A stretch of 64,000 nucleotides of DNA. Source: an uncultured Pelagibacteraceae bacterium. Its GTDB lineage: Bacteria; Pseudomonadota; Alphaproteobacteria; Pelagibacterales; Pelagibacteraceae. The position numbers and the translations under genes were made by a program. The notes beneath the pieces are model-generated. The model was not told where the DNA came from and did not search any database. It saw only the letters and a list, made by a program, of their open reading frames with translations. The DNA lies in NCBI GenBank assembly GCA_902613545.1, contig CACMHW010000005.1, positions 1,685 through 65,684 on the forward strand, read 5' to 3'. Within the stretch, counting starts at the first letter, position 1, and each line of letters opens with the position of its first letter. Below are positions 1 to 64,000 of this stretch, piece by piece.

Positions 1-141
1 AAAGCATTGATTGCTCACGATGAAAACTTAAAGAAGAGTCTTAAAAAAGACAAATTAACGACAAGAGATTCTAGAGTTGTAGAAAGAAAAAAATACGGTC
101 ATAGAAAAGCAAGAAGAAGCTTCCAATTTTCAAAAAGATAA
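1..141 (+). CDS. rpsI: 30S ribosomal protein S9, C-terminal part (truncated by window start)
   Basis: Frame 1 reads ...[26 protein letters not shown], the conserved S9 C-terminus. Confidence 0.97.
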
Positions 142-184
142 TCATTTAATTTTAATTATTTTTAAGACAATGATATAAATCATT

Positions 185-1222
185 ATGTCCATAAAACATA
201 AATTGAAGATAGCTGTAATTGGTGCAACTGGGTATACTGGTTTAGATTTAGTTTATATTCTATCTAAACATCCTAAAGTTAAGATCGTAAATTTGTGTGC
301 TACAAAAAATTTAAATAAAAAAATTTCTTTTTTTGATAAAAGAATTAAAAAAAAACTTCCCAAAACATCATCAATTAACAAAATTAATTGGGATGATTTA
401 GATTTGGTTTTTTTGTCATTACCTAACGGAGAAGCTCAAAAAATAATAAAAAAAACTTATTACAAATTTAAGAATTTAAAATATATTGATTTATCAGCTG
501 ATTTTAGAATTACTAACCCTAAGGAATATTATAAAACTTATAACATAAAACATAATGCAAAAGAATTAATTAAAGATTCAATATATTCAATAAGTGAATT
601 TAATAAATTTAATATTCAAAATTATAGAATTATCTCAAATCCAGGATGTTATCCTACATCGATACAATTAGCACTTAATCCATTATTAAAAAAAAAATTA
701 ATAAATATAAAAGATATTACAATTGACTCAAAATCTGGATATTCAGGTGCTGGCAAAGGTCTCAAGAACAAATTTAAGCATAAAAATCTTTTTAATTCTA
801 CGTTTGCTTACAATGTTAAAAATCATAGACATATGAGTGAAATAGACCAGGAGTTTTATAAGATTACAAAAAATAAAGTTAATTATACTTTTAACCCGCA
901 TTTGCTACCTACATTTAGAGGTATCTTGTCTTCTATATATGTAAATACTAAAGGAAAAATAAAAGCTGAAAAAATAAGAAATGAATTAAAAAGATTTTAT
1001 AAAAAGTCTAAATTTATAAAGATTTTAAAATTAAATTCTGAATTAGGATCCGGGGATGTCCTAAATACAAATAATTGTGAAATATCAATATGCGAAACTA
1101 GAGTAAAAAACAGACTAATTATTTTCTCTGCTATAGATAATTTAGTTAAGGGTGCATCTGGTCAAGCTGTGCAAAATATGAATTTACTTTATAAATTTTC
1201 TGAAACACTTGGTTTGAAATGA
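185..1222 (+). CDS. argC: N-acetyl-gamma-glutamyl-phosphate reductase
   Basis: GATGYTG Rossmann motif, DLSADFR, NPGCYPT active-site Cys, DNLVKGASGQAVQN. Confidence 0.97.
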   Translation: MSIKHKLKIAVIGATGYTGLDLVYILSKHPKVKIVNLCATKNLNKKISFFDKRIKKKLPKTSSINKINWDDLDLVFLSLPNGEAQKIIKKTYYKFKNLKYIDLSADFRITNPKEYYKTYNIKHNAKELIKDSIYSISEFNKFNIQNYRIISNPGCYPTSIQLALNPLLKKKLINIKDITIDSKSGYSGAGKGLKNKFKHKNLFNSTFAYNVKNHRHMSEIDQEFYKITKNKVNYTFNPHLLPTFRGILSSIYVNTKGKIKAEKIRNELKRFYKKSKFIKILKLNSELGSGDVLNTNNCEISICETRVKNRLIIFSAIDNLVKGASGQAVQNMNLLYKFSETLGLK

Positions 1223-1761
1223 AAGTTTTTATCATCTTATTCTTTTTTTTAATTTTATCAGGGTGTAACAAAACAAAGACAGTAATGATATGTGGTGATC
1301 ATGTTTGTATAAATAAACTAGAGGCTAAGCAATATTTTGAAGAAAACTTATCAATTGAGGTAAAAATACTTAATCAAGACCAAAATAAAGAAGAAGATCT
1401 TGTTCAACTTAATTTAGATAATAGCTTTGAAAATAAAAGGAAAATTAGTATTAAAAAGAAAGAAAATACAGAAAAAAGTATCAAAACTCTTTCAAAAAAT
1501 GAGATTAAAGATATCAAAAACAAAATAGCAAAAAAAAATAAAATTAATAGAACTAAAAAAAATAAATTGAGTGTTAAATCAGAAATCAAAATCGATAATA
1601 TTAATAAAAAGTCTTTTAAAGTTAATAAAAATATCTATGACGTTGTAGATGTTTGTACAATAATCGAAAAATGTAGTATTGAAGAAATATCTAAGTATTT
1701 GATAAATCAGGGAAAGAAACGAGATTATCCTGATATTACTTTAAAAGAGCAAAAATTATAA
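1219..1761 (+). CDS. Hypothetical lipoprotein, lysine-rich
   Basis: Hydrophobic N-terminus with lipobox ILSGC; ORF coupled to argC and hom. Confidence 0.7.
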   Translation: MKVFIILFFFLILSGCNKTKTVMICGDHVCINKLEAKQYFEENLSIEVKILNQDQNKEEDLVQLNLDNSFENKRKISIKKKENTEKSIKTLSKNEIKDIKNKIAKKNKINRTKKNKLSVKSEIKIDNINKKSFKVNKNIYDVVDVCTIIEKCSIEEISKYLINQGKKRDYPDITLKEQKL

Positions 1762-1762
1762 A

Positions 1763-3049
1763 ATGAAAAAATTAAATATCGCTATAATTGGTTTAGGCAA
1801 TATTGGAAGTTATTTGTTTAATTACCTTAACAAGAATAAAAAAATTTTATCTAAGAAAAATAACTGTATTCCAAATGTACTATTTGTATCTGCAAAAAGT
1901 AAAAAAAAGAAAAGAAAGATAAAAATTAAGAAGAAATTATGGTTAAGGAATTATTTAGACGCAACAAAAGATAAAAATGTAGATCTTATTATCGAACTAA
2001 TAGGAGGATCTGAAGGCGCAGCTAAAAAATTAGTTTTTAATGCATTGAAAAATAAAAAACATGTTGTAACTGCAAATAAAGCTCTTATAGCAAAATACGG
2101 TGATAAATTAGCTGAGATTGCAGAAAAAAATAAAGTTAATTTAGAATTTGAGGCTGCAGTATGTGGTGGAGTCCCAATAATTCGATCTATAAAGGAGGGT
2201 TTAATAGCAAATAAAATAAATAAAATTTTTGGAATATTTAATGGTACATCCAATTACATCCTTTCTTCAATGGATAAGCAAAATAAAGAGTTTGATGAAG
2301 TTCTTAATGATGCAAAAAATCTTGGTTATGCAGAGTCAAACCCGTCAGCAGATTTAAATGGAGACGATGTAGCAGCAAAGTTAAAAATACTTACATCTTT
2401 ATGCTTCAATTCATATTTGAATAATAATATTCATGTAGAAGGAATAAAAAATATAGATAAAATTGATATTAGTAATGCTAATAAACTTGGTTATAAAATT
2501 AAGTTACTTGGATACTCAGAACAAATAAATAATAAGATATATCAACGTGTACATCCTGCGCTAATTAAAAAAAGTTCTTATGTAGCTAGTATTGATGGAG
2601 TATTAAATGCAGTAATAGTCGATGGAAAGCCAGTTGGAAAAAATATTATACAAGGTGAGGGCGCTGGTCCAGCAGCAACAACTTCTGCTCTAGTATCTGA
2701 TATATCTTCTATTTTAAGGGGTAACATAAAATTTCCTTTTTCTATTTCTAATAAAGAAAGAAAGAGGCTAAAATTTGAAAATATTTCAAAAAGATCTTTT
2801 TCGGCATATCTAAGGTTTGAAGTTCTAGATAAATCTGGAGTACTTTCAAATATCACTAATATCTTTTCAAATAATAATGTTTCAATAAAAAGACTTATAC
2901 AGAACCCAAATAAGAATAAAGGCATTTCATCTATAATTATAATTACTCATAACTCTAAGGACGGTTCATTAAATAAAATTGTAAAAATAATTGGAAAAAA
3001 AATATACGTTAAAAAAAAACCTAAATTAATTAGAATTGATGATAATTAA
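1763..3049 (+). CDS. hom: Homoserine dehydrogenase with C-terminal ACT domain
   Basis: GLGNIG, VVTANKA, FEAAVCGGVPII, NGTSNYIL, GEGAGPAATTSA. Confidence 0.96.
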   Translation: MKKLNIAIIGLGNIGSYLFNYLNKNKKILSKKNNCIPNVLFVSAKSKKKKRKIKIKKKLWLRNYLDATKDKNVDLIIELIGGSEGAAKKLVFNALKNKKHVVTANKALIAKYGDKLAEIAEKNKVNLEFEAAVCGGVPIIRSIKEGLIANKINKIFGIFNGTSNYILSSMDKQNKEFDEVLNDAKNLGYAESNPSADLNGDDVAAKLKILTSLCFNSYLNNNIHVEGIKNIDKIDISNANKLGYKIKLLGYSEQINNKIYQRVHPALIKKSSYVASIDGVLNAVIVDGKPVGKNIIQGEGAGPAATTSALVSDISSILRGNIKFPFSISNKERKRLKFENISKRSFSAYLRFEVLDKSGVLSNITNIFSNNNVSIKRLIQNPNKNKGISSIIIITHNSKDGSLNKIVKIIGKKIYVKKKPKLIRIDDN

Positions 3050-3990
3050 TGTCAATTGATCCAAAATTTCTTAATCTATTTGTTAAAGCCACAGAAAAAG
3101 CAGCGATAGGCGCTTCAAAATTTATTGGTAAAAAAGATAAAATCGGCGCGGATAAAGGTGCGGTAGATCCAATGAGAAGAGAATTAAATAAAATTAATAT
3201 GGAAGGAACGATAGTAATTGGTGAAGGTGAGATGGATGAAGCACCAATGCTATATATTGGTGAAAGATTAGGAACTTTAAATGGGCCAAAATTCGATATT
3301 GCTGTGGATCCTTTAGAAGGAACTAAATTTACAGCTAATAATCAGCCTAACGCTTTTTCAGTAATTGCGGTCGCTAATAAGGGAGATTTACTCAAAGCAC
3401 CAGACACATATATGGAAAAAATTGCTATAGGAAATAATCTACCTGAAAACTTACTAGATTTAGATTTTGAAATTGAAAAAAATTTTAAATTATTGGCAGA
3501 TGCAAAAGGTAAAAAAGTTTCTGATTTAAATGCTTGCGTAATGAAAAGACCTAGACACGATCATATTATTAAAGAATTGAATAGGTTAAATGTAAAAATT
3601 AATTTTATTGCTGATGGAGATATTGCGGGAGTCCTAAGTGTAATTGGTTCAGATCCCAAAAATGATATTTATTACAGTACTGGTGGTGGTCCTGAAGGAG
3701 TTTTAGCGGCAGCAGCACTATCATGCTATGGTGGGCAAATACAAGGAAGACTAGTACTAGATGAAGATGAAAAAATAAGAGCAAAAAAATTAGGAATAAA
3801 AGATTTTAAAAAGAAATATAACATTAATGATATTATCAAAGGAGATGTAATTTTTTGTGCAACTGGAGTAACAGACGGTGATTTAGCTAAAGGGGTTAAG
3901 GACCTTGGAAATGAATATGAAGTTAATACATTTGCGCTCCATAAAGAAAAAAAGGTAAATAAAACTATTACAAATATTTATAATAAATGA
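3049..3990 (+). CDS. glpX: Fructose-1,6-bisphosphatase class II
   Basis: IVIGEGEMDEAPMLYIGE, AVDPLEGT, APDTYMEK, GGGPEGVLAAAA. Confidence 0.96.
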   Translation: MSIDPKFLNLFVKATEKAAIGASKFIGKKDKIGADKGAVDPMRRELNKINMEGTIVIGEGEMDEAPMLYIGERLGTLNGPKFDIAVDPLEGTKFTANNQPNAFSVIAVANKGDLLKAPDTYMEKIAIGNNLPENLLDLDFEIEKNFKLLADAKGKKVSDLNACVMKRPRHDHIIKELNRLNVKINFIADGDIAGVLSVIGSDPKNDIYYSTGGGPEGVLAAAALSCYGGQIQGRLVLDEDEKIRAKKLGIKDFKKKYNINDIIKGDVIFCATGVTDGDLAKGVKDLGNEYEVNTFALHKEKKVNKTITNIYNK

Positions 3991-5771
3991 GTTCAATTTC
4001 TGTAAGTAATATAAGTTGGATTTTAAAAAAGTATAATGAAAATCAATTATCATATTTTAAAGATAATTTTTCTTTAGATGAAATTACGTCAAAACTTCTT
4101 TCTATTAGAAATATAAAAAATGAGGAAGTTATTGGTTTTTTAAATCCATCAATTAAAAATTTTCTTCCTAATCCTGAAAATTTAATTGATATGAAAAAAT
4201 CATCTCTAAGAACGGTTGAAGCTATTAAAAATCACGAAAAAATAGGTATCTTCGGTGATTATGATGTTGATGGAGCTTCTGCAACAGCTTTGTTAGGAAA
4301 TTTTTTTTCTTCAATTAACATACCTTTTGAAATTTATATACCAGATAGAAGAAAGGAAGGATATGGACCAACAATTAATGCTTTTCAAAAACTTATAAGT
4401 AGTGGCGTAGGTTTAATTTATACAGTAGATTGCGGAACACTTTCTTTTGAACCGATTAAATACGCCAAATCAAAGAATATTGATGTAATTGTTCTTGATC
4501 ATCACCAATCTGAGATAAATCTTCCAAATGCTCATTCAATTATAAATCCTAACCGTTTAGATGATAAATCTAATTTAAATTATTTGTGTGCAGCTGGTGT
4601 AACTTTTATGTTTCTTGTTTCACTGAATAAGTATCTAAGACTTATAAATTGGTTTAAAGAAAAAAAAATTCAAGAACCTAATTTGATTGAATACTTGGAC
4701 CTAGTTTCTTTAGGCACAGTTTGTGATGTTGTTCCCTTAACAGGTTTAAATAGAGCTATAGTTAAACAAGGTTTAAAAGTTTTAAAATCTAAAAAAAATT
4801 TAGGTTTAAAAACTTTAATAGATATTTGTGGTATTAATACGCAGCTAAATATATATCATATGGGGTATGTATTAGGCCCTCGCATAAATGCAGGAGGCAG
4901 AGTAGGAAAATCTTCGCACGGAGCTAATTTATTACTAAACAACAATGCTAAAGAGGTTTTTAAGATAGCTTCTGAGTTAGATCAATTCAATAAAGAAAGG
5001 CAATATTTAGAAGAAGATGTTCTAAATAAAATTGCAATAGAAGCAAATAAAACACAATCTGACCCTGTAATAATTTTAAGTGGAAAAAACTGGCATGAAG
5101 GAGTAATTGGTATAGTAGCATCAAGATTAAAAGATAAATTTAATAAACCAGTTATTATAATAACAGTAGATAAAAACCTTGGTAAAGCCTCTGCTAGATC
5201 TGTAATAGGTTTTGATATTGGATCTATAATTATAGCAGCAATGCAAGAAAAAATTTTAATTAAGGGAGGAGGACACAAAATGGCTGGTGGATTTACAATC
5301 GATGTGAATAATATTGAAAAATTCAAAGATTTTGTGTTAAAAAAATTTAAAAACAAAGATAAAAATCATACAAAAAAAAAATCTTTGTACCTGGACAGCG
5401 TAATATCACCTGCAGCATTAAACATAGATTTTTTTAACAAAATCAATAAATTAGCACCATTTGGCTCGGGTAACCCTGAGCCTAAATTTGTGATTGAAAA
5501 TCTAAAGATATTGAACAATAAAGTAATTAAAAATAAGCATGTCAAATCGGTGCTTCTTGGCCAGGATGGTAGCACTATAAAAACTATGGCGTTTAATTCT
5601 GCTGGAAACGAAATTGGAGCATATTTGCTCAAAAAAGATAATAAATTATTTAATATAGCCGGAAAATTATCCCTAAATGAATGGAAGGGGCAATCAAATG
5701 TAGAGTTTATTATCGATGATATTTCTGTTAATAAGACACTCAAAAATACGGTCCCATCGTCTATCGGTTAG
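3987..5771 (+). CDS. recJ: Single-stranded-DNA-specific exonuclease RecJ
   Basis: GDYDVDG, TVDCG, LDHH, GPRINAGGR, GGGHKMAGG, PFGSGNPEP. Confidence 0.97.
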   Translation: MSSISVSNISWILKKYNENQLSYFKDNFSLDEITSKLLSIRNIKNEEVIGFLNPSIKNFLPNPENLIDMKKSSLRTVEAIKNHEKIGIFGDYDVDGASATALLGNFFSSINIPFEIYIPDRRKEGYGPTINAFQKLISSGVGLIYTVDCGTLSFEPIKYAKSKNIDVIVLDHHQSEINLPNAHSIINPNRLDDKSNLNYLCAAGVTFMFLVSLNKYLRLINWFKEKKIQEPNLIEYLDLVSLGTVCDVVPLTGLNRAIVKQGLKVLKSKKNLGLKTLIDICGINTQLNIYHMGYVLGPRINAGGRVGKSSHGANLLLNNNAKEVFKIASELDQFNKERQYLEEDVLNKIAIEANKTQSDPVIILSGKNWHEGVIGIVASRLKDKFNKPVIIITVDKNLGKASARSVIGFDIGSIIIAAMQEKILIKGGGHKMAGGFTIDVNNIEKFKDFVLKKFKNKDKNHTKKKSLYLDSVISPAALNIDFFNKINKLAPFGSGNPEPKFVIENLKILNNKVIKNKHVKSVLLGQDGSTIKTMAFNSAGNEIGAYLLKKDNKLFNIAGKLSLNEWKGQSNVEFIIDDISVNKTLKNTVPSSIG

Positions 5772-5824
5772 GACAGTTGGTTTTCATCCAACAAAGAGGG
5801 GTTCGATTCCCCTTGGGACCGCCA
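5750..5824 (+). tRNA. tRNA-Glu(TTC)
   Basis: Acceptor stem GGTCCCA/TGGGACC, anticodon arm GTTGG-TTTTCAT-CCAAC, T-loop GTTCGATTC, encoded CCA. Confidence 0.97.
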
Positions 5825-5865
5825 AAAAATCAAATAGACAGGTATTTCCAACAAATTAATCTTAA

Positions 5866-5878
5866 AATCAAAACGTTA
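5866..5878 (+). promoter_or_regulatory. Putative IHF-binding site between att core and arm repeats
   Basis: AATCAAAACGTTA matches the WATCAANNNNTTR consensus exactly; the motif is short and AT-rich. Confidence 0.5.
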
Positions 5879-5880
5879 AG

Positions 5881-5899
5881 TGTGATCAATTTGTGATCA
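5881..5899 (+). repeat. Arm-type tandem repeat TGTGATCA-ATT-TGTGATCA, left copy
   Basis: Identical 19-mer at 8292-8310. Confidence 0.85.
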
Positions 5900-5902
5900 A
5901 AT

Positions 5903-6349
5903 TTAAAGTTCTCTAATTATATGTTTCGGAAAATCATTTAAGTTTATTTTAAATTTTAATTTTCCATCACTTCCTTTAATGGCATAACTTTCTCTTTTTA
6001 ATCTAGAGGCAGAAATCCATTCAACATCTTCATATTTATCATCTAGTATAGTTTTTAATGTTTTATTATTAATACAAACTATACCATCTTTGTTACAAAC
6101 CAATATTAAGAAAGACATTTTACAAAGGTCTGACATAATTTTAAATTCGTCTTGATGTTCTCTTTGAAATCCAAATCTCCAAGGACTTACAAGTTTCTTT
6201 GAATATTTTATGTATAGCCCAATTTTATCGTTAATTGTAAATGCATTATTTGAGGAACTTGGAAAAATATCTATTTTGACGGGTTTTCCTTTTCTAATTA
6301 GTTTATTTAAGACAACTCCGTTAAAAAACTCATAATCATTTATAGACAT
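5903..6349 (-). CDS. Hypothetical protein, possibly PD-(D/E)xK-like nuclease fold
   Basis: 148-aa ORF in islet; LYIKYS...W.F.F...FLILVC pattern recalls restriction-endonuclease-like families (fold is inference). Confidence 0.6.
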   Translation of the reverse strand: MSINDYEFFNGVVLNKLIRKGKPVKIDIFPSSSNNAFTINDKIGLYIKYSKKLVSPWRFGFQREHQDEFKIMSDLCKMSFLILVCNKDGIVCINNKTLKTILDDKYEDVEWISASRLKRESYAIKGSDGKLKFKINLNDFPKHIIREL

Positions 6350-6376
6350 AAAAAATAAAAATTATTATAATTAATT

Positions 6377-8287
6377 ATGCCTTTTAATCCAAGCGACTAT
6401 AATGAAGTAAATCTTAATAGGTATAAGGTTTTTCTTGATAGTTTAGATCATCCCACAGTTTCTATAGAGAAAACAGTAGACGACGCTGTAAGTAATATCA
6501 TTAAAAAAAATGCTAAATCATTTGTAATATACGGAGAACCTCAAAGTGGAAAAACGTCTATGATGATTGCATTAACATCAAAATTATTAGATGAAAATTT
6601 TCGATTTATTGTAATCTTAGTGCAAGATAATTTGGCTTTAGAGGAACAAAATAGAGAAAGATTTCAATTTTCAACTTTAAACCCCACACCTAAAAGATTA
6701 GAGGATATTTTGCCTAAAGATGTAAATATTGAAGATAGAGAAATTATAGTTTTTTGTAAAAAAAATAGTCAAAATCTTCTAAGATTAATTAAACGTACAG
6801 ACCATATTAAAAATAAAATTATAATTGATGATGAAGCAGATTATGCTTCACCTAATTCAAAAATAAATAGAATAGGTGAAAAAGGCGATGTAGAAAAAAC
6901 AAAAATTAATGAGAGAATTTATGATTTAATTGGAAAAGATGGAATATATATTGGAGTTACAGCTACTCCAGCACGGCTTGATCTAAATAATACTTTTGAA
7001 AATGAAAATCACAGATGGGTTTACTTCAAACCACATGCTGCATACAAAGGACAAGATTTTTTCTTTCCTATAGCATCAGATGGTGGGAAGTTTTCAATAA
7101 ATTATGATCTTGTTACTCTAAAAGATCAAGCTCATGACCCAGCTAAAGAGTTAAGAGACAGTATTTTTAGATTTATGGTTAATGCAACATTCTTAAATCT
7201 ATATAAAAATCAAAATATAATAAAAAACTATATAATGTTGATTCATACAAGTGTAAAAATGGAAAATCATGCCGGTGATAGAAGGGTAACAGAAGAAACA
7301 TTGTCTGAACTAGCGAAACGAAATAGTAAAAAAAGGATAAAATATTTAGAAAAAATTTTTGATTATGCTCTTAAAAAAACAAATAATGACAATAAAGCAA
7401 AAGAGATCACCCAATTTATAGCAAAAAATTCTGATAAGTACGCTATTGGAGTAATGAATAGTTCTAAACATAATAAAATCGATTTTGATTTAAAAAAATT
7501 TACAATAACACCGTCAGCACTATTTACAATTTCCATTGGTGGAAATACTATTTCTAGAGGCCTAACCTTTAATAATCTTATATCTATGTTTTTTACAAGA
7601 GGTGTAAAAACAATTATGCAGCAAGACACTTACATTCAAAGAGCAAGAATGTTTGGTCCAAGACCTGACATTGAGTCAGAAAATTTTGAATTAACTATTA
7701 CCGACACACTTTACCATCAATGGTTTAGTTGTTTTATGCTTCACAGATTGTCTTATTTATCAGCTATTAACAATCTACATCAGGTTTGGGTCGAGGGATC
7801 AAGAACAAGAGCTGTTGCGCCTAGTAGCGTCGATAAATCTAATGTTCGTATTGATAAAGGCGAAATCAGTTTTGAGAAAGTTAGATATAAACAACAACAA
7901 GAAATGAATGTAAGTGAATCTAAAAAACAAATCCTATTATCTTTGAGGGAAAAACTGGGAAATAATTTTATCCCAAAACATGTTATTGATTTTATTAATG
8001 CAATATCAGTTAATAAAGAAGACGATATAGCTATTCATAAAGATGGAAAAATTGAAAGATGGGCTGACGCTGACCATAAAGATATATCTAGAGCGAGGGG
8101 TATTTTTGGTAATTTTGATTATGAAAAATTTCCACTAGCTAAACATCACTTTAAAATTATCTATAATGAAAAAGGTTTTGCAAGAATGTTCTATAATTTT
8201 AGACATGGAAAAGTATCTTTTTTAAGGAACACAAGAAATAAGATTGATCCAATTGATCTGAATCAATTTGCTCAAATATCTCATTAG
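6377..8287 (+). CDS. Z1-domain SF2 helicase/ATPase-like protein (restriction/defence-associated)
   Basis: Walker A GEPQSGKT, Walker B IIDDEADYAS, GVTATP, MLIHTS, IGGNTISRGLTF, DTYIQRARMFG. Confidence 0.85.
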   Translation: MPFNPSDYNEVNLNRYKVFLDSLDHPTVSIEKTVDDAVSNIIKKNAKSFVIYGEPQSGKTSMMIALTSKLLDENFRFIVILVQDNLALEEQNRERFQFSTLNPTPKRLEDILPKDVNIEDREIIVFCKKNSQNLLRLIKRTDHIKNKIIIDDEADYASPNSKINRIGEKGDVEKTKINERIYDLIGKDGIYIGVTATPARLDLNNTFENENHRWVYFKPHAAYKGQDFFFPIASDGGKFSINYDLVTLKDQAHDPAKELRDSIFRFMVNATFLNLYKNQNIIKNYIMLIHTSVKMENHAGDRRVTEETLSELAKRNSKKRIKYLEKIFDYALKKTNNDNKAKEITQFIAKNSDKYAIGVMNSSKHNKIDFDLKKFTITPSALFTISIGGNTISRGLTFNNLISMFFTRGVKTIMQQDTYIQRARMFGPRPDIESENFELTITDTLYHQWFSCFMLHRLSYLSAINNLHQVWVEGSRTRAVAPSSVDKSNVRIDKGEISFEKVRYKQQQEMNVSESKKQILLSLREKLGNNFIPKHVIDFINAISVNKEDDIAIHKDGKIERWADADHKDISRARGIFGNFDYEKFPLAKHHFKIIYNEKGFARMFYNFRHGKVSFLRNTRNKIDPIDLNQFAQISH

Positions 8288-8291
8288 ATAC

Positions 8292-8310
8292 TGTGATCAA
8301 TTTGTGATCA
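8292..8310 (+). repeat. Arm-type tandem repeat TGTGATCA-ATT-TGTGATCA, right copy
   Basis: Identical to 5881-5899. Confidence 0.85.
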
Positions 8311-8393
8311 CTCTCTTGTTATTACGAATGAAACAAGTTAATAATGTTGGAAATATTAAGGTTCTGACTTAAGGTCTCGATCATTGAAGTTAA

Positions 8394-8421
8394 GTTCGAT
8401 TCCCCTTGGGACCGCCAAAAA
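8394..8421 (+). repeat. Copy 2 of tRNA-Glu 3' end (attR of islet 1, left boundary of islet 2)
   Basis: GTTCGATTCCCCTTGGGACCGCCAAAAA identical to 5801-5828. Confidence 0.95.
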
Positions 8422-8490
8422 CTTCAAAAACCTTTAATAAACTTAACTAGAAAACTATAAAATTTTCTTTTACTGTGTCACCAGCGTGTC

Positions 8491-8817
8491 ATGAAAGATT
8501 TAGTTTTATTAGCAATAAAAGATTACAAAAAAGATTTAGATATTAGAAAACTTGCAAGAGAAAAAGGGGTTAGAGACTTTCGTTTCTGGTTAGGTATGGC
8601 AGGTCCACGCGATCCACATCCTTTATCAGAATGTACAGATGCTTATTTAGAAGATTTGAAATTTATGTCTAAAGCAGTCAAAATAGATCCAAACTCAATA
8701 AAATTTGCATCGAAAAAATTACGTCAAAATAAAACTTTTGCTAAGTTATGTTTAAAAAAAGATAAAAAATTAGCCCAAAAGTTTATTTATAAAAAGATTT
8801 TGGACGAACTAAAATAA
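8491..8817 (+). CDS. Small protein with DUF4116-like repeat
   Basis: C-terminal EDLKFMSKAVKIDPNSIKFASKKLRQNKTFAKLCLKKD resembles the DUF4116 pattern. Confidence 0.6.
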   Translation: MKDLVLLAIKDYKKDLDIRKLAREKGVRDFRFWLGMAGPRDPHPLSECTDAYLEDLKFMSKAVKIDPNSIKFASKKLRQNKTFAKLCLKKDKKLAQKFIYKKILDELK

Positions 8818-8909
8818 ATTAGAAAAAAAAAGTTTAAACTGTTGTGTCCGTAGAGAGTCCGTTCTTGCTTATTTTCAAAAAATCATTTAGTAATAAGCTT
8901 TAATTTAAT

Positions 8910-8947
8910 CAACAAAGAGGGGTTCGATTCCCCTTGGGACCGCCAAA
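8910..8947 (+). repeat. Copy 3 of tRNA-Glu 3' half (attR of islet 2)
   Basis: CAACAAAGAGGGGTTCGATTCCCCTTGGGACCGCCAAA, 38 bp identical to 5789-5826. Confidence 0.95.
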
Positions 8948-8951
8948 TTTT

Positions 8952-9908
8952 ATGTATAAAATTGCTATTATAGAAAATATTCATAAAGATGGTATCGATC
9001 TATTAAAAAATCATCCTAGTTTTGAGTATGAATTAATTGAAGATGTTTCAGAAAAAAACTTATTAGAAAAACTACCAAAATTTGATGCTTGTACATTGAG
9101 AGTATCAAAATTAGATGAGAAGATTTTGAAACATTGTAAGAAACTAAAGGCTATATCAAGGCATGGTGTTGGATATGATAACGTTGATATAAAGTTTTTA
9201 AAAGAAAAAAAAATTTCCTTATTAGTAACAGCTACAGCTAACGCAGTAGCAGTTGCTGAACATGTTATCGCTATGTTTTTATCTTTGTCTAAATCTGTAT
9301 CAACTTATGATAAAGAGGTACGTAATGGTGATTTTAAGAAAAATGCAAATAAAATAAAAACTTTAGAACTCTTTAACAAAAACATTCTCATAGTAGGTTT
9401 TGGAAGAATTGGAAAAAAATTAATCACAAGATGTTTAGCTTTTGATACTAAAGTTTATGTATATGATCCATACGTTGAAGATAAAATTATAAAAGATTTT
9501 GGAGGTATAAAAATAAAGTCAATAAGTGAGGGCTTAAAGATTGCAGATTATGTGTCTTTACATATGCCACTAACAAATGAAACAAAAGATTTAATAAATT
9601 ATTCAATTTTAAAAGAAATGAAAAAAAATGCTTTTATAGTAAATACTGCAAGGGGAGGTATCATTAATGAAATTGATCTAGATAAAGCATTAAATGAAAA
9701 TCTAATTTTGGGTGCTGCATTAGATGTGTTTATAAACGAGCCTATCAATTTAGATAATCCCTTATTAAAAAATAACAAAGTTTTATTAAGTCCACATTCA
9801 GCAACATTTACTGATGAATGCACATCAAGGATGGCTATAGAGACAACTAAAAACATTATTGATTTTTTTGAAAATAAAATTGATAAATCTATGATTGTAA
9901 AATTATGA
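8952..9908 (+). CDS. D-isomer-specific 2-hydroxyacid dehydrogenase (SerA-like, no ACT domain)
   Basis: RHGVGYDNVD, GFGRIG, NTARGG, LDVF, SPHSA; start moved to ATG 8952 because the track's start lies inside the tRNA repeat. Confidence 0.88.
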   Translation: MYKIAIIENIHKDGIDLLKNHPSFEYELIEDVSEKNLLEKLPKFDACTLRVSKLDEKILKHCKKLKAISRHGVGYDNVDIKFLKEKKISLLVTATANAVAVAEHVIAMFLSLSKSVSTYDKEVRNGDFKKNANKIKTLELFNKNILIVGFGRIGKKLITRCLAFDTKVYVYDPYVEDKIIKDFGGIKIKSISEGLKIADYVSLHMPLTNETKDLINYSILKEMKKNAFIVNTARGGIINEIDLDKALNENLILGAALDVFINEPINLDNPLLKNNKVLLSPHSATFTDECTSRMAIETTKNIIDFFENKIDKSMIVKL

Positions 9909-10414
9909 TAGATATAAAGAGGAAATTAAAAAATTTTGGTCCATTAGAATTTTTAGTGTTAAGTTCTATTACATATGTGGTTGCAATGTTATTATGGACA
10001 GCCTCAACTAGATCAGAAGTTTTACAAAAAGCAAATGATATAAAATCCAATCATAAATTAGTCGTCGATTTTATTAATGATGAAGTAAATAGCTGTAGCT
10101 CAAATGAAGAAAGTTTAACATCGTGGGGTGAAAAATGTAATTCTGTTTGGACTTCAGAAAAAATTGTAAGTTATGTGTTATCTAATATTGATCTAAAAAA
10201 CCCGTATTCAATTAATAAACCTTTAATACAAACTTCTCAAGACCCTAGAATTCAAGCTGAAGGCAAAGCAGGTCAATCTACAGACAAAGGTATAATTTTT
10301 GTTTCTTCAAATAATTTTGAGTCAGAGGCTGGCTCTGAATGGGTTGTTGGTACTTGCGTGAAGTCACCTTGTGTAGCTGCTGGTAATAATGAATTAGTTT
10401 CTGTCTACCGTTAG
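9905..10414 (+). CDS. Type IV pilin-like protein with degenerate prepilin site
   Basis: KLKN|FGPLEFLVL (F+1, E+5), hydrophobic helix, NPY motif, four Cys. Confidence 0.55.
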   Translation: MIDIKRKLKNFGPLEFLVLSSITYVVAMLLWTASTRSEVLQKANDIKSNHKLVVDFINDEVNSCSSNEESLTSWGEKCNSVWTSEKIVSYVLSNIDLKNPYSINKPLIQTSQDPRIQAEGKAGQSTDKGIIFVSSNNFESEAGSEWVVGTCVKSPCVAAGNNELVSVYR

Positions 10415-11310
10415 TTAATAATTTCAAATCCACATTGTTTTGCAGTTTTGCTTAAATAATTGAAACCAATTTTTGCATATTCAAACGGATTCGCCTTAGC
10501 TGGATCTTGCTCGGCTTCTACCACAAGCCATCCTGAATAATTTTTTTTCTTTAAAGCATTTAAGAAGGGAACATAGTCAATGCATCCATCCCCTGGCACA
10601 GTAAATGCTCCATCTAAAAATGCTTGTCTAAATGTTGCATCATTTCTTAGTGATTTTTCTAAAATATCTTTTCTAATATCTTTACAATGTACATGTATTA
10701 TACGTTCGTAAAAATTTTCTACTAATTTAATAGAGTCGCCTTGCGCAAACAACATATGACCGGTATCTACTAATAATTTAACAGTATCTTTTGTATTTTC
10801 TATAAGTCTAGAGGTATCCTCCTCGGTTTCTATTATAGTTCCCATGTGATGATGATATGCTAAAGGCATATTTTCATCTATCATCATTTTACTAATTTCA
10901 TTTATTGCATTAATAAATTTATTCCAATCATCTTTATTTAATTTAGGCCTTTTTGATAATGGTGTTATAGGATCTCCTTGGACAGAGTCAGTTACCTCAG
11001 CAAAAACCATGCAAGGAGCCTCACAATCTTTGAATAATTTAAGTTGTTTCTGCATAAGTTTAAATTCTTCTTTAGGTGACCTTTTTAATAATTGAGCACC
11101 ATACCAACCTGAACATAATTTAAGGTTCTCTTTTTCAAGTTTTGGAATAAGTTCTTTCGAATTCATTGGAAATTTTCCACCAGACTCAATTCCTGTAAAA
11201 CCTGCCATACTTGCTTCTTTTAAACATTGCTCTAATGGAGTTTTGCCACCTAATTCAGGCATATCATCGTTACTCCATGCAATGGGTGCTATTCCTAATC
11301 TTATCGACAT
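10411..11310 (-). CDS. iolE: myo-inosose-2 dehydratase
   Basis: GIAPIAWSNDDMPELGG, YHHHMGT, DTGH, HVHCKD, FTVPGDG, VVEAEQDP. Confidence 0.95.
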   Translation of the reverse strand: MSIRLGIAPIAWSNDDMPELGGKTPLEQCLKEASMAGFTGIESGGKFPMNSKELIPKLEKENLKLCSGWYGAQLLKRSPKEEFKLMQKQLKLFKDCEAPCMVFAEVTDSVQGDPITPLSKRPKLNKDDWNKFINAINEISKMMIDENMPLAYHHHMGTIIETEEDTSRLIENTKDTVKLLVDTGHMLFAQGDSIKLVENFYERIIHVHCKDIRKDILEKSLRNDATFRQAFLDGAFTVPGDGCIDYVPFLNALKKKNYSGWLVVEAEQDPAKANPFEYAKIGFNYLSKTAKQCGFEIIN

Positions 11311-11367
11311 AGTTTTAAGAAAATAATATTATTTTATATTATAAATAATTAAGTTACAAAAGAATTT

Positions 11368-12364
11368 ATGATCAATGTAGCACTTTTGGGTTTTGGTAGA
11401 ATTGGACAGATGCATGCTCAAAATATATATCTAAATAAAACGCTTAATCTGCTGTATGTATATGAAAAGATTGATAAATTAAGAAAAAAAGCTAAAAATC
11501 TTTATAATTGTAAAATTGAAAAAGATTATAAAAAAATTTTTTCAGATAAAAGAGTAGATATTATTTTTATTTCTAGCCCTACAAACACTCATATTAAATT
11601 TATCGAAGAAGGTATCAAATACGATAAAACTATTTTTTGTGAAAAACCTTTAGACTTAAATATAAATAAAATTGTTAAAACTTTTAAAAAAGATTAAAAA
11701 AAATAATTCGAAAATACAGATGGGATTTAATCGTAGATTTGATCCTGGTCATCACTCAATCAAAAAAGATTTAGATAAAGGTAAAATAGGAAGATTGGAA
11801 AAGATAATAATCACAAGTAGAGATCCAGCACCACCTTCAAAGACTTATCTTAAATCTTCTGGGGGTATTTTCAGAGACATGATGATTCATGATTTTGATT
11901 TATGTAGGTATTATTTGAATAAAGATGAAATTTCCGAAATAAGTTCATCTGTAAGTTCATTTGAGAATTTTTATAAAAAGATTAAAGATCATGAATTAGC
12001 CACAGTAACCATGAAATCAAAAAAAGGTGTTATATGTGTTATCACAAATTCTAGACATTGTTCTTTTGGATACGATCAAAGGGTTGAATTATTCGGCAAA
12101 AAAGGAATGCTTTTATCGGGGAATCAAAAGAGTGCTGCCACAGAGATATTTAATTCAAATCACTCCCATTCACAAAAGCCCCTATTAAATTTTTTTATTG
12201 AACGATACAAAGAAGCTTATAATTTGCAATTGAATGAATTGATTTCTCTTCATAAAAATAGAATTAAACCTAGATCAACTTTCAAAGATGGTTATTTAGC
12301 TTTAAAAATTGCTAATGCTGCATATCAATCTCTAAAGCAAAAAAAGGTAGTAAAATTAAAGTAA
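11368..12364 (+). pseudogene. iolG: Inositol 2-dehydrogenase split by a +1 frameshift (or sequencing error) near 11676-11691
   Basis: ORF1 has GFGRIG and CEKP; ORF2 has GFNRRFD, SRDP, GGIFRDMMIHDFD, GYDQRVE; removing one base joins them. Confidence 0.85.
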
Positions 12365-12465
12365 TTATAACTACCTCCAGTTGTATGTATTTTTTTTCCT
12401 TTTGAATTTTAATAAATTTTTTGTTTTAATTGCGCAGTTTTAACAAACAAATGAGGGAAATAATC

Positions 12466-13389
12466 ATGAAAAAAGTATACTTAACAATTGCTGCTCTGAT
12501 GAGCTGGGTAATGATGTCAGTAGCTGCTTTAGCAGTTGATATTATTGTTGTATCTCACGGACAAGCAAATGACCCTTTCTGGTCTGTTGCAAAAAATGGA
12601 GTTGATAAAGCTTGTAAAGATATGAAAGTATCTTGCAAATACACAGCCCCAGCAACATTCGACATGGTCGAAATGGCAAAACTAATTGACAATGCTGTTT
12701 CTCAAAAACCAAAAGGTATTGTAATAACTCTTCCAGATGCTGCCGCTTTAGGTAAATCTGTTAAAGCTGCAATATCTGCAGGTATCCCAGTAATCTCTAT
12801 GAATTCAGGTTCAGACGACTACATGAAACTAGGCATTAGTGCCCATGTAGGTCAAACAGAGTTTGAAGCTGGTGTAGGCGGTGGACAAAAAATGAAAGCT
12901 GCAGGTGGTAAAAAAGCACTATGTGTTAACCACGAAGTAGGTAACGTTGCTTTAGATAGAAGATGTGCTGGTTTCAAAAAAGGCTTTGGTGGATCTGTAG
13001 ACATATTAGGCACATCAAATGACCCGACTGAAATTCAAAAAGCTGTAGCTGCTAAATTAGGTGGTGGATATGACACTATTCTTACTTTAGGAGCTGGTCT
13101 TGCAGGAGAAGCTGCTTTAAAAGCATTAGAATCTTCTGGTAAAGTTGGAAGTGTAAAACTTGGTACATTCGATATGTCGCCAGGAATGCTAAAAGCTGCT
13201 GCTGCTGGAAAAGTTGAGTTCTTAATCGACCAACAACAGTATCTACAAGGTTATTTACCTATAGCTATCTTTTCTCAATATATGAGATATGGAACAATGC
13301 CAGCTGGTGTTGTAATGACAGGACCTGGTTTTGTTACTCCTAACAATGCGAAGGATGTAATAAAATGGGCTGCTCAAGGTTATAGATAA
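12466..13389 (+). CDS. Sugar (probably inositol) ABC transporter substrate-binding protein
   Basis: Signal peptide, HGQANDPFWSV, IDQQQYLQGY; SD-like GAGGG upstream of ATG 12466. Confidence 0.9.
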   Translation: MKKVYLTIAALMSWVMMSVAALAVDIIVVSHGQANDPFWSVAKNGVDKACKDMKVSCKYTAPATFDMVEMAKLIDNAVSQKPKGIVITLPDAAALGKSVKAAISAGIPVISMNSGSDDYMKLGISAHVGQTEFEAGVGGGQKMKAAGGKKALCVNHEVGNVALDRRCAGFKKGFGGSVDILGTSNDPTEIQKAVAAKLGGGYDTILTLGAGLAGEAALKALESSGKVGSVKLGTFDMSPGMLKAAAAGKVEFLIDQQQYLQGYLPIAIFSQYMRYGTMPAGVVMTGPGFVTPNNAKDVIKWAAQGYR

Positions 13390-13399
13390 GAAAAATATT

Positions 13400-13437
13400 A
13401 AAAAGGCCTAGTGATTATTCACTAGGCCTTTTTTTTT
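13400..13437 (+). terminator. Rho-independent terminator / stabilising hairpin after the SBP gene
   Basis: AGGCCTAGTGA-TTAT-TCACTAGGCCT followed by a T run and preceded by an A run. Confidence 0.9.
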
Positions 13438-13449
13438 AAGTTTTTTTAT

Positions 13450-14577
13450 ATGTCTACAAAGTCAAAAAGTATTGAAACAAAAACTGATTTCAATCAGGAT
13501 GAAAGACTCAAAAAAGTTTCTAAATTAAGAATTTTATTAAATAGACCCGAACTTGGTGCTCTTGGTGGAGCAATACTTGTATTTATATTTTTTGGAATTG
13601 TAGCCGGCGACACAGGAATGTTTAGTGCATATGGAGTATTAAACTTCTTAGATGTCTCAGCTAATCTTGGAATAATAGCTATTGCCGCAGCTATGTTAAT
13701 GATAGGAGGAGAATTCGATCTATCTATTGGATCAATGATTGGATTTGCTGGTATTTGTATTGCAATACCTGCGATTTATTGGGGGTGGCCACTGTGGATG
13801 AGTATTATTTTTGCATTCTCAATGGCGGTACTAGTGGGCTATTTTAATGGAATATTAGTTGTAAGAACAGGCTTGCCATCATTTATCGTTACTCTTGCAA
13901 TGCTGTTTATTTTAAGGGGGGCAACTTTAGCTATAACAAGATTGATTACTGGTCGAACTCAAGTTCCAGGCCTAAGAGTTTTAATCGAAGATGATCCATT
14001 AGCATGGATATTTGCAACTGATACTTTTAAATGGGTTTTTACTTGGTTAGGTTCAATGAATTTGATTGCATTAAGAACTGATGGAACTCCACTCGCCACA
14101 GGAATACCGCCATCTGTAATATGGTTCATAGCTTTAGCAATTATTACAACATGGATATTAATGAAAACAAGATACGGAAATTGGATATTTGCTTCTGGAG
14201 GAGATAAAAATGGTGCTAACAATGTTGGAGTACCAGTTGGTAGAGTAAAAATAAGTTTATTTATAGGTACAGCAGTAGCAGCAACTATTTTTGCTACAAT
14301 TCAAGTTTTAGACGCTGGTTCAGCTGATACAATGCGTGGGACCTTAAAGGAATTAGAAGCTATTGCAGCTGCAGTTGTTGGAGGCTGTTTATTAACTGGC
14401 GGTTATGGATCAGCAATAGGTGCAGCATTTGGAGCTTTGATTTTTGGAACAGTGTCGATGGGGATATTTTATACTGATGTGGATACAGACTGGTTTAAAG
14501 TTTTTTTAGGAGCAATGATGTTGATTGCAGTAATCTTTAATAATTATATAAGAAGAAAGGTAACAGAGAGCAAATAA
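13450..14577 (+). CDS. Sugar ABC transporter permease
   Basis: [31 protein letters not shown]; multiple TM segments. Confidence 0.93.
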
Positions 14578-15365
14578 TGTCTGACTATTTAGTTCAATTT
14601 AATAATATTAGTAAATTTTTTGGAAAAGTTATAGCTTTGAAAGATGTAACCATGAAATTAAAAAAAGGTGAAATCATGTGTTTACTTGGTGATAATGGTG
14701 CAGGTAAATCAACCTTAATTAAAACATTAGCTGGAGTCCACAGACCTGATGAAGGCGAAATTATTGTTGAAGGAAAAAAAACTATATTTGATAGTCCCAA
14801 AGATGCATTGGATATGGGAATAGCTACTGTATATCAAGATTTAGCCTTAGTTTCTCTAATGAGTGTTACAAGAAACTTTTTTATGGGTAGAGAACCCATG
14901 AAAGGCCCACCATTTTTCAAGACGTTTGATATAGAAAAAGCAAATAAGATAGCTGCTGAGAGAATGGGGCAAATAGGTATCGATGTTAGGGATCCATCTC
15001 AAGCAGTTGGTACAATGTCAGGTGGTGAGAGACAATGTTTAGCAATTAGCAGAGCTATATATTTTGGAGCAAAAGTTCTTGTTTTAGATGAGCCTACTTC
15101 TGCTTTAGGTGTTCACCAAGCTTCAGTTGTTTTAAAATACATAGTCAAAGCTGCTTCTCAGGGGTTAGCTGTAATTTTAATAACACACAACGTTCATCAT
15201 GCATATCCAGTAGGTAATAGTTTTACCGTACTAAATAGAGGCAAAAGTTTGGGTACTTATGAGAAAAAGAATATATCTAGAGAAAAATTATTAAGCATGA
15301 TGGCAGGTGGTGAAGAATTAAACAAATTAGAAGTTGAACTTCAAGAGATGAACAGAAAAAATTAA
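14577..15365 (+). CDS. Sugar ABC transporter ATP-binding protein
   Basis: [21 protein letters not shown]. Confidence 0.95.
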
Positions 15366-15366
15366 A

Positions 15367-16255
15367 ATGCAAATCGGTATTGATTTAGGAGCAACTAAAA
15401 TTGAGTCAGTACTTCTTAAAGAGAATGGTCTTGAATTACATAGAGATAGAATACAGTCTCCAAAAAATTATCAGAAAACAATTAGTGACATCACAAATAT
15501 AGTAAACAATCTTGAAAAGAAATTTAAAAAAAATTTAAATGTAGGAATATGTCATCCTGGGTCAACAAATTTAGAAACAGGATTTATTCAAAACGCTTTT
15601 AACTCTCCATGGTTGAATAATCAAACATTTTCAAAAGATATATCTAAAAGTTTAAATAGAAATGTTTACTGTGAAAACGATGCAAATTGTTTTGCTTTAT
15701 CAGAGGCTTTTGATGGATCTGCAAAAAATTTTAAAACAGTTTTTGGGATAATTTTGGGATCTGGATGTGGTGGGGGATTAGTAATTGATAAAAAAATAAT
15801 TATTGGGCCGAATTCATTTACAGGTGAATGGGGTCATATACCCATAGGTAAACCTGATAGCGAAACCAACATTGAAGAATATATTTCGGGCAAAGGTTTA
15901 GAAAGAAAATTTGCAGCAAGATTTAATAAAAATCTTTCTGCACACGAAATTTTTAAAAATGCAAAAGATAATAGTCAAGATGAAATAGAAATAATTGATG
16001 AATTTAAAAAGAAACTAGCAAGAAGTTTATCCTTAATTATTAATGTAATTGACCCAGATGCAATTGTTTTTGGCGGTGGAGTGTCAAATGAAATTGAGTC
16101 TTTAGATGAAATTAAAAAAAACCACAGAGAAATATTTATCAAATTTTAATAATATTAAAAATGTGAATTTAAAAACGATTTTTTTGAAACCAAAATTTGG
16201 TGATGCCAGCGGTGTTCGAGGAGCTGCAATATTGAGTAAGCAAAATGCTATTTAA
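15367..16255 (+). pseudogene. ROK-family sugar kinase (Mak/fructokinase-like) with +1 frameshift in the A8 run at 16114-16121
   Basis: GIDLGATK, ENDANC, GSGCGGG, GEWGH; conserved tail FGDASGVRGAA is in the shifted frame, ending at 16255. Confidence 0.82.
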
Positions 16256-17405
16256 TTATTGATCTAATTTCTTTATTTAAAAACTGTTTTGGTTTTTCAC
16301 ATTTAATAGAAATTCTATATTTTTTATTATTTTTTGCAGATAAATGAATTGCCTCTATTATGTTTAAAACGTGAAGAGATAAAACTCCATTACACCTATG
16401 TTTTCTCTTATTTTGAATAGAGTTTATCATTTCTGATAATCCTACGCCTCTATAATTTGCGTTAGTAGGAGACTCATTTGATCTAGAGCTTTGGGTTCTA
16501 ATATTTATTTTTCCAAGAGTCATCTTATTTGTTTGATGATCTTTCCATGAACTGCCTAATTTCTTACTGATTAAAACAGATCCACCAAACATATTTGGAT
16601 CTGGAACTATCATAGAACCATTTTCTCCATAAAGTTCTATATGATTCCTTAGATGAGAAATAACATCAAAAGATAAAGTTAATCTGATTATTGTGCCATT
16701 ATGAAATTTTATAGTAGAAAAGTAAGTTGTTGGACACTCTACTTTAAATCTTTTACCTTTTTTTGGACCTATACCAATAGTGCGCTTATCAACTCCTTTT
16801 GAGCTTATACTTGTTACTTCTTTAGCTGGACCTAATAAATTTACTAAGGCAGTTAAATAATACGGACCCATATCTATAACAGGCCCACCTCCTTTTTTAG
16901 CAAACCAAGGCTCTGGATTAGGATGGTAGGATTGTATTCCTGGATAGGCAAATATTCCTGTTCCAAATTTCACTTTACCTATCACTTTTTTATCTAAAAG
17001 CTCTCTTGCTTTTTGATTTCCTCCACCTAAAAAGGTATCTGGAGCATTTCCTATATAAAGTTTTTTTCTTTTTGCAATTTTTATAAGTTCTTTTCCATCT
17101 TTTAATGATACTGCTAAAGGCTTCTCAGAATAAACATGTTTACCATTAAGTAATGATTTTTTAGCTATTAAATAATGTGCATTAGGTATTGTTAAATTTA
17201 GAACTACTTGAATCTCTTTATCTTTAAGCAATTCATTGACTGAAACTGAACTTATCTTATAAGTTTTTGCACACCTTTGAGCTGCAAATTTATTTATATC
17301 AGCGCATTTAATTATTTTAAAATTATTGAAATATTTATAAGCTCTAAAATAAGTCTCAGCTATATGACCGCAGCCGACTAAGCCGACTTTAAAAATTTTA
17401 CCCAT
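16248..17405 (-). CDS. Gfo/Idh/MocA-family oxidoreductase
   Basis: GCGHIA, HVYSEKP, APDTFLGG, DMGPYY. Confidence 0.9.
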   Translation of the reverse strand: MGKIFKVGLVGCGHIAETYFRAYKYFNNFKIIKCADINKFAAQRCAKTYKISSVSVNELLKDKEIQVVLNLTIPNAHYLIAKKSLLNGKHVYSEKPLAVSLKDGKELIKIAKRKKLYIGNAPDTFLGGGNQKARELLDKKVIGKVKFGTGIFAYPGIQSYHPNPEPWFAKKGGGPVIDMGPYYLTALVNLLGPAKEVTSISSKGVDKRTIGIGPKKGKRFKVECPTTYFSTIKFHNGTIIRLTLSFDVISHLRNHIELYGENGSMIVPDPNMFGGSVLISKKLGSSWKDHQTNKMTLGKINIRTQSSRSNESPTNANYRGVGLSEMINSIQNKRKHRCNGVLSLHVLNIIEAIHLSAKNNKKYRISIKCEKPKQFLNKEIRSIIK

Positions 17406-17413
17406 TAAAAAGC

Positions 17414-19258
17414 TTATACACCTTTTCTCTGTTTTTTCTTCCCGTCTAGGTGTTCTTTTAGGGCTCTTTTATTTTCCTCAGTTGTAGGCAGTGAAAGAGT
17501 GGGACTTTCCCAGTACGCAGAGCCTTCTAACCATTGATAACCGTCTGTTTGAATGCTTATAACATATGTTTTCTTTGATTTTTTTGCTCTTTTAAAAGCT
17601 TCCTCCAGTTCAGATATCGAATTAACTTGTTCACCATCTGCTCCCATACTTTTTGCATGTGAGGCAAAATCAACCGGTACAAGATTTGGGGTTTTTGAGC
17701 TCTTCAATAAACAGTTAAATTCTTTACCACCTTTATATAATTGAAGTCGATTAATAACTGCATGACCTCCGTTATCACAAACTATAATAATCAATTTATT
17801 GTTAGTTATTACTGAACTATATATATCTGAGTTATATAGGAGGTAAGATCCATCACCTACAAAAGCTATAACTTCTTTATTTGGATTTGCCATTTTTATT
17901 CCTAATGCACCTGAAATTTCGTAACTCATACAACTAAAACCCCATTCAGTTTCATGAGTATTTAGCTCTCTAGGTCTCCAGACTTGAACAACTTCACCTA
18001 CTAAACCACCAGCAGCAGTTACTGCTATATCTGATGGATTAGAATTTCTATAAATTGCCCCAACTGCGTGAGCATAACTAGGTAATTTCTGATTTGTTGG
18101 GCCGCTCTCTTTATCAACATATTCATTCCAACTTTTTAATTCCATTTGTGCTTTTTTATTCCAGCTATCTTCTGCTTTCCAACTTCCAAGAGCTAGAGAT
18201 AGTTCTGATAATGAAACTTTTGCGTCACCAACTACTGCCTGCGCCATATGTTTGTTTGCGTCAAATCTTGCTGCGTTGATGGATACGAGTTTAAAATTTG
18301 GGTTTTCAAAATTTGCCCAGGATCCAGTTGTAAAATCTGCTAGTTTTGTTCCTATGGCTATTGCTAAATCTGTTTTTTTTGCCATATTATTTGCTGCTTT
18401 TCCACCAAGACCACCAATTGGGCCTAAAAAATGAGAATGATCTCTTTTCATAGTAGAGTAACCCATAACAGTTTGTGTTACTGGTATATTATGTTTTTTT
18501 GCAAAATCAGATAATTCTTCCATAGCATCAGAATAAAAAATACCACCTCCAGAAATTATTATTGGATTTTTAGAAGATTTAATAACTTCTACTGCTTTTT
18601 TTATTTGATAATCATCTGGTCTTGGTCGTCTAATTGAATGTACTCTTTCCTTAAAAAAATCTTCAGGATAATCAAATACTTCACCTTGAACATCTTGACT
18701 TAAAGAAATACAAGCAGGACCACAATCTGCAGGATCAAGCATAACTTCAATAGCTTGAGGCAAAGAAGAAATAATTTGTTCAGGGCGTGTAATTCTATCA
18801 AAATATCTTACAACAGGTTTAAATCCATCATTTTGTGTAATTCCAGGATTGTTGAAATGTTCTACCTGTTGAAGTACTGGATCTGGCATTCTATTTGCAA
18901 ATGTGTCACCAGGTAAAAATAATATTGGAAGTCTGTTGCTCATAGCAACAGCTGCGGCTGTAATCATATTAGTAGAACCTGGTCCAACTGAACTTGTTGC
19001 AATGAATATTTGTTTTCTTCTTTTTGCTCTTGAGTAGGCTATTCCAGTTAGAGCCATATTTTGCTCATGATGACCTCTCCATGTGGGAAGTTCTTTTTGA
19101 TTTTCTTGAAGCGCTTGCCCTAAGCACGCAACATTACCATGACCAAAAATTCCAAATGCGCCTGGAAACAATGGTTCTTTCTTTCCATCAATTAAAATTT
19201 TTTGTTTTGTAAGGAATTTTACAAGAGCGTGAGCACAAGTAAGTTGAATGTTTTTCAT
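17414..19258 (-). CDS. iolD: 3D-(3,5/4)-trihydroxycyclohexane-1,2-dione hydrolase (TPP-dependent)
   Basis: GIFGHGNV, EQNMA, PDPVLQQVE, GFSCMSYEI, GDGSYL. Confidence 0.95.
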   Translation of the reverse strand: MKNIQLTCAHALVKFLTKQKILIDGKKEPLFPGAFGIFGHGNVACLGQALQENQKELPTWRGHHEQNMALTGIAYSRAKRRKQIFIATSSVGPGSTNMITAAAVAMSNRLPILFLPGDTFANRMPDPVLQQVEHFNNPGITQNDGFKPVVRYFDRITRPEQIISSLPQAIEVMLDPADCGPACISLSQDVQGEVFDYPEDFFKERVHSIRRPRPDDYQIKKAVEVIKSSKNPIIISGGGIFYSDAMEELSDFAKKHNIPVTQTVMGYSTMKRDHSHFLGPIGGLGGKAANNMAKKTDLAIAIGTKLADFTTGSWANFENPNFKLVSINAARFDANKHMAQAVVGDAKVSLSELSLALGSWKAEDSWNKKAQMELKSWNEYVDKESGPTNQKLPSYAHAVGAIYRNSNPSDIAVTAAGGLVGEVVQVWRPRELNTHETEWGFSCMSYEISGALGIKMANPNKEVIAFVGDGSYLLYNSDIYSSVITNNKLIIIVCDNGGHAVINRLQLYKGGKEFNCLLKSSKTPNLVPVDFASHAKSMGADGEQVNSISELEEAFKRAKKSKKTYVISIQTDGYQWLEGSAYWESPTLSLPTTEENKRALKEHLDGKKKQRKGV

Positions 19259-19314
19259 AAATTCTTTATAAGATAGTTAATTAACTTAATATATTCAATA
19301 ATTATATATAATAT

Positions 19315-20760
19315 ATGTACGAAAAATTTGGTCAGTTTATCGATGGTAAATGGCAACAATCATCTAGTGGTGAAACTTATGAAGTGATCAACCCAGCTAC
19401 TGAAGAGATTATCGGTAAAGCATCAAAGGCAAATAGTAAAGATATACAAAGAGCTCTTAAATCAGCAGAAAAAGGTTTAGAAATTTGGAAAAATACATCA
19501 CCATGGGAAAGATCAAAAGTAATTAGAAAAATTTCCGATTTGATGAGAAAAAAAGCTGATACGTTATCGAAGTGGCTTACTTTAGAAGTTGGCAAGCCTC
19601 TATCTGAAGGCTCAGGTGAAGTAGGTGGTGCTGCTGATATATTTGAATGGAACTCTGAAGAAACAAAAAGAATTTTTGGTGAAATAAACCAAAGTCGTTT
19701 TCCTAATACAAAAATACATGTGATCTATCAGCCTGTTGGTGTAGTGGCTGCATTAGTTCCTTGGAATTTTCCAGTTATTTTAGCATCAAGAAAGATTTCT
19801 ACTGCTTTAGCTGCTGGATGTTCAGTTATAGTTAAACCTGATGTAATAACTCCAGGTAGCGTTATGGAAATCGTCGACATATGCAAAGAAGCTGGTGTTC
19901 CACCGGGCGTGGTCAACTTATTATCTGGCGATCCAGCAGCTATTTCTTCTGAATTAATTCAATCAGATATTATTAAAAAAATTTCTATTACTGGATCAAC
20001 TAGGGTAGGTAAGTTAATTCTAAAACAAGCTGCTGATAAAGTTCAAAGAGTAACTATGGAACTAAGTGGGCACTCTCCATTTATTGTTTTTGATGATGTT
20101 GATTTAAATAAAGTAACAGATATGGCTATAACAGCAAAATTTAGAAATAATGGTCAAGTTTGTATTTCTCCTAACAGATTTTATATCCATGAAAAAAAGA
20201 AAGATGAATTTGCTGATCTGATGGTTAAAAAAACAAAAAAACTAAAAATGGGTAATGGTATGGACAAAGACACTTTGCTCGGGCCTTTATGTACAAAAGA
20301 GAGATTAGAAGGTGTTGAAAGATTGGTTGAGACAACCAAAAAAGAGGGTGGAAAAGTTCTCTTGGGTGGTAAAAGAGCCGCAAACTTTAACAAAGGCTAT
20401 TATTATGAACCAACTATATTTGATAATATCAAAGATAATTTTACAGTCATGAAAGAAGAACCATTTGGACCTATAGTTCCAATTCTTAGTTTTAAAGATT
20501 TTGATGAAGTAATGACTAGAGCTAACGACAATGTTTTGGGTTTAGCAAGTTACGTGTATACAACTGATTTAAAAAAAGCAAATCAAGCATCTGAAAAATT
20601 AGAAACTGGTTGTGTAGCAGTTAATACACCAGTAGTTGCCGTTGCAGAAGCTCCATTCGGAGGAATTAAACAAACTGGATATGGAAGAGAGGGCGGATCT
20701 ATGGCAATTAAAGATTACTTGAATATTAAATATACTCACTTTGGTATTTCTTACGAATGA
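19315..20760 (+). CDS. NAD(P)-dependent aldehyde dehydrogenase (succinate-semialdehyde dehydrogenase-like)
   Basis: PWNFP, ITGSTRVG, MELSG, GQVCISP, EEPFGP, PFGGIKQTGYGREG. Confidence 0.9.
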   Translation: MYEKFGQFIDGKWQQSSSGETYEVINPATEEIIGKASKANSKDIQRALKSAEKGLEIWKNTSPWERSKVIRKISDLMRKKADTLSKWLTLEVGKPLSEGSGEVGGAADIFEWNSEETKRIFGEINQSRFPNTKIHVIYQPVGVVAALVPWNFPVILASRKISTALAAGCSVIVKPDVITPGSVMEIVDICKEAGVPPGVVNLLSGDPAAISSELIQSDIIKKISITGSTRVGKLILKQAADKVQRVTMELSGHSPFIVFDDVDLNKVTDMAITAKFRNNGQVCISPNRFYIHEKKKDEFADLMVKKTKKLKMGNGMDKDTLLGPLCTKERLEGVERLVETTKKEGGKVLLGGKRAANFNKGYYYEPTIFDNIKDNFTVMKEEPFGPIVPILSFKDFDEVMTRANDNVLGLASYVYTTDLKKANQASEKLETGCVAVNTPVVAVAEAPFGGIKQTGYGREGGSMAIKDYLNIKYTHFGISYE

Positions 20761-21548
20761 GAAAAAACAAACTTAAAGAAATGTTTAAAGAAGGAAAGCC
20801 AATTGTAAATGGCTGGTTACAAATTCCGAGTGGTTTTTCTGCTGAAGTTATGGCACACCAAGGCTGGGACTCTTGCACTATTGATATGCAACACGGCGTT
20901 GTTGATTACGTGAATGCACTAAATATGCTCCAAGCAATATCAACAACAAGTGTGACTCCATTAGCAAGAGTAAATTGGAATGAACCTGGTCAAATAATGA
21001 AAATATTAGACGCAGGTTGTTATGGAGTCATATGTCCAATGGTAAGTAATAGAAAAGAAGCAGAAAATTTTGTTCAGGCATGCCTCTACCCATCTAAGGG
21101 TTATAGGAGTTTTGGACCAATCAGAGGATTGTTATATGGCGGAAGTGATTATGCCAAGCATTCAGACAATGAAATTTTAAAATTGGCAATGATAGAAACC
21201 AAAGAGGCGCTTGAAAAATTAGATGAAATCTTAGACACTCCAAACTTAGATGGCATATATATAGGGCCCGCTGATCTTAGCTTAGCAATAGGAGAAGAAC
21301 CCGGTTTTGACAAACCAGAGAACACTGTTGCATACAAAGAAATTACAAGAATATTAGAAGCCGCTAAAAAAAGAAGTTTATTTGCTGGTATTCATAATGG
21401 AACCGCTGAGTATGCTAAAAAAATGATCGAAAAAGGTTTCAATTTGGTAACTGTTGGATCAGATCAAAGATTTATGAGCTCAGGAGCAAAAACTGCCATA
21501 GAAAAAATTAAAGGAGCAAAAAAAGGTTCAGAGTCTAAAGGATACTAG
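20757..21548 (+). CDS. HpcH/HpaI-family class II pyruvate aldolase
   Basis: IDMQHG, LARV, LDAG, MIET, IGPADLS. Confidence 0.9.
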   Translation: MRKNKLKEMFKEGKPIVNGWLQIPSGFSAEVMAHQGWDSCTIDMQHGVVDYVNALNMLQAISTTSVTPLARVNWNEPGQIMKILDAGCYGVICPMVSNRKEAENFVQACLYPSKGYRSFGPIRGLLYGGSDYAKHSDNEILKLAMIETKEALEKLDEILDTPNLDGIYIGPADLSLAIGEEPGFDKPENTVAYKEITRILEAAKKRSLFAGIHNGTAEYAKKMIEKGFNLVTVGSDQRFMSSGAKTAIEKIKGAKKGSESKGY

Positions 21549-21554
21549 GTTTAA

Positions 21555-21818
21555 GTGACTTATTTCGTTTATATGCTCAAATCAAAGGGCAAGAAAACTA
21601 TAACATATGTTGGTTATACTAATAATTTAAAAAGACGAATAGATCTTCATAATAATAGTAAAGGGGCAAAATTTACAAGAGGGCGAAAGTGGATATTAAT
21701 TTACAAAGAAGTATATAGGACTAAAAAAGAGGCAATTTCTAGGGAATATTATATAAAGAAGAATAAAAGTCTTAGAAACAAAATTAAAAATGAAAATAGC
21801 AATATTATTACCGTTTAA
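21555..21818 (+). CDS. Small GIY-YIG nuclease family protein
   Basis: YFVYML...TYVGYTNNLKRR...HN..KGAKFTRGR...A.SRE. Confidence 0.9.
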   Translation: MTYFVYMLKSKGKKTITYVGYTNNLKRRIDLHNNSKGAKFTRGRKWILIYKEVYRTKKEAISREYYIKKNKSLRNKIKNENSNIITV

Positions 21819-23916
21819 AGATACTTATACAAAAGATAAAGCGGGATCAGCATCCATATGGGTAAAAGACTTTATAAAAAAGTCAAAATACAAGAGCAAA
21901 ATATTTATATATGGATATATCAAAAATTTAAACAAAAAAAATCTTATTAATCAAACAAATTATATTAATATAAAATATAATTTTGATTTTTACCTTGGAA
22001 GTAAAAATAAAAAATACGTTGAAATATTTAACAAACTAATCAAAGATAAAAAAATTAATTTAGTAGAGCTTCACAATAGACCTAATTATATTGATCATTT
22101 AGACAAGAATTTAAAAAAGATTTTAATTTTTCATAATGACCCCTTAAATCTAAGTGGATCTGAAACAATTAAAGAAAGAAAAAAAATTATTGATAATTGT
22201 GAAAAAGTTTTATTTGTTAGTAATTGGGTTAAACAAAGATTTTTTGAAGGGTTTAAAATTAAAAACGATAACAAATGTGAAGTAATTTATCCAAGTATAA
22301 ATAAGTTAAAAAACTTCCCAAAAAAAGAAAACATAATTATTTTCGTTGGAAAATTAAATAAATCTAAAGGATTTCATTTATTTGGCTCTGCTATAAAACG
22401 AATTCTTAATGAGTTTAAAAACTGGAAATCAATTGTAATTGGAGATGAGCCTAGAGAAAAATATAATTTTAAACATAAAAATTTAACTTTGCTGGGTTGG
22501 ATAAATCACGACAAAACTTTAAAATATTATGAAAAATCAAAAATAGCAGTAAGTCCGTCTACATGGGAAGAGCCTTTTGGAAGAACTTCAATGGAAGCTG
22601 GCTCTAGAGGATGTGCAACAATCATATCAAATAGGGGAGGAATAACTGAAACAAATTTAAATTCTATAATATTAAAAAAACTTACTTCTTTAGAAATTTA
22701 TAAAAATATAAAATATTTAATTAAAAACAAAAAAAAAACTCTTAAAATTCAAAAGGATTCTTTTAAAAATGTTATTCATGAATTAGGAAAAAATTCACGA
22801 AAAATTGATCAAATTAGAGATGAAATTTTAAATAATTTTAATTTTAACGTAAATAGAAATAGGAAATTAAAAATTATTCATATATCAAATTTTGGACAAA
22901 GACAGGCTAATAGGCTGTATAATATTTCAATAGCAAAAAAATTAACAAACGGTCTTATTAGAAATGGTCATGATGTTATTAATATTAGCGACAGAGATGT
23001 TGTAAGATTAAATAGAGGTTTAAAGAACTTTAATAAGGGCTCTGATTATTTAAATAATTTGCTTTTAGAAACAATTGATAATTATAAGCCTGATGCAATG
23101 GTACTAGGTCATGTTAACAATATTCAAGAGAAAACTTTAGAAATTGCTAAGAATAAATATAAAAATTTAAAGATAACCCAATGGTTTGAGGATAATCTTT
23201 CTAAAAATGGTCCTGATCCAGTAACAAATAAAAAAAATTTCTTAAAATATATAGATTATTTAGACCATAGTTTTGTCACTTCAGATCCAAAAAATTTAAA
23301 ACTTGATAAGAAATATTCCTGCAGTTATTTACCTATTCCAGTAGATGAAAATATTGAATATTTAAAATGCTATCAAAATAAAAACCCAATAAAAGATCTA
23401 TTTTTTACAATGAGTCATGGAGTTAATAAGGGTGTTCTTCGAAAAAATAAAATAGATATAAGAGAACCTTTTGTAAAAAAACTGATTTCATTAAATTCAG
23501 ATATTATTTTTGATATTTACGGCTATAAAAACCAGCAGCCTATATGGTCACATGATTTTTATAACGCACTATATAAATCCAAGATGGCTTTAAACTTAAG
23601 CAGAATCAACAATGTAAAATATTACTCAAGTAATAGAATTGCTTCATTAATTGGTAATGGTATTCTAACGTTCGTTGATATAAATACAAAATTAAACGAT
23701 TTTTTTGACAACGATGAGGTTGTCTTTTATAAAAATATAAAAGATTTATCAGAAAAAATTAATTTTTATAAAGATAATACAAACAAAAGATTAAAAATTG
23801 CCAAAAATGGTAAAGAAAAATATTTCAGAATTTTTAACAACAAAATTGTAGCAGATTATATTTGCTCGAGACTTTTCCAAAGAAATATTAAAAAGAAGCT
23901 TTCTTGGATGAAATAA
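21790..23916 (+). CDS. Two-module glycosyltransferase (GT4-like plus CgeB/GT-B-like module)
   Basis: ELHNRP, PSTWEEPFGRTSMEA; second module with LNLSR...YSSNRI. Confidence 0.85.
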   Translation: MKIAILLPFKDTYTKDKAGSASIWVKDFIKKSKYKSKIFIYGYIKNLNKKNLINQTNYINIKYNFDFYLGSKNKKYVEIFNKLIKDKKINLVELHNRPNYIDHLDKNLKKILIFHNDPLNLSGSETIKERKKIIDNCEKVLFVSNWVKQRFFEGFKIKNDNKCEVIYPSINKLKNFPKKENIIIFVGKLNKSKGFHLFGSAIKRILNEFKNWKSIVIGDEPREKYNFKHKNLTLLGWINHDKTLKYYEKSKIAVSPSTWEEPFGRTSMEAGSRGCATIISNRGGITETNLNSIILKKLTSLEIYKNIKYLIKNKKKTLKIQKDSFKNVIHELGKNSRKIDQIRDEILNNFNFNVNRNRKLKIIHISNFGQRQANRLYNISIAKKLTNGLIRNGHDVINISDRDVVRLNRGLKNFNKGSDYLNNLLLETIDNYKPDAMVLGHVNNIQEKTLEIAKNKYKNLKITQWFEDNLSKNGPDPVTNKKNFLKYIDYLDHSFVTSDPKNLKLDKKYSCSYLPIPVDENIEYLKCYQNKNPIKDLFFTMSHGVNKGVLRKNKIDIREPFVKKLISLNSDIIFDIYGYKNQQPIWSHDFYNALYKSKMALNLSRINNVKYYSSNRIASLIGNGILTFVDINTKLNDFFDNDEVVFYKNIKDLSEKINFYKDNTNKRLKIAKNGKEKYFRIFNNKIVADYICSRLFQRNIKKKLSWMK

Positions 23917-23920
23917 AATT

Positions 23921-24826
23921 ATGAAATTTTCTATAGTTATTCCAACTTTTAATAATCTGGAATATTTAAAGTTATGTATTAAAAGTATTAGAAAAAATTC
24001 TTTATTCGAGCACGATATTATCATCCATAATAATGGTGATGTAGAGCCTGATAAATCTTATCTAGAAAGAAATAAATGTATTTATTCTAAGACAAATTAC
24101 AATGCTGGTATTTGCGAAGGTGTAAATAAAGGGGCCGAGAAAGCATCTACAAACTATATAGTTTATGCTCACGATGATTTTTATTTTCTACCAGGATGGG
24201 ATATTGCTTGGAAAAAAGAAATTGAAAAATTAAACCATAATTTATTTTATTTATCCGGCACAATGGTTCAAAACGGACAAGTTAATTTTGATTGTGGTGA
24301 AAATATTAGTGATTTTGATGAAGATAAATTGCTTAAAAATAATGATAAAATAAAATATTTTGATTTTCAGGGTTCAACTTGGGCTCCGCATATTGTTCAT
24401 AAAGAAACTTGGAATAAAGTAGGTGGTTTCAGTGAAGAGTTTTTTCCTGGAACTGGGTCGGATCCTGATCTTAACATGAAACTTTGGAATGCTGGTGTAA
24501 GAATATTTAAAGGAGTTGGTAATTGTAAAGTTTATCATTTTGGCTCTATAGTTACTCGTAAAAAATTCAAAAAAGATAAAAATGTGATTACTGAGTCAGG
24601 TAGTAAGGGTGGTAAGATTTTTTTAAAAAAATGGGGTTTTTCTATTAAATTTTTTACAAAATATTACTTACGTGGCTGCAAAACTACAAAATTTAAAAAA
24701 ATTATTTGCAATAAATATGATGGACCACTTAAGGAACCTAACAAAAACCTTAGCTATTATATAAGTTTACTCATAGATAAGACAAAAAGATTATTAATAT
24801 CTGATGAAATTTTTAAAAATAAGTAA
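23921..24826 (+). CDS. Glycosyltransferase family 2
   Basis: SIVIPTFN, AHDD, VGGFSEEF, SDPD. Confidence 0.88.
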   Translation: MKFSIVIPTFNNLEYLKLCIKSIRKNSLFEHDIIIHNNGDVEPDKSYLERNKCIYSKTNYNAGICEGVNKGAEKASTNYIVYAHDDFYFLPGWDIAWKKEIEKLNHNLFYLSGTMVQNGQVNFDCGENISDFDEDKLLKNNDKIKYFDFQGSTWAPHIVHKETWNKVGGFSEEFFPGTGSDPDLNMKLWNAGVRIFKGVGNCKVYHFGSIVTRKKFKKDKNVITESGSKGGKIFLKKWGFSIKFFTKYYLRGCKTTKFKKIICNKYDGPLKEPNKNLSYYISLLIDKTKRLLISDEIFKNK

Positions 24827-25825
24827 ATGAAAAAAAAATATATATTAGTTACGGGCGGTTTAGGATACATAGGGTCTAATACAATAGCAATCTTAAAAAA
24901 AAATAAATTTGATATTATTATATTAGATAATTTATCGAATTCTAGCAAAACAAGCTTAAGAAATTTAAGAAAAATAATTAATAAAAAGATAATATTTATT
25001 AAAGCTGATGTAAGAAGTAAAAAAATAAACAAAATATTTCAAAAATATAAAATATATTCAGTAATACACTTTGCTGGTTTAAAATCAGTGAAAGAGTCTG
25101 AAAAAAGAAAAAAAGAATATTATGATAATAATATAAATGGGACTAAGAATTTGCTTAATTGTATGGTTAGAAATGGATGTTATAAGATAATTTTTAGCTC
25201 ATCTGCATGTGTATATAATGAAAAATCAAAATCACCTTTAAACGAAAACACTAGTTTAAGACCTAAAAGTTATTATGGTGTTACTAAATTAAAAATTGAA
25301 AAAATTTTAAAAGGTTACAAGAAAAAATATCCAAGATTTAGTTGTATCATTTTAAGATACTTTAACCCTGTTGGAGCTGACAAGACTAATACTCTAAGAG
25401 ATAATCCTAAAAAAGCTGAGAATATTATTCCTAACATATCTAATGTAATTAAAGGAAAAAAACGGATATTTAATATATTTGGAAATAATTATCCAACAAA
25501 AGATGGCACATGTATGAGGGACTATATCCACATTATAGATTTAGCTTCAAGTCATGTAAAATCATTGTCTATAATCAAAAAAAATATTTTCGAAATTATA
25601 AATGTTGGAACTGGAATACCTTATTCCGTAAAAGATATGATAAATTGTTTTAATAAATACCTAAATAAACCAATTACATATAATTTTTCAAAAAGGAGAG
25701 TGGGGGACGTAGCCATATGTTATTCTAATATAAAAAAACAGCGTAAAATATTACATTTTAGACCGAAATATGGGCTGGATGAGATGGTTAAATCCGTTAT
25801 TAAAAGCTTAAATATTAAATCTTAA
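24827..25825 (+). CDS. galE: UDP-glucose 4-epimerase
   Basis: TGGLGYIGS, HFAGLKSV, YGVTK, LRYFNPVGA, DGTCMRDYIH. Confidence 0.9.
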   Translation: MKKKYILVTGGLGYIGSNTIAILKKNKFDIIILDNLSNSSKTSLRNLRKIINKKIIFIKADVRSKKINKIFQKYKIYSVIHFAGLKSVKESEKRKKEYYDNNINGTKNLLNCMVRNGCYKIIFSSSACVYNEKSKSPLNENTSLRPKSYYGVTKLKIEKILKGYKKKYPRFSCIILRYFNPVGADKTNTLRDNPKKAENIIPNISNVIKGKKRIFNIFGNNYPTKDGTCMRDYIHIIDLASSHVKSLSIIKKNIFEIINVGTGIPYSVKDMINCFNKYLNKPITYNFSKRRVGDVAICYSNIKKQRKILHFRPKYGLDEMVKSVIKSLNIKS

Positions 25826-26526
25826 TGAAAAAATTAATACGAAATATTTATAATTTATTATCTATTTCAACTCCTTATTTTATAATCTTTAACTATATAA
25901 AAAATTATTTTCCAAACTATAGGAAAAAAAAGCAATGTTTAAAAAAAGATAAAGAAATTTATCAAAATTTTAAATCAGTAGATATTACTAAAAAATGGTT
26001 CACAAATAATCTTTACTTTTTATCTAAAAATCTCTCAACATTAAAAGTGAAAAGCTTACTAGAAATTGGTTCCTACGAAGGGCGAAGTGCTATTTTTTTT
26101 GCTGATATTTTTAAGGGTACAAAAATATCATGTGTTGATACTTGGTCAGGTAGTGATGAACACGAAAATATTAATTTTAAATCAATAGAAGATAACTTTG
26201 ACCAAAATATTAAACTTTTAAAAAATAATCAATTACTCACAAAATTTAAAATGACATCAGATAATTTTTTTACTCAAAATAATGAAAAGTTTGATTTTGT
26301 TTATGTTGATGGAGATCATTCAAAAGATCAAGTTCTCAAAGATTTACAAAATTCTTGGTCTGTTTTAAATAATAATGGATTTCTTTTAGTTGATGATTAT
26401 ATGTGGTGGTATTATAAAAATTTAGAAAATAATCCTGCATCATCAGTAAATATTTTTATAAATAAAAATATCGACCAAATATCAAAGTTAGTAATTTGGC
26501 ATCAAGTTTTAATTCAGAAAAAGTAG
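25825..26526 (+). CDS. Class I SAM-dependent methyltransferase
   Basis: LEIGSYEGRS, VDTW, YVDGDH, VDDY. Confidence 0.85.
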   Translation: MKKLIRNIYNLLSISTPYFIIFNYIKNYFPNYRKKKQCLKKDKEIYQNFKSVDITKKWFTNNLYFLSKNLSTLKVKSLLEIGSYEGRSAIFFADIFKGTKISCVDTWSGSDEHENINFKSIEDNFDQNIKLLKNNQLLTKFKMTSDNFFTQNNEKFDFVYVDGDHSKDQVLKDLQNSWSVLNNNGFLLVDDYMWWYYKNLENNPASSVNIFINKNIDQISKLVIWHQVLIQKK

Positions 26527-27441
26527 TTATTTATTTGAAATTTTATTTAATGCGTTATTTTTAAACAAATCAGCTTCTTTGATATATCTTCGCACCATAT
26601 CTACTGATTTATGGCCAGTCATAGCCATGATGTTTCTTTCACTAGCTCCATACTCAGCTGTTGTTGTAGCAAAACCTGATCTAAGGCTGTGACCAGCGTA
26701 TTTTTTTTCATCCAAACCTGCACTTAGGGCATGTTTCTTAATTATTAAAGCTACATTCTTATCTGATATTGGAAAAACTAAATCATCTTTATTCTCAATC
26801 ATCCAATTTTTAAGATGATCAACTGGACAATATTCTACATATTTAAAAGAGGGGATTGCTTTAGTCATTCCCTCTCCAGATTGATCTGATTTTGATTTTT
26901 TAACAAATATTTTTACTCCCTCGTTAACAAATTCGACATCATCTTTACTAATGGCTACAAGCTCTGATCTTCTAAATCCTCCTGAGAAGCCTACTAGAAT
27001 TAAGCATTTGTCTCTTAATTTTTTGAATTCACTCTCATTAGAATCATTAATTACTTTAATAATTTTTTTTAAATCATTGAATAATAAAGGTTTTTTTGCT
27101 TTTTGATGTACGCCTATTTGTCTTTTTATGCCTAGTAAATTTTCAACAATTATTGGATGTTTAGTATCTAAATAATGACCTTTATATCTATGCATGACAT
27201 TTATAGACGCTAAACGTCTTTTTAAGGTACTGTACTTAGATTGTTTTGATAGATGAGTTAAATAAAGGGAGACTATTTTTGGATCTGTGGGCATACTTTT
27301 CATCCCATGTTTTGAGCAAAATAATACAAAGTCATTAAAATCAGATTTATAAGCTCGAATAGTATTCTTAGCTTTTGAGAGCTTTAGATTGTCTAAAGTT
27401 TCAATTTCCAGTTTTTTAATTTCAGTTGTTAAATCATTCAT
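26527..27441 (-). CDS. Cre-like tyrosine site-specific recombinase
   Basis: Intact catalytic set R (GFRRSE), K (KSKSD), HxxR (GHSLRSG), H (TGHKS), Y (VRRYI); N-terminal NT.RAY..D...F core-binding domain. Confidence 0.92.
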   Translation of the reverse strand: MNDLTTEIKKLEIETLDNLKLSKAKNTIRAYKSDFNDFVLFCSKHGMKSMPTDPKIVSLYLTHLSKQSKYSTLKRRLASINVMHRYKGHYLDTKHPIIVENLLGIKRQIGVHQKAKKPLLFNDLKKIIKVINDSNESEFKKLRDKCLILVGFSGGFRRSELVAISKDDVEFVNEGVKIFVKKSKSDQSGEGMTKAIPSFKYVEYCPVDHLKNWMIENKDDLVFPISDKNVALIIKKHALSAGLDEKKYAGHSLRSGFATTTAEYGASERNIMAMTGHKSVDMVRRYIKEADLFKNNALNKISNK

Positions 27442-27442
27442 A

Positions 27443-27471
27443 ATTTCCGATAACCATTAATTATCGGAAAT
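27443..27471. other. Putative recombination site (loxP/dif-like): 11-bp inverted arms, 7-bp spacer
   Basis: ATTTCCGATAA-CCATTAA-TTATCGGAAAT, perfect inverted arms one base from the recombinase ATG. Confidence 0.8.
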
Positions 27472-27491
27472 AATATATTAAGTGATTTTAG

Positions 27492-27683
27492 ATGTCAATA
27501 CGTATAATTTTAAAGATCATGATTAAATTTATTCTTCCTATAGCATTATTTATTGCAGCCGTTTATGGAATTTCATATTTCTGGACAAACTCGAGTCCAA
27601 AAGGCAAAAAAACGATTGCTCTAGGCTTAATAATAGCCCTTATAATAGGCATATCTCTAACAATTTTCTTAATATTTGACTAA
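27492..27683 (+). CDS. Small two-TM membrane protein
   Basis: Two hydrophobic helices; coupled to the next gene; start could be the internal ATG at 27519. Confidence 0.6.
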   Translation: MSIRIILKIMIKFILPIALFIAAVYGISYFWTNSSPKGKKTIALGLIIALIIGISLTIFLIFD

Positions 27684-27958
27684 TGAAATTAGTAGGAACT
27701 AAATTTCAGCTAAAAGTATGGACTTATTTGAGTAAAATACCTCGTGGAAGGGTAAAAACGTACTCACAAGTGGCAAAAGCAATAGGAAAACCGCTTGCTG
27801 TGCGTGCTGTAGCCAATGCTATAGGAAAAAACCCCTATGCACCCAAAATACCTTGCCATAGAGTGATTAGATCTGATGGATCGCTTGGTGGCTATTCAGG
27901 CAAAGGAGGAGTTAAAACTAAGAGATTTTTGCTTCAAAAGGAGGGTATAACGCTCTAG
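27683..27958 (+). CDS. Methylated-DNA-protein-cysteine methyltransferase, catalytic domain only (Ogt/MGMT family)
   Basis: FQLKVW...IPRG..KTY...AVRAVANA...IPCHRV...GGYSG. Confidence 0.9.
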   Translation: MKLVGTKFQLKVWTYLSKIPRGRVKTYSQVAKAIGKPLAVRAVANAIGKNPYAPKIPCHRVIRSDGSLGGYSGKGGVKTKRFLLQKEGITL

Positions 27959-28368
27959 AATTGTTATTTGGCGGGCGATCGGGTCTATTGTACCCTATTT
28001 CATTGTATTTTTTATCCACACAACAGTTAGTTGTACTATTAAATCATTAATTGCAAAAAAAAAGCCCTCTATGGCCATTTAAACGGTATATTCCTAATAT
28101 GCAAAGCTTCTAAAAATATTAAATATACATGCTTCTAAACTGCACTAGAACACCCTATTTTAAATGATTTATTGGTATATCCATTTCAAAGTAGATCAAT
28201 TTTATATCTAAAACATAATTTTTAAATATTTTTAGAGAGATTTATTAATTTTTACTCTTAAATAAGTAAGAATTTTCCCTATTTATTTAGGTTTTCTCAT
28301 ATATATATAAATAATACTTACCTATTAATGAATATTATACTTTAATTACTTAACATAAACTACTGTAT

Positions 28369-29268
28369 TTATTGAAAATACTTAAGACTTAAATAAACAA
28401 CAATAGGTATAGTTAAAAAAGACATTAACGTGGAAGTAACTATTACGCTAGCAATACTATCGACTACCCTTTTCTCTGAATACATTGATCCTACCAAGTA
28501 AGTTAGGATAGCACTAGGCATTGCAGATTGTATCAAAAGAACTCCAGCAGCCAATCCAGAAAGATTTAAATATTTAATTAAAGAAAATCCAATTACAGGA
28601 CCAATTACAATTCTAATAACGCTTAAAACAGATGCATTTAACCATGAAACAACTTTTAGCTTTGTTAATGCTATGCCTAAGGACATAAGAACTAGAAATA
28701 TCGTAGCGTAGGTTAATAAAAACGTAGTATTCACTACAAAACCAGGAACCTCCCAATCAAAATATAAAACTAATACGGCCGCTATTATTCCGTAAATAGG
28801 CATATTAGTGATTAATATTTTCAGTGAAAAACTTTTTTTAGCTAAAAGCACTCCTAACGTAAAGTGAAGTAAGATAATTACTGATGCTATTGCCGAGGCT
28901 ATACCTAGACCCTCAGTGCCGTATGCAAATAAGCAAATGGGTATACCCATATTGCCGGTGTTTGGTAATATTAATGGAGGAAGTTCACTTACTACGTCCT
29001 TTTTCATTAAAGCAAGAACAATTACACCTACTAATGCAAAACCTCCAATAATAATCAAAGCGTAAATAAAATATTCTATAAAAATTTCTAAAGTTACACC
29101 CGTTGAAGTAATAGTATAAAAAATCATAGCTGGGGTACCAACATTGCCAGCTAAAGTAGTTATAAAATCTGTATTAAAATTAGGATCTTTTTTTCCAAGG
29201 TAATAGCCTATCCCGATAACAAAAAAGACAGGAAGTATAACGTCTATAAGTTTTATGTAGAGTTCCAT
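28369..29268 (-). CDS. AEC-family (auxin efflux carrier-like) transporter
   Basis: About 10 TM segments, PNTGNMGIP, QSAMPSA. Confidence 0.85.
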   Translation of the reverse strand: MELYIKLIDVILPVFFVIGIGYYLGKKDPNFNTDFITTLAGNVGTPAMIFYTITSTGVTLEIFIEYFIYALIIIGGFALVGVIVLALMKKDVVSELPPLILPNTGNMGIPICLFAYGTEGLGIASAIASVIILLHFTLGVLLAKKSFSLKILITNMPIYGIIAAVLVLYFDWEVPGFVVNTTFLLTYATIFLVLMSLGIALTKLKVVSWLNASVLSVIRIVIGPVIGFSLIKYLNLSGLAAGVLLIQSAMPSAILTYLVGSMYSEKRVVDSIASVIVTSTLMSFLTIPIVVYLSLKYFQ

Positions 29269-30275
29269 TAAACTCTTACATCAGATTTTCTAGGTTTTCT
29301 CAACTTATTAGTATTATAATTAATAGCAGTTTCAAACTCCATTAATCGTTTATGAATAGATCTTAATTCTGTGATTCTTGTCCAATTATATAAAAATACA
29401 GAAAATGCATCTTTTACCTCACCGAATGCATTTACTACTTGCATCATTACACCCAAAGTGAACGCTGCTGTAAATAGTCCCGGGGCCATTATCAGGAATG
29501 GAACGATTACAAATAATTGTCTGTACCATATAGCCCAAAGATCGAAATAACCATAATGTAAAAATAATTTATGATAATTAAATTTTATACCAGTAAATAA
29601 CTGCAAAATAGTTGGAGCTTGAACATAATTTTTTCTATCATCTTCACCATAAACTAATTCTTTTCTGAAAGCTGCTTCAACCTTTTGATTATTGTATTCT
29701 AAACCTGGTAATTTAATACCTACGAGCCAACTGATTAATATACCGCCTAAACTGAGAATTAAGGCCACCCAAACTAAAGATCCAGAAACATCACCTAAAA
29801 ATGGTACCGTTACATTAGATGAGAGCACCCATAGTATTGGAATAAACGCAATTAAGGTCATTATCGCTTTAACAACTTGTAAACCAATAGACTCCACTAT
29901 TTTGGCAAAGTTCATACAATCCTCTTGAATTCGTTGAGATGAACCTTCGACTTTAGCCTCTGTGGCCCTCCAGTAAGGCATATATGAAAAAGTAATAGCT
30001 TCTCTCCATCTAAAAGCCCACAATCTTGTAAACCAATTAGTAAATGCAAATAGAGTCACATAAGGTAATGCAATATATAAAAACTTTTTTATAGACTGCC
30101 AAAATTCTGAAATATCCCTCTTCTCTGCTGTCTGAAGAATATCGTAAAAATCTTTGTACCAACTATTAAACAAAACATCTAAATAAGTCTGTAGAACTAG
30201 TAGAGTTATAATAAAAAAACCTCCGCCATACGACCAATAAAACCACTTTTTATCTTTAAAAAAACTTCGCCACAT
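29268..30275 (-). CDS. SbmA/BacA-family peptide transporter
   Basis: FRWR, EGSSQRIQED, GIKLPGLEYNNQKVEAAFRKELVYGED. Confidence 0.92.
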   Translation of the reverse strand: MWRSFFKDKKWFYWSYGGGFFIITLLVLQTYLDVLFNSWYKDFYDILQTAEKRDISEFWQSIKKFLYIALPYVTLFAFTNWFTRLWAFRWREAITFSYMPYWRATEAKVEGSSQRIQEDCMNFAKIVESIGLQVVKAIMTLIAFIPILWVLSSNVTVPFLGDVSGSLVWVALILSLGGILISWLVGIKLPGLEYNNQKVEAAFRKELVYGEDDRKNYVQAPTILQLFTGIKFNYHKLFLHYGYFDLWAIWYRQLFVIVPFLIMAPGLFTAAFTLGVMMQVVNAFGEVKDAFSVFLYNWTRITELRSIHKRLMEFETAINYNTNKLRKPRKSDVRV

Positions 30276-30280
30276 ATATA

Positions 30281-30562
30281 TTATTCAAGGAAATTGTCTG
30301 CATAAGATTTTATAACAAATTTCTTTTTTTTAGGTTCAATAACTTTATAGGAAATATTGTTTTTTTTTGCGTACTCTATTGCTTTTTCTTTAGATGAAAA
30401 TTTTAATAGAACTTCTTCCATTGTATCTGTAGAAGTCTCCCAACCCATCAAAGGATTGATTGACGGATCCTTAGTTTCGAATTCTAGAACCCAGTCTTTA
30501 ATTTTGCCTCTACCTGATTGCATCGCTGTTTTAGTAGGTATGTAAATTTTTGCTTTTTTCAT
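30281..30562 (-). CDS. ETC complex I accessory subunit (NDUFS4-like)
   Basis: IYIPTKTAMQSG, NPLMGW, SYADNF. Confidence 0.92.
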   Translation of the reverse strand: MKKAKIYIPTKTAMQSGRGKIKDWVLEFETKDPSINPLMGWETSTDTMEEVLLKFSSKEKAIEYAKKNNISYKVIEPKKKKFVIKSYADNFLE

Positions 30563-30567
30563 AATAT

Positions 30568-30644
<77 letters not shown>

Positions 30645-30717
30645 ATTGTATGTTTTATAGGTTAAATATAGCTTTTTGGCAATTGAAAGATGGTCTCTAT
30701 ACAAGTAAATAATATAT

Positions 30718-31890
30718 ATGATCCAACACATTACAAAACCATTTAGATATTTTTTTAAACTTGAGGCAGCTTCTGGGTTGGTTTTGTTATTTGCTGCAAT
30801 ACTAGCACTTATAATTAGTAATGGTAGTTTAAGTGAAACTTATTTTTCTACCTTAGAAAAATATATCATATTTGGCACTAAAGAGTTCGGTCTTAAACTG
30901 AGCGTTCTTCATTGGATTAATGACGTTCTAATGGCTGTATTTTTCTTTTTTGTTTCATTAGAAATAAAAAGAGAATTTATTCAAGGTGAATTATCTAATC
31001 CAAAACAAGCTTTGCTACCTATCATAGGTGCAGTCGGAGGGATGGCGGTTCCAGCATTATTTTATATTGTTGTAAATTATTCTGATAGTACGACATTAAA
31101 CGGCTGGGCTATACCGTCAGCTACAGATATTGCTTTTTCTCTAGGAGTTTTATCTTTGCTTGGCAAAAGAGTTCCAATATCGCTTAAAGTTTTTTTGACT
31201 GCGCTAGCAATTATAGATGATTTAGGTGCAATTGTTATTATTGCCTTTTTTTATTCCGACAATATTGAAGCCAAATACTTAGTTCTAATGTTATTATCTT
31301 TAATTATTTTAATAGGACTAAATAAATATAAAATAAAAAGCTTTATACCTTTTTTAATTGTAGGAGTCTTTTTGTGGGATTTTACACATCAATCTGGAAT
31401 ACATGCAACAATTGCAGGTGTTTTATTGGCATTAACAATTCCTCATTCAAAAAATAAGAGCAAGGTATCAATGCTTCTTAAATTAGAACATGGTCTATCC
31501 CCATATGTAGCTTTTGGAATAATGCCACTTTTTGCTTTTGCAAACGCCGGGGTTTCTCTTGAAGGTCTTACTTTTGACGCTTTACTCAATCCTGTGCCTC
31601 TTGGAATAGTTTTAGGTTTATTTTTTGGAAAGCAAATTGGCGTTTTTGCCCTATCCTACTTAGCGGTTAAATTTAAATTCGCTGATAAACCATCTGGTTC
31701 AACTTGGTTAGCGCTATATGGAGTTTCAATATTAACAGGGATAGGTTTTACAATGAGTTTATTTGTTGGAAATTTAGCTTTTGTAAATAATTTAGAATAT
31801 ATGGATGGAGTAAAAATTGGAGTGTTAACAGGCTCACTTCTTTCTACACTATTTGGATATTTCTTGTTGTTATTATCTTCTAAGAAATGA
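30718..31890 (+). CDS. nhaA: Na+/H+ antiporter NhaA
   Basis: HWINDVLM, LEIKRE, ATDIAF, LAIIDDLG, GIGFTMSLF. Confidence 0.96.
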   Translation: MIQHITKPFRYFFKLEAASGLVLLFAAILALIISNGSLSETYFSTLEKYIIFGTKEFGLKLSVLHWINDVLMAVFFFFVSLEIKREFIQGELSNPKQALLPIIGAVGGMAVPALFYIVVNYSDSTTLNGWAIPSATDIAFSLGVLSLLGKRVPISLKVFLTALAIIDDLGAIVIIAFFYSDNIEAKYLVLMLLSLIILIGLNKYKIKSFIPFLIVGVFLWDFTHQSGIHATIAGVLLALTIPHSKNKSKVSMLLKLEHGLSPYVAFGIMPLFAFANAGVSLEGLTFDALLNPVPLGIVLGLFFGKQIGVFALSYLAVKFKFADKPSGSTWLALYGVSILTGIGFTMSLFVGNLAFVNNLEYMDGVKIGVLTGSLLSTLFGYFLLLLSSKK

Positions 31891-32288
31891 TCAATAAAGA
31901 AATTATTAAATTAGCTTCTGATACTTCAAATGTAGGTCTAAGAAACAAATATTCACACAAAATATCCTTAAAAAACTCGACGTGTGGAGACAAAATTACC
32001 TTAGAATTAATAGCAAATAATAAAAGGATAAGTTCAATGAAGTACGAAACTGTATCTTGTGTTTATTGTGAGGCATCTGCAAGTCTTCTATCGAGAAAGA
32101 TAAAAGATATAAGATTAGAAGATATCAAAAATGATTTTATAGCTTTAAAAAAAATATCAATGAAAAAAAATGGAAAAGTTCCAAAAAAATTATCTGATTT
32201 CAAAAAATTGATAAATAGCGACAATTTTAATAGATTTAAATGTGTATTTTTACCAATGGATGCAGTATTAAAAGCTCTTAAACTATGA
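31887..32288 (+). CDS. IscU/SufU-like Fe-S scaffold domain protein
   Basis: NSTCGDKI, CVYCEASAS, RFKCVFLP. Confidence 0.75.
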   Translation: MINKEIIKLASDTSNVGLRNKYSHKISLKNSTCGDKITLELIANNKRISSMKYETVSCVYCEASASLLSRKIKDIRLEDIKNDFIALKKISMKKNGKVPKKLSDFKKLINSDNFNRFKCVFLPMDAVLKALKL

Positions 32289-32821
32289 AAAAAATATTAA
32301 TTATTCTATTTATGTTCAGTTTTTTTTCAAAAGTTACAGCCGGAAGCAATGGTACTGCTTATGATTATGAATTTAGTAACATAGATGGAAATTTAATCAA
32401 ATTAAGTCAGTTTAAAGGGAAAGTCGTAGTAGTAGTGAATGTTGCTAGTAGATGTGGCTATACTCCTCAATACGAAGATCTTCAAACATTATGGTCTGAA
32501 TATAAAAGTAAAAATTTAGTTGTTTTAGGTATTCCAACTAATAACTTCAGACAAGAGCCAGGTTCAAATAAAGAAATTAAAGATTTTTGTGACACAAACT
32601 TTGGAATTACATTTCCAATGACAGAAAAAACTGATGTTATAGGCACCAATTCACATCCATTTTATAAATGGGCAAGAAAAGACTATGGTATTGGTGCAAT
32701 ACCGAAGTGGAATTTCCATAAAATAATAATTGGGAAAGATGGTAAAGTAGCTACCACCTTTTCGTCAATCACAAGTCCTTCATCAAAAAAATTTATAAAT
32801 ACTATTGAAAAATTAATCTAA
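32285..32821 (+). CDS. Glutathione peroxidase family protein with signal peptide
   Basis: VNVASRCGYT, QEPG, KWNFHK. Confidence 0.93.
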   Translation: MKKILIILFMFSFFSKVTAGSNGTAYDYEFSNIDGNLIKLSQFKGKVVVVVNVASRCGYTPQYEDLQTLWSEYKSKNLVVLGIPTNNFRQEPGSNKEIKDFCDTNFGITFPMTEKTDVIGTNSHPFYKWARKDYGIGAIPKWNFHKIIIGKDGKVATTFSSITSPSSKKFINTIEKLI

Positions 32822-33585
32822 AAATTAAAACAAAGCCCGTCATAAGCCGGGATTATATTTTTCGGAAGTCTTCTTTTTAAGTCGGAATAATCTAAATCAA
32901 CATGTAAATTTGTTAGAATTGCTTTTTTTGGACTCGTTATCTGAATAAGATCGATAGCTTGGCTAAAATTAAAGTGAGAGGGATGCTCTCTTTTCCTCAA
33001 ACAATCAATAATTAAATAATCTAAATTTTTAAGTAATTTTAAATCTTTTTTATAAATACCACTACAATCACTGATGTATGCTATTTTATCAAAAATATAT
33101 GCTCTAGATTTAATCTTACCATGTTTGACATCGAAAGATTTAAAGGAAATACTAGTCTTACCTTTTTTAATTATGAATTTATTTTTAATAATTTTAGCAC
33201 TCATAATTGGCTTATAATCAAATACTTGTTGGAAACAAAATTTATATTTTTTTTTCAAAATATTAATTGTTCTGTAGGTTCCATATATCGGTATTCTCTT
33301 TTGATTTTTCCAGAAAAATGGTCTCATTTCAAAAATACCAGAAGTTTGATCAGAATGTTCATGTGTGTATATTATTGCATCTAATGAAGTGATCTTATTT
33401 TTTATAAATTGATGTCTTACATCTGGAGATGTATCAATAATTACGGATAAATCTTTTTTTTTTATATGTGCACAACATCTAGTTCTTATATTTTTGATAT
33501 TATTTGACAGTTTACCTTTATAATTTGTGATCCAAGGTGACCCTAGCGAACTTCCACACCCTAAAATAGTAAATTTATTTTTCAA
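32818..33585 (-). CDS. MBL-fold metallo-hydrolase (PhnP-like)
   Basis: ILGCGSSLG, IDTSPD, THEHSDQ, HPSHF, AYDG. Confidence 0.88.
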   Translation of the reverse strand: MKNKFTILGCGSSLGSPWITNYKGKLSNNIKNIRTRCCAHIKKKDLSVIIDTSPDVRHQFIKNKITSLDAIIYTHEHSDQTSGIFEMRPFFWKNQKRIPIYGTYRTINILKKKYKFCFQQVFDYKPIMSAKIIKNKFIIKKGKTSISFKSFDVKHGKIKSRAYIFDKIAYISDCSGIYKKDLKLLKNLDYLIIDCLRKREHPSHFNFSQAIDLIQITSPKKAILTNLHVDLDYSDLKRRLPKNIIPAYDGLCFNF

Positions 33586-34358
33586 TTTAATTTACCAAAA
33601 AGTTTAAAAAAATTATTTGAGGTAATTTTACTAAATTCTTTAAAGGAAATTTTTTTTAAGTCAGATAAAAATTTTACTGTATGAATGATAAAGCTTGGTT
33701 CATTAGATTTTCCTCTTAGAGGGACAGGAGCAAGATAAGGTGAATCGGTTTCTACTAAAATTTTATCATTTGGAATGTCTTGGAAAGTTAATGCAAGGTC
33801 TTTTGATTTTTTAAAAGTTACTACTCCACTAGCTGATATAAATGCTCCCAAATCTAATAATTTAAAAGCAAAATCTCGCGACCCGGTAAAACAATGTATC
33901 AAAAATTTAAAATCTTTTTCAATTTTTCTTCTTTTAATAATTTCTAAAGTATCTTTTTCAGCAGATCTTGTGTGTATTATTAGTGGTAACTGAGTATTTT
34001 GCGCTGCAGTAATATGTTCTTCAAAAATAGATATTTGGTTAGATTTATCTGAATGATTATAAAAAAAATCTAAGCCTGTTTCACCAATGCCTATAATTTT
34101 TTTATTTAGCTTAACTTTATCTATAATTTCCTTGGAATTTATTTTTTTGTGTAGGTTTGCTTCATGAGGATGAATGCCATATGTGCCATATACGCTTTTG
34201 TATCTTGAAATAATATTTAAAATTTTTTCATAGCTTTTGTCTTCTGTCGAGATTGTAAGCATATATTTTACTCCATCTTTATTGGCTCTATCTATAGTAT
34301 CTCTAAGATTAAGAGACATTGGTTCGTAAGTTAGGTGGCAGTGTGAATCAATTATCAT
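33582..34358 (-). CDS. tatD: TatD-family DNase
   Basis: DSHCHL, GIHPH, GETGLD, HCFTG, ETDSPYLAP. Confidence 0.93.
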   Translation of the reverse strand: MIIDSHCHLTYEPMSLNLRDTIDRANKDGVKYMLTISTEDKSYEKILNIISRYKSVYGTYGIHPHEANLHKKINSKEIIDKVKLNKKIIGIGETGLDFFYNHSDKSNQISIFEEHITAAQNTQLPLIIHTRSAEKDTLEIIKRRKIEKDFKFLIHCFTGSRDFAFKLLDLGAFISASGVVTFKKSKDLALTFQDIPNDKILVETDSPYLAPVPLRGKSNEPSFIIHTVKFLSDLKKISFKEFSKITSNNFFKLFGKLN

Positions 34359-35889
34359 TTTCTATTTTTTTAAAAAGTATTTCTAAATTTTTTAATTCTT
34401 TATCATGATTTAGAACATCTTTATTAATAATACTTTTAATTGATATATCATCTATTGATAAATTCATTGAAGTTAATACTTTTCCAGTGGCAATAGGGAT
34501 TATTGGATTTAATAAGATAGATAAATTTTTTATTTGTTCTAAAATTGTAAATAAAATACTTTTCATTCGTTCTGGGTCTTTTTTTTTAACACTCCATGGT
34601 TCTGAGTCGTTAAAATATTTGTTTGCGTCGAAAGAATACCCGACAACTGCTTTTATATATTCATTCAGATTTTGTTTGTTCATTGCTTCAATAAGATTTT
34701 TAATATTTCCTTTCAAATCGTTAAGAAGTTTTTCATCTTTTGAATCAAGTTTATTTGCTTTAGGAATTTTATTATCACAGTTTTTTTTTACGAAAGTGAA
34801 GACCCTTTGACATAAATTTCCAAAATTATTTGCCAAATCATTGTTGATACAATTTTTTAAATTTTCCAAAGAGATACTTCCATCATTTCCTAGAGAAACT
34901 TCTTTAACTAAATAATATCTGAGTTGATCAATTCCATATTTATTTATAATTTCAATCGGATCTAAAATATTTCCCAAAGATTTAGACATTTTTTTTTGAT
35001 CGGATAAAATCCAACCATGTCCAAAAACTCTTTTTGGTAAAGGCAGATTTGCAGCAAGTAAAAAAGCTGGCCAATAGATTGCATGGAATCTTAATATATC
35101 TTTTCCAATTATGTGAACGTCAGCTGGCCAAAACATCTTATATTTTTTGTCGTTTGTATCTGGAAAATTTAGTGCACTTATATAATTTGTTAAAGCATCA
35201 AGCCACACATATATTATATGTTTTTTATTATTAGGAACAGATATTCCCCATGAAAAGGATGTTCTACTTATAGAGAGATCTTTGAGACCTTTTTCAACAA
35301 AATTTATTACTTCATTTTTTCTTGAAACAGGAAGTATAAATTCTTTATTATTTTTGTAGTGCTCTAAAAGTTTTTTAGTCCATGACGATAATCTAAAAAA
35401 ATATGACTCTTCTTCCACCCACTCTACTAATGATCCTGAGATTTTTGAAATTTTTTTACCTTCTTTTACCTCAATCTCATCTTCATCATAAAAGGCCTCA
35501 TCAGAAACTGAATACCAACCACTGTATTTATCTAAATAAATGTCACCTGATTTAACCAATTTTTTCCATAATTCATTAACAGATTTAGAATGTCTTTTTT
35601 CTGAAGTTCTAATGAAATCATCATTTGATAAATTTAAAATTTTAGTTAATGATCTAAATTTATCTGACAATTCATCACAAAATATTTTAGGATCTTTGTT
35701 GTTTTTTTCTGCTTCTTTTTGAATTTTTTGACCATGTTCATCTGTGCCAGTCAAAAATAGAACATTATAGCCTTCTATTCTTTTAAAACGTGCAAAAATA
35801 TCAGCAATAATACTTGAGTATGCATGTCCCATATGTGGTTTACCTGATGGGTAATAAATTGGAGTAGTAATATAAAAATTTTTATTCAT
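34348..35889 (-). CDS. metG: Methionine--tRNA ligase (short form)
   Basis: ITTPIYY, HMGH, GTDEHG, KMSKS. Confidence 0.97.
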   Translation of the reverse strand: MNKNFYITTPIYYPSGKPHMGHAYSSIIADIFARFKRIEGYNVLFLTGTDEHGQKIQKEAEKNNKDPKIFCDELSDKFRSLTKILNLSNDDFIRTSEKRHSKSVNELWKKLVKSGDIYLDKYSGWYSVSDEAFYDEDEIEVKEGKKISKISGSLVEWVEEESYFFRLSSWTKKLLEHYKNNKEFILPVSRKNEVINFVEKGLKDLSISRTSFSWGISVPNNKKHIIYVWLDALTNYISALNFPDTNDKKYKMFWPADVHIIGKDILRFHAIYWPAFLLAANLPLPKRVFGHGWILSDQKKMSKSLGNILDPIEIINKYGIDQLRYYLVKEVSLGNDGSISLENLKNCINNDLANNFGNLCQRVFTFVKKNCDNKIPKANKLDSKDEKLLNDLKGNIKNLIEAMNKQNLNEYIKAVVGYSFDANKYFNDSEPWSVKKKDPERMKSILFTILEQIKNLSILLNPIIPIATGKVLTSMNLSIDDISIKSIINKDVLNHDKELKNLEILFKKIENDN

Positions 35890-36817
35890 TTGAGATATTA
35901 TTTTCTATTGATTGCAAAAACGAGTTTTGGCTTAAGTTATAAAAAAAAAAGTCATTTATATTTTTAAGCAAAAAATTTCTCTTTTCAATAATTTTAAATT
36001 TATCGACATTGTTATAAATATTAATTGTTTTAAAATAATACTCAGTGAAAAATATTAATAGATCTTTATATAAAATATTTTTGTCCTTCTTATAAAGATT
36101 TAAAATAAGATTAATATTATCAATAAATTTGTCATCTGGATTAATCTTATTTTCATTAAAAATATGATTAAATTTAATATAATTACCAGGTGAAGTATCA
36201 ATCAAATCTGTTTTTAGAATTTTTTGTTGATTAAAGATATTAATCAAATGATTAATAGCAATTCTTTTTTTTTCAGAATTTAAATTAATGTAAAACTCTA
36301 TACATCTTGATTTAATTGTTTCTAACAAAGGTTTAGATTTATTGTATACCAGAATAAAATAATTATCAGGACCAGGTTCTTCTATGACTTTTAAAAGTGC
36401 ATTCATACTATTAAGATTAAACATTTCAACATTATCTAGAATTACAAATCTTTTATTATCGATCATTGACTTTTTTATTAATAAATTTTTTATATTACGA
36501 ATATCATCAATTTTGACACTTTTAAAATCTGTGCCAGATAAATATATAATATTTGGGTAAATGTTATCTAAATATTGCGATAAAAAAGAGGAATTATTCA
36601 AAATTAAATTTTTTTCTTCATCATAATTAGATTTATCAAAAAAAGAATTCATCAAATGAGATATTAAAGTTAATTTCCCTATGCCTTTAGTTCCAGTAAA
36701 TAAGGAGACTTTTGGTAGTTTATTGGTATTTATTAAATTTTTAAAAAATTTAAAATACTCATCAAAACAGATTAATTGTTTAGTTTTTCTTGGATCAAAG
36801 AATTCTGAAATATTCAT
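35882..36817 (-). CDS. holB: DNA polymerase III subunit delta' (divergent)
   Basis: GTKGIGK, NALLKVIEEP, TIKSRC; tmk-holB-metG synteny. Confidence 0.85.
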   Translation of the reverse strand: MNISEFFDPRKTKQLICFDEYFKFFKNLINTNKLPKVSLFTGTKGIGKLTLISHLMNSFFDKSNYDEEKNLILNNSSFLSQYLDNIYPNIIYLSGTDFKSVKIDDIRNIKNLLIKKSMIDNKRFVILDNVEMFNLNSMNALLKVIEEPGPDNYFILVYNKSKPLLETIKSRCIEFYINLNSEKKRIAINHLINIFNQQKILKTDLIDTSPGNYIKFNHIFNENKINPDDKFIDNINLILNLYKKDKNILYKDLLIFFTEYYFKTINIYNNVDKFKIIEKRNFLLKNINDFFFYNLSQNSFLQSIENNISNE

Positions 36818-37464
36818 TTTATTTTTAAATATTTAGATGTTATATCGAAAATTTTTTTTTCTAAAGAATTATCATTTTTTGAAGCATCTAATATAAAATA
36901 ATTTTTTTTATTTTTTGCAATTTTTAAAAAAGAATTTTGAACTTTTTTATAAAAAGACTGAGGGAAATTATCGTATCTATTCTTTGTTTTACGTTTTAGT
37001 AATCTTTTTTTTGAAGACTTTGATGATACTTTCAAAACAAAGGTTAAGTTGGGCTTTAATCCTCCTAAAATAACGCTGTGAATATTATCTATAAATAATT
37101 TACTAATTTTTTTTCCATAAACTTGATACGCGATAGTGGAGTCTATAAACCTATCGCAAATAACAATTTTTTTCTTTTGTAAGGCTGGTTTTATTTTTGT
37201 TTTAACGTGCTCATTACGAGCGGCTAAATAAAGGAGCGTATCAGTGTATTTATCAAATTTATCTTTTTTTGATTTTTTGAAATAATCATGAAGTATCAAG
37301 TTTCTTATGAGTTCTGCGCTCTTTGTACCTCCAGGTTCACGAGTTAACAAAGTCTGAAATTTATACTTCTGTAATTTTTTAAATAATTTCTTGCTTTGGA
37401 AAGACTTTCCACAACCTTCAACTCCTTCAAACACAATAAAAAAAGGTCTTTTTTTATACATCAC
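36814..37464 (-). CDS. tmk: Thymidylate kinase
   Basis: FEGVEGCGKS, TREPGG, CDRFIDSTIAYQ. Confidence 0.96.
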   Translation of the reverse strand: MMYKKRPFFIVFEGVEGCGKSFQSKKLFKKLQKYKFQTLLTREPGGTKSAELIRNLILHDYFKKSKKDKFDKYTDTLLYLAARNEHVKTKIKPALQKKKIVICDRFIDSTIAYQVYGKKISKLFIDNIHSVILGGLKPNLTFVLKVSSKSSKKRLLKRKTKNRYDNFPQSFYKKVQNSFLKIAKNKKNYFILDASKNDNSLEKKIFDITSKYLKIK

Positions 37465-38602
37465 CCCAAATTAAATAATTAATAGAGGTTATTAAACTTT
37501 TGAAAAAATTTACTTTTTTTAAATCTTCATGGGCAAACAAAGGTAATGTCTTTATTTTTTCATCTTTATTAAAAACAATTAATTCTGCAATTTTTTCTCC
37601 CTTTTGGACTGGTGCAACTATAGGGCCCTCATATTTTAAAATAACCTTTAAATTTCTTATATCTTTTTTATTTATTGTTAAATAATAATCTTCTTTTGTG
37701 ACAGCCTGAATCTTATTTTTTTTTCCTAACCATGTATCCAATTCAAATTTAGAAATATCTTTCTTGGAAATCTCAAAAGTATTTGTGTTTCTAAATCCCC
37801 AGTTTAATAATTTTAATGACTCTGAACTTCTTAAATTTTTTGTAGGGAACCCGGAAGCTACAGCAATTAATCTTCTATCTTTTTTTTTCATTGAACTAGC
37901 CAATGAATATTTTTCAACTGCTAAGTATCCAGTTTTAACTCCGTCAACACCAACATTTTTATATAATAAAGGATTTCTATTTCCTTGTTTAATTGGATCT
38001 CCACCTGTGCGATCCCAAGTAAAAGTTTTTTCTTTAAATAATTCATAGTAAGCAGGATAATTTTGGATTAAATATTTAGACATAATAGCAATATCTCTTA
38101 CTGTAGAAATATTATCAGGGTCATTAATACCTGAAGAATTTGTAAAATTACTAGATATCATACCTATTTCTTCAGCCTTTTCATTCATCATTTCAGCAAA
38201 GTTTTCCTCCGATCCAGCAATACCTTCTGCAAGCGCTACACAGGCATCGTTACCTGAAGCAACGATAATCCCCTTTAACAAATCTTCTACAGAAACTTGA
38301 TCATTAATCATAATGAACATGGAGGAATATCCGCTTTGAGACAGCCTCCATGCATTTTCAGAAACCACAAACATATCATCTAAACTAATTTTATTATTTT
38401 TTAAGAGATCAAAAGCAATAATAGAAGTCATTATTTTAGTCATTGAGGCAGGATAAATTTGTGCATCTGGGTCATTTTCAAATAAAATTTTATCAGAATT
38501 GTAGTCCATTAAAATTGCAGTTCGTGCATTAATGTTCGGATTAGCTTTTAAAGCACCTATTAATAAAAAATTAATTAGTAAGATTTTTAAAAATTTAATC
38601 AT
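37454..38602 (-). CDS. D-alanyl-D-alanine carboxypeptidase (PBP5/6 family)
   Basis: PASMTK (SxxK), SGN, KTG. Confidence 0.93.
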   Translation of the reverse strand: MIKFLKILLINFLLIGALKANPNINARTAILMDYNSDKILFENDPDAQIYPASMTKIMTSIIAFDLLKNNKISLDDMFVVSENAWRLSQSGYSSMFIMINDQVSVEDLLKGIIVASGNDACVALAEGIAGSEENFAEMMNEKAEEIGMISSNFTNSSGINDPDNISTVRDIAIMSKYLIQNYPAYYELFKEKTFTWDRTGGDPIKQGNRNPLLYKNVGVDGVKTGYLAVEKYSLASSMKKKDRRLIAVASGFPTKNLRSSESLKLLNWGFRNTNTFEISKKDISKFELDTWLGKKNKIQAVTKEDYYLTINKKDIRNLKVILKYEGPIVAPVQKGEKIAELIVFNKDEKIKTLPLFAHEDLKKVNFFKSLITSINYLIWGDV

Positions 38603-39329
38603 ATATATTTATATCTAATTCTTCGAAACCAAATCTTTTTAACTGAATGTAGTCATTTTTCATAAAATTAATAGTCTTATAAGGACCTGATATTAGGTTG
38701 ATTTCTTTATCATTTGTTTTTTTAATTTTTAATTTACTAACATTATAATTAGGTAATTCTTTGATGATTCTATCTTTAAGGAATTTAACAGTATCTATTG
38801 AATAAAAACTTCCTATCAAAATAAAAAATTCATCTTTTAAATCTTTACTTTTAATTTTTGGGTTTTTAGAGATATTTGATATTTGTACAGATGTAACAGG
38901 CGCATTTGAAGAAATTTTTTTCTCTTCATTGAAAATTTTTGCTTTCTTAGCAACAAAAGACTTGTTCTTTTTAATTTCTAAAATTTCTACAAATGGAAGA
39001 TCCGTTCTTAAATTTAATTTTTCAGCTACTTTTTTTGAAACCATAATTTTATAAAAATCAGGATAATTAACTTTTTTAAGATTTTTAATTGATATGGACA
39101 AATTGGTTTTTGGATTAATAATCTTAATCAATGTATTTGGTGCAAGATATTTATGAGAAACTTGTAGCTCATCATTATTTAATTTTCCCTTTATAAATTT
39201 GTTTTCATAATCTTCTTGATTATAAATATAGGCAAAACCTTTTGCGGTATATGGTGACCTATTTTCTAGTTTAGTAGTATTCGTGGTGCATGAAACCAAA
39301 AAAAAAATTATTATTAGTTTAAATTTCAT
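38595..39329 (-). CDS. RlpA-like lipoprotein with C-terminal SPOR-like domain (divergent)
   Basis: Lipobox LVSC; HK.L..NT.IKI.N pattern; IGSF...GPY; sits in the usual rlpA position between mltB-like and dac genes. Confidence 0.65.
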   Translation of the reverse strand: MKFKLIIIFFLVSCTTNTTKLENRSPYTAKGFAYIYNQEDYENKFIKGKLNNDELQVSHKYLAPNTLIKIINPKTNLSISIKNLKKVNYPDFYKIMVSKKVAEKLNLRTDLPFVEILEIKKNKSFVAKKAKIFNEEKKISSNAPVTSVQISNISKNPKIKSKDLKDEFFILIGSFYSIDTVKFLKDRIIKELPNYNVSKLKIKKTNDKEINLISGPYKTINFMKNDYIQLKRFGFEELDINIYD

Positions 39330-40317
39330 TGCTAAAATTCTCTTTCAAAGTACAGACTGCAAGTGCAAATCTTAACGATCTATTCCAATTCAAAATTTTT
39401 TCATAATTATCAAAAATTATATAAGCTGGTGAAAAATTTTCAGATCCAGGAATTATATCTTTGTCTGGAATTATAATAGCAGCATTGATATTTTTACTTA
39501 TATTTAAATTTTCAAAATTTTTAATATACTTGCTAAAAAAGATACTTCTTTTTTTATTTTTTATATTTCTTGCAGAGGAATTTAAATATTTCTTTGGAAT
39601 ATTTTTTTCTAAATCAATTTTATAAAAACATGGTTGATTTTTCTTCCAACCAATTCTTTTTAAATAGTTAGCTGCTGACGCAAAAGAATCTTCTGTCTTT
39701 TTAAGCTCTATTGTCTCATTTTCATTATAATCAATAGCATAATTACGAATTGTCCTTGGCATAAATTGAAAATTACCAAACGCGCCTGCCCAAGATCCAT
39801 ACAAAATATCTTTATTTATTATTTTTTTATCAACCAACCTTAAAAGAATTAATAATTCTTCAGTAAAAAATTGACTTCTTCTTTTATCAAAACTTAATGT
39901 AGCAAGTGATGAAACGATATCCATTTTGCCTAGATATTTTCCAAAATTCGTCTCAATACCCATTAAGGCTAATAAAAGTTCTTTTTCTACTCCATATTCA
40001 TTTTCAATTTTATCGATAATATTCTTTTCTTTTTTGTAGAGTTTTAAACCATCATAAACTTTTTTCTTAGAGGTTCTTTTTTTTATATAAGTATACGTAT
40101 TTTCATAAAATTCAGGTTGGTATCGATCATATTCAATTACTTTAGGTAAAAATTTTGCATCAGACATCACATCTTCTACAACTTTCTTTGTGATACCAGA
40201 TTTAATTGCTTTTGTTTTGAAAGTATTTAACCAAATACTAAATTCATGCTCTTGTGCTTGAATTTCAGAAATTAAAAATATATTAAAAATAAAGATCAAT
40301 TTAATTAATTTTGACAT
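39319..40317 (-). CDS. Lytic murein transglycosylase (MltB/Slt35 family)
   Basis: QPEF, GIETNFG, GSWAGAFGNFQFMP, WNRS. Confidence 0.92.
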   Translation of the reverse strand: MSKLIKLIFIFNIFLISEIQAQEHEFSIWLNTFKTKAIKSGITKKVVEDVMSDAKFLPKVIEYDRYQPEFYENTYTYIKKRTSKKKVYDGLKLYKKEKNIIDKIENEYGVEKELLLALMGIETNFGKYLGKMDIVSSLATLSFDKRRSQFFTEELLILLRLVDKKIINKDILYGSWAGAFGNFQFMPRTIRNYAIDYNENETIELKKTEDSFASAANYLKRIGWKKNQPCFYKIDLEKNIPKKYLNSSARNIKNKKRSIFFSKYIKNFENLNISKNINAAIIIPDKDIIPGSENFSPAYIIFDNYEKILNWNRSLRFALAVCTLKENFSNEI

Positions 40318-40425
40318 TTTTTTTAATTAACATATTTAATATTTATGTACTAGCATAAGAAATTTTTTACTTATTTATTGTTATTTAATTGCTTTGATAG
40401 TAATAAATAGTGCTGTTTTAATGTA

Positions 40426-40515
40426 GGAGAGGTGGCTGAGCGGTTGAAAGCACTGGTCTTGAAAACCAGCAACGGGGCAACTCGTTCGTGGGTTCGAATC
40501 CCACCCTCTCCGCCA
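40426..40515 (+). tRNA. tRNA-Ser(TGA)
   Basis: GGAGAGG/CCTCTCC acceptor, CTGGT-CTTGAAA-ACCAG anticodon arm, long variable arm, GGTTCGAATCC, CCA. Confidence 0.97.
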
Positions 40516-40773
40516 TTAAATCCTAAAATTTTTAAAAATTTTTGAAATTGGATTTTTATCAATATCTCTCTCAATCTTATTGTGATTATAAAAATTTAAG
40601 ATTGTTTCATCATCAAATTTTAAAAAATTTTCTAGTTCATTTAAATTATTTAAGTCAAAGTCTTCAATATATTTTCTAACAAAAGCACTTAATAAAATAT
40701 CCATTTCTTTTGTACCTCTGTAGGAGGCTCTGTATAAAAGTTTTTTTTTAAAAATTTCTAATTCTTCATTCAC
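40516..40773 (-). CDS. sdhE: Succinate dehydrogenase assembly factor (SdhE/Sdh5)
   Basis: LLYRASYRGTKEMDILL. Confidence 0.9.
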   Translation of the reverse strand: MNEELEIFKKKLLYRASYRGTKEMDILLSAFVRKYIEDFDLNNLNELENFLKFDDETILNFYNHNKIERDIDKNPISKIFKNFRI

Positions 40774-40799
40774 AAAAATATAATATATACATTATTTAT

Positions 40800-42854
40800 A
40801 TGGGATTACTAAAAAAAAATTTTATTTTTCAAGATGTAAATGAATTAAAAGGAGTAGGAACCAAATTATCAAGATATCTTAAAAATAAGAAAATTGAAAA
40901 AATTAAAGATATTATACTTCATCTGCCATATTCTGAAACAGACAGGTCAAAAATTTCAGAATTAAACCAACTTGAAATAGGAAAAATACAAACCATAAAA
41001 GTTATTGTTAAAAAATTAAATTTTCCAAGAATAAGAAATCTACCAAATAGAATAATGTGCGAAGATGATACTGGTAAAATTGACATTATATATTTTAATA
41101 GTAGAGAGGGTTATCTAAGAAAAATTTTTCCGTTAAATGAAAAAGTTATAATAAGTGGCAAAGTCAACTTTTTTAGAAATAAGTATCAAATAACAAATCC
41201 AGATTATGTTACTTCGATTGATAACCAAGAATATGTAACTAAAAATATACCTAAATATAATCTTACAAAAGGTATAAATGAAAAAAAATACAGACAAATT
41301 AGTGAACAGGTAACGCAAAATTTACCAGTAATTGAAGATTGGTTAAGTGAAAAATTTATTAAGCAAAATAATTTATTAAATTGGAATGAGGCAATAAAAA
41401 AGTTGCACAACTCTGATCAAAGCAAAAATAACAAATCGAAAAGTTTTCGTAGAATTGTATTTGATGAGATCTGTGCAAATTTACTTACTTTATCTGAAAA
41501 CAGAAAAAGAATAAAAAAAGAAAAAAAAAATAAGATATTTAATGGAATCTTTGCAAAACGGATAATAAAACAACTTCCTTTTCAACTTACAAAAAGTCAA
41601 AAAAAAGTTTTAGATGAAATAAACATAGATCTTAAAAGTAACGAAAGAATGTTCAGAATAATTCAAGGCGATGTCGGATCAGGTAAAACTATTGTTTCTT
41701 TAATATCAATGGCGAATGTGATCGAAGCTAAATACCAATGTGCTTTGATGGGCCCTACAGAAATTCTATCTTTACAACATTATGAATTAGCAAAAAAAAT
41801 TTTTAAGAACAGTTCTGTTAAAGTTGAATTTTTATCAGGGAAAACAGATCCGATAAAAAAAAGAGAAATTCTTAGTGGCATTAAAAATGGTGAAATTAAT
41901 TTATTAATTGGTACACACGCATTATTTCAAAAAAAAATTAATTTTAAAAAGTTAGGATTTGTTGTAATTGATGAGCAACATAAATTTGGAGTCAAACAAA
42001 GATCTGAATTAGCCAAAAAAGGTGGAAGTAACTGCGATGTATTATTAATGTCAGCAACTCCCATACCTAGAACAATGATGATGTCTAATTATGGTGATAT
42101 GGATATATCTAAAATTACTGAAAAGCCAGCTCATAGAAAAAAAATAATTACATTAAGTAAGCCTGAAAAAAAAATACAAGAGTTGTGGCCTTTCATTAAA
42201 AAACAAGTAAATGAGGGAAATCAAATTTTTTGGGTATGCCCTTTGATTGATGAATCTCGATTTTTAGATTTTTCATCTGCTAAAAAAAAATTTGATTTAA
42301 TCAATAAAAAATTTCCAAATCTTGTTGGTTTAATTCACGGGTCTTTAAAAAAAGAAGAAAAAGAAAAAATAATAAAGTCTTTTTTAAACAAAAAAATATT
42401 TATTCTAGTTTCTACAACTGTTATCGAAGTGGGTATAGATTTCCCAAATGCAAATTTAATTATTATTGAAAATGCAAATAAATTTGGTCTTTCACAACTT
42501 CATCAATTAAGAGGTAGAGTTGGCAGAGGTACTAAGCAAGGTATATGTATGCTTCTTTTTAAAGAAGGTCTCAGTAAAAATGCAGTCAAAAGAATTAAAA
42601 TTTTAAAAAATTCAGATGATGGTTTTTATATTGCAGAAGAAGATTTGAAACTAAGAGGATTTGGGGACCTCACAGGATACCAACAAAGTGGACATAAGAA
42701 TTTTAAATTTGCTGATCCTGTAATTCATGAAGATTTATTTAAACTAGCTGAAAAACATGTTTTACAAACAGATAAATATTCCGATCAAAGTAAATATAAC
42801 TTTTTACTTAAATTATTTGATAAAGCCGAAATAATTAATGTTAAAGAATTTTAA
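40800..42854 (+). CDS. recG: ATP-dependent DNA helicase RecG
   Basis: QGDVGSGKT, DEQHKFGV, SATPIPRT, QLHQLRGRVGRG. Confidence 0.97.
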   Translation: MGLLKKNFIFQDVNELKGVGTKLSRYLKNKKIEKIKDIILHLPYSETDRSKISELNQLEIGKIQTIKVIVKKLNFPRIRNLPNRIMCEDDTGKIDIIYFNSREGYLRKIFPLNEKVIISGKVNFFRNKYQITNPDYVTSIDNQEYVTKNIPKYNLTKGINEKKYRQISEQVTQNLPVIEDWLSEKFIKQNNLLNWNEAIKKLHNSDQSKNNKSKSFRRIVFDEICANLLTLSENRKRIKKEKKNKIFNGIFAKRIIKQLPFQLTKSQKKVLDEINIDLKSNERMFRIIQGDVGSGKTIVSLISMANVIEAKYQCALMGPTEILSLQHYELAKKIFKNSSVKVEFLSGKTDPIKKREILSGIKNGEINLLIGTHALFQKKINFKKLGFVVIDEQHKFGVKQRSELAKKGGSNCDVLLMSATPIPRTMMMSNYGDMDISKITEKPAHRKKIITLSKPEKKIQELWPFIKKQVNEGNQIFWVCPLIDESRFLDFSSAKKKFDLINKKFPNLVGLIHGSLKKEEKEKIIKSFLNKKIFILVSTTVIEVGIDFPNANLIIIENANKFGLSQLHQLRGRVGRGTKQGICMLLFKEGLSKNAVKRIKILKNSDDGFYIAEEDLKLRGFGDLTGYQQSGHKNFKFADPVIHEDLFKLAEKHVLQTDKYSDQSKYNFLLKLFDKAEIINVKEF

Positions 42855-43465
42855 TTTATATTTGTTGTACCAGCTGATACGATAAATTTTGATGCTTGCT
42901 CAAATGAAACTTCCAAATAAATAAGATCTTTTTTAGGAACCATTAATAAAAAGCCGCTTGTAGGATTTGGTGTTGTGGGGACAAATACATTTATCAAATC
43001 TTGATTAATTTTATCTTTTATTATCCCTTCATTTTCTTTTGTAGCAAATCCCACTGCCCAAACTCCTTTACGAGGATATTCTAATAGAACAACACTTTTT
43101 TGTTTATTTTCAGATTTTGTAAAACTTTCGGTCATTTGACCGATGGCAGAATAAATAGTTCTCAATATAGGTATCTTTTTCAAAATATTATTGAATAATT
43201 CAAAAAATTTTTTTCCTAAAAAAGAAAGTGACAGCCATCCAACTATAGTAATAAATATTAAAGCAACAAGTATTTCAACACCTGGAATATTAAATGGTAA
43301 ATAATTATTAGGATTTATTTCTTTTGGAATAATATTACCGGAAATTCTGATAAAGAAAAGTGTCAAATATAGAGTTATTCCAATAGGTATTAAAACTACA
43401 ATGCCTGCTATGAAGTTGTTTCTTAATTTAGCAAATATTGATTTTTTTATACTTTTTTTTTCCAT
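42851..43465 (-). CDS. DUF502 membrane protein
   Basis: EYPRKG, VFVPTTPNPTSGF. Confidence 0.9.
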   Translation of the reverse strand: MEKKSIKKSIFAKLRNNFIAGIVVLIPIGITLYLTLFFIRISGNIIPKEINPNNYLPFNIPGVEILVALIFITIVGWLSLSFLGKKFFELFNNILKKIPILRTIYSAIGQMTESFTKSENKQKSVVLLEYPRKGVWAVGFATKENEGIIKDKINQDLINVFVPTTPNPTSGFLLMVPKKDLIYLEVSFEQASKFIVSAGTTNIN

Positions 43466-43556
43466 GATTAGGTGTAACTAGAATATATTATGAAAATTAT
43501 TATTAATATAAAAATTGCAATTAGTAATTTATTATTTAATATCATGAGTCTACAAA

Positions 43557-44390
43557 ATGTATAACATAAACAGAAGAAAATTTCTTGGCCTAATTAGTTG
43601 TGGATGTTGCTCAATAATTTTACCATCGTGCTCTACGGTTCCAATAACTGAAAGAAAGCAACTAAGTATTGTCTCAGAGTCAAGAATTAACCGACAAGCA
43701 GCAGCTGCTTACGAAAATTTTAGAGGGAAATCAAAGTTAATTACATCTGGTTCTGCATTAAATGAAATAAGAGAGATAGGTAAAAAGATGGAAAATTCAG
43801 TCAGTTCTTTTTTTCAAAGTCAAAATAAAGAAGATCCTACCAATAACTTTGCTTGGGACTATATACTAGTTGATAATGATAAAGTGGTAAACGCATGGTG
43901 TATGCCAGGTGGAAAAATAGCTGTTTATACGGGATTATTAAAAATTACAAAAAATACTGATGCTCTCTCAATTGTAATGGGTCATGAAATAGCTCACGCT
44001 GTTGCTAGACACTCATTAGAGAGAATGAGCCATGCTATGACTATTAATTTAGGAACTACGGTAGCAGATATTTTTTTAGGAGGAGCAATTAATAGAACAA
44101 GAAATACTGTAGGACAAAACACAGGTATGGATATTTTTCAGCTTGGTATCATGAATCCTTTTGGAAGGAAACAAGAGACAGAGGCAGATTATTTAGGCCT
44201 TATCTTCTCCTCTTTATCTGGATATGACATAAGAGAGTCTGTCAAATTATGGAAAAGAATGGCTGAAAAAAATAAAGGAAAAGAACCGCCAGTTTTTCTT
44301 AGCACTCATCCAAGCAGTAAAAAAAGAATAGAGAATTTAAATAATTGGATTAATGAAGTGATAATAAAATACCCACCAATTAAAATCTAA
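43557..44390 (+). CDS. M48-family metallopeptidase with Tat-like lipoprotein signal
   Basis: NRRKFL, LPSC, NAWCMPGG, HEIAH, ETEAD, STHP. Confidence 0.92.
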   Translation: MYNINRRKFLGLISCGCCSIILPSCSTVPITERKQLSIVSESRINRQAAAAYENFRGKSKLITSGSALNEIREIGKKMENSVSSFFQSQNKEDPTNNFAWDYILVDNDKVVNAWCMPGGKIAVYTGLLKITKNTDALSIVMGHEIAHAVARHSLERMSHAMTINLGTTVADIFLGGAINRTRNTVGQNTGMDIFQLGIMNPFGRKQETEADYLGLIFSSLSGYDIRESVKLWKRMAEKNKGKEPPVFLSTHPSSKKRIENLNNWINEVIIKYPPIKI

Positions 44391-44393
44391 TTT

Positions 44394-44469
44394 TGGTGAG
44401 CCCTGATGGACTCGAACCATCGACACCCTCCTTAAAAGGGAGGTGCTCTACCAACTGAGCTAAGGGCCC
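44394..44469 (-). tRNA. tRNA-Lys(TTT)
   Basis: Reverse strand GGGCCCTTAGCTCAGTTGGTAGAGCACCTCCCTTTTAAGGAGG...GGTTCGAGTCC...CACCA. Confidence 0.97.
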
Positions 44470-44514
44470 CTTTGAAACGACCTTTTATATACTAATTTAT
44501 AAAATTTCAAATAA

Positions 44515-45630
44515 TTAATTAAAAAATTTTATATACTTTTTATAAAAATTCCTAAATGTGCCTTTTTTAATATTTTTTCTAATTTCGCGCATAAATTGTT
44601 GGTAAAAATATATATTATGTAATGATATTAGCATTGATGCCAGCATTTCCTCTGATTTTATTAAATGGTTCAAATAGCTTTTAGAGTACTTGCTAAGATC
44701 TCTAATGTCGCATTCCTTATCTAAAGGCGTATTATCGTTTTTAAACTTAGAATTTTTAAGATTAAGTTTTCCCTCCCATGTAAATGCAAGACCAGTTCTT
44801 CCAGACCTAGTGGGTAATACACAATCAAACATATCTATACCCTCATTAACTGCTCCAAGTATGTCTGAAGGAGTTCCAACTCCCATTAAATATCTTGGTT
44901 TATTTTTGGGTAAAAAATTAGTGGTTTCATTTAAGATTCTAAACATATCTATCTGTTTTTCTCCAACGGCTAATCCACCCATAGCATATCCATCAAAATT
45001 TATTTCTAGCAACTTATTAATACTCTCAATTCTTAAATCTTTATATAGGCCTCCTTGAACAATACCAAATAATGCTTTGGATTTATTATTACCAAACTCA
45101 ATTTTACATCTTTTTGCCCATTTCGTAGAAGTATCAATAGCGCTAGAAATTATTTTTTTATCTTTTGTTAACTTCGGACATTCGTCTAAAACCATCATGA
45201 TATCAGAATTAATAGCCTTTTGTGCTTGAATACTTTTTTCTGGACTTAATATAATTTTTTTTCCATCTAAATGAGATTTAAAAATAGCCCCAATTTTTAC
45301 ATCAATCTTATTTAGTTTTGACAAAGACATAATTTGATAACCGCCAGAGTCTGTCAAAATTGGTTTATGCCAATTCATAAAATTGTGAAGACCACCAAAT
45401 TTTTTAAGATTTTCTATCCCTGGCCTTAAAAGTAAGTGGTAAGTATTACCTAAAATGATCTCTGATTTTGTTTTTAAAATATCATCAACAAAAATACCCT
45501 TGATAGTCCCTTGGGTTCCCACAGGCATAAAAGCTGGCGTTTCGATTAAACCTCTTGGAGTTTTAATCTTACCTAGTCTTGCATCATAATCTTGAGTGAT
45601 CAACTCAAAAGAAAATTCGTTGCTAGACAT
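44515..45630 (-). CDS. tgt: tRNA-guanine transglycosylase
   Basis: TPAFMPVGT, NTYHL, TDSGGYQ, GGLAVGE, DMFDCVLPTR. Confidence 0.96.
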   Translation of the reverse strand: MSSNEFSFELITQDYDARLGKIKTPRGLIETPAFMPVGTQGTIKGIFVDDILKTKSEIILGNTYHLLLRPGIENLKKFGGLHNFMNWHKPILTDSGGYQIMSLSKLNKIDVKIGAIFKSHLDGKKIILSPEKSIQAQKAINSDIMMVLDECPKLTKDKKIISSAIDTSTKWAKRCKIEFGNNKSKALFGIVQGGLYKDLRIESINKLLEINFDGYAMGGLAVGEKQIDMFRILNETTNFLPKNKPRYLMGVGTPSDILGAVNEGIDMFDCVLPTRSGRTGLAFTWEGKLNLKNSKFKNDNTPLDKECDIRDLSKYSKSYLNHLIKSEEMLASMLISLHNIYFYQQFMREIRKNIKKGTFRNFYKKYIKFFN

Positions 45631-45634
45631 TTTA

Positions 45635-46192
45635 TTATTTTGATCTTAAAGAAATAATCTTATCAGGATTTGGAACTGATCCAGATCTAGGATCACCTTT
45701 TTTTATCTTGTCGATAAATTCCATGCCTTTAATGACTTTTCCAAATGCTGAATACTGTCTGTCTAAGTGAGGTGCTGAGTCAAAACATATAAAAAATTGA
45801 CTATTGGCACTATCAGGATCTGCAGATCTAGCAGCTGATAATATTCCTCTTGTATGAGCAATATCAGTGAATTCTGCTTTTAAATTTGGTAAATCAGAAC
45901 CTCCCGTGCCTGCTAAAGAAAGATTAAAATCAGAACTATTTGAATTACCAAATTTTACGTCTCCTGTTTGGGCCATAAATCCTTCGATCACTCTATGAAA
46001 AACAACACCATCATATTTACCGCTATCAGCTAATTCTATAAATCTCTTTACATGATTAGGAGCTTTCTCAGGATATAGTTCTATATGAACATCTCCGTAG
46101 GTTAATTTTAAAATCATAATATTACCTTGAGCATTAAGTTTATTAGTTACTAAACTAAAAAAAAAAATAAATAAATAGATAAAATGTTTCAT
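45635..46192 (-). CDS. Cyclophilin-type peptidyl-prolyl isomerase, exported
   Basis: FHRVIEGFMAQTGD, SANSQFFI. Confidence 0.93.
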   Translation of the reverse strand: MKHFIYLFIFFFSLVTNKLNAQGNIMILKLTYGDVHIELYPEKAPNHVKRFIELADSGKYDGVVFHRVIEGFMAQTGDVKFGNSNSSDFNLSLAGTGGSDLPNLKAEFTDIAHTRGILSAARSADPDSANSQFFICFDSAPHLDRQYSAFGKVIKGMEFIDKIKKGDPRSGSVPNPDKIISLRSK

Positions 46193-46680
46193 AAAAATTT
46201 ATTTTTAAGCATTTTAACTGTATATCTTGTTACAAATCTATCAATATTACCACCTAAAATTGCAATTTCTTTTACAAATTTCGATGAAATAATTTGATTT
46301 TCTACATCTGACATAAGAAACATTGTTTCTATTTTTGAATTTAATTTTTTATTCATTCCGGCTAATTGAAATTCATATTCAAAGTCAGAAACTGCCCTTA
46401 AACCTCGGATTATAGCGTTAGCATTATATTTTTTACATAATTCTATAGTAAGGTTATCGAAAGAAATTACCTTAATTTTTTTTTTACTTAATTTTAAATC
46501 CTTGAAAAGAGAATTGTTAATTATATCCAAACGTTCATTTATCGAAAAAGAATAGTTTTTATCTGTATTATCGGTAGTTGCAATTATAAGTTTATCAAAA
46601 ATTTTAAGAGATTTTCTTATAACATCTATATGACCATTAGTTATAGGATCAAATGTTCCGGGATAAACTGCGGTTTTCAT
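46189..46680 (-). CDS. coaD: Phosphopantetheine adenylyltransferase
   Basis: YPGTFDPITNGH, RGLRAVSDFEYE. Confidence 0.97.
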   Translation of the reverse strand: MKTAVYPGTFDPITNGHIDVIRKSLKIFDKLIIATTDNTDKNYSFSINERLDIINNSLFKDLKLSKKKIKVISFDNLTIELCKKYNANAIIRGLRAVSDFEYEFQLAGMNKKLNSKIETMFLMSDVENQIISSKFVKEIAILGGNIDRFVTRYTVKMLKNKFL

Positions 46681-46683
46681 AAA

Positions 46684-49257
46684 TTACTTAATGTTATCTT
46701 CAATCTTAATTACAGATACAACTTTTTCCACACCTGATAATTTTTTAATTCTCACACCTTGGGTGTTTCTACCTGCTATTCGAATTTCTTTTACTGCACA
46801 TCTCATAATACTTCCTTTATCTGTTGATAAAATTATCTCATCTGAATTATTTACTACAAGTGATGATGAAATATTACCATTTCGAGGTGAATTAATAATT
46901 CCTATAATACCCTTACCTCCTCTATTTGTAACTCTATAATCGAGATAGGATGTTCTTTTACCATACCCGTTCTCAGTTACTGAAAGAATAAATCTGTCGT
47001 CTGCATCTTTGATATTTTTATCTTTAGCTAAATTTTTTATATTTATTTGTGTGTTATCTAATATAGATAAAGAAATAACTTTATCTTTGTCTTTTAGTTG
47101 AATGCCTTTGATTCCTTTTGAAGATCTTCCCTTAAATAATCTTAATTTTTTAGATTTAAATCTTATGCATTTTCCAAATTGAGTGCTTAATAATATATCT
47201 TGATCGTCTTTACAAATTTTTACTCCAATAATCTTATCATCTTGATCAAGTTTCATTGCTATTTTGCCACTGTTATTAATATTTATAAAATCTTCTAATG
47301 TATTTTTTCTAACATTTCCGTTTGCAGTAGCGAAAATTACCATAAGATTCTTCCACTCTGTTTCATCTTCTGGTAGCGGCATTATTGAACTGATGGCATG
47401 ATGACTTTTTAAAGGTAATATATTGAATATTGATTTACCTTTTGAAGCAGCTGTTCCTTCAGGTATTTTATGAGCCTTGATTTTGTATACCAGCCCTTGA
47501 GTTGAAAAAAATAAAACTGGAGTGTGAGTGTTCGCAGTAAAAATCTGCACCACAAAATCTTCATCTCTTGTAGAAATACCTGTCTTGCCCTTTCCACCCC
47601 TTTTCTGGGCTTTTAAGGAGCTCAATGGGCTTCTTTTAATATATCCTTGATTAGTGATGCTTATTACAACGGATTCTTTTTGAATAGTTTCTTCAATGTT
47701 ATAATTAAGAACTGCGTCTATAATTTTTGTTTTACGAGGAGATGAAAATTTATCTTTTATTACTTCTAGTTCTTCAATAATCAATTTATTAAGTTCTTTT
47801 TTAGAGTTAATAATTTTGTTGTATTCTATAATTAATTTAGCGAGTTTTGAAATTTCAGTTTCAATTTCACTAATACCATAAGCTGTCAATTTTTGAAGTC
47901 TTAATTCTAAAATAGCATTAACTTGAATTTCTGAAAGAGAATAGGTTGAAATATTTTTTTTCTTTTCTATTAGGTTAATTAATTTAGTGCTTTTCTTAAT
48001 TTTCCATTTCTTGGATAATAAGTTTTTTTTAGCAACTTCTGCGTCTTTAGAGTTTTTTATTATCTTAATAATCTCATCAATATTTTCAACTGCTGTTGCC
48101 AAACCAATTAAAATATGTGCTCTTTCTTCAGCTTTTTTTAAATCAAACTTAACCCTTTTAACTACAGTGTCTTCTCTAAATTTTAGAAATTCAGATATAA
48201 ATTCTTTAAGATTAAGTATTTTTGGTTTATTGTTAACAATAGCTAGTGTGTTAAACCCAAAGGAACTTTCTACATTTGTAAGTTTATACAATTGTCTCCT
48301 GATAGTCTCAGGTTCAACACCTTTTCTTAGTTCTATAACTACTCTTATACCTTCTCTATTTGACTCATCTCTAATATCTCTGATGCCTTCAATTTTTTTA
48401 TCTCTTACTAACTGAGCGATTTTTTCAATTAAAATAGATTTATTTACTTGATAAGGAATAGATTTTATAATTAAAGTTTCTCTTCCTCCTTTTTTTTCTT
48501 CTAAGTCAATTTCTCCTCTTATTTTAAATGAACCTCTACCTTTGTTATAGCCCTGTTTGATAATATCTTTACCAATTATTACTCCACCAGTTGGAAAGTC
48601 GGGACCTGGAACGTGTTTCATTAATTGAGAAATTGTAATATCCTTGTTATTTATAAAAGCTACTGTTGCATTAATTATCTCACCAAGGTTATGAGGTGGA
48701 ATACTAGTTGCCATACCAACTGCTATACCACCAGCGCCGTTTACAAGAATATTTGGAAATTGTGATGGTAAAACTTCTGGTTCTTTTTCAGTTTCATCGT
48801 AATTACTTCTAAAATTAACAGTATTTTTTTCTAAGTCCTCTGTTAAAAATTGAGCTATCCTACCTAACTTAGTTTCAGTGTATCTCATAGCCGCTGGAGG
48901 ATCTCCATCTATAGAACCAAAATTACCTTGACCAGAGATCAAAGGCAAACTCATAGAAAAATCTTGAACTAATCTTACTAATGCATCGTAAACTGATTGA
49001 TCTCCATGAGGATGATATTTACCGATCACGTCCCCAACAATTCTTGCAGATTTTCTAAAAGGTTTTGACCAATCGTATCCACCTTTATACATGGCATAAA
49101 TAATTCTTCTATGGACAGGTTTTAATCCGTCTCTCACGTCTGGAAGAGCTCTACTAACAATAACACTCATTGCGTAAGATAGATAAGATGAACTCATTTC
49201 ATCTTGTACAAATATAGGTTTAAAAGATTTATTTTTCTCTACAATATTTTTGTCCAT
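46684..49257 (-). CDS. gyrA: DNA gyrase subunit A
   Basis: RALPDVRDGLKPVHRR, YHPHGD, AAMRYTE, GyrA-box QKRGGKG. Confidence 0.97.
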   Translation of the reverse strand: MDKNIVEKNKSFKPIFVQDEMSSSYLSYAMSVIVSRALPDVRDGLKPVHRRIIYAMYKGGYDWSKPFRKSARIVGDVIGKYHPHGDQSVYDALVRLVQDFSMSLPLISGQGNFGSIDGDPPAAMRYTETKLGRIAQFLTEDLEKNTVNFRSNYDETEKEPEVLPSQFPNILVNGAGGIAVGMATSIPPHNLGEIINATVAFINNKDITISQLMKHVPGPDFPTGGVIIGKDIIKQGYNKGRGSFKIRGEIDLEEKKGGRETLIIKSIPYQVNKSILIEKIAQLVRDKKIEGIRDIRDESNREGIRVVIELRKGVEPETIRRQLYKLTNVESSFGFNTLAIVNNKPKILNLKEFISEFLKFREDTVVKRVKFDLKKAEERAHILIGLATAVENIDEIIKIIKNSKDAEVAKKNLLSKKWKIKKSTKLINLIEKKKNISTYSLSEIQVNAILELRLQKLTAYGISEIETEISKLAKLIIEYNKIINSKKELNKLIIEELEVIKDKFSSPRKTKIIDAVLNYNIEETIQKESVVISITNQGYIKRSPLSSLKAQKRGGKGKTGISTRDEDFVVQIFTANTHTPVLFFSTQGLVYKIKAHKIPEGTAASKGKSIFNILPLKSHHAISSIMPLPEDETEWKNLMVIFATANGNVRKNTLEDFININNSGKIAMKLDQDDKIIGVKICKDDQDILLSTQFGKCIRFKSKKLRLFKGRSSKGIKGIQLKDKDKVISLSILDNTQINIKNLAKDKNIKDADDRFILSVTENGYGKRTSYLDYRVTNRGGKGIIGIINSPRNGNISSSLVVNNSDEIILSTDKGSIMRCAVKEIRIAGRNTQGVRIKKLSGVEKVVSVIKIEDNIK

Positions 49258-49262
49258 GAAGT

Positions 49263-49721
49263 CTAAAACGGAATTTCGTCATCCAAATCAACATTATCTT
49301 GACTCAGATTATCGTTAGGTAATGAGCTCTTATTTTCGGAAACTAAATTAGAGTTATTGCTGCTATTTCTACTATCCAACATTGTTAAACTAGAATTATA
49401 ACCTTGTAAAACTACTTCAGTTGAATACTTATCTTGACCAGTAGCTTCATCTTTCCATTTTCTAGTACTTAATTGTCCTTCCACATACACATTAGCTCCT
49501 TTTTTTACGTACTGTTGAACTACATTCACAAGACCTTCATTAAAAATTACTACCCTATGCCACTCAGTTTTTTCTTTTCTCTCTCCACTAGATTTATCTT
49601 TCCATGATTGACTAGTGGCAATGCTTAATCTTGCAACACTTTTACCGTTCACCATTTGCTTGATTTCAGGGTCTGCGCCTAAACGACCTATTAATTGTAC
49701 TTTATTTAAACTTCCAGCCAT
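49263..49721 (-). CDS. ssb: Single-stranded DNA-binding protein
   Basis: NKVQLIGRLG, TEWHRVV, C-terminal DDEIPF. Confidence 0.98.
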   Translation of the reverse strand: MAGSLNKVQLIGRLGADPEIKQMVNGKSVARLSIATSQSWKDKSSGERKEKTEWHRVVIFNEGLVNVVQQYVKKGANVYVEGQLSTRKWKDEATGQDKYSTEVVLQGYNSSLTMLDSRNSSNNSNLVSENKSSLPNDNLSQDNVDLDDEIPF

Positions 49722-49821
49722 AATATTTTGAATATATTTTGATTTATTATTATTAAAAGTTCTTTATTTATATCATATTTAAAAAGTAAATATAAGATGA
49801 TAATTATTTAATAGGAAAAAA

Positions 49822-52701
49822 ATGTTGAAAAAAATCGTTGTAAAAGGCGCTAAAGAACACAACTTAAAAAATGTTTCTCTTGAAATACCAAAAGAGAAAT
49901 TAGTTGTTATAACTGGCTTATCTGGTTCAGGAAAATCGTCTCTTGCTTTTGATACAATTTATGCTGAAGGTCAAAGAAGATACGTAGAAAGTCTATCATC
50001 TTACGCTAGACAATTTTTAGATAAAATGAAAAAACCCAATGTGGATTTCATTGAGGGTCTTAGTCCAGCAATTTCAATAGAACAAAAAAATACTTCTAAA
50101 AATCCAAGATCAACTGTTGCAACCGTAACAGAAATTTATGATTATATGCGAGTTCTCTTTGCCAGGGTGGGTATTCCCTACTCTCCTTTCACAGGAAAGC
50201 CAATAAGATCTCAGCCAATTAGCGAAATGGTCGATAAAATTAAAAAACTTCCAAAAAATAACACTATTTATCTTCTTTCTCCAATAGTTAGAGGAAGAAA
50301 AGGAGAGTATAAAAAAGAAATATTAAATTATAAAAAAAGAGGTTTTTCAAAAATAAAAGTTGATGGTAAATATCTCAATATTGATGAATTCCCAAATCTT
50401 AATAAAAAGATTAAACATGATATTTCAATTATAGTTGATAGAATTATATTAAATTCAAATTTAGGAAATAGGTTAGCAGATAGTGTGGAAACTGCGGTAA
50501 ATTTATCAGATGGTTTATTAATTGTAGAATATGAAAATGAAACACTACCTAAAAAGTTTAGAAAAAGAGAGTCTATAACATTTTCTTCAAAATTTTCCTG
50601 CCCAGAGAGTGGTTTTACTATTGAAGAAATTGAACCAAGGTTATTTTCATTCAATTCACCTTATGGAGCCTGTGAAGAATGTGAGGGTATTGGTCATAAT
50701 TTAAATGTAGATCCAAATTTGGTTATTTCAGATCAAAAAAAGAGTCTTCAAGACGGAGCTATTGAACCGTGGGCTAAGTCCACTTCATTATATTATGCAC
50801 AAACTTTGGCTTCTATTGCTAAACATTATAAAATATCTTTATCAGATCCTTGGAGAAAAATTCCAAAGAAAATTCAAGATATAATTCTTTACGGTTCAGA
50901 CGAAGAGGAAATTAAATTCTCTTACGATGATGGATATGATTCATACACAACAAAAAAACCATTTGAAGGAGTAATAAATAATTTGGAGAGAAGATACCTT
51001 GAAACTGACAGTGAATGGAAAAGAGAGGAAATTTCACAATATCAAAGTGAAACCGATTGCGAAAAATGTAAAGGGATGAGATTAAAAGATGAAGCTCTAT
51101 GCGTAAAAATAAACAATTTAAATATTAGTGAAGTAACTGAAAAATCGATTGATTTAGCTCAAAAATGGTTTGCTAACTTAGAAAATTTCTTTAATGAAAA
51201 AGAAAATAAAATAGCTCAACACATTTTGAAAGAAATAAATGAAAGACTGAATTTTTTATTAAATGTTGGATTAAATTATTTAACGCTATCTAGAGAATCT
51301 GGAACCTTATCTGGTGGAGAAGCTCAAAGAATAAGATTGGCTTCTCAAATAGGGTCTGGTTTGACGGGCGTACTCTATGTTTTAGACGAACCATCTATTG
51401 GATTACATCAAAGAGATAATAAAAAATTAATTACAGCTTTAAAAAAATTAAGAGACTTAGGTAATACTGTAATTGTTGTCGAGCATGATATAGAAACAAT
51501 GGAAAGCTCAGATCATATTATTGATATTGGTCCTGAAGCAGGATTAAAAGGTGGTCAGATTGTTGCTGAAGGAGAAGTTGAAGAAATTATAAAAAATGAA
51601 AAAAGTATAACAGCTGATTACTTATCAGGTAAAAAATTTATACCAATTCCAAAAAAAAGAAGATCTGCAAAAAATGGAAGGTTTATTGAAATTAATGGAG
51701 CGAGTGGAAATAATTTAAAAAAAGTAAATTTAAAAATACCAGTTGGGACTTTTACTTGCGTAACTGGTGTTTCTGGGAGTGGAAAATCTACTCTCATATT
51801 ACATACTCTTTACAACGCTTTTAATTTAATGTTGAACAAAAATAAAAGTAGAAAAGTTCCAAAAGCGTTTACTGGCTTTAGAGGAACTGAGTTAATTGAT
51901 AAGATAATTGATATTGATCAGTCTCCAATAGGTAGAACGCCAAGATCTAATCCTGCCACGTATACTGGAGCATTTGGTCCAATTAGAGAGTGGTTTGCTG
52001 GTTTACCTGAGTCGAAAGCAAGAGGATACAAAGTAGGCAGATATTCATTTAATGTTAAAGGCGGTAGATGTGAAACCTGTGAAGGAGATGGTGTTTTAAC
52101 CTATGAAATGCATTTTTTACCTGATGTGTTTATCCCTTGCGATACATGCAAAGGAGCAAGATATAATCGAGAGACCTTAGAAATCAGATTTAAAGGTAAA
52201 AATATTGCAGATGTTTTAGATATGACCGTTGACGAAGGATGTGAATTTTTTGAGAACATACAGAGTATAAAATCAAAATTAATTACACTTAAACATGTTG
52301 GACTTGGCTATATGAAAATTGGTCAACAAGCCACCACATTATCGGGAGGAGAAGCTCAAAGAATTAAATTAGCTAAAGAATTATCAAAAAGACCAACTGG
52401 TAGAACACTTTATATTTTAGATGAGCCTACTACCGGATTACATTCCCATGATATAAAAAAACTTCTGGAAATTTTACAAGCATTTGCAAATACCGGAAAT
52501 ACTGTAGTAGTAATTGAACATAATTTAGATGTCATAAAAACAGCAGATCATATAATAGACATGGGTCCTGAAGGAGGTATTAACGGTGGAAGAATTATAG
52601 CCGAAGGAACGCCTGAAAAAGTTTCTGCTATAAAAGAGAGTTATACAGGTAAATTTATTAGAGATATTATAGGGAATAACTCAATGAAAAGAACTGCATA
52701 A
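49822..52701 (+). CDS. uvrA: Excinuclease ABC subunit A
   Basis: Two ABC ATPase modules ([18 protein letters not shown], two LSGGEAQR), [11 protein letters not shown]. Confidence 0.98.
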
Positions 52702-52727
52702 AAATAGAAATTATGTTATATTGAATC

Positions 52728-53330
52728 ATGACTAGTATCTTGCAATCATTATCAAAAACAGTTCATCTATCGTTAGGAATAGCAATATTGCTATTAATTG
52801 GAATGCACTTTTTTGGAGATGGTTTTGCATTTGATAGATACTTTTTCAGTTGGTTATTTAGATATATTCATGTGTTAACTGGAATAATGTGGATAGGTTT
52901 ATTGTGGTACTTTAACTTTGTTCAAATTCCTTCAATGCCAAACATTCCAGACGAACAAAAACCTGCAATTGGAAAAGTAATAGCTCCGAAAGCATTATTT
53001 TGGTTTAGATGGGCAGCATTAGGTACGATTATTTCTGGATTGATAGTTGCTTATCTTCAAGGATATGTACATCAAGCTATGATACTAGGAATAGGAAGCG
53101 GAGATCCTAAATCTACCGCAATTGGAATTGGGATGTGGCTTGGTATTATTATGGCTTACAATGTCTGGTTTGTAATTTGGCCTAATCAAAAAAAAGCTTT
53201 AGGTATAATTGAATGCTCGCCTGAAGAAAAAGCTAATTCTGCTAAGACCGCAATGCTATTTTCTAGAGCAAATACTTTATTATCTTTTCCAATGCTACTT
53301 TCAATGGTGGCTGCCCAAAATCTATATTAG
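52728..53330 (+). CDS. Urate hydroxylase PuuD-like membrane protein
   Basis: RYIHVLTGIMWIGLLWYFNFVQ, ALFWFRWAA, NVWFVIWPNQK. Confidence 0.75.
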   Translation: MTSILQSLSKTVHLSLGIAILLLIGMHFFGDGFAFDRYFFSWLFRYIHVLTGIMWIGLLWYFNFVQIPSMPNIPDEQKPAIGKVIAPKALFWFRWAALGTIISGLIVAYLQGYVHQAMILGIGSGDPKSTAIGIGMWLGIIMAYNVWFVIWPNQKKALGIIECSPEEKANSAKTAMLFSRANTLLSFPMLLSMVAAQNLY

Positions 53331-53331
53331 T

Positions 53332-54237
53332 CTAAGGAACTATTTTTTCTTCCTCTTTTTCTAATGTTTTATAACTTACTTTAAAAAACTTTAATATTGG
53401 TGAAGCAACAAAAATCGAGGAATAAGTCCCAATTATTACACCTAATATCATCGCAAAAGAAAACCCCCTTAAAATTTCACCTCCCAAAGTGTAAATTGAA
53501 ACTAAAGCTAATAGAGTGGTTACTGAAGTAATAATTGTTCTCGCAAGTGTTTCGTTAATTGATAAATTAGCAATATCACTAATACTTATTTTTGTGTATT
53601 TAAATAAATTTTCTCGTATACGATCGTAAATAACGACTGTATCGTTCATTGAATAACCGACTATTGTTAGAACTGCAGCAATTATTGACAAATTTATTTC
53701 CAGTGATAGCAATGAAAAAATTCCCAATGTAATAACGACGTCATGGAACAGAGCAATAATTGAACCGACACTGAATTGCCATTCAAATCTTATCCAAATA
53801 TAAAAAAGCATAGCGGCCAAAGCGAGTGAAATTGCAATAATTGAAGACTCTAATAATTCAGCACTTACTTTTGGACCAACATTTTCAACTCTTCTAAAAT
53901 CAATTTCAGCATTTAAATTGTCTGTTAATTTCTTTTTAATTTCTGGGATCAATTTATTATTATTAGACTCTTTTTGTTCAACTTTAATTAAGTAATCTCC
54001 ATCTTTTCCAAATTTCTTTACATTTACATCTCCTAAATTCATTGAACTTAATGTATCCCTTATAGATGAAGCTTTTATTGATTTTTCAGTCCTCAGTTCA
54101 ATTAAAGTTCCTCCTTTAAAATCAATTCCATAATTTAACCCTTTAAAAAAAACCAATAGTATACTCAGAGTAAATAATACTATTGATATAATATTTGCTT
54201 TTTTAAATTGTGATACAAAATTTATATTTTTCATCAT
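53332..54237 (-). CDS. secF: Protein translocase subunit SecF
   Basis: GIDFKGG, VGPKV, GYSMNDTVVIYDRIRE. Confidence 0.96.
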   Translation of the reverse strand: MMKNINFVSQFKKANIISIVLFTLSILLVFFKGLNYGIDFKGGTLIELRTEKSIKASSIRDTLSSMNLGDVNVKKFGKDGDYLIKVEQKESNNNKLIPEIKKKLTDNLNAEIDFRRVENVGPKVSAELLESSIIAISLALAAMLFYIWIRFEWQFSVGSIIALFHDVVITLGIFSLLSLEINLSIIAAVLTIVGYSMNDTVVIYDRIRENLFKYTKISISDIANLSINETLARTIITSVTTLLALVSIYTLGGEILRGFSFAMILGVIIGTYSSIFVASPILKFFKVSYKTLEKEEEKIVP

Positions 54238-55781
54238 TATATTTTTATTTCTTTATTATTTTTTCTTAAAACTATTAAAGATGTGAGATGTCTGGCTAAA
54301 AAGTAAGCAGAAAATAATGTTGTCAATATCCCAATACCTAAAGTAATAGCAAAACCTTTCACTGGTCCGGATCCAAAAGCAAACAATATAATTGCTGCGA
54401 TTAATGTTGTTATATTTGCATCTAAGACTGTAATTTTTGCTTTTGAATATCCAGAGTCAAATGCATGAATAATTGATTTTTCTGTTTTGAGTTCTTCCTT
54501 TATTCGCTCGAAAATTAATACATTTGCATCCACTGCCATACCTACGGTTAAAATAATCCCTGCAATTCCTGGTAAAGTTAATGTAGCCTCTAGTATGGTG
54601 AGGACGCCCACTAACATAATCAAATTTGCAATCAAAGCAATATTTGCAACTATTCCGAATAATTTATATTTATAAAGCATAAACAAAATAACTAAGACAA
54701 AACCTACAATTAAAGATATTACACCTGATTTAATTGAGTCCTCTCCTAAATCAGGGCCAACGGTTCTTTCCTCAACAACTTCTAAAGGGGTTGGTAACGC
54801 ACCTGATCTCAATAGCAGAGCTAGATCTGTTGCTTCTTGGAATGTAAAATTACCCGATATCATCCCATTGCCTGAAGTAATTGGTTCATTAATATTAGGT
54901 GCACTTATAATTTTACCATCTAGAACAATAGCTAATCTTCTACCAACATTATCAGTTGTTGCTCTTCCAAATTTTTGAGATCCAAGTCTATCTAAAGTAA
55001 AAGACACTGTAGGTTCATTTTGTTGATTTTGAATGCTAGGTTGAGCATCAATTAAATTTTCACCGCTCATTACAATTCTTTTACTCACTTTTAATTTTTC
55101 TCCGATTTCTGAAATTAGTTCATCGACTCCAAATTCTGAATTTTCACTTACTAATCTAAAATTTAATTGTGCAGTCTTTCCCAAAAGTTTTTTTATTCTT
55201 TCTGGATCTTTAAGGCCAGGCAATTCTACTAAAATTCTTTTTTCACCTCTTTGTAAAATAGTTGGTTCTTTAGTACCAACATCATCAATTCTTCGTCTAA
55301 CAATTTCAATCGACTGTTTTAGAGCAGAATTATTTATAGTAAGTAAGCCAAATTTAGAGAAGTTAATCTCTATATAATTATCTTCTGTTTTTTTATAATC
55401 TAATTCAAAAGCTCTATAATTATCAATATATGGATTAACAACGTTGTCTTTTTTTGAATAAAAAAGTAATTCGAATTTTTCAATATCGTTAATTTTAAAA
55501 ATCAGATTTTTGCTACTTATTTTAAAATCAGAATAATTTAGATTATTATCTTTTAATAGTTTTTTCAGAGGAATAACTTTTGATTGAATCTTTTCCTCTA
55601 CTAATGAGTCAGAGTTTATCTCTAATAGTAAATATGAACCACCCTGCAAATCTAAACCGAGATTAATTTTTTTATCTAAGATAATATGTTGGTTAGTCTG
55701 GAGATTTAATAAAGAAAAAATTGAAATAAATAAAAAAATTAGATAAATAAAAATAATATTTATTTTAGAAAAATTTAGCAC
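54237..55781 (-). CDS. secD: Protein translocase subunit SecD
   Basis: LGLDLQGG, LLLRSGALP, GMAVDANVLIFERIKEE. Confidence 0.96.
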   Translation of the reverse strand: MLNFSKINIIFIYLIFLFISIFSLLNLQTNQHIILDKKINLGLDLQGGSYLLLEINSDSLVEEKIQSKVIPLKKLLKDNNLNYSDFKISSKNLIFKINDIEKFELLFYSKKDNVVNPYIDNYRAFELDYKKTEDNYIEINFSKFGLLTINNSALKQSIEIVRRRIDDVGTKEPTILQRGEKRILVELPGLKDPERIKKLLGKTAQLNFRLVSENSEFGVDELISEIGEKLKVSKRIVMSGENLIDAQPSIQNQQNEPTVSFTLDRLGSQKFGRATTDNVGRRLAIVLDGKIISAPNINEPITSGNGMISGNFTFQEATDLALLLRSGALPTPLEVVEERTVGPDLGEDSIKSGVISLIVGFVLVILFMLYKYKLFGIVANIALIANLIMLVGVLTILEATLTLPGIAGIILTVGMAVDANVLIFERIKEELKTEKSIIHAFDSGYSKAKITVLDANITTLIAAIILFAFGSGPVKGFAITLGIGILTTLFSAYFLARHLTSLIVLRKNNKEIKI

Positions 55782-55790
55782 GAAAAGTAA

Positions 55791-56075
55791 TTATTTTTTT
55801 ACTTCTTCTTTTTTAAGTAGGCTAGTTATTGTAGATCTAATAATTTGTACTTTTGTACCCTCTCCAATTATAACTTCAATTCGATCATCCTCCATAACAC
55901 GTTCTACTACACCTATTATTCCTCCAGACGTAATTACTTCATCGCCCCGCTTTAAGGACTCTACCATAACCTTGTGATCTTTAACTCTCTTTTGTTGAGG
56001 TCTAATTAAGAAAAAGTAAAAAATTACAAATATTAAAATTAAAGGTATAAACTGTGCTATTCCTTGTCCGCTCAT
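55791..56075 (-). CDS. yajC: Preprotein translocase subunit YajC
   Basis: FYFFLIRPQQKR, GDEVITSGGIIG; ATG at 56075 taken as start. Confidence 0.95.
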   Translation of the reverse strand: MSGQGIAQFIPLILIFVIFYFFLIRPQQKRVKDHKVMVESLKRGDEVITSGGIIGVVERVMEDDRIEVIIGEGTKVQIIRSTITSLLKKEEVKK

Positions 56076-56122
56076 GAAAAACAATTATAATATATGAATT
56101 AGATAAACAAGTTAAATTTTTA

Positions 56123-57370
56123 TCAAATTTTATCTAAATTATTCATATATTTTTTTAAAGTTTTTGGAATTACTACTGAACCATCTTCGTTTTGATTGTT
56201 TTCCAATAAAGCTATAATTAATCTTCCTACAGCGAGTCCTGATCCATTCAAAGTTGTGACAAATTCATTATTATTTGATCCTTTAAATTTTGCTCCCATT
56301 CTCCTAGCTTGAAATGTACCACATGAAGAACAGCTAGAAATTTCTCTATATCTATTTTCTGACGGTATCCATGCTTCTAAATCAAAAGTTTTCTCAGAAC
56401 TGAATCCCATATCTCCTGTTGATAGTAAAATGACTTGATAAGGTATTTCTAATTTTTCTAAAATCGTTTTTGCACAATTTAACATCCTGTCAAGTTCAGA
56501 AGTAGAATCTTTAGGTTCCACTATACTTACTAATTCAACTTTGTAAAATTGGTGCTGTCTAATCATCCCCTTTGTATCTTTTCCATAACTACCTGCCTCT
56601 TTACGAAAACAAGGTGTAGAAGCTACAAATCTTAAAGGTAATTGTTCTTTATTTAAAATCGATTTTCTGACTAAGTTAGTTAAAACGACCTCCGCTGTAG
56701 GTATTAAATATTTTCGTTGTTCAGAATTTTCAAATTTAATTTCAAATTGATCTTCTTCAAATTTAGGTAATTGCCCTGTGCCGAACATTACATCTTCGTT
56801 AACTATTAATGGGGGAGAAATTTCAGTATATTTAAACTCAGTTGTATGAATATCTAACATGAAATTAATTAAAGCTCTTTCAAGTAAAGCTACTTTGTCT
56901 TTTAAAACAACAAATCTAGCGCCTGATAATTTAGTGGAAGTATCAAAATCTATTGCATTATCATTTAAACCTATTTCAACGTGTGACTTGGGTTTAAAAG
57001 AAAATTTTCTAATATTTCCATTTTGACTAATCAATTTATTAGAATTTTCATCTTTTCCAACTGGAACGTCATCTAAAGCTAAATTTGGCATTATATTTAA
57101 GATATTGTCTATATTTTTTTGGGAAATTGATTGATTTTTAGAAATCTTAGATATTTCTTCAGAAATTTTTTTTGACTTTTCAAAGTTTGATTTATCTTTA
57201 GACTTGGATAAAATTTTTTTCTCTTGTTCTAATTTTTCTTTCTCGTTTATTAATTTCCTATTGATATTATCTAGTTTTTCAAATTCATTTGTATCTAATT
57301 CAAAATTTCTATCGGATAATTTTTTTTTATATAGTTTTAAATTTTTTCTAAGGTCTTTTATATTATGCAT
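56123..57370 (-). CDS. serS: Serine--tRNA ligase
   Basis: GTGQLPKF, LIPTAEV, FRKEAGS, REISSCS, LNGSGLAVGR. Confidence 0.97.
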   Translation of the reverse strand: MHNIKDLRKNLKLYKKKLSDRNFELDTNEFEKLDNINRKLINEKEKLEQEKKILSKSKDKSNFEKSKKISEEISKISKNQSISQKNIDNILNIMPNLALDDVPVGKDENSNKLISQNGNIRKFSFKPKSHVEIGLNDNAIDFDTSTKLSGARFVVLKDKVALLERALINFMLDIHTTEFKYTEISPPLIVNEDVMFGTGQLPKFEEDQFEIKFENSEQRKYLIPTAEVVLTNLVRKSILNKEQLPLRFVASTPCFRKEAGSYGKDTKGMIRQHQFYKVELVSIVEPKDSTSELDRMLNCAKTILEKLEIPYQVILLSTGDMGFSSEKTFDLEAWIPSENRYREISSCSSCGTFQARRMGAKFKGSNNNEFVTTLNGSGLAVGRLIIALLENNQNEDGSVVIPKTLKKYMNNLDKI

Positions 57371-58130
57371 TGTCTAGATTTTCTTTTTCTTTTTTTCTCT
57401 CAATAAATTTCACTGTAAATATAGATAATTCATAAAGTAATAATAAAGGTATTGCTAGTCCAACCTGAGTTATTGGGTCAGGTGGGGTTAAAATTGCTGC
57501 TAAAGCAAAGATAATAACTATTACATATCTCCTTCTTTTTTTCAAATAATCGGAATTGACTACTCCTATTCTAGCTAATAAGTTTAAAAGTATTGGAAGT
57601 TGAAAACTAATTCCAAATGCAAAAATCAATCTCATTATAAGTGAAAGGTATTCATTAACTTTTGCTTCAAGTTGAATAGGTAAACTTTTGTTGGTTCCTA
57701 AAGTTTCAAATGATAAAAAAAATTTTATAGCTAAAGGCATTATTAAATAATAAACCAACAACGCGCCAAACAAGAATAGTATAGGCGTAGAAATTAAATA
57801 AGGTAATAATGCTTTTTTTTCATTTTTATATAATCCTGGCGCAATAAATTTATATATTTGTATTAACAAAACCGGACTTCCTAAAAAAATAGAGGAAAAA
57901 AAAGCGAGCTTTATATAGGTAATAAATGTTTCGTGTAAAGCGGTAAAAATTAGTCTTCTAGTACCTGGATCATCCTTCACAGCTTCAGCATATGGATGTA
58001 CCAAAAAATTATAAATATATTCTGCAAATATATAAGAAATTACAAATACTATAAAAATGAAAATTAAAGAGTTTAAAAGTCTGGAACGTAGCTCGATTAA
58101 ATGACTTGTAAAAGAATTACTATCAGCCAT
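57363..58130 (-). CDS. tatC: Twin-arginine translocase TatC
   Basis: HLIELRSRL, FIAPGLY, FQLP, TPPD. Confidence 0.96.
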   Translation of the reverse strand: MADSNSFTSHLIELRSRLLNSLIFIFIVFVISYIFAEYIYNFLVHPYAEAVKDDPGTRRLIFTALHETFITYIKLAFFSSIFLGSPVLLIQIYKFIAPGLYKNEKKALLPYLISTPILFLFGALLVYYLIMPLAIKFFLSFETLGTNKSLPIQLEAKVNEYLSLIMRLIFAFGISFQLPILLNLLARIGVVNSDYLKKRRRYVIVIIFALAAILTPPDPITQVGLAIPLLLLYELSIFTVKFIERKKEKENLDNA

Positions 58131-58359
58131 TTTTATCTATATCTTTTTTATTATTATTGTCTTTTAACTCAGAATCATTTTCTAAATCAATTTCTTGGGT
58201 AGCAGAGGAAATTTCTCTTTGAAAATTGCTAAATGTATTCTTTAATTTTCCTATATAAGAGCCAATTTTTTTTAATGCTATAGGAAATTCTTTAGGACCT
58301 AAAACTAATATTGCAATTACTACAATTGATAAGATCTCTAACCATCCAATTTGAGGCAT
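58123..58359 (-). CDS. tatB: Twin-arginine translocase TatB
   Basis: IGWLE...LVLGPKEFP; tatABC synteny. Confidence 0.92.
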   Translation of the reverse strand: MPQIGWLEILSIVVIAILVLGPKEFPIALKKIGSYIGKLKNTFSNFQREISSATQEIDLENDSELKDNNNKKDIDKNG

Positions 58360-58364
58360 TTTGA

Positions 58365-58562
58365 TTATTTATTTTCAGAGTCAGAATTTTCTGACTTAGT
58401 ATTATCATCTTGATTGTTTGTGGAGCTATCATCAGACATGCCTTTTTTAAAACTTTTAATTCCTTTGGCTACGTCACCCATCAAACTTGAAATTTTACCT
58501 CTTCCAAAAAGTAAAACTACAAGAACAACTACTATTGCTATTTGCCAGAAACTTATTCCCAT
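58365..58562 (-). CDS. tatA: Twin-arginine translocase TatA
   Basis: LLFGRGKI...GIKSFKKG. Confidence 0.95.
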
Positions 58563-58602
58563 ATTTTAAATATATACAATAAAAAGAGTTAAATAAATAT
58601 AT

Positions 58603-59289
58603 TTATTTTTCCTCTTCAGGAGCTTTTTTAATAGCTTCTTCTATATCTTCATAAATATTCTGCTTTTCAGTTATAGATTGTTCTTTAAAGAATTTTCCAG
58701 TTCCAAAAATAGACTTGTCTATTGAAGATGTATCGATTAAACCAGCTGACCCCAGTTCATCTATAGTAGGTAAATCAGACAATTTTTGTATATTGAAATG
58801 ATTTAAAAAGTTTTCAGTAGTTGAATATTGTATTGGCTTACCTGGAACATCTTTACGACCAGCAGGTCTAACCCAATCTAATTCTAATAAAATTTCAAGA
58901 GTATTAGATGCAAAGGAAACACCTCTAATCTCCTCAATCTCTGATCTTGTCACAGGTTGATGGTAAACTATTATTGCTAGGGTTTCTATAGTGGCTTTTG
59001 ATAATTTTTTTTGTGTAGATTTTTGTAAAGCCATAAGTTTGGATAAATCTTCAGCTGTTCTGAATGACCATTTATTTTTTATACATACTAAATTAATACC
59101 TCTTTTTTCGTATATTTTTTTTAGATTTTCTAATATTTTTTTTAGATCAGTTGAAGTTTGAATTCTTTTTTCGATGGTCTCAACATCAAGTGGCTCAGAT
59201 GCAGCAAAAAGTATAGCTTCTACTTGCCTTTCAATTTTTGAAGGTGAGGCTGGAAAATTTATAATATTATTTTTTTTTTTATTTTTCAT
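58603..59289 (-). CDS. scpB: SMC-Scp complex subunit ScpB
   Basis: EAILFA, LSKATIETLAIIVYHQPVTR, EIRGV. Confidence 0.95.
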   Translation of the reverse strand: MKNKKKNNIINFPASPSKIERQVEAILFAASEPLDVETIEKRIQTSTDLKKILENLKKIYEKRGINLVCIKNKWSFRTAEDLSKLMALQKSTQKKLSKATIETLAIIVYHQPVTRSEIEEIRGVSFASNTLEILLELDWVRPAGRKDVPGKPIQYSTTENFLNHFNIQKLSDLPTIDELGSAGLIDTSSIDKSIFGTGKFFKEQSITEKQNIYEDIEEAIKKAPEEEK

Positions 59290-60023
59290 TTATTTTTTCT
59301 AATCATTAATTTATCAAAACTTTTATTTTGGGAAATTGAAATAATTCCCTCTCTAGTTAATTCTAAACTTGCAGCAAAAATTCCAGCTATACCAGTTCTC
59401 TCCATATTTTTACTTAGATAAAATTGCGGTATCAGTTTCATTAAATTTTTCCAATCTATTATTTTATCAAGGTTATTTCTTATTTGTTTAATCCCTTCCT
59501 CTGTTGTAAATACTGGTAATTTCGGGATACTAATATTTTGAAAGGTTTTTTGCATTTGGATACTCGAGTAAGTTTTAAGTAATTCATACAAGGTTACGTC
59601 ATAAATCGGTGTGTTGATGGAACGTATACCTCCCTTCATCCCTCTGGTAAAAATATGTACACCCAATCTTTTTTTTTTTAACATTTGATCAGATAGAATT
59701 CTTATTAATTCTAATTTTTTTAATTGTAATTTTAATTTTTCTGCTACTTCTAAAGCTTTAAAATCATCGGTATCATCTTCTGGAAGTAATAATTTTGATT
59801 TTAGGTAAGCCAACCAAGTGGCCATCAGTAAAAATTCTGAGGCTGTTTCTAAATTTAATTCTTTTTGACTCTTAATAAAATTTAAAAATTGATCAGCTAA
59901 TTTAGTAATTGATATTTCAGATAAATCTACCTTTTGGGTTTTAGCTAAATCTAATAAAATTTCTAAAGGTCCATTATAATTTGGTATATCAATAGATATG
60001 TTATTTAAGTTTTTTGATTCCAT
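59286..60023 (-). CDS. scpA: SMC-Scp complex subunit ScpA
   Basis: YNGPLEILL, FLLMATWLAYLKSKLLLP, FAASLEL. Confidence 0.95.
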   Translation of the reverse strand: MESKNLNNISIDIPNYNGPLEILLDLAKTQKVDLSEISITKLADQFLNFIKSQKELNLETASEFLLMATWLAYLKSKLLLPEDDTDDFKALEVAEKLKLQLKKLELIRILSDQMLKKKRLGVHIFTRGMKGGIRSINTPIYDVTLYELLKTYSSIQMQKTFQNISIPKLPVFTTEEGIKQIRNNLDKIIDWKNLMKLIPQFYLSKNMERTGIAGIFAASLELTREGIISISQNKSFDKLMIRKNK

Positions 60024-60035
60024 AACTATTTAATT

Positions 60036-60980
60036 TTACCCTAAAAATTTATAAAGTTCTGATGTTTTTTTTGAGGTAAATTTATCAATATATGGCAATG
60101 ATTTTATCAATTTAAAGTTATCTTTTGTATTTCCGGCACAATAAAGGACAAGATTGCAACCTGCATTTAGTGATTTTTTTGCATTAGTTAATAAATCATA
60201 TTTTAAAGCTTTCATTGAAATATCATCTGAAATCAAAATTCCTTTAAATTTTAATTTTTTTCTAATTACATTGGAAATAATCTTTTTTGAAAAAGTTGCT
60301 ACATTTTTTTTATCAATTTCGGAATAAAGAATATGAGCAGTCATTGCTAATTTAGCCTTCGATGATTTGAACGGAAAAAAGTCAATTTCATTCAATTTTT
60401 TTGTACTTAATGAAACAACTGGCTTTTTTTTATGACTATCAGTTTTGGTAGCTCCGTGTCCTGGTATGTGTTTTATAATTGAACTTATTTTGTTTTTTTG
60501 TAAATACTTAACTGATTTAATACCAAGTTCTCTAACAATATGTTTATCTTGTGAAAAACTTCGTTCTCCAATAATTTTTGAGCTATTTGATCTCAATACA
60601 TCAAGCACTGGAATAGAGTTAATATTTATTCCTATATTTTTTAAAATTTTACTTAATGACTCGATATAATGTTTGTATAAATAAAGACTAAATCTTTTAT
60701 TACTTTTATATAATTTACCAAAAAAATTTGCAGAAATATCATGTGTAAAAATCCTATTTAATCTTGTTACATTTTTTCCTTCCTCATCTATTATTATAGG
60801 GAATTTTCGATTCTTTGTATAAAGTTTTATATTAGTCGTTAGTTTTTTTAATTGATCTAAGGATTTAATATTTCTTTTAAATAATATAATGCCCCATGGT
60901 TTTTCTTTTGCTAGGAGTATCTTTTCAAGTTTTGTTAGACGGGTTCCATTGATGCTAACAATTAAAGCTTTAATTTTCAT
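60036..60980 (-). CDS. nagZ: Beta-N-acetylhexosaminidase (GH3)
   Basis: GIILFKRN, IDEEG, KHIPGHG...DSH, SDDISM; ATG at 60980 (MKIKALIV) taken as start. Confidence 0.92.
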   Translation of the reverse strand: MKIKALIVSINGTRLTKLEKILLAKEKPWGIILFKRNIKSLDQLKKLTTNIKLYTKNRKFPIIIDEEGKNVTRLNRIFTHDISANFFGKLYKSNKRFSLYLYKHYIESLSKILKNIGININSIPVLDVLRSNSSKIIGERSFSQDKHIVRELGIKSVKYLQKNKISSIIKHIPGHGATKTDSHKKKPVVSLSTKKLNEIDFFPFKSSKAKLAMTAHILYSEIDKKNVATFSKKIISNVIRKKLKFKGILISDDISMKALKYDLLTNAKKSLNAGCNLVLYCAGNTKDNFKLIKSLPYIDKFTSKKTSELYKFLG

Positions 60981-61239
60981 CTTTTTTAAACAAATCCCAG
61001 AAGTTTCTTTTCTTATTATTGTTAATTTCTTCATCAAAGGAGTCATTAAACTCGACCACATTATAAGTATCATTCTCAAGAATTGGTAAGTTATTTATTT
61101 TTTTATTAATTATTTGGTCAAAGTTTAAGCGATTATAATTTTTGTTACTTAAATTTTTATTTGAGGAATAATATTTAAAAATAAAGAAGATAAAAATGCA
61201 GATTAACAATATCATAAAAAAGTTTAAAACTTTATACAT
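60970..61239 (-). CDS. Small single-TM hypothetical protein in the ftsN-like locus position
   Basis: N-terminal TM helix; tightly coupled between argS and nagZ. Confidence 0.65.
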   Translation of the reverse strand: MYKVLNFFMILLICIFIFFIFKYYSSNKNLSNKNYNRLNFDQIINKKINNLPILENDTYNVVEFNDSFDEEINNNKKRNFWDLFKKDEN

Positions 61240-62963
61240 TACATTTTTTCAGGAAGAGAAACCCCAAGTATATTCATTCCATTTTTAATTACTATTGCAG
61301 TCAAGTAAATGAATGCTAGAGTCTCTAATCTTTTGACTTTATCATTTTCTAGAAATCTATAATTTTTATCTTCATTTCCTTTACTCCAGTATGAATGAAA
61401 TAACGTTGAAAGTTCATATAAATAAAAAGGAATTTTATGCGGTTCAAGTTTATAAGAAGCCGACTCGATTATTTTTGGCCATTCAAATATTTTTCTTAAT
61501 ATCTTTTTCTCATATTCATTGGGATTAAATGATTTATTCTCTAGTAAAATTTTATCACTTAATTTCTTCTTAAGAGTTCTTGTAATCGAATTAATCCTAG
61601 CATACGCATATTGTACATAATAGACTGGATTTTCTTTTGTTTTTTCTTTCACCTTTTCAAAATCGAAGTCTAATTCTGCATCATTACTTCTATTGAGCAT
61701 CATAAATCTTATTGCATCTTTATTTACCTCGCGTAATAAATCTTCGACTGTAATAAAGTCACCTGCTCTTTTAGACATTTTAAAAGGTTTACCATTTTTA
61801 TAAAGTTTTACTAATTGACAAACTTTACAATTAAATTTTATTTTTTTATCAGACAAAGCATATACAGCAGCAGAAATTCTTTTTATATATCCAGTATGAT
61901 CTGCTCCAAGAATATTGATTAAATTATCAAATTTTCTATTTATTTTATGTGAATGGTAAGCAACATCATTAGCAAAATATGTCCAAGATCCGTCATTTTT
62001 TTGTAAAGCTCTATCTAAATCATCTCCAAATTCAGTTGATTTAAAAATAAGTCTTTTTACTTTTTTCCAATTTTTTGATAGTTCGCCTTTTGGTGGATCA
62101 AGATATCCTTCTTTTACATAATTTTTACTCTGAAGTATTTTAACTGTTTTATTTACCAAATCTTTTTTTACAAGTTCCGTTTCTGAAAAAAAATTATCAT
62201 GGGATATACCAAGATGTTTTAAATCTTTTTTAATTAAAGACATTGAGCCTTCTAAAGAAAGTTTTCTTAATTCTTCAAAGCAATCCTTAAAATTATCAAA
62301 TTTAATTTCTTTATGATTTTCTAATATATTTGAGGCTATTTCCTTGATATAATCACCAGGATATAAATTTTCTTTGAGAGGAAATTTTTCATTAAATTTA
62401 ATTTCTCTAATTCTTAAATAAACTGATTCTACAAAATTGTTAATTTGATTTCCATAATCATTTATATAATATTCCTTTGTTACCTTGTTTCCATTAAAAA
62501 TTAATAAATTTGAGAGAACATCTCCGAATATTGCTCCTCTACAATGTCCAACATGTAATGGACCTGTTGGGTTAGCAGAAACAAATTCTAAGTTATATTT
62601 CTTATTTATTTTTTTTGAGCCATAAGTATCTCTATCTTTTAAGATGCTATTTATATTGCTTACAATACCTTCTTTTGATAATTTTATGTTTAAGAAGCCA
62701 GGCCCTGCAACCTCAATTTTTTCAAAGTGACTAATATTTTTTAATAGTAAGTCCTTGATTCTTTTAGCTAAATCATTTGGATTTATCTTATTTATCTTAG
62801 ATAATACTAATGAAATATTCGTCGAAAGATCAAAATTAAAATGTTTAGGGGGGACTTCTATGTTAACATTTTCCAAATTTTTAAGATTATCAAGATTTAG
62901 AGACTCCTTATTTTTTAAAATAATTTTAGTAATTACTAACAAATAGTTATCAAAAATATTCAT
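61239..62963 (-). CDS. argS: Arginine--tRNA ligase
   Basis: EFVSANPTGPLHVGH, GADH, KMSKRAG, YVQYAYARI. Confidence 0.97.
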   Translation of the reverse strand: MNIFDNYLLVITKIILKNKESLNLDNLKNLENVNIEVPPKHFNFDLSTNISLVLSKINKINPNDLAKRIKDLLLKNISHFEKIEVAGPGFLNIKLSKEGIVSNINSILKDRDTYGSKKINKKYNLEFVSANPTGPLHVGHCRGAIFGDVLSNLLIFNGNKVTKEYYINDYGNQINNFVESVYLRIREIKFNEKFPLKENLYPGDYIKEIASNILENHKEIKFDNFKDCFEELRKLSLEGSMSLIKKDLKHLGISHDNFFSETELVKKDLVNKTVKILQSKNYVKEGYLDPPKGELSKNWKKVKRLIFKSTEFGDDLDRALQKNDGSWTYFANDVAYHSHKINRKFDNLINILGADHTGYIKRISAAVYALSDKKIKFNCKVCQLVKLYKNGKPFKMSKRAGDFITVEDLLREVNKDAIRFMMLNRSNDAELDFDFEKVKEKTKENPVYYVQYAYARINSITRTLKKKLSDKILLENKSFNPNEYEKKILRKIFEWPKIIESASYKLEPHKIPFYLYELSTLFHSYWSKGNEDKNYRFLENDKVKRLETLAFIYLTAIVIKNGMNILGVSLPEKM

Positions 62964-64000
62964 TTTATCTTATTATACAGATTTATTGCATATCTATCAG
63001 TCATACCAGCTATAAAATCACAAATCGATCTAGCAATATTTGATTTATCATACTTACTAACATTTATGTATCTAGCTGGATTTTTTTTTATTGATAAAAA
63101 CAGTTTATTAATAATTTTTTTACCCTCATTTGTGTTTGATTTTACGTTTTTATGATAATACATTTTTTTCCTTAAGAAACCTTTAATTTTTTTATCAAAA
63201 AGTTTCATTTTTTTTGAAAAAGCTACGATAGGGTATTTTGACTTATATACGTCGTTTAAATTTGAAACATTATATCTTTTAATGTTTTTTTTTGTGGTTT
63301 TAATTATATCCTTTACCATTTCATTAATTATTTCTCTAATTATTTGTCTAATAACTAAGTCTAAAGAGAATTCTTTAATTTTCTTTTGATGCTTTAAAAT
63401 AATATTTCTTAAGATTGGAATATTTTCAAGATCTTTTATATTAAATAGGTTTGATTTTAAACCATCCTCAAGATCATGGCTGTTGTAAGCTATGTCGTCT
63501 GATATTGAAGCTATTTGGGCCTCTAAAGATGGACTTAAAGAAAATTTAATTCTATTTTTAAAATAGTTTTTCCCTAAAATATTATTATATTTTTTTAAAT
63601 TTTTAATTGGCCCATTATGTTTTAATAAACCATCTAAAGTTTCTATTGTTAGATTGAGACCTTTAAATTCATAATATCTATTTTCTAGAAATAGAATAGT
63701 TCTAATAGTTTGAATATTGTGATCAAAGCCACCGAAATTCCTCATACATTCATTAAGAGCATCTTCTCCAGCGTGTCCAAAAGGTGTATGACCTAAATCA
63801 TGAGCCAGACTTAATGTTTCACATAAGTCTTCATTTAAATTAAAAAATTTTGATAAAGTTCTAGCTATTTGTGCTACCTCTAAAGAGTGAGTAATTCTGG
63901 TTCTAAAATGATCACCAGAAGTATTAATAAATACCTGCGTCTTATGTTTAAGCCTTCTAAATGCAGTGGAGTGTATTATTCTATCTCTATCTCGTTGAAA
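62960..64000 (-). CDS. dgt: dGTP triphosphohydrolase (5' end outside window)
   Basis: Frame stays open to the window edge: FQRDRDRIIHSTAFRRLKHKTQVF...RTRITHSLEV...AHDLGHTPFGHAGE; DDIAY; IAGMTD. Confidence 0.95.
   Translation of the reverse strand, partial: FQRDRDRIIHSTAFRRLKHKTQVFINTSGDHFRTRITHSLEVAQIARTLSKFFNLNEDLCETLSLAHDLGHTPFGHAGEDALNECMRNFGGFDHNIQTIRTILFLENRYYEFKGLNLTIETLDGLLKHNGPIKNLKKYNNILGKNYFKNRIKFSLSPSLEAQIASISDDIAYNSHDLEDGLKSNLFNIKDLENIPILRNIILKHQKKIKEFSLDLVIRQIIREIINEMVKDIIKTTKKNIKRYNVSNLNDVYKSKYPIVAFSKKMKLFDKKIKGFLRKKMYYHKNVKSNTNEGKKIINKLFLSIKKNPARYINVSKYDKSNIARSICDFIAGMTDRYAINLYNKIK

Follow-up and report, generated by a model that had tools for sequence, protein, structure and literature searches.

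Bacteria of the family Pelagibacteraceae (SAR11) most probably resolve their chromosome dimers with a domesticated single-enzyme system, in which one Cre-like tyrosine recombinase would act at one palindromic site adjacent to its own gene; judging from sequence data, we assign this reading a probability of about 0.85. The gene with its intact catalytic residues, the single site, its position, and a distribution complementary to that of XerC/XerD were observed directly. The window is the whole stretch of DNA analyzed, 64,000 nucleotides in length; the coordinates of the module are given in Table 1.

Table 1. Features of the recombinase module and of the skew profile in the window
Feature	Position	Strand	Remarks
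Tyrosine recombinase gene	26527..27441	-	304 aa, Cre-like fold, catalytic set R157, K184, H251, R254, H277, Y286
Peak of window cumulative GC skew	26552		0.9 kb from site
Predicted recombination site (dif analogue)	27443..27471		11-bp arm, 7-bp asymmetric spacer, 11-bp arm
Gene-proximal arm	27443..27453	+
Asymmetric 7-bp spacer	27454..27460		kept in 37/41 type-1 loci; would set recombination direction
Promoter-proximal arm	27461..27471	-
Predicted -10 hexamer, recombinase promoter	27470..27475	-	overlaps outer 2 bp of arm
Predicted -35 hexamer, recombinase promoter	27493..27498	-

The recombinase

The 304-aa open reading frame carries the Pfam domains Phage_integrase and Phage_int_SAM_1, and the gene is the sole PF00589 match of the source assembly (85% complete). 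The initial annotation had described an intact tyrosine recombinase with Cre-like motifs, and the motifs GFSGGFRRSEL, KSKSDQ, CPV, and GHSLRSGF are indeed found, with the catalytic residues conserved: R157, K184, H251, R254, and Y286 are invariant across 37 aligned relatives, and H277 is nearly so. In the alignment with Cre, the five invariant residues pair with Arg, Lys, His, Arg, and Tyr at the positions that we take to be catalytic in Cre, and H277 aligns with Trp.

The predicted structure of the enzyme (pLDDT 93) retrieves Cre or a Cre variant at every listed rank through 29 in Foldseek. VIA-align yields Z 22.9 for Cre (rmsd 3.7, 286 aligned), a higher score than for XerH (Z 19.4, rmsd 3.7, 268 aligned), and Z 13.1 for XerD. 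By both methods Cre is the best structural match, as the Cre-like label had implied, at a sequence identity of 20%. The model consists of a core-binding and a catalytic domain and has no arm-binding domain, which is the composition of the Cre fold; a Cre-like fold in a model, taken alone, does not establish function.

The profiles of Xer families score the enzyme low: 76.3 bits for XerC (cut-off 329.6), 72.8 bits for XerD (cut-off 335.15), 42.9 bits for XerS (NF003462, cut-off 267), and far under the cut-off for XerA as well. XerH is absent among the 22 PDB sequence matches of the recombinase at E<=0.001. In the homologue search, all of the 120 matches listed are at least 88% identical, and they carry no information on the origin of the gene.

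The palindromic site and its two types

A palindrome of the form 11-7-11, with identical arms and an asymmetric spacer, had been noted one base from the ATG of the recombinase gene, and it is located exactly there. Perfect inverted repeats of 11 bp with a gap of 3-10 bp make up 52 rows, some nested, in the 0.99-Mb assembly, and such repeats arise by chance or as terminators; since 11-bp inverted repeats alone are not rare, the case for the site rests on conservation and position. The same arms as in the window precede the gene in 41/41 type-1 loci, whose proteins are as low as 57% in identity. The initial search had seen no second copy of the site, and this extends to the source assembly, where the next-best score on the site matrix is only 8.0 bits, compared to 40.8 bits for the site itself.

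Two types of the site occur in the family. Type 1 is the perfect palindrome, as in the window; type 2 is a longer, imperfect palindrome with fixed mismatches between the arms; both share the five innermost bases of the arms and, in most cases, the spacer. The identical arms behind the initial argument for one recombinase are thus a feature of type 1 only, and 29/40 near-complete genomes have type 2. A bare 5-bp core pattern proved useless as a test for the site, with 6-11 chance matches per genome.

Both types are found inside single genera, namely g8 (4 and 27) and g12 (1 and 3). They are split by a 12-residue segment of the enzyme, missing from 41/41 type-1 and present in 30/30 type-2 SAR11 enzymes. 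As a determinant of arm specificity, this segment is ruled out, because non-SAR11 enzymes beside type-1 arms also have it. The presence of both site types, with their respective enzyme forms, in the same genera suggests exchange of the whole module between lineages.

A sigma-70-type promoter is predicted upstream of the gene by consensus match (11/12 positions) rather than by mapping, and ends within the outer arm; promoter-like sites in general are no commoner than in shuffles (7 vs. 8.5). By eye, TTGAC is seen at the -35 spacing in every upstream row listed for Pelagibacteraceae. As the site covers the predicted transcription start, the bound enzyme would repress its own gene.

Position on the chromosome

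The skew switch had been expected to map at the site, and in four genomes the skew peaks lie 0.9-2.9 kb from it. In addition to the window (Table 1), these are the whole 1.107-Mb chromosome of G045, with the GC-skew peak 0.9 kb from the site and the gene-orientation peak in the same place; 400 kb of G094 (2.9 kb); and 240 kb of G012 (2.1 kb). For oligomers of G045 selected outside the middle third, the peak is 4 kb away. We also recounted the convergent gene orientation claimed for the window: among open reading frames of at least 100 aa, 21/26 on the left are on the plus strand, and 25/32 on the right are on the minus strand, the same proportions as before. The skew at fourfold sites changes sign with the gene strand, that is, GC skew in SAR11 largely tracks gene orientation; hence, the two count as a single line of evidence.

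The distance from the site to hemE, which we take to be an origin marker, is 46.5-49.9% of the circle in 27/28 single-contig genomes. This count leaves out three g12 genomes, excluded after a divergent hemE was seen ~5% from the site; here, the site is at 42-45% of the circle from dnaA. The dnaA-to-site distance is at least 40% of the circle in 30/31 genomes. The outlier is G087, whose site (G087:C1:662141-662171) is separated from hemE by 9% and from dnaA by 14% of the circle; other integrase genes are located between this site and hemE. The motif GGGNAGGG, presumably KOPS-like, has nine matches in G045, seven of them in the expected orientation, which are too few for a test.

Distribution in Pelagibacteraceae

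The gene is present in 155/201 family genomes (a tally that takes in the unpublished genome G068) and in 16/19 genera; among the genomes at least 90% complete, it is present in 66/73, the other 7/73 having no match. Six of the listed gene matches contain internal stops. Sites were counted in 40 near-complete genomes of one or two contigs; as these genomes were chosen from gene matches, presence of the gene in them is by construction. Exactly one site is found in each of the 40, with 11 sites of type 1 and 29 of type 2 (G060 was included in the type-2 count as well); since the pattern derives from the same genomes, single copy, not presence, is what this count tests. The fractions 66/73 and 40/40 agree with the initial view of a core, single-copy module, as opposed to a patchy one. 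Matrix scans detected no second site in G000, the whole of G045, and 400 kb of G094, where the best other scores are 8-11 bits vs. 41-45 bits for the sites; on the whole chromosome of G045, the site scores 41.0 bits and the next match 10.8 bits.

Absence of xerC and xerD, proposed initially as a check, is also observed, as no XerC/D-level gene is found in 231 family genomes. With the XerD profile at E<=1e-40, 0/231 family genomes match; in the sister family of the same order, 20/20 genomes match, 18 of them twice, and all these matches are just under or below the curated cut-off. With the recombinase-family profile, only xerC/xerD matched in 5/5 sister-family genomes tested, with scores of at most 64 bits. 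In 24/40 near-complete genomes, PF00589 matches nothing but the gene, and the top PF00589 score across the 40 is 94 bits vs. 157-158 bits for the XerC/XerD pair. The family counts are not independent, because the genomes are kin. The motor and gamma domains of FtsK are encoded in the source assembly.

P. ubique is listed without dif/Xer in the accessible part of PMC2731167. The accessible part of a 2026 preprint (10.64898/2026.10.07.757358) gives "XerC and XerD" as common recombinases of 15 Arctic Pelagibacterales genomes, based on automatic annotation; these labels are not borne out by the profile search.

Synteny of the module across SAR11, another initial expectation, does not hold: the neighbor genes vary, the nearest ones belonging to 18 upstream and 24 downstream families over 71 loci. 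The tRNA closest to the gene is 3.1 kb off. Cell-surface genes are usually found downstream of the recombinase gene in relatives. In the window, a cell-surface glycosylation cluster (21790-26526, plus strand; glycosyltransferase-like genes, a sugar epimerase-like gene, and a methyltransferase) stops at the recombinase stop codon, and differs among relatives. A 91-aa gene (27683-27958, plus strand) comprises only the C-terminal domain of O6-methylguanine methyltransferases, and such a gene adjoins the module in 24/71 loci.

The same arms in other bacteria

For the R. etli enzyme IntA, recombination has been reported at a 23-bp site composed of two 8-bp arms and a 7-bp center (PMC4928290, accessible text). 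The inner 8 bp of each window arm are identical to the arms of this att site, and this match is the nearest experimental support for the arms as a recombinase substrate. Initially called lox-like, the SAR11 site is rather IntA-att-like, with identical arms and a 7-bp center. The p42a att site, located on the plasmid ~100 bp upstream of intA, reaches 22 bits with the type-1 matrix of SAR11, against a genome background of 8-11 bits. IntA and the SAR11 enzyme are 24% identical over 243 aa (E 1e-16), and in a quick tree IntA forms a long branch outside the SAR11 clade.

A scan for exact type-1 sites, run on eight of the 64 parts into which the genome collection is divided, produced at least 120 sites (~960 estimated) in Pelagibacteraceae, Veillonellales, Selenomonadales, rhizobia, Pseudonocardiaceae, and others; a related recombinase is found in the locus by profile match for 67 of the 120 sites listed. 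In rhizobia, the type-1 site is att, the site of R. etli IntA. Actinosynnema and Saccharothrix also carry the palindrome (G203:C1:4472768-4472790, locus L256; also L252, L268, and L270). In the Actinosynnema genome G203, the single site is at 48% of the chromosome and 41 kb from the related gene, and both XerC and XerD are present; skew in Actinosynnema is too weak to place the site.

Out of 121 genomes of Negativicutes, 62 have a related enzyme, 34-39% identical to that of SAR11; 76 have an XerD-level match; and 48 carry the type-1 site with at most one mismatch (e.g., G201:C1:1744425-1744447, locus L236). In genomes with no XerD-level match, the enzyme is found in 36/45 and the site in 32/45, while 9/45 have no enzyme; with one match, the enzyme is found in 20/22 and the site in 9/22 (e.g., G208, G210, G214, and G216); with two matches, the enzyme is found in 6/54 and the site in 7/54. 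A possible explanation for the combination of one XerD-level gene with a Cre-like gene would be an intermediate stage of replacement.

Megasphaera hexanoica, a member of the class Negativicutes, has no XerD and a single site. Within an 80-kb stretch, the skew peaks 0.9 kb from this site; the dnaA antipode is 30 kb and the related gene 164 kb away from it. Skew samples are positive in 10/10 cases from dnaA to the site and negative in 8/10 on the other side. Dialister fits only coarsely, its fine skew profile being ambiguous. The palindrome and the related enzyme likely represent a candidate second dimer-resolution system of this recombinase family, in Negativicutes. In quick trees, the SAR11 (99) and Negativicutes (100) enzymes form separate clades, whose sisterhood is neither supported nor rejected (p-AU 0.47); hence, one domestication is not distinguished from two.

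Literature searches, covering main texts and few subscription papers, yielded no account of either the SAR11 or the Negativicutes system. By word look-ups, Pelagibacter and Veillonella are not mentioned in the main texts of PMC3025954 and PMC8138268.

Copies of the site in phages

The site scan of IMG/VR gave at least 120 type-1 loci (~170 estimated) and 32 type-2 loci, not dereplicated. Among 80 type-1 viral loci with long flanks, 44 are low-GC and have no recombinase nearby; for these and 31 low-GC type-2 loci, no recombinase is found within 2.5-3 kb of the site. The terL gene starts 240-1170 bp downstream of the site in 40/44 type-1 and 188-1087 bp downstream in 28/31 type-2 loci, with the terL queries drawn from the same viral loci. 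The spacer has at most two mismatches to that of the host in 38/44 type-1 loci, compared to 8% expected at random. Tailed phage loci with the SAR11-type site upstream of terL include L077, L103, L152, L468, L475, and others; in 17/74 low-GC viral loci, both site types are present, 28-40 bp apart. One site-linked terL is 77-84% identical to terL of HTVC010P-type pelagiphages.

We scanned ten records of named pelagiphages, two of them whole and eight only near terL. The sole clear site is that of HTVC035P (35829-35863, 33.1 bits), whose annotation lists no integrase. HTVC034P, Skadi-5, Lederberg, and HTVC100P have degenerate palindromes of 10-13 bits, near background; HTVC010P, Greip, HTVC028P, HTVC203P, and HTVC106P have site scores of 6 bits or less. 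Subgroup I of HTVC010P-type phages is described as strictly lytic, without integrase, in the accessible text of PMC8477408.

A peptide-pattern search of IMG/VR proteins, which detects close relatives only, confirmed no relative of the recombinase among 142 stretches; more distant relatives adjoin 15 of the 120 viral sites listed. No integrated copy flanked by two sites is seen in 41 host genomes. Contigs of four public runs contain no joint at the site, a weak test that does not mean absence; similarly, the one RNA run has no coverage of the recombinase gene, which is not evidence of its absence. From the viral loci we infer that the host enzyme may act for the phages on phage DNA, in circularization or multimer resolution; integration and titration are possible alternatives for the role of the phage site.

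Seven viral contigs (L097, L101, L110, L119, L123, L132, and L142; 33-52% GC) have the palindrome with Veillonella/Selenomonas-like spacers, and several of these sites are near a contig end. These contigs are possibly prophages integrated at the Negativicutes site.

Proposed mechanism and alternative explanations

In the proposed mechanism, two recombinase monomers would bind the two arms of the site, and a dimeric chromosome arising after replication would have two such sites in direct repeat. FtsK, whose gamma domain is present, likely promotes a simple synapsis of the sites, as reported for loxP/Cre at dif in E. coli; a recombinase tetramer would then recombine them via a Holliday junction into two monomer chromosomes, with the same chemistry as in Cre and IntA. 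The enzyme sitting on the site would also hold down its own expression, autorepression being a by-product. The module likely originated in a mobile lineage of the IntA/Cre type and took the place of XerCD; in many Negativicutes, XerCD likely gave way to a related enzyme that shares the arms. A broader scenario, which we consider tentatively and at somewhat less than even odds, is that a Cre/IntA-type family with one conserved arm supplanted XerCD as the dimer resolver of two or more distant lineages (Pelagibacteraceae and many Negativicutes), that the SAR11 module exists in two site types across the same genera, and that tailed phages, by carrying one or both types next to their packaging genes, borrow the host enzyme to circularize or resolve the phage genome. 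Such a strategy would resemble that of P1 with its lox site, but with no cre on the phage, and may drive switching of the host site.

The overlap of the site with the predicted -10 hexamer and the gene start in all SAR11 loci listed would be expected if the palindrome were only an autorepression operator, with the enzyme acting elsewhere or having another job and the terminus position being incidental; the att site of IntA is also ~100 bp upstream of its own gene. We regard this as very unlikely. No other target-like site is found in the two genomes scanned, the distribution is complementary to that of XerC/D in two lineages, and the same arms are reported as a recombination substrate (PMC4928290, accessible text). 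Moreover, in Megasphaera it is the site, not the gene, that marks the skew switch, and a role as an operator only fails to explain the M. hexanoica site, because it is located at this switch, 164 kb from the gene.

The single copy of the site in 40/40 genomes bears also on the suggestion of a resident integrase with an attachment site, building the adjacent variable cell-surface island by cassette insertion, as integration duplicates the site; no degenerate second copy above 11 bits is found in G000, G045, and 400 kb of G094. This makes an island builder very unlikely, although variable glycosyl- and methyltransferase genes, as seen from translated neighbors, follow the recombinase gene in most loci, the reported role of IntA is replicon cointegration (accessible part of PMC4928290), and phages bear the site. 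Finally, the palindrome might form an RNA hairpin in the 5' leader controlling translation of the gene, and in the transcript it would indeed constitute almost the whole leader. However, the core arms are invariant, without compensatory change in 41 type-1 loci, the type-2 arms retain fixed mismatches, in Megasphaera the same sequence is remote from the gene, and no recombinase lies within 3 kb of the copies in phages, so that an RNA hairpin is extremely unlikely.

Comparison with known systems

Read as a dimer-resolution system, the SAR11 module resembles several described ones. IntA-attA/attD of R. etli CFN42 plasmids p42a and p42d similarly has one tyrosine recombinase, the same 8-bp arms, and a 7-bp center (PMC4928290, accessible text), with the att site upstream of its own gene; however, IntA is plasmid-borne, 382 aa long, and cointegrates plasmids, whereas in SAR11 a core chromosomal gene is paired with one site at the terminus. 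XerS/difSL of streptococci and lactococci and XerH/difH of Helicobacter and Campylobacter are also single recombinases with a linked terminus site and no XerC/D (accessible parts of PMC1914069 and PMC2731167). Unlike them, the SAR11 enzyme is outside the XerS sequence family (42.9 bits vs. 267) and is closer by structure to Cre than to XerH, and the SAR11 center is 7 bp rather than the difH hexanucleotide (PMC2731167). In the accessible text of PMC5357621, the single-enzyme systems named are limited to XerS, XerH, and archaeal XerA.

Cre/loxP of phage P1 provides the best structural match to the enzyme, and in its site, too, symmetric arms flank an asymmetric spacer. The loxP site is 34 bp, with 13-bp arms around 8 bp (13-8-13), whereas the SAR11 site is 11-7-11 and unrelated in sequence; the enzymes are only 20% identical, and that of SAR11 has His for the Cre Trp. 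The SAR11 module is natural and chromosomal, while Cre/loxP is phage-borne or engineered. Cre-loxP can stand in for XerCD-dif at E. coli ter, in an FtsK-dependent manner (PMC2680272, accessible text).

With XerC/XerD-dif, the module has in common the inferred job, a single site at the terminus (with the exception of G087), and the presence of FtsK; the differences are one enzyme instead of two, the 7-bp center, and the identical arms, as dif is 28 bp long with two different 11-bp arms around 6 bp (PMC2731167, accessible text). The phage copies of the site are reminiscent of IMEX (CTXphi, VGJphi, TLCphi, and the gonococcal island), mobile DNA with a copy of the host resolution site (accessible part of PMC5357621), but the carriers of the SAR11-type site are tailed dsDNA phages, many of them in a group that is strictly lytic according to PMC8477408, and the site is located by packaging genes.

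Implications

If the dimer-resolution reading is correct, it would fill a stated gap, given that P. ubique is listed without dif/Xer (PMC2731167, accessible part). The module would be a natural counterpart of the engineered E. coli strain with dif::loxP and Cre, and a new instance of dimer resolution arising from recombinases of mobile elements. Since the site matches that of IntA, E. coli would allow a direct test with a defined substrate of 29 bp. The site would provide a terminus landmark for SAR11 and Veillonellales genomes and may be a landing site for genetics in both; its copies in phages would hint at the use of a host recombinase by one of the ocean's most abundant phage groups.
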